Virus record (IMG/VR): IMGVR_UViG_2548876947_000005
Strand: one strand, 5' to 3'
DNA: 5,037 nucleotides
From: a virus
Taxonomy: Duplodnaviria > Heunggongvirae > Uroviricota > Caudoviricetes
In this document: piece by piece, positions 1 through 5,037 of the stretch
Layout of the letters: each line of letters begins with the position of its first letter
Position numbering within the stretch: position 1 is the stretch's first letter
The notes under the pieces: model-generated
Databases searched by the model: none
The model's input: only the letters and a program-made list of their open reading frames with translations
Told to the model about the DNA's origin: nothing
Made by a program: the position numbers and the translations under genes

Positions 1-56
1 GAAAACCGATACTGGAAAAACTCTAAAGCGGTGGCCAGTTTTTGTTGACCACTACA
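1..56 (+). mobile_element. Partial IS3-family insertion sequence (IS911-like), right-end terminal inverted repeat; body of the element lies left of the window
   Basis: Minus-strand reading of 21-56 is TGTAGTGGTCAACAAAAACTGGCCACCGCTTTAGAG. It shares TGTAGTGG, an 11-nt gap and TGGCCACC with the plus-strand sequence at 4982-5017 (24/36 identical by hand alignment). 5'-TG terminus is typical of IS3 family. Similarity to the IS911 right IR is from memory, not a search. Confidence 0.5.
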
Positions 57-96
57 AATCGTGGTGATTGGTCGCTGATGCAGAATGTTTTATGTG

Positions 97-117
97 AAAC
101 CGCCTCCGGGCGGTTTT
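97..117 (+). terminator. Intrinsic (rho-independent) terminator hairpin, possibly bidirectional
   Basis: AAACCGCC (97-104) / tccg loop / GGCGGTTT (109-116): GC-rich stem followed by TTTTG on the plus strand and preceded by an A-tract. Sits 19 nt after an in-frame TGA (76-78) of a plus-strand reading frame entering from the IS junction. Confidence 0.5.
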
Positions 118-976
118 GTCGCTCATGGAACATAAACAATCACGTCAGTGGCCGCTTTTTTTGAGCGGGTCCTTTCCGGTGATCCGGAGCGTTACGGGGC
201 GGAAGGCGCGCAGTTTTTCTCTATTTATGGAAATTTTCCGGTTTAAGGCGTTTCCGTTCTTCTTCGCCGTAACTTTATGTTTTTATTTAAAACACCACCT
301 GAAAAGAAAGGAAATGGAAAGCATTATTTGGGACTGAAAATGGCATGATCGTTTCCTTTCTCCTGAACTTGGGTTACTGAACACTTACTCTACTGTAGGA
401 ACTCGAAATGCAGAGCTATAAGGTAATGATGACGATTAAACTGAGAGGTTCGATTAGAAAAGTATCTGAATACTAGTAAATTTCGCGAGCTGACATTCTG
501 TATTTTTCATAGGAAACAGAATATTGGAAAAGATGCGCTTGTGCTCTCTACTGAGGGTCGGGAAATTCGTATTTGTGCCAGTTATTGTGGAAAGTAAAAG
601 CTCTGGTCTGCTGCAAATGATTTGCGTTGCTGTGTCTATCTGAATGTCAGGAGCGCGTATAGCGTCCAGTAATATGATGTTTGTAGTAGGGGCTTCTGTG
701 ACGATAGGCTACGTTGCTCAAATGCTATCCCCACAATCTTGTGGGTAGCCGAGTAAGCAAGATACTGATAACAAGGCATTCTATGCATTTGGTGGTGTAA
801 CGAATACAACCGGCCAAGGGGATCTTGTTCTGCTGGCTTATGGTCAACGCCGAATCGGTGGTACTATCATTTCTGCGAGCATCTACCTTGAAGATAACAC
901 GTAAAAATGTTCGACGAAGCGCTAGCCAAGGAAAAATAATGGAAATGAGTAATATCGGGAGCTAAACTTGGTTGGT

Positions 977-1017
977 AATACAAGTTGCAGGTGTGTATTT
1001 ACATAGCAACTTGTATT
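977..1017. repeat. Perfect 12-bp inverted repeat with 17-nt spacer (RNA hairpin or palindromic protein-binding site)
   Basis: AATACAAGTTGC (977-988) and GCAACTTGTATT (1006-1017) are exact reverse complements; spacer AGGTGTGTATTTACATA. Lies 54 nt beyond the stop of the minus-strand 253-aa gene. No U-tract follows on the minus strand; only a weak T-rich tail on the plus strand. Confidence 0.6.
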
Positions 1018-1070
1018 TCACTAACGGATGTTTGACCGAAATTTAATCAGTTGAGGTTAAAAATTAGGTA

Positions 1071-1832
1071 TTATTTGTTTGACAAGTTTTGCCATGTTTG
1101 AATGAGGAAAACTGACATGCTTCCTGCAAGATTAACAGCTAAAAGAGCATGTCGATCAGCAGGTTTTATTGGTTTTTTCCCTATGCCATGAGCATCGCCA
1201 TATTTATTACGTAAATTGCCAAGGCCATTTACCACAGATGAGCAACCTTTAAGTATCTGCTTAAAAATCTGTTCTCCGTGCTGATCTGGAGCCAAATTAA
1301 GTGCTTTGGATGTTAGTTTATAAAGTTCACTCATGTCTAGATTTCTATCATAAGTAATACTTAAATCATCAAGAATGTGTTTACAAACCGTCTCAAGCAA
1401 TGTTCTAGATGCTGTAATAGCCCCTTCAGGATCGTTGTTTCTTCTGTCTAGAGCTTTTGCCCAAGCTTCATTCACGCCACACTCATCATAGCTTCTTAAT
1501 CCGTCAGTTATGTGAACATCCGAAGGCGTAGCATGATTCTCTTCGAAATAATCGAATAACGGTGTGAATTCAGTTGAGATGAAGTACTCGCGCTCTTTAT
1601 ATGTTGGGAACTTCTGCTGTATGAATCCCCAAAATTTTTTTAGGCTTCTGTTTTCTCTTACGAATGCAGGAAGCAACAGTTTTAATACAGAGTTTTGTAT
1701 AAAGTACGATCTAAGAGAAATATAATTTTCACTATTATCTCGAGGTCCTCCTCGAGCAACCTTAATTAATAAGTTCTCTAAATGTCTAGCTCGTTCCTGA
1801 TCCGACGAAAACTCATTGAGAAAATTATCCAT
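1071..1832 (-). CDS. HEPN-type Abi_C / AbiJ-like abortive-infection family protein, 253 aa (candidate RNase toxin or defence effector)
   Basis: Long minus-strand ORF with ATG at 1832-1830 and SD AAGGGG 7 nt upstream (plus coords 1840-1845), TAA stop at 1073-1071. C-terminal region has a helical HEPN-like layout with R-x6-H motif RNKYGDAHG (residues ~208-216, plus coords 1188-1211), consistent with the Rx4-6H HEPN signature and with the Abi_C family as I recall it. Strongly AT-rich, unlike the adjacent phage genes. Family assignment is by recall, not HMM. Confidence 0.6.
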   Translation of the reverse strand: MDNFLNEFSSDQERARHLENLLIKVARGGPRDNSENYISLRSYFIQNSVLKLLLPAFVRENRSLKKFWGFIQQKFPTYKEREYFISTEFTPLFDYFEENHATPSDVHITDGLRSYDECGVNEAWAKALDRRNNDPEGAITASRTLLETVCKHILDDLSITYDRNLDMSELYKLTSKALNLAPDQHGEQIFKQILKGCSSVVNGLGNLRNKYGDAHGIGKKPIKPADRHALLAVNLAGSMSVFLIQTWQNLSNK

Positions 1833-1876
1833 TTTAGGACCCCTTACACTTTTTCTATGGACTATACCAGTGATAG

Positions 1877-2062
1877 CTACCGCTTGCCTCCAGCATCTCT
1901 GACCCCGTAAGCATGGCCTTGATCGTAAGGTTTTGAACCCGTTTCAAGTACAATTCTTGGAGCTTTTGGGGGTAAAACATTGCCCTGAACCGAACGAAAG
2001 CCATCTCGATATCCTTGCTCAAATTCTTCTCTACGGGTTTGAACATCAACTGAATTAGTCAT
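1877..2062 (-). CDS. Small hypothetical protein, 61 aa, Gly/Arg/Asp-rich; likely first gene of a two-gene operon with the HEPN-like gene
   Basis: ATG at 2062-2060 with canonical SD AAGGAG (plus coords 2069-2074) and 6-nt spacer; TAG stop at 1879-1877, 44 nt before the next start. By hand count about 17 of 61 third codon positions are G/C while overall GC is near 47%, a coding-like bias in this frame. No recognisable family. Confidence 0.4.
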   Translation of the reverse strand: MTNSVDVQTRREEFEQGYRDGFRSVQGNVLPPKAPRIVLETGSKPYDQGHAYGVRDAGGKR

Positions 2063-2134
2063 TAATAACTCCTTACATATCCTGTGTATTGCATGATGTA
2101 TTGCAACGGTTCGTTTTGGAAGTAATTCTGAAGC

Positions 2135-2143
2135 ATATTATCA
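2135..2143 (-). promoter_or_regulatory. Candidate extended -10 promoter element (TGaTAATAT on minus strand) for the two-gene cassette
   Basis: Minus-strand sequence TGATAATAT about 70 nt upstream of the 61-aa ORF start. No good -35 (AGGATG at 17-nt spacing). Weak, sequence-only call. Confidence 0.2.
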
Positions 2144-2183
2144 CTAAAAATCATTCACATCCTTTCATATTTGACTCATGTAA

Positions 2184-2972
2184 CCCAAGCATGAGGTGAA
2201 TCCGCAGATGACTCTGCGTCGCCTGCCGGATGAAGATCCACAGAATCTGGCGGACCCGGCTTACCGCCGCCGTCGCATCATCCTGCAGAACATGCGAGAC
2301 GAAGAGCTGGCCATTGCTCAGGTCGAAGAGATGCAGGCCGTTTCTGCCGTGCTCAGGGGCAAATACACCATGACCGGTGAAGCCTTCGATCCGGTTGAGG
2401 TGGATATGGGCCGCAGTGCGGCGAACAACATCACACAGTCCGGCGGCACGGAGTGGAGCAAGCGTGACAAGTCCACGTATGACCCGACCGACGATATTGA
2501 AGCCTACGCGCTGAATGCCAGCGGTGTGGTGAATATCATCGTGTTTGATCCGAAAGGCTGGGCGCTGTTCCGTTCCTTCAAAGCTGTCAGGGAGAAGCTG
2601 GATACCCGTCGCGGCTCTAATTCCGAGCTGGAGACAGCGGTAAAAGACCTGGGTAAAGCGGTGTCCTATAAGGGGATGTATGGCGATGTGGCCATCGTCG
2701 TGTATTCCGGACAGTACGTGGAAAACGGCGTCAAAAAGAACTTCCTGCCGGACAACACGATGGTACTGGGGAACACTCAGGCACGCGGTCTGCGCACCTA
2801 TGGCTGCATTCAGGATGCGGACGCACAGCGCGAAGGCATTAACGCCTCTGCCCGCTACCCGAAAAACTGGGTGACCACCGGCGATCCGGCGCGTGAGTTC
2901 ACCATGATTCAGTCAGCACCGCTGATGCTGCTGGCTGACCCTGATGAGTTCGTGTCCGTACAACTGGCGTAA
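2184..2972 (+). pseudogene. E: Lambda-like major capsid protein E, 5'-truncated (C-terminal ~262 codons only)
   Basis: Translation PKHEVNPQMTLRRLPDEDPQNLADPAYRRRR...DPDEFVSVQLA matches the C-terminal two-thirds of phage lambda gpE nearly residue for residue. The frame opens right after an in-frame TAA at 2181-2183. The ~80 N-terminal codons are absent and no SD precedes GTG 2196 or ATG 2208. TAA stop at 2970-2972. Confidence 0.85.
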
Positions 2973-3013
2973 TCATGGCCCTTCGGGGCCATTGTTTCTC
3001 TGTGGAGGAGTCC

Positions 3014-3412
3014 ATGACGAAAGATGAACTGATTGCCCGTCTCCGCTCCCTGGGTGAACAACTGAACCGTGATGTCAGCCTGACGGGGACGAAAGAAGAA
3101 CTGGCGCTCCGTGTGGCAGAGCTGGAAGAGGAGCTTGATGACACGGATGACGCTGCGGGTCAGGATACCCCTCCCGGCCCGGAAAATGTGCTGACCGGGC
3201 ATGAAAATGAGGTGGTATCAGCGCAGCCGGACACCGTGATTCAGGATACGGCTGAACTGGCCACGGTCGTGGCACTGGTGACGCTGCATACTGATGCACT
3301 TCACGCCACGCGGGATGAACCTGTGGCATTTGTGCTGCCGGGAACGGCATTTCGTGTCTCTGCCGGTGTGGCAGCCGAAATGACAGAACGTGGCCTGGCC
3401 AGAATGCAATAA
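3014..3412 (+). CDS. FI: Lambda-like DNA-packaging / head assembly protein FI (132 aa)
   Basis: ATG at 3014 preceded by SD GGAGGAG (3004-3010). Translation MTKDELIARLRSLGEQLNRDVSLTGTKEELALRVAEL...ERGLARMQ is near-identical to lambda gpFI as recalled. The six-frame ORF 2975-3412 is the same frame extended upstream. Confidence 0.9.
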   Translation: MTKDELIARLRSLGEQLNRDVSLTGTKEELALRVAELEEELDDTDDAAGQDTPPGPENVLTGHENEVVSAQPDTVIQDTAELATVVALVTLHTDALHATRDEPVAFVLPGTAFRVSAGVAAEMTERGLARMQ

Positions 3413-3423
3413 CGGGAGGCGCT

Positions 3424-3777
3424 GTGGCTGATTTCGATAACCTGTTCGATGCTGCCATTGCCCGCGCCGATGAAACGATACGCGGGTACATGGGAACGTC
3501 AGCCACCATGACATCCGGTGAGCAGTCCGGCGCAGTAATACGTGGTGTTTTTGATGACCCTGAAAATATCAGCTATGCCGGACAGGGCGTACGTGTTGAA
3601 GGCTCCTGCCCGTCCCTGTTTGTCCGGACTGATGATGTGCGGCAGCTGCGGCGCGGCGACACGCTGACCATCGGTGAGGAAAACTTCTGGATAGACCGGA
3701 TTTCACCGGATGATGGCGGAAGCTGTCATCTCTGGCTTGGGCGTGGCGTGCCGCCTGCCGTTAACCGTCGTCGCTGA
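3424..3777 (+). CDS. FII: Lambda-like head completion / head-tail joining protein FII (117 aa)
   Basis: GTG start at 3424 with SD GGGAGG (3414-3419). Translation MADFDNLFDAAIARADETIRGYMGTSAT...GVPPAVNRRR matches lambda gpFII. Confidence 0.9.
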   Translation: MADFDNLFDAAIARADETIRGYMGTSATMTSGEQSGAVIRGVFDDPENISYAGQGVRVEGSCPSLFVRTDDVRQLRRGDTLTIGEENFWIDRISPDDGGSCHLWLGRGVPPAVNRRR

Positions 3778-3788
3778 AAGGAGGAGGT

Positions 3789-4322
3789 ATGGCCATAAAA
3801 GGTCTTGAGCAGGCCGTTGAAAACCTCAGCCGTATCAGCAAAACGGCAGTGCCCGGTGCCTCCGCAATGGCCATTAACCGCGTGGCCACAACGGCAATGA
3901 ATCAGTCGGCGTCACAGGTTGCCCGTGAGACAAAGGTGCGGCGAAAACTGGTAAAGGAAAGGGCCAGACTGAAAAAGGCCACGGTCAAAAATCCGCACGT
4001 AAAAATCATTGTTAACCGCGGTGATTTACCTGTCATCAAACTGGGGATACGGATCACCGGAAGTCGTCCCAACAGTACGCTACGGGCCGGTCAGCATCGT
4101 TATCAGCGGGCATTTATCCAGCGATTAAAAAATGGTCGCTGGCATGTCATGCAGCGTGTGGCCGGGAAAAACCGTTACCCCATTGATGTGGTGAAAATCC
4201 CGATGGCGGTGCCGCTGACCACGGCGTTTAAACAGAATATTGAACAGATACGGCGTGAACGTTTGCCGAAAGAACTGGAATACGCCCTGAAACAACAACT
4301 GAGGATTGCGATAAAGCGATGA
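3789..4322 (+). CDS. Z: Lambda-like tail completion protein Z (177 aa)
   Basis: ATG at 3789 with SD AAAGGAGGAGG immediately upstream. N- and C-terminal regions (MAIKGLEQAVENLSRISKTAVPG..., ...GRWHVMQRVAGKNRYPIDVVKIPMAVPLTTAFKQNIE...) match lambda gpZ; the central part looks divergent from my recollection of lambda. Confidence 0.85.
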   Translation: MAIKGLEQAVENLSRISKTAVPGASAMAINRVATTAMNQSASQVARETKVRRKLVKERARLKKATVKNPHVKIIVNRGDLPVIKLGIRITGSRPNSTLRAGQHRYQRAFIQRLKNGRWHVMQRVAGKNRYPIDVVKIPMAVPLTTAFKQNIEQIRRERLPKELEYALKQQLRIAIKR

Positions 4323-4714
4323 AACATACTGAACTCCGTGCAGCCGTACTGGATGCACTGGAGAAGCATGACACCGGGGCGACGCTTTTTGATGGTCGCC
4401 CCGCTGTTTTTGATGAGGCGGATTTTCCGGCAGTTGCCGTTTATCTCACCGGCGCTGAATACACGGGCGAAGAGCTGGACAGCGATACCTGGCAGGCGGA
4501 GCTGCATATTGAAGTTTTCCTGCCTGCTCAGGTGCCGGATTCAGAGCTGGATTCGTGGATGGAGTCCCGGATTTATCCGGTGATGAGCGATGTCCCGGCA
4601 CTGTCAGATTTGATCACCAGTATGGTGGCCAGTGGCTATGACTACCGGCGCGACGATGATGCGGGCCTGTGGAGTTCAGCCGATCTGACTTATGTCATTA
4701 CCTATGAAATGTGA
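4319..4714 (+). CDS. U: Lambda-like tail tube terminator protein U (131 aa)
   Basis: ATG at 4319 overlaps the Z stop (ATGA, translational coupling). Translation [54 protein letters not shown]...LTYVITYEM matches lambda gpU. Confidence 0.9.
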
Positions 4715-4721
4715 GGACGAT

Positions 4722-4997
4722 ATGCCTGTACCAAATCCAGTAATGCCGGTGAAAGGGGCCGGGACCACCCTGTGGGTTTATAAGGGGAACGGTGACCCTT
4801 ATGCGAACCCGCTTTCAGACGTTGACTGGTCGCGTCTGGCTAAAGTTAAAGACCTGACGCCCGGCGAACTGAGCGCTGAGTCCTATGACGACAGCTATCT
4901 CGATGATGAAGATGCGGACTGGACTGCGACCGGGCAGGGGCAGAAATCTGCCGGAGATACCAGCTTCACGCTGGCGTGGATTGTAGTGGCACAGTAA
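4722..4997 (+). pseudogene. V: Lambda-like major tail protein V, 3'-truncated by IS insertion (N-terminal ~86 codons plus 5 junction-derived codons)
   Basis: ATG at 4722 with SD GAGGA (4713-4717). Translation [50 protein letters not shown]...DTSFTLAW matches the N-terminus of lambda gpV (about 246 aa in lambda). Similarity stops at ~4981, where the IS-like repeat begins; the frame then reads IVVAQ and stops at TAA 4995-4997. Confidence 0.8.
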
Positions 4998-5037
4998 GTT
5001 TGGCCACCTGATTAAAGGTGATATTCTCACCTCAACA
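4982..5037 (+). mobile_element. Partial IS3-family insertion sequence (IS911-like), left-end terminal inverted repeat; element continues beyond the window end
   Basis: Plus strand from 4982 reads TGTAGTGGCACAGTAAGTTTGGCCACCTGATTAAAGGTGATATTCTCACC..., sharing TGTAGTGG-N11-TGGCCACC with the inverted sequence at 21-56. Begins with 5'-TG. Starts exactly where homology to lambda V ends. Confidence 0.5.

Follow-up and report, generated by a model that had tools for sequence, protein, structure and literature searches.

The window, which is the whole 5,037-nt stretch of DNA analysed, was interpreted with high confidence as part of a decaying nested mobile-element locus lying between two unrelated insertion sequence (IS) insertions. 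By homology, positions 57-2191 were identified as the right-hand part of a satellite of a published type, namely a helper-embedded PICI that has integrated into lambda-like capsid gene E, and positions 2192-4981 as the helper prophage segment 'E-FI-FII-Z-U-V'. A first-pass annotation had read the same DNA as a composite-transposon-like unit bracketed by two copies of one IS. Sequence comparison instead assigns the window ends to two different IS3-family elements that were inserted separately. The features are listed below.

1-56 (plus strand): terminal 56 bp of an IS3-family element of IS911 type, with its right inverted repeat (IRR) at 21-56 and the element end at 56
57-59: AAT, right copy of the 3-bp target-site duplication from the IS911 insertion (comparison of L014 with L001)
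57-164 (plus): 3' terminus of tail assembly gene I (lambda-type, captured), followed by I-J-spacer-like sequence (satellite late zone)
166-362 (plus): satellite cos region (aligned locally with phage lambda J02459, right end joined to left end)
317-2140: satellite cargo slot of variable content, located between cos and attR (homology breaks relative to sister elements)
1071-1832 (minus): 253-aa abortive-infection protein, Abi_C / AbiJ-like, HEPN-type (Pfam, PADLOC, RefSeq)
1877-2062 (minus): 61-aa ORF, same strand as the Abi gene and upstream of it, without a family match
2182-2191 (plus): satellite attR identity block inside capsid gene E (AACCCAAGCA; attL is AGCCGAAGCA)
2192-2972 (plus): helper major capsid gene E, 3' part (Pfam Phage_cap_E, profile 94-328 of 329)
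3014-3412 (plus): helper gene FI (Pfam Packaging_FI; RefSeq annotation in L001)
3424-3777 (plus): helper gene FII-like, head-tail joining (Pfam Phage_attach; RefSeq annotation in L001)
3789-4322 (plus): helper gene Z (Pfam Minor_tail_Z; RefSeq annotation in L001)
4319-4714 (plus): helper gene U (Pfam Phage_tail_U; RefSeq annotation in L001)
4722-4981 (plus): tail tube gene V, 5' 86 codons plus two bases (Pfam Phage_TTP_12, profile 1-69 of 135)
4982-5037 (plus): first 56 bp of a different IS3-family element, here ISX (full length 1258 bp), with its left inverted repeat (IRL) beginning at 4982

The motif TGTAGTGG-N11-TGGCCACC has two exact matches in the window, at 30-56 on the minus strand and at 4982-5008 on the plus strand, and was absent from 200 of 200 dinucleotide-preserving shuffles (chance expectation 0). 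The matching imperfect inverted repeats noted earlier at both window edges are therefore real, and their assignment to the IS3 family also held, the stubs being identical to the ends of full IS3-family elements. A complete 1249-bp IS911-type element in L002 (10927-12175, reverse strand) ends with the 56 bp of window 1-56 without mismatch, and so does the full copy in L032. Window 4982-5037 is identical to the start of a complete 1258-bp element in L001 (10927-12184; stub at 10927-10982). Relative to the genes of these full copies, the left stub comes after orfB, which makes it an IRR, and the right stub precedes orfA, which makes it an IRL. Both elements thus read left to right, which agrees with the earlier assignment of the left end as a right IR, of the right end as a left IR and of the two ISs to direct orientation.

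The full copy of the left element, which lies outside the window, encodes a 100-aa OrfA and a DDE (rve) OrfB and has an A6G frameshift site. Its orfA and orfB are in the 0 and -1 frames, RefSeq applies the label 'programmed frameshift', and rve Pfam matches were obtained. As in the IS3 family, its 36-bp IRs are imperfect (IRL and IRR 24/36 identical), begin with 5'-TG and contain the conserved IS911 blocks. The full copy of ISX encodes a 103-aa OrfA and has an A6G site at 333, TG...CA IRs and rve domains; it is labelled 'IS3 family transposase, programmed frameshift' in RefSeq and only 'IS3 family transposase', with no finer name, in plasmid annotations. Full annotation of both ISs (orfA/orfB with -1 frameshift, both IRs), as the first-pass annotation had advised, was thus achieved through relatives' copies and returned complete features for two different elements.

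IS911 belongs to the IS3 group of the IS3 family and transposes by copy-out-paste-in via a circle intermediate. The left element shares with it the A6G site, the DDE OrfB, a 3-bp duplication and the IRR, the reverse complement of window 21-56 agreeing with the published 36-bp IS911 IRR (TGAAGTGGTCAACAAAAACTGGCCACCGAGTTAGAG; PMC2909936) at 33/36 positions; it is unlike IS911 in its tips, both of which are TGTAGTGG rather than TGAAGTGG. The E. coli K-12 IS911A relic shares 89.5% identity with the left element and 65.7% with ISX. Because of its approximately 10% divergence from this relic, the left element may have a different ISfinder name. ISX is a more distant relative of IS911 with a common IR architecture.

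Full copies of the IS911-type element and ISX from related E. coli genomes are 64% identical in DNA, and their proteins are 56% (OrfA) and approximately 50% (OrfB) identical. The description of both ends as IS911-like copies of the IS3 family consequently stands for the left end, while the right end is a distinct element. Like-for-like IRs have two conserved blocks in common and are 30/36 identical; the outer ends of the bracketed segment, IS911 IRL and ISX IRR, agree at just 21/36 positions. The shared end architecture and the same direction of the two ISs reflect family likeness and happenstance. RecA-dependent recombination in E. coli has a minimal efficient processing segment of roughly 23-27 bp. 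The longest exact word common to both elements is 17 nt, which is below this minimum, so the flanking ISs offer no usable substrate for mutual recombination. Homologous recombination between them was rejected for this reason, and with it the suggestion that the segment could be lost by that route.

Target-site duplications were examined at each IS. Contig L014 (AIBF01000032.1) ends in GGTGGTGAAAT followed by TGTAGTGGCACAC, the IS911 IRL, giving GAAAT at the boundary and stopping 56 bp into the IS. The uninterrupted gene I in L001 reads GGTGAAATCGTGG at the insertion point. Read-through proteins from the interrupted gene I (I') into IS911 were predicted for duplications of 2, 3, 4 and 5 bp and then sought in the protein collection. 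The product expected for a 3-bp duplication was present (...DGGEIVVAH, 201 and 214 aa, WP_024235687.1), matching the gene I product predicted beforehand; those for 2-, 4- and 5-bp duplications were absent from the collection. As AAT stands on both sides of IS911, this element was inserted alone. The I'-IS911 junction was found in five contigs (L014 and four more), and the left junction of the window (1-140) in 0 of 5426 complete E. coli genomes. ISX is flanked on the left by GAT and on the right, in relatives, by AAC (lom side) or CAT (integrase side); no GAT duplication was seen at its right flank in the relatives examined. An ISX lacking a matching duplication fits later adjacent deletions or IS-IS recombination and is no argument against IS3-family membership. 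The right flank of ISX in the source strain is probably like that of these relatives.

A composite-transposon-like unit, moving jointly or deleted by IS-IS recombination, is permitted by the geometry, since direct orientation gives outer ends of IRL plus IRR, and the IR likeness described above also speaks for it. It is nevertheless very improbable. The elements differ in overall identity, in longest common run and in their outer ends; IS911 has its own AAT/AAT, and the outer flanks of the putative unit mismatch, AAT on the left standing against the AAC or CAT that follows ISX on its right side in relatives. A 3-4 bp duplication around the whole unit, which had been proposed as a check, is thus not in evidence. 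Independent insertion, named in advance as the finding that would speak against joint mobility, is established for the left IS by its own duplication and is inferred for the right IS from relatives. Segment 57-4981 was never found in another context in the 5426 complete E. coli genomes or the assemblies examined. In the complete genomes, only four places cover at least 80% of the window, all in one satellite/prophage context, the left context being the same in the assemblies examined, and the proposed occurrence of the unit at other loci was accordingly not borne out. Taken over every feature tested, the composite reading is contradicted, in part through relatives. Tn9 is a composite transposon with IS1 direct repeats. 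The window resembles Tn9-type composite transposons in having cargo between two same-direction ISs; it is unlike them in having two different ISs, an own duplication with no common outer one, and no second locus, and it does not qualify as a member.

The bracketing could also be an assembly artefact in which repeat k-mers were placed on the contig with no real IS at one or both ends. Both window stubs and the IS stub of L014 are exactly 56 bp long, as is typical of de Bruijn-graph contig ends, and the window is therefore very likely a complete short-read contig that ends 56 bp into a repeat on each side. Such ends report real junctions in truncated form. The complementary junction and the same habit of stopping at 56 bp probably link the window with assembly GCA_000446665.2. 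The junction of the interrupted gene V (V') with ISX is present in 2 of the 5426 complete E. coli genomes (H1 and H2, both closed long-read genomes), and the complementary partner of the left junction, with its 3-bp duplication, lies on an independent contig and four further contigs. With both junctions independently corroborated, an assembly chimera was rejected, and absence of a real IS at either end is hardly credible. Where a short contig has like IS-family motifs at its two ends, the usual cause is an assembly that halted at repeats and not a transposon.

The DNA between the two separate IS insertions was compared with HE-PICI 11capE (Eco567.11capE, site group E:Phage_cap_E_80), for which a 10-bp identity block in gene E has been published (Tommasini, Mageeney & Williams 2023, PMC10111431). 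The satellite of the window and Eco567.11capE have in common the gene-E 10-bp site, a P4-type integrase, AlpA, primase, SSB, an E-like capsid gene of their own, late genes captured from the helper and a cos resembling that of the helper. The window satellite differs in its AbiJ-like gene between cos and attR, in a K'-I fragment upstream of cos, in an attR block with two mismatches to attL, in a helper that is without V (3' part) through J, and in the IS911 within its late zone. Gene E is split at a short identity block (AGCCGAAGCA / AACCCAAGCA), as in the capE group, and the two mismatches were seen when attL and attR of L013 and L014 were compared with the window. L003-L014 show the four zones of the published PICI layout: one with int and AlpA, one of variable content, one with primase/SSB, and a late one that includes a capsid gene of the satellite itself. 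The IS-free relative VCSW7 contains a complete lambdoid prophage with gene E split by the satellite; in such relatives the satellite has int, AlpA, primase and SSB, E- and D-like genes of its own, cos and the Abi gene. The satellite is of a known, published class.

At the left of the satellite segment, the gene I remnant occupies 57-78 (...IVVIGR*). Window 57-164 is continuous with a Lambda_tail_I gene of 202/215 aa that is present in L001, L002 and L015-L024, and window 56-133 matches I-gene 3' ends in other prophages. The cosN equivalent lies at 197-208 (GGGCGGAAGGCG; lambda GGGCGGCGACCT), and window 165-314 is 87-92% conserved in sister satellites and lambdoid phages. Homology to sister elements ends at about 314-316 and resumes at about 2138-2171. 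Alternative contents of this slot in other genomes are TIR, terS+DUF2971, a restriction endonuclease and HEPN+DUF262. The interval between cos and 'E had also been considered as a random prophage deletion scar; this was rejected in favour of a cargo slot plus attR. An Rfam scan of the window gave no match at E <= 0.1, and predicted promoters and terminators in 1-2300 were no more frequent than in shuffles.

The 253-aa protein matches Pfam Abi_C (E = 1.7e-23, 83 bits, cut-off 24) and, in its C-terminal half only, PADLOC AbiJ (E = 2.4e-22, 78 bits, residues 129-245), and is named 'abortive infection family protein' in RefSeq. It resembles AbiJ / Abi_C (PF14355) in the C-terminal 115 residues and in the Rx4-6H motif, present as RNKYGDAH (R-x6-H). 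It is unlike AbiJ in that its N-terminal half matches no AbiJ N-terminal domain family; for the AbiJ N-terminal DNA-binding domain, no Pfam family was found on residues 1-168 at E <= 0.01. The 61-aa ORF was called beside the Abi gene in nearly every listed locus, with a product length of 63 aa in three of them, and gave no Pfam or PADLOC match; we know of no counterpart of this conserved neighbour. Together with the helper genes, the Abi gene bears out the earlier description of the content as an HEPN-like cassette plus prophage fragment. The ISs had been put forward as a route by which the cassette spreads, and most of its carriers are without either IS. The cassette would instead have spread as satellite cargo, through predicted packaging at cos with the aid of a helper and through exchange of slot contents. 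This predicted satellite transfer with slot exchange, not the ISs, would account for its spread. For annotation, the AbiJ-like cassette is best regarded as cargo of a helper-embedded phage satellite and not as IS-borne, and the slot between cos and attR would be a site at which defence genes are swapped among E. coli strains.

On the helper side, the 5' 91 codons of gene E lie approximately 11 kb away, past the satellite integrase; a 91-aa fragment adjoins the integrase in L013 and L014. Gene V normally has 246 codons and is intact (246 aa) in IS-free relatives. In the window it is cut by ISX, and the frame stops at 4995-4997 within the IS. The truncated V and the deletion of G through J suggest that the resident helper can no longer supply tails. 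Given the loss of helper V (3' part) through J and the IS911 in the late zone, the satellite can probably no longer rely on its own helper for mobilisation. The ISs mark decay, both of the helper prophage with its lost tail genes and of the satellite late zone. Beyond correct annotation the importance is small. The segment documents the common decay of a prophage and is no mobile unit of 4.9 kb.

Carriers are nested: the Abi protein is found in 334 assembly blocks, the V'-ISX junction in approximately 40, nearly all without the left IS, and the I'-IS911 junction in the five contigs. The order of the IS events is probably as follows. The 1258-bp ISX would have inserted into tail-tube gene V, after which the DNA lost to its right would have differed from lineage to lineage. 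A lone IS911-type insertion would have entered the captured gene I of the satellite at a later time and in a small sub-lineage only, duplicating AAT. This insertion was perhaps a local hop from an identical copy approximately 15 kb away in a yegL-like gene.

The bracket may also serve as a substrate for rearrangement through other copies, with the left IS911 and an inverted identical IS911 approximately 15 kb to its right inverting the block and IS-end deletions eroding the locus; the chances of this are judged to be about even. In H1, a second IS911 copy lies in the yegL-like vWA gene 8.8 kb to the right of ISX, with its own GGT/GGT duplication. Direct comparison of H1 with H3 defined H3 as H1 minus exactly 8,799 bp, from the ISX IRL outer tip to the IS911 IRR tip, and the right flank of ISX varies by lineage, being lom in some and the integrase in another. 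Rearrangement of this kind complements the separate insertion of the two ISs and is no true alternative to it. The inverted IS911 copy was seen in the relative H1, and the junctions of the window and L014 represent the uninverted state. For strain 2015C-4136CT1, the lom-side flank of ISX was not among the best 12 records listed.

It is unlikely, though less so than the composite or artefact readings, that the two different IS3-family elements are functionally coupled through their similar ends. Strain 2015C-4136CT1 has an 8,799-bp IS911 end-mediated deletion whose limit is exactly at the ISX IRL outer tip. IS911 reportedly undergoes targeted insertion next to IR-like sequences (Rousseau et al. 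2008, cited in PMC2909936). A deletion stopping at the ISX IRL tip is what would be expected if such targeting also acts on a heterologous IS. Recognition of the IRs of both elements by one transposase may be compatible with their 30/36 identity, and if it occurs and reaches cleavage, a hybrid of IS911 IRL and ISX IRR could occasionally move the 4.9-kb block.

Two different IS3-family elements that inserted independently into a decaying satellite-in-prophage locus are, with high confidence, the best explanation of the window. The first-pass annotation had proposed that two IS911-like copies bracket a composite-transposon-like 4.9-kb unit. The IS family, the identity of the ends and the orientation were upheld; the ideas of two copies of one element, of joint mobility and of loss by recombination were contradicted.

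The end motif reported at both window edges, TGTAGTGG-N11-TGGCCACC, was recovered exactly twice (30-56, minus strand; 4982-5008, plus strand) and in none of 200 dinucleotide-preserving shuffles. The whole window was compared by megablast with 5426 complete E. coli genomes, which returned three near-identical relatives: RM14723 (H1) and Z1323HEC0355 (H2), both matching 56-5037, and 2015C-4136CT1 (H3), matching 56-4989. Full-length IS copies for comparison were taken from H1 and H3, and the window stubs were assigned as follows.

IS stubs of the window
1-56, left stub: last 56 bp of a 1249-bp element in H3 (locus L002, 10927-12175, reverse strand), downstream of orfB
4982-5037, right stub: first 56 bp of a 1258-bp IS3-family element in H1 (locus L001, 10927-12184)

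In the H1 copy, the window-matching start lies upstream of orfA, and the transposase is annotated in RefSeq with a programmed frameshift. From the stub positions relative to orfA and orfB, the left stub can be assigned as an IRR and the right one as an IRL, with both elements running left to right, so the full copies bear out the proposed IS3-family ends and direct orientation. The left IRR matched the published 36-bp IS911 IRR at 33/36 positions (PMC2909936). No name for the right element was present in the annotations, and it is hence provisionally labelled ISX.

Comparison of the left IS911-type element with ISX
Full elements: global DNA identity 64%; longest exact word in common 17 nt, in the frameshift region
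OrfA: 56% identity
OrfB: about 50% identity
K-12 IS911A relic: 89.5% to the left element, 65.7% to ISX
Like ends: IRL vs IRL 30/36; IRR vs IRR 30/36
Would-be outer ends (IS911 IRL vs ISX IRR): 21/36

The DNA, OrfA and OrfB identities contradict two copies of one IS. A 17-nt identical run is too short for RecA-dependent recombination to be efficient in E. coli, and recombination between the left IS and ISX is therefore not a realistic way of losing the segment.

The junction of IS911 with position 57 was absent from all of the complete E. coli genomes searched. H1-H3 are uninterrupted at this site and read ...GGTGGTGAAATCGTGG..., where a lambda-type tail assembly gene I has its 3' end. Interrupted-gene products were predicted for IS911 insertion with a 2-, 3-, 4- or 5-bp duplication and looked up by exact match. 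The 3-bp (AAT) prediction was the sole one found, as WP_024235687.1 (201-aa and 214-aa versions, ending ...DGGEIVVAH); the 2-, 4- and 5-bp predictions had no exact match. The contig carrying this protein (AIBF01000032.1 of assembly GCA_000446665.2, L014) ends ...GGTGGTGAAAT/TGTAGTGGCACACTGAATTTGGCCACC..., which is the IS911 IRL, and the left junction of the window reads ...CCACTACA/AATCGTGG (strokes mark the junctions). Together, these give I'-AAT-[IS911 ->]-AAT-'I, a simple insertion of a single IS. Pieced together from a complementary contig and relatives, and not read from one molecule, the flanks indicate that the left IS911 inserted alone. All three IS stubs (window 1-56, window 4982-5037 and L014 10629-10684) are exactly 56 bp long. 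Stubs of one such length are characteristic of contig ends in de Bruijn-graph assembly, which makes the window a probable whole contig of a short-read assembly, likely GCA_000446665.2 or a sister one.

ISX lies in tail gene V, and the resulting read-through V' protein (91 aa) was carried by about 40 assembly blocks. At the V'-ISX places shown, the left context was the same in all, and gene I was uninterrupted on every contig reaching that far left. The Abi protein encoded in the window was present in 334 assembly blocks, the I'-IS911 product on 5 contigs only. This nesting of carriers (the Abi satellite, within it the ISX-in-V subset, and within that the IS911-in-I subset) argues for sequential, separate events. 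By these sequence comparisons, ISX appears to be older than the left IS911 and to have a different history.

To the right of ISX, lom was present in H1, H2 and two further loci (L017, L018), with a flank beginning AAC. In a metagenome contig (L015, 11518 onward), a prophage integrase lies directly right of ISX and is followed by chromosomal genes; the flank begins CAT and lom is absent. This contig represents a different deletion variant at the common V'-ISX junction. The left flank of ISX, GAT, was repeated by neither right flank in the relatives, and the differing right flanks indicate later deletions or IS-IS recombination beside ISX. The flanks outside the supposed unit were also mismatched (left AAT vs right AAC or CAT, the right flanks being read in relatives). 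Joint mobility of the 4.9-kb unit is contradicted by these unlike outer flanks, by the AAT duplication belonging to IS911 itself and by the nested carriers.

VCSW7 (L013), an IS-free relative, contains a lambdoid prophage that is complete from cI, nin, Q, lysis, Nu1, A, W, B, C and D on to Z, U, V, G, T, H, M, L, K, I, J, lom and the tail fibre genes. An 11-kb element interrupts its major capsid gene E, with 91 codons preceding the break.

Contents of the VCSW7 element
P4-type integrase and AlpA
variable gene, Icd-like, DUF4222
D5_N primase and SSB
own E-like capsid gene and D-like decoration gene
AlpA-like HTH gene
cos site, 61-aa ORF and Abi gene, then the remainder of E

The junctions of this element have a 10-bp block in common (AGCCGAAGCA), attL and attR being identical there. 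In the window lineage, attR (window 2182-2191) reads AACCCAAGCA and attL (L014, ~1338-1347) reads AGCCGAAGCA, with 2 positions differing; this mismatch might impair excision. Judged on sequence, the element corresponds to the published helper-embedded PICI '11capE', or E:Phage_cap_E_80 type, which is characterized by a 10-bp identity block in gene E, its own capsid gene, a cos in common with the helper and a 'late zone' capturing helper late genes (Tommasini, Mageeney & Williams 2023, PMC10111431). Window 166-362 aligned with phage lambda across its joined ends; at 197-208, the cosN equivalent reads GGGCGGAAGGCG vs GGGCGGCGACCT in lambda, the flanking cos sequence being otherwise closely lambda-like. 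Window 165-2191 (compare L013 20436-32682) is the right end of a capE-type helper-embedded PICI, and 2192-4981 holds the helper genes 'E, FI, FII, Z, U and V'. The content first described as a HEPN-like cassette plus a prophage fragment was confirmed, with the cassette placed in the satellite right end.

Window 57-164, with an upstream K' fragment and gene I, was found in the H1-H3/window lineage only. In L001 (5336-6109), a helper tail piece of ~770 bp (K' fragment, complete I and I-J spacer) lies between the AlpA-like gene and cos. By analogy, this piece looks like the product of the late-gene capture described for capE-type satellites (PMC10111431).

Sister elements have window 165-316 and 2138-4981 in common and differ in the genes between, which in four of them (L025, L026, L027, L028) comprise TIR; terS and DUF2971; a restriction endonuclease; and HEPN and DUF262. 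The conserved flanks and differing genes mark window ~317-2140 as the variable defence-cargo slot of the satellite, between cos and attR. The slot gene in the window encodes an Abi_C/AbiJ-like HEPN protein (Pfam E = 1.7e-23), with a PADLOC AbiJ match (E = 2.4e-22) over the C-terminal half only. The Abi cassette probably spreads via the satellite and its cargo slot.

A 61-aa ORF without a family match (1877-2062, minus strand; called as 63 aa in three loci) lies beside the Abi gene in nearly all listed loci and is a possible partner or regulator of it. Between cos and the Abi gene, about 700 bp (363-1070) yielded no convincing ORF, Rfam match or signal excess. Within it, 751-897 shows 75% identity with a pseudogene remnant of L027, a likeness which makes 363-1070 probably relic DNA. 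In gene Z (window 4046-4109), sister-prophage alignments break between 4045 and 4110, and Z is 177 aa in the window vs 192 aa in the sister prophages with the break (L013, L027, L028), pointing to a local replacement or deletion.

H1 carries a second IS911, identical to that of H3 and inverted, which lies within a yegL-like vWA gene, 8.8 kb to the right of ISX, and has a GGT duplication of its own. H3 differs from H1 by the loss of exactly 8,799 bp, between the outer tip of the ISX IRL and the IRR tip of the second IS911 (L001 10927 to L032 4482), and its inverted IS911 (L002 10927-12175) abuts V' at the same nucleotide as ISX in H1. The pattern resembles an adjacent deletion brought about by one end of an IS911. 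Targeted insertion is reported for IS911. An endpoint exactly beside a related IR recalls it, and IR-targeted end attack is, by analogy, a possible cause; a title on IS911 'targeted insertion' is among those cited in PMC2909936. The deletion suggests that the IS911-type element and ISX may interact via their similar ends, the 4.9-kb block still being no transposon. All components of the locus are of known kinds, and the endpoint of the 8,799-bp deletion is its sole mildly unusual point.

Follow-up and report, generated by a model that had tools for sequence, protein, structure and literature searches.

What occupies almost a kilobase of phage DNA that lies beside a HEPN-type abortive infection gene and carries no convincing reading frame of its own? 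The tract spans positions 118-1070 of the 5,037-nt stretch analyzed here as a whole (the window), and an earlier note had offered three answers: a structured non-coding RNA, regulatory DNA for the defense cassette, or the decayed remains of lost genes. We are highly confident that the tract is not one feature but a composite of satellite DNA, made up of a lambda-type cos site, a gpI-family pseudogene and spacers (Table 1). The cos site and the pseudogene, the latter recognized by protein homology, account for 640 of its 953 nt. The earlier note had overlooked the cos site, predicted here to be the main functional element, and had not recognized the whole region as the end of a phage satellite.

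Table 1 Features of the window and gpI-like fragments in sister satellites.
Feature	Position	Strand	Basis or remark
IS3-family insertion sequence, right end	1-55	+	Ends ...TTGACCACTACA; cuts the lambda-I-like gene
Lambda gene-I-type 3' end and I-J hairpin	56-125	+	Last 7 codons and stop (76-78); hairpin stem 97-104/109-116
Satellite cos site (predicted)	167-364	+	Column-by-column alignment with the lambda ends and the helper cos of RM14723
cosQ (presumed)	167-180	+	GGGTCCTTTCCGGT, identical over 14 nt to the lambda right end
cosN, predicted 12-nt cohesive end	197-208	+	GGGCGGAAGGCG
cosB repeats	R3 ~247-262, R2 ~304-318, R1 ~349-363	+	Lambda order and orientation
92-nt spacer	365-456		39% G+C; fold z positive
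Pseudogene, gpI-family tail assembly protein	457-898	+	Residues ~48-197 of ~199; native stop 896-898
172-nt spacer, pseudogene stop to convergent Abi stop	899-1070		35.5% G+C
Abi_C (HEPN-type) abortive-infection family protein, AbiJ-like C-terminal half, cargo	1071-1832	-	Pfam PF14355, E 1.7e-23
61-aa ORF upstream of Abi	1877-2062	-	Gene call in all loci with this Abi
Satellite right end and attR	2136-2195	+	Helper gene E resumes ~2178; matches the E:Phage_cap_E_80 site of PMC10111431
gpI-like fragment, strain 07-4299 (L003)			About 60 nt; other cargo
gpI-like fragment, T-HYM1 (L004)			C-terminal 66 codons, annotated pseudogene; other cargo
gpI-like fragment, 13P477T and AST215 (L010/L091)			N-terminal 80 codons; other cargo

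Our frame analysis agrees that 118-1070 holds no credible gene. The sole ORF of at least 60 aa is the 73-aa TTG ORF at 116-337, and the longest stop-to-stop frames reach at most 84 aa. Such a gap had been called unusual, yet it is not anomalous in itself, because non-coding or decayed DNA of the same composition is expected to look this way. The description of the tract as AT-rich like the cassette is roughly right, its G+C content (41.9%) falling between that of the Abi gene (37.4%) and that of the helper late genes (56.3%). The TTG ORF passes through the cos site, and lambda has no gene at the equivalent place. What had been read as a terminator stem at its start (97-116) is instead the lambda I-J intergenic hairpin. 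A RefSeq 71-aa 'hypothetical protein' (WP_071780743.1) spans the satellite cos site in two sister loci (L010 4679-4894 and L091 3179-3394) and is probably a spurious gene call.

Judged from its sequence, the window contains the 3' terminus of a phage satellite, namely a helper-embedded PICI that belongs to the "11capE" or E:Phage_cap_E_80 type (Tommasini, Mageeney & Williams 2023, PMC10111431). It interrupts a prophage's lambda-like major capsid gene, E, at codon ~82; this is a helper late gene, which the satellite enters near codon 80 and in the orientation of E. At attL, as seen in locus L001, the helper E fragment terminates in ..GYVKPKH, and at the right junction in the window E resumes as ..PKHEVNPQMT... 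The window's right-hand part holds a lambda-like late operon: E without its first ~82 codons, FI, FII, Z, U and a truncated V. Positions 2136-2300 are common to satellites with other cargo at 93-94%. Upstream of the tract, strains RM14723 and VCSW7 carry genes for an integrase, an AlpA-type regulator, an Icd-like protein, DUF4222, a primase, SSB, an E-like major capsid protein, a D-like decoration protein and a 127-aa AlpA-like protein, with the N-terminal 82 codons of helper E on the far side of the integrase. Annotation and Pfam matches place the zones, which lie outside the window itself, in the order int/AlpA, Bro, primase/SSB and late (capsid homologue, cos) in L001, L002 and L011-L020. 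When positions 1-2200 were compared by megablast with 5,426 complete E. coli genomes, 4 of these contained the whole stretch, and the 165-316 segment recurs in 3748 of the 5426; strain NRG857c is itself among the cos matches.

This copy shares with Eco567.11capE the insertion point in helper E, the gene order, an E-like capsid gene of its own, a cos-like stretch at the equivalent place (258 bp in the type element) and a dynamic late zone, for which capture and loss of helper late genes have been proposed (PMC10111431). It differs in its Abi_C cargo, in an extra lambda-I gene upstream of cos that is IS-cut in the window, and in being flanked on both sides by IS3-family elements. The gpI-like remnant described below is not mentioned in PMC10111431.

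At the left edge, positions 1-55 match the ends of annotated IS3-family transposase elements at 100% in thousands of E. coli records, and they are not contiguous with 56 onwards in any complete genome of the E. coli set. The right edge (4983-5037, TGTAGTGGCACAG...) is a second IS3-family end, whose terminal repeat TGTAGTGG matches the left IS. The left element interrupts the lambda-I-like gene, which is intact in RM14723 and lies there between the AlpA-like gene and cos; the right one interrupts gene V both here and in RM14723. Flanked in this way, the satellite copy and its helper may be, and probably are, immobilized. Positions 56-125 begin with the last 23 nt of the lambda-I-type gene; they match L001, whose 202-aa I gene is intact, at 100%, and many lambdoid prophages, at the 3' ends of their I genes, at 97%; the I-J hairpin has a fold z of -4.46. 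RM14723-type satellites have this second lambda-type I gene (202 aa) and an upstream tail-gene fragment inserted before cos (L001 11335-12023), and two unrelated gpI-family sequences thus flank their cos.

We aligned positions 140-400 with lambda, its right and left ends joined, and with the cos that lies upstream of the Nu1-like gene of the RM14723 helper. The first element, GGGTCCTTTCCGGT, which we take to be cosQ, lies some 17-30 nt before the nick site, as in lambda-type sites. The flanks of cosN are conserved (..GTTACG-GGGCGGAAGGCG-CGCAG.. here and ..GTTACG-GGGCGGCGACCT-CGCGG.. in lambda). The two overhangs share 7 of 12 bases and differ at the other 5; cosQ and R3 are identical. The stretch from R3 up to R2 is nearly identical to lambda. 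The R2 and R1 cores, AGAAAGGAAA and TTTCCTTTCT, form a perfect 10-nt inverted pair (305-314 and 352-361) with the order and spacing seen in lambda; the R2-R1 spacer is unrelated. A further difference lies downstream: in lambda the terminase genes Nu1 and A follow cos, and in this satellite a dead tail gene does. Among sister satellites, variation is concentrated at 180-203, and the cohesive end reads GGGCGGAAGGCG here, GGGCGTCAGGCG in VCSW7 and GGGCGGCGACCT in lambda and the RM14723 helper (L093).

These similarities predict that 167-364 is a functional cos packaging site, with the differing overhang bases and the R2-R1 spacer as points against it. When a lambdoid helper prophage is induced, the helper terminase would bind R3, R2 and R1 of cosB and nick cosN to produce the 12-nt cohesive end, and cosQ would be used for termination; satellite DNA would thereby be packaged into particles made by the helper. 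EcCICFT073 is an E. coli cos-type PICI that likewise has lambda-like cosQ and cosN and is packaged by the helper terminase (PMC6739421). However, EcCICFT073 cos1 has no cosB R elements of the phage type and depends on Rpp-TerS instead (Fillol-Salom et al. 2019, PMC6739421), while the satellite studied here has phage-like R3, R2 and R1. Because it keeps these elements, the simplest expectation is that helper TerS would recognize the satellite cos directly.

The suggestion of decayed genes proved correct for 457-898, which makes up 46% of the tract. A first clue came from distant blastn of 317-1070, which matched "tail assembly protein" genes at 752-898, and the translated search that had been recommended for degraded homologues recovered a gpI-family remnant over the full segment. 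With the gpI-like protein of L024 as query, tblastn gave E 3e-42 (61% identity over 111 aa and 48% over 48 aa in a second frame), and with that of L005 it gave E 9e-38. Residues ~48-95 map to 457-600 in frame 1 and residues ~87-197 to 575-895 in frame 2. The stitched translation matched phrog_32 'tail assembly protein' at E 4.6e-36, covering profile positions 43-200 of 203; NCBIfam offered no usable model for a gpI-like protein. Homology to the gpI family (phrog_32 and PF06805 relatives) is clear, but the intact frame of about 195-205 codons is missing. The ~47 N-terminal codons and the start are absent, the frame shifts near 575-600, and in-frame stops occur at 641-643 (TGA) and 746-748 (TAG). 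With residues 1-47 gone, one frameshift and two stops, we classify the segment as a pseudogene. Compared with lambda gpI and the phrog_32 tail assembly proteins, this sequence is inactivated, and it lies in a satellite late zone, outside any K-I-J tail module. A palindrome reported at 724-749 falls within it; it is present but weak, with a stem of ~7 bp that stays below the repeat search at seed 8.

Intact gpI-like homologues occur in two settings. The first is the siphophage tail module, in which they lie between the C40 peptidase (K) and J; in the second they form the last backbone gene after TerL, followed by cargo, in fis-integrated PICIs. Intact genes matching phrog_32 stand ahead of the cargo hotspot in L005 (2554-3153), L024 (4859-5458) and L092 (3501-4115), the last of which also has portal and head-completion genes. 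L024 and L092, both fis-integrated PICIs, have a convergent Abi_C homologue among their cargo, giving the same layout as in the window; the L024 homologue is 55% identical to the Abi protein here, and the intact gpI-like gene lies downstream of it on the other strand. Different gpI-like pieces persist in sister capE satellites that have other cargo (Table 1), a patchwork that would be expected from the decay of a once-captured late gene. We propose that a gpI-family gene formerly occupied the satellite late zone between cos and the cargo hotspot, and that it has since lost its 5' end and gained the frameshift and two stops to become the present dead remnant. The post-cos zone holds real genes in some relatives. 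In L109, a metagenome-derived satellite of the capE type, cos is directly followed by a small terminase gene that is Nu1-like (3949-4500, minus strand), and this terS and a 91-aa gene stand between cos and an Abi allele of 57% identity. The Tai tail-assembly-inhibition systems (PMC11364771) were considered and set aside, as they belong to another hotspot and the text names neither gpI nor tail assembly protein.

We then profiled the Abi gene and its surroundings. PADLOC matched it to AbiJ (E 2.4e-22) over the C-terminal part only, and it also matched phrog_23253. The 61-aa ORF upstream has no Pfam, PHROG or PADLOC match and did not turn up beside Abi homologues that have diverged; it may be a spurious call, or else encode a partner or antitoxin. 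Every locus that encodes the exact Abi protein is the same satellite. In ten loci (L011-L020), the 1,979 bp from inside cosN to the att core (204-2182) are 100% identical, between flanks that are 82-99% identical in the satellite backbone upstream of cos and 94-97% identical on the helper side. From this contrast we infer that the cos-to-att segment behaves as one recently spread module, which looks swapped between backbones. As a speculation, cargo might be exchanged when two satellite genomes join through their cohesive ends and Int then resolves the product at att x att. Such a route would give exactly the junctions seen at cosN and att. Defense hotspots have been described at PICI 3' ends and, in P4-like satellites, beside cos (PMC9122126, PMC11364771). 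Here, likewise, a putative defense gene, Abi_C, lies as cargo between cos and att at the 3' end of the satellite.

Does the tract always travel with the HEPN-like gene, as a check of synteny might reveal? It does not. Among Abi homologues drawn from one-genome-per-species contigs and metagenomes, those at 77-83% identity have neighborhoods without cos, gpI or tract similarity, and an 83%-identical homologue sits among ordinary chromosomal genes. The cos site and gpI remnant, for their part, occur without this Abi. Judged by these neighborhoods, Abi does not need the tract. Because sister satellites share cos and gpI fragments and an Abi homologue lives without them, we assign the tract to the packaging and "late" zone of the satellite and not to the HEPN cassette. 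For the same reasons, the reading as regulatory DNA for the cassette lacks support for the bulk of the tract; a role for the Abi gene, such as forming its 3' end, is conceivable only for the hairpin-bearing spacer 899-1070.

The origin of 264 nt, in the spacers 365-456 and 899-1070, is unassigned. The first has no homology beyond the identical block and holds no remnant of the other late-zone genes tried. Neither spacer contains remnants of Nu1/terS, of the 91-aa and 63-aa post-gpI genes or of the lipoprotein and hypothetical genes of sister PICIs. The palindrome reported at 977-1017 is real, with 12-nt arms (977-988 and 1006-1017) that are 100% complementary and 17 nt apart, and a second stem is formed by 921-930 and 969-978. 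By a rough estimate, about 0.002-0.005 such 12-bp inverted repeats are expected by chance in 953 nt. Fold z is -3.55 on the plus and -2.13 on the minus strand for 899-1070, and -3.5 to -4.7 on the plus strand for 921-1080, where the signal comes from the 12-bp hairpin and the neighboring stem. We do not call the hairpin an intrinsic terminator because it has no T-run. Searches by blastn, by pattern and in the flanks of Abi homologues found no diverged copy of 899-1070. The hairpin pattern occurred in one viral contig, in which a 253-aa Abi-sized ORF adjoins the hairpin and which looks like the same element. Since 204-2182 is identical in all 10 other loci, there is no variation by which to gauge how constrained the pseudogene is or whether the hairpin arms covary. 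Most likely, the hairpin would mark the 3' end of the Abi transcript or insulate it from read-through.

The spacer and its hairpin might instead act on the HEPN/Abi toxin as an RNA partner or a regulatory site, for example an antitoxin RNA or an operator, and would then belong to the cassette. This spacer is the sole part of the tract not common to other satellites, lies directly 3' of the Abi stop, and combines a non-random perfect inverted repeat with significant folding. However, the tandem short-repeat array that accompanies the toxin in type III (ToxI-like) toxin-antitoxin systems is absent: TRF (minimum score 30) found no tandem repeats in 118-1070, nor was there a direct-repeat family. 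No similarity exists 3' of the Abi homologues at 55-83% identity, and a plain 3'-end or insulator hairpin between convergent units explains the spacer equally well. A role as partner or regulatory site of Abi is very unlikely. It would likewise be a considerable surprise if a small RNA from 899-1070, perhaps with read-through RNA from the dead gpI gene, controlled or neutralized the AbiJ-like HEPN protein; if true, the cassette would be an RNA-protein toxin-antitoxin pair.

Returning to the tract as a whole, the absence of an intact ORF and the folding at 921-1080 are what could favor a structured non-coding RNA encoded by all or a large part of it. Against this, an Rfam covariance-model search of the whole window, run with permissive filters on both strands, returned 0 matches at E<=1. 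In sliding 120-nt windows, fold z stays between about -2.2 and +2 in every window from 121 to 1000 and is near 0 on both strands across 200-920, with strong signals in two places only (1-200, from the I-J hairpin, and 921-1080). A tRNA/tmRNA scan found none, and promoter and terminator consensus scans gave fewer matches than in shuffles, so such sites are not in excess. Nothing is conserved beside Abi homologues, conserved copies are limited to identical ones, and blastn of 366-2195 against phages and plasmids returned only gpI-like and Abi-like coding matches. With most of the tract explained by the cos site and the pseudogene, the RNA reading is highly improbable. The idea that the gpI-like sequence still yields a functional protein through recoding (stop read-through and frameshifting) or as a shorter active fragment is almost certainly wrong, as the 61% identity across the C-terminal 111 codons and the kept native stop are outweighed by the two in-frame stops, the frameshift, the loss of the N-terminal codons and any start, and the different, non-overlapping fragments in sister satellites, a pattern produced by neutral decay.

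The composite reading makes the tract ordinary, because it consists of a known type of satellite cos, a broken captured tail gene of the gpI family and short spacer DNA. We regard this as a clean negative: a gene-free, hairpin-bearing kilobase beside a HEPN defense gene turns out to be a packaging site and gene debris, and it is not worth pursuing as a new RNA. The analysis provides a base-level map of the predicted cos in a helper-embedded PICI and one concrete case of "capture then loss", the fate that has been proposed for helper late genes in such satellites. The cos-to-att block, identical across differing backbones, illustrates how defense cargo may be swapped between satellites.

Follow-up and report, generated by a model that had tools for sequence, protein, structure and literature searches.

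An Abi_C-family HEPN gene in the cos-to-attR slot of a helper-embedded satellite in a lambdoid capsid gene: probable single-polypeptide defence cargo

The window, meaning the whole 5,037-nt stretch of DNA analysed here, is 100% identical to Escherichia coli RM14723 from position 56 onward. It contains two adjacent minus-strand genes, encoding proteins of 253 and 61 residues, which lie between a cos site and the right end of a phage satellite. The features are as follows.

165–316, plus strand: satellite cos site, the left edge of a variable cargo slot (from conservation and a position upstream of Nu1).
317–1070, no strand assigned: decayed stretch of the slot that lacks an intact gene (all ORFs 57 aa or shorter).
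1071–1832, minus strand: gene for the 253-aa Abi_C-family (AbiJ/SadR-type) HEPN protein, a putative defence effector, with an ATG start (ORF, Pfam, PADLOC, PHROG).
1074–1511, minus strand: C-terminal HEPN domain, residues 108–253.
1188–1211, minus strand: catalytic-type HEPN motif R208-N-K-Y-G-D-A-H215 (sequence reading and an alignment of 36 homologues).
1536–1832, minus strand: all-helical N-terminal domain, residues 1–99, proposed to be a sensor/autoinhibitory module (AF2 model).
1833–1876, minus strand: 44-nt spacer carrying the AAGGGG Shine-Dalgarno site of the 253-aa gene (no promoter- or terminator-like site).
1877–2062, minus strand: gene for the 61-aa small protein, with an ATG start, a real but rare PICI-end gene (ORF, Shine-Dalgarno site, relatives, dN/dS).
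2083–2105, plus strand: doubled HE-PICI attP motif TGTGTATTGCAtgaTGTATTGCA, 20 nt upstream of the start codon of the 61-aa gene.
2150–2195, no strand assigned: attR, the right end of the satellite (blastn boundaries at 2150–2171; annotated capsid fragment from 2184).
2184–2972, plus strand: C-terminal portion of the lambdoid major capsid gene E, which the satellite has split (Phage_cap_E positions 94–328 of 329).

The layout of the gene pair agrees with the original prediction, which described two co-directional minus-strand genes 44 nt apart, each with a strong Shine-Dalgarno site. These sites, TAAGGAG for the 61-aa gene and AAGGGG for the 253-aa gene, both lie 7 nt before the ATG. In a simple scan, neither the spacer nor the region just upstream shows a terminator- or promoter-like site, and the cassette is not preceded by a sigma-70-like promoter. 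Because the spacer contains no such site, the genes are probably co-transcribed in the window. The distinct base composition that had been noted is also evident, with a GC content of 0.36–0.42 over positions ~900–2250 versus 0.52–0.60 beyond 2250, in the lambda-like genes. Four E. coli strains, one Escherichia albertii strain, and several metagenome/viral contigs carry both ORFs intact and at 98–100% identity.

The 253-aa protein belongs to the Pfam Abi_C / AbiJ-type HEPN family according to profile, fold, and motif. The Abi_C model (PF14355) matches residues 169–244 over profile positions 2–82 of 83, with a score of 83 bits (E=1.7e-23) against a gathering cut-off of 24 bits. This profile search bears out the C-terminal HEPN domain that had been predicted from the letters. 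Positions 160–275 of the 281-position PADLOC AbiJ profile (PDLC02347) match residues 129–245 (E=2.4e-22), and PHROG 23253, a family of unknown function, covers the protein over its full length (E=1.4e-91). RefSeq lists the protein as WP_001358138.1, "abortive infection family protein." No NCBIfam model matched, nor did any PDB chain in a sequence search. A homologue search returned more than 4,400 proteins, the best 120 of which are all ~250 aa long with full-length coverage; members of this best set from Anaerolineae and Methylococcaceae still retain 53–57% identity. In an alignment of 36 diverse homologues, the predicted R-x6-H motif (RNKYGDAHG) is preserved throughout: Arg208 (codon at 1209–1211), Asn209, Gly212, Asp213, His215 (codon at 1188–1190), and Gly216 are invariant in 36 of 36, as are the helix DPEGAITxxRxLxExxCKxIL and several N-terminal residues. 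By analogy the protein is presumably an RNase, an activity known only for its relatives SadR and AbiJ; literature searches found no experiment on this protein or on any gammaproteobacterial Abi_C protein of ~250 aa.

The AF2 model is all-helical, with a mean pLDDT of 82. The helices of the N-terminal domain span residues 4–99 (pLDDT ~90) and are followed by a disordered linker (residues 100–107) and the C-terminal bundle; confidence is lowest near the motif loop (pLDDT 58, residues 211–220). The N-terminal domain has no match in Pfam, NCBIfam, or PADLOC, and a homologue search with residues 1–128, limited by the word index, yielded four candidates and one match. Among the Abi_C homologues, mean pairwise identity is 51% in the N-terminal domain versus 67% in the HEPN domain. 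The alleles of satellites L014 and L020 are 46% identical in the N-terminal domain and 90% in the C-terminal domain, with dN of 0.056 and dS of 0.49 in the HEPN domain versus dN of 0.50 in the N-terminal domain. Judged from such alignments, Abi_C alleles are mosaics that combine a conserved HEPN effector with a swapped N-terminal domain.

The cassette had been placed beside a prophage remnant, which is correct but imprecise: the lambdoid major capsid gene E harbours a helper-embedded satellite (HE-PICI) of ~11 kb, and the cassette is part of it. In locus L001, which is of the window type, the N-terminal fragment of E is found ~11.4 kb upstream, beside the integrase gene; RefSeq annotates the C-terminal fragment as a pseudogene "missing N-terminus." The element carries genes for an integrase, an AlpA-like HTH protein, a second HTH protein, an Icd-like protein, DUF4222, a primase, and SSB, and it has major capsid and decoration genes of its own. 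The diagnostic doubled motif tgTGTATTGCantgTGTATTGCa at 2083–2105 lies ~80 nt from the capsid E fragment, and L001 contains two copies of the doubled TGTATTGC motif, at attL and attR. The doubled motif and its distance of ~81 bp from the crossover were described in PMC10111431, where it was proposed to bind Int or AlpA; the same work described the "11capE" type of helper-embedded PICI. With its late-gene insertion, doubled motif, int/alpA/pri genes, and cos, the host element is an HE-PICI of the capE type.

The left edge of the cargo region is a block at 165–316 that is conserved, though unannotated, in 3,662 E. coli genomes. The same block occurs 72 nt upstream of the terminase gene Nu1 in the lambdoid phage PhiR46_1. 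The lambda cosN sequence GGGCGGCGACCT is absent, even allowing two mismatches; the assignment as cos is based on cosQ/cosB-like homology in the flanking sequence and on the location of the block before Nu1. Homology to sister HE-PICIs ends at ~316 and resumes at ~2150–2171 in blastn comparisons, and the interval is therefore a variable cargo slot. In sister elements, this slot holds a TIR-domain protein, a DUF262 protein plus a HEPN protein, or an Abi_C paralogue of 57% identity. Within the decayed portion of the slot (317–1070), positions 713–885 are the remnant of a Lambda_tail_I-like gene and are 70% identical, at the nucleotide level, to the tail_I-like gene in satellite L023; the decayed portion has no Rfam match and no tandem repeats. 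In the handful of loci compared, the interval between cos and attR acts as a slot for exchangeable defence genes, both in HE-PICIs and in fis/hpt PICIs. The presence of variable defence systems on PICIs is established, going by the citations in PMC11364771 and PMC13586616; in the HE-PICI paper (PMC10111431), the word "cargo" does not occur and "defense" appears only in the reference list.

The integrase and primase genes are frameshifted in RM14723, so the element is decaying. The cassette could accordingly be inert passenger DNA, its genes intact but unexpressed or non-functional in this strain. In keeping with this, the slot contains ~750 nt of gene remnants, no promoter-like site was detected upstream, and the region is flanked by IS copies. 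Positions 1–55 and ~4982–5037 carry terminal inverted repeats of the IS3 family that match each other, and the placement between IS copies in the original prediction thus holds for the source strain. We give this explanation only a slim chance, given the near-identity of both intact ORFs across the E. coli and E. albertii strains and contigs listed above and the retention of all family-invariant residues.

The satellite setting also raises the idea that the HEPN protein serves the satellite life cycle rather than defence, for example by degrading helper or host transcripts after induction and thereby biasing packaging toward the PICI, with expression coupled to Int/AlpA at the doubled motif. 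In each HE-PICI examined, the window's included, the putative Int/AlpA-binding motif (PMC10111431) does lie immediately before the first cargo gene, at a distance of 20 nt; the Abi_C family is, moreover, common in fis PICIs and HE-PICIs. However, members of the family also turn up outside satellites, as neighbours of restriction-modification (R-M) systems, on plasmids (conjugative as well as non-mobilizable), and in genomes of Anaerolineae and Methylococcaceae. The unrelated defence-type genes in sister slots (TIR, DUF262 plus HEPN) form a pattern of interchangeable defence cargo, and both AbiJ and SadR target infecting phages and plasmids. A role in the satellite life cycle is therefore highly unlikely.

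The 61-aa protein was said to match nothing. This holds for Pfam, NCBIfam, PADLOC, and PHROG, as well as for fold matches, but a tiny family does exist: a HMMER scan of 1.8 billion representatives retrieved four related clusters of 57–63 aa proteins, which share invariant Gly17, Tyr18, Gly21, Ser24, Pro35, Gly42, Tyr46, Gly49, and Gly53. The dN/dS ratio against two relatives is 0.16–0.21, and AF2 predicts a helix-loop-helix (pLDDT 84). Its conservation marks the ORF as a real gene. All findable loci encoding relatives were gathered, and each was scanned with profiles of both families; a profile scan of genome contigs (alignment A3) found one small-gene locus. An Abi_C gene adjoins the small gene in two lineages only. 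The first is the window type, present in E. coli, E. albertii, and several metagenome/viral contigs at 98–100% identity. The second is L020-22, in which the small protein is 68% and the Abi_C protein 54% identical to those of the window and the spacer is 185 nt instead of 44 nt. In about 11 other lineages, no Abi_C gene lies less than 4 kb from the small gene, which there usually comes first among the inward-facing genes at a PICI att end. The order is fis, small gene, and then, further on, a 116-aa gene, a tail_I-like gene, and TerL in L035/L040 and L032/L038; hpt followed by the small gene in L041; and truncated capsid E, small gene, and a convergent lipoprotein gene in L023. Among complete E. 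coli genomes, the small gene is seen only together with the Abi_C allele of the window.

The Abi_C homologue is likewise found by itself. It is solitary in 10 of 12 distinct contexts examined, which include positions after fis, beside R-M genes, on plasmids, and in PICI slots. Neither of the two paired Abi_C alleles has a nearest relative that is accompanied by the small gene: the Lonsdalea homologue P0006, 79% identical to the window allele, lies 171 nt after fis, and the Klebsiella homologue P0092 is 82–86% identical to the L020 allele. Solitary homologues are also present in Klebsiella and Enterobacter fis PICIs, a Serratia homologue adjoins a type I R-M system, and those on Salinivibrio, Burkholderia, and Pseudomonas plasmids lie beside toxin-antitoxin (TA), DUF4435, or R-M genes. 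Distant homologues were checked for a conserved, non-homologous small upstream partner, and none was found. A 48-aa ORF in Serratia was considered as an equivalent partner and discarded as an unrelated hydrophobic peptide.

The HE-PICIs permit a direct comparison of what follows the doubled motif. Small gene and Abi_C gene occur together in the window and in L020, the small gene only in L023, the Abi_C gene only in L014 and L015, and neither gene in L002 and L003. Because the motif in L020 is immediately upstream of the small gene, all four states exist right after the motif. Furthermore, the nucleotide homology between the window and L023 extends without interruption from the capsid fragment across attR and reaches into the small gene's first half before breaking off. 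The small gene is thereby linked to the end of the satellite and not to Abi_C. Across these loci, the distribution indicates that the two genes assort independently.

Against this background we considered a functional two-gene module, in which the 61-aa protein is an antitoxin, chaperone, or modulator of this Abi_C allele and is co-transcribed with it from an att-proximal promoter. The co-directional arrangement with a 44-nt, terminator-free spacer and two strong Shine-Dalgarno sites is what such a module would show, the pairing recurs in the second lineage (L020-22), complete E. coli genomes contain the small gene only with this allele, and the way in which SadR avoids self-toxicity is unexplained. 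The statistics depend on the reference class. Of roughly 384 E. coli genomes that share this PICI backbone, ~46 (~12%) have an Abi_C-family gene. At this occupancy, the probability of at least two Abi_C neighbours is 0.47 when 13 lineages are counted, 0.20 when the count is restricted to 7 PICI lineages, and 0.04 when it is restricted to 3 HE-PICI lineages, two of which have the adjoining gene. The co-occurrence is thus unremarkable in the two broader classes, and the P of about 0.04 in the narrow HE-PICI class leaves room for a weak, facultative link between small gene and Abi_C. Weighing against the module are the solitary closest relatives of both paired alleles (P0006 and P0092), the ~11 small-gene lineages without a nearby Abi_C gene, the differing spacers, the L023 homology running through attR into the small gene, and the tested relatives, which act as single genes (PMC13590631, PMC12184496). 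We consider the module unlikely, and a dedicated two-gene system is without solid support.

A type III system with an RNA antitoxin (AbiF/AbiV/ToxIN-like) was rejected, there being no relevant tandem repeat and no Rfam match at E<=1. The only tandem array is weak (22 nt at 1078–1099, 2.2 copies of a 10-nt unit, score 30) and lies in the 3' end of the 253-aa gene; a search for direct-repeat families gave nothing beyond one chance-level 14-nt pair. A HEPN/MNT-type pair was likewise rejected, as the 61-aa protein belongs to no such family, is absent beside the closest Abi_C relatives, and is encoded without Abi_C in ~11 lineages.

One further proposal concerns the small protein itself. The 57–63 aa, Gly/Tyr-rich protein may be an undescribed satellite-end factor that sits behind the putative Int/AlpA-binding motif of fis-, hpt-, and capsid-integrating PICIs and modulates the adjoining cargo, which we regard as rather unlikely. 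If true, it could act on the HEPN RNase as a brake or antitoxin, or serve as a switch coupling defence to the integrated or excised state, and the window would be a facultative two-component variant of Abi_C defence.

The explanation we favour, with fair though not high confidence, is that the 253-aa protein is a single-polypeptide Abi_C HEPN defence RNase carried as exchangeable cargo of an 11capE PICI, and that the 61-aa gene is separate and not its dedicated partner. Because the Abi_C gene is solitary in most contexts examined and the small gene is tied to the att end, we read the cassette as cargo of the known 11capE HE-PICI. The original prediction of a defence or toxin module thus holds in its HEPN and defence-cargo part, while its unnamed two-gene system lacks support. 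Its suggestion of an undescribed system fails, given a family of more than 4,400 homologues that RefSeq already places under abortive infection and whose gene stands alone in most of the contexts examined.

Since the fast-evolving, mosaic N-terminal domain fits the sensor model put forward for AbiJ, we propose that the protein is a self-guarded sensor-effector RNase. The N-terminal helical domain (residues 1–99) would hold the C-terminal HEPN domain inactive and recognize an infection cue, a sensor role suggested by analogy with the AbiJ-NTD hypothesis (PMC3710099). By analogy with AbiJ and SadR, the cue is probably linked to a phage single-strand annealing/recombination protein. Once triggered, the HEPN domain, probably as a dimer, would form a composite Arg208/Asn209/His215 site and cleave RNA, so that translation would stop and the infection be aborted. 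Such an abortive response would protect the lysogen and its satellite from competing phages. The 61-aa gene would be a separate att-end resident that is upstream by chance, neither required for nor specific to the HEPN protein.

If this reading is right, the locus introduces no new principle; it is a further allele from an abundant family of single-gene HEPN defence proteins, carried by a satellite of known type. Three aspects are mildly new, namely the cos-to-attR interval as a slot for exchangeable defence genes, the mosaicism of the N-terminal domains, and the existence of a rare small protein encoded at the end of satellites. The mosaic alleles make the family convenient for mapping how sensors gain specificity, and the small protein is a clean, testable target.

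Set beside known systems, the 253-aa protein differs from HEPN/MNT TA pairs (for example PDB 5yep and 7ae2) in having no MNT nucleotidyltransferase or conserved protein partner, and from type III systems such as AbiF and AbiV in having no repeat-RNA antitoxin. Unlike HEPN TA toxins, it carries its own N-terminal domain instead. The host element resembles 11capE in its int, alpA-like, primase, and SSB genes, its own capsid and decoration genes, its cos, its insertion in the lambdoid capsid gene E, and the location of its doubled TGTATTGC motif, ~80 bp away from the crossover. It goes beyond the published description in that PMC10111431 does not discuss cargo or defence, the contents of the cos-to-attR slot coming from the loci compared here.

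Lactococcal AbiJ is also a single-gene abortive-infection system, and the tested relatives AbiJ and Staphylococcus aureus SadR both work as single genes (PMC12184496, PMC13590631). All nine of nine lactococcal AbiJ escape mutants map to Sak- or Erf-type annealing proteins (PMC12184496; PMC13064643). The N-terminal domains of AbiJ proteins have been hypothesized to sense phage components and restrain the HEPN toxin, and AbiJ NTD1 and NTD2 are mostly helical domains of ~100–140 aa (PMC3710099). The 253-aa protein shares the architecture of a non-catalytic N-terminal part and a C-terminal HEPN domain, the latter matching the AbiJ profile, and its faster-evolving, swappable N-terminal domain fits this sensor/restraint hypothesis. 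However, its N-terminal ~125 residues fall outside the AbiJ profile match, and it is therefore not a full-length AbiJ homologue; AbiJ_NTD3, NTD4, and NTD5 give no Pfam match at E<=1 and are on that basis excluded. PADLOC-style calling would probably not label the protein AbiJ.

SadR, a defensive RNase of S. aureus reported in 2026, is an Abi_C protein with in vitro activity against RNA that protects against phages and plasmids, and the Arg, Asn, and His of its RNEYGDAH motif are required for RNase activity and defence (PMC13590631). As with the 253-aa protein, it is the product of a single gene with a C-terminal Pfam Abi_C domain. Compared by motif and residue numbers, RNEYGDAH (Arg225/His232) in SadR is almost the same as RNKYGDAH (Arg208/His215) here and is similarly positioned. 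In a survey of Abi_C proteins, 2,257 of 2,815 have no annotated N-terminal domain, the largest class (PMC13590631), and the 253-aa protein, whose N-terminal region carries no annotated domain, falls in the same class. The two come from different phyla, and both lie on or beside mobile elements, SadR at the SCCmec / rlmH locus and the 253-aa protein in an HE-PICI slot.

The satellite, an ~11-kb helper-embedded PICI (HE-PICI) in the lambdoid capsid gene E, brings its own cos site. The block at window 165-316 is part of the satellite; 3,662 E. coli genomes keep it, unannotated, and in phage PhiR46_1 it sits 72 nt upstream of Nu1. The canonical lambda cosN (GGGCGGCGACCT) is absent from this region, which features a variant.

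Features of the window
1-55 and 4982-5037: IS3-family (IS911-like) terminal inverted repeats, at both window ends
165-316: lambdoid cos site, comprising cosQ-like GGGTCCTTTCCGGTGATCCG...GTTACG, a variant cosN and cosB-like TTTATGGAAATTTTCCGGTTTAAGGCGTTTCCG
317-1070: decayed stretch of ~750 nt downstream of the Abi_C gene, without an intact ORF
2083-2105: doubled HE-PICI attP motif (in other HE-PICIs at L002 7829-7848, L014 7707-7726, L020 215-234 and L023 4957-4976)

Within the decayed stretch, 713-885 shares ~70% identity with the Lambda_tail_I-like gene that a second HE-PICI (L023) carries, which identifies 317-1070, as judged from sequence, as a decayed remnant of the satellite's tail_I-like/116-aa module. 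The ~200-aa Lambda_tail_I-like protein and the 116-aa protein form a conserved pair (L011-L013, L042-L047, L023, L035), and in both fis PICIs and HE-PICIs this pair adjoins the slot that holds the cargo. The tail_I-like gene of the window's own satellite ends at ~78 and is interrupted by an extra IS copy of the source strain. The match to the best-matching genome, E. coli RM14723, begins only at position 56, indicating that this IS copy is additional. The reverse complement of 1-55 opens with GTAGTGGTCAACAAAAACTGGCCACC, and the right end of the window with TGTAGTGGCACAGTAAGTTTGGCCACC.

In RM14723, the integrase and primase genes of the satellite are both annotated as frameshifted (L001 2886-4120 and 6588-8338), and this HE-PICI copy is therefore probably immobilized, leaving the helper capsid gene E permanently split. 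The satellite's cargo genes are still intact.

The doubled attP motif is a proposed binding site for Int or AlpA (PMC10111431). At all five loci it lies within the leader/promoter region of the first cargo gene, and in the window 20 nt separate it from the downstream start codon. Because of this placement, cargo expression might be coupled to the satellite recombination proteins.

The Abi_C alleles are recombinant mosaics. Between the related alleles of two other HE-PICIs (L014 6883-7644 and L020 620-1384), the HEPN domain is 90% identical (dN 0.056, dS 0.49); the N-terminal domain shows only 46% identity (dN 0.50).

In the window, the first cargo gene encodes a member of a small Gly/Tyr-rich family (57-63 aa, internal repeat QGxxxGxR) represented by only four clusters among 1.8 billion representatives. 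In PICIs that integrate at fis, at hpt or in a capsid gene, a gene of this family is repeatedly the first one to point inward from the att end; the family also occurs in an rpoD-adjacent island of Edwardsiella, beside HsdR (placements from L035/L040, L032/L038, L041, L023, L030 and L036).
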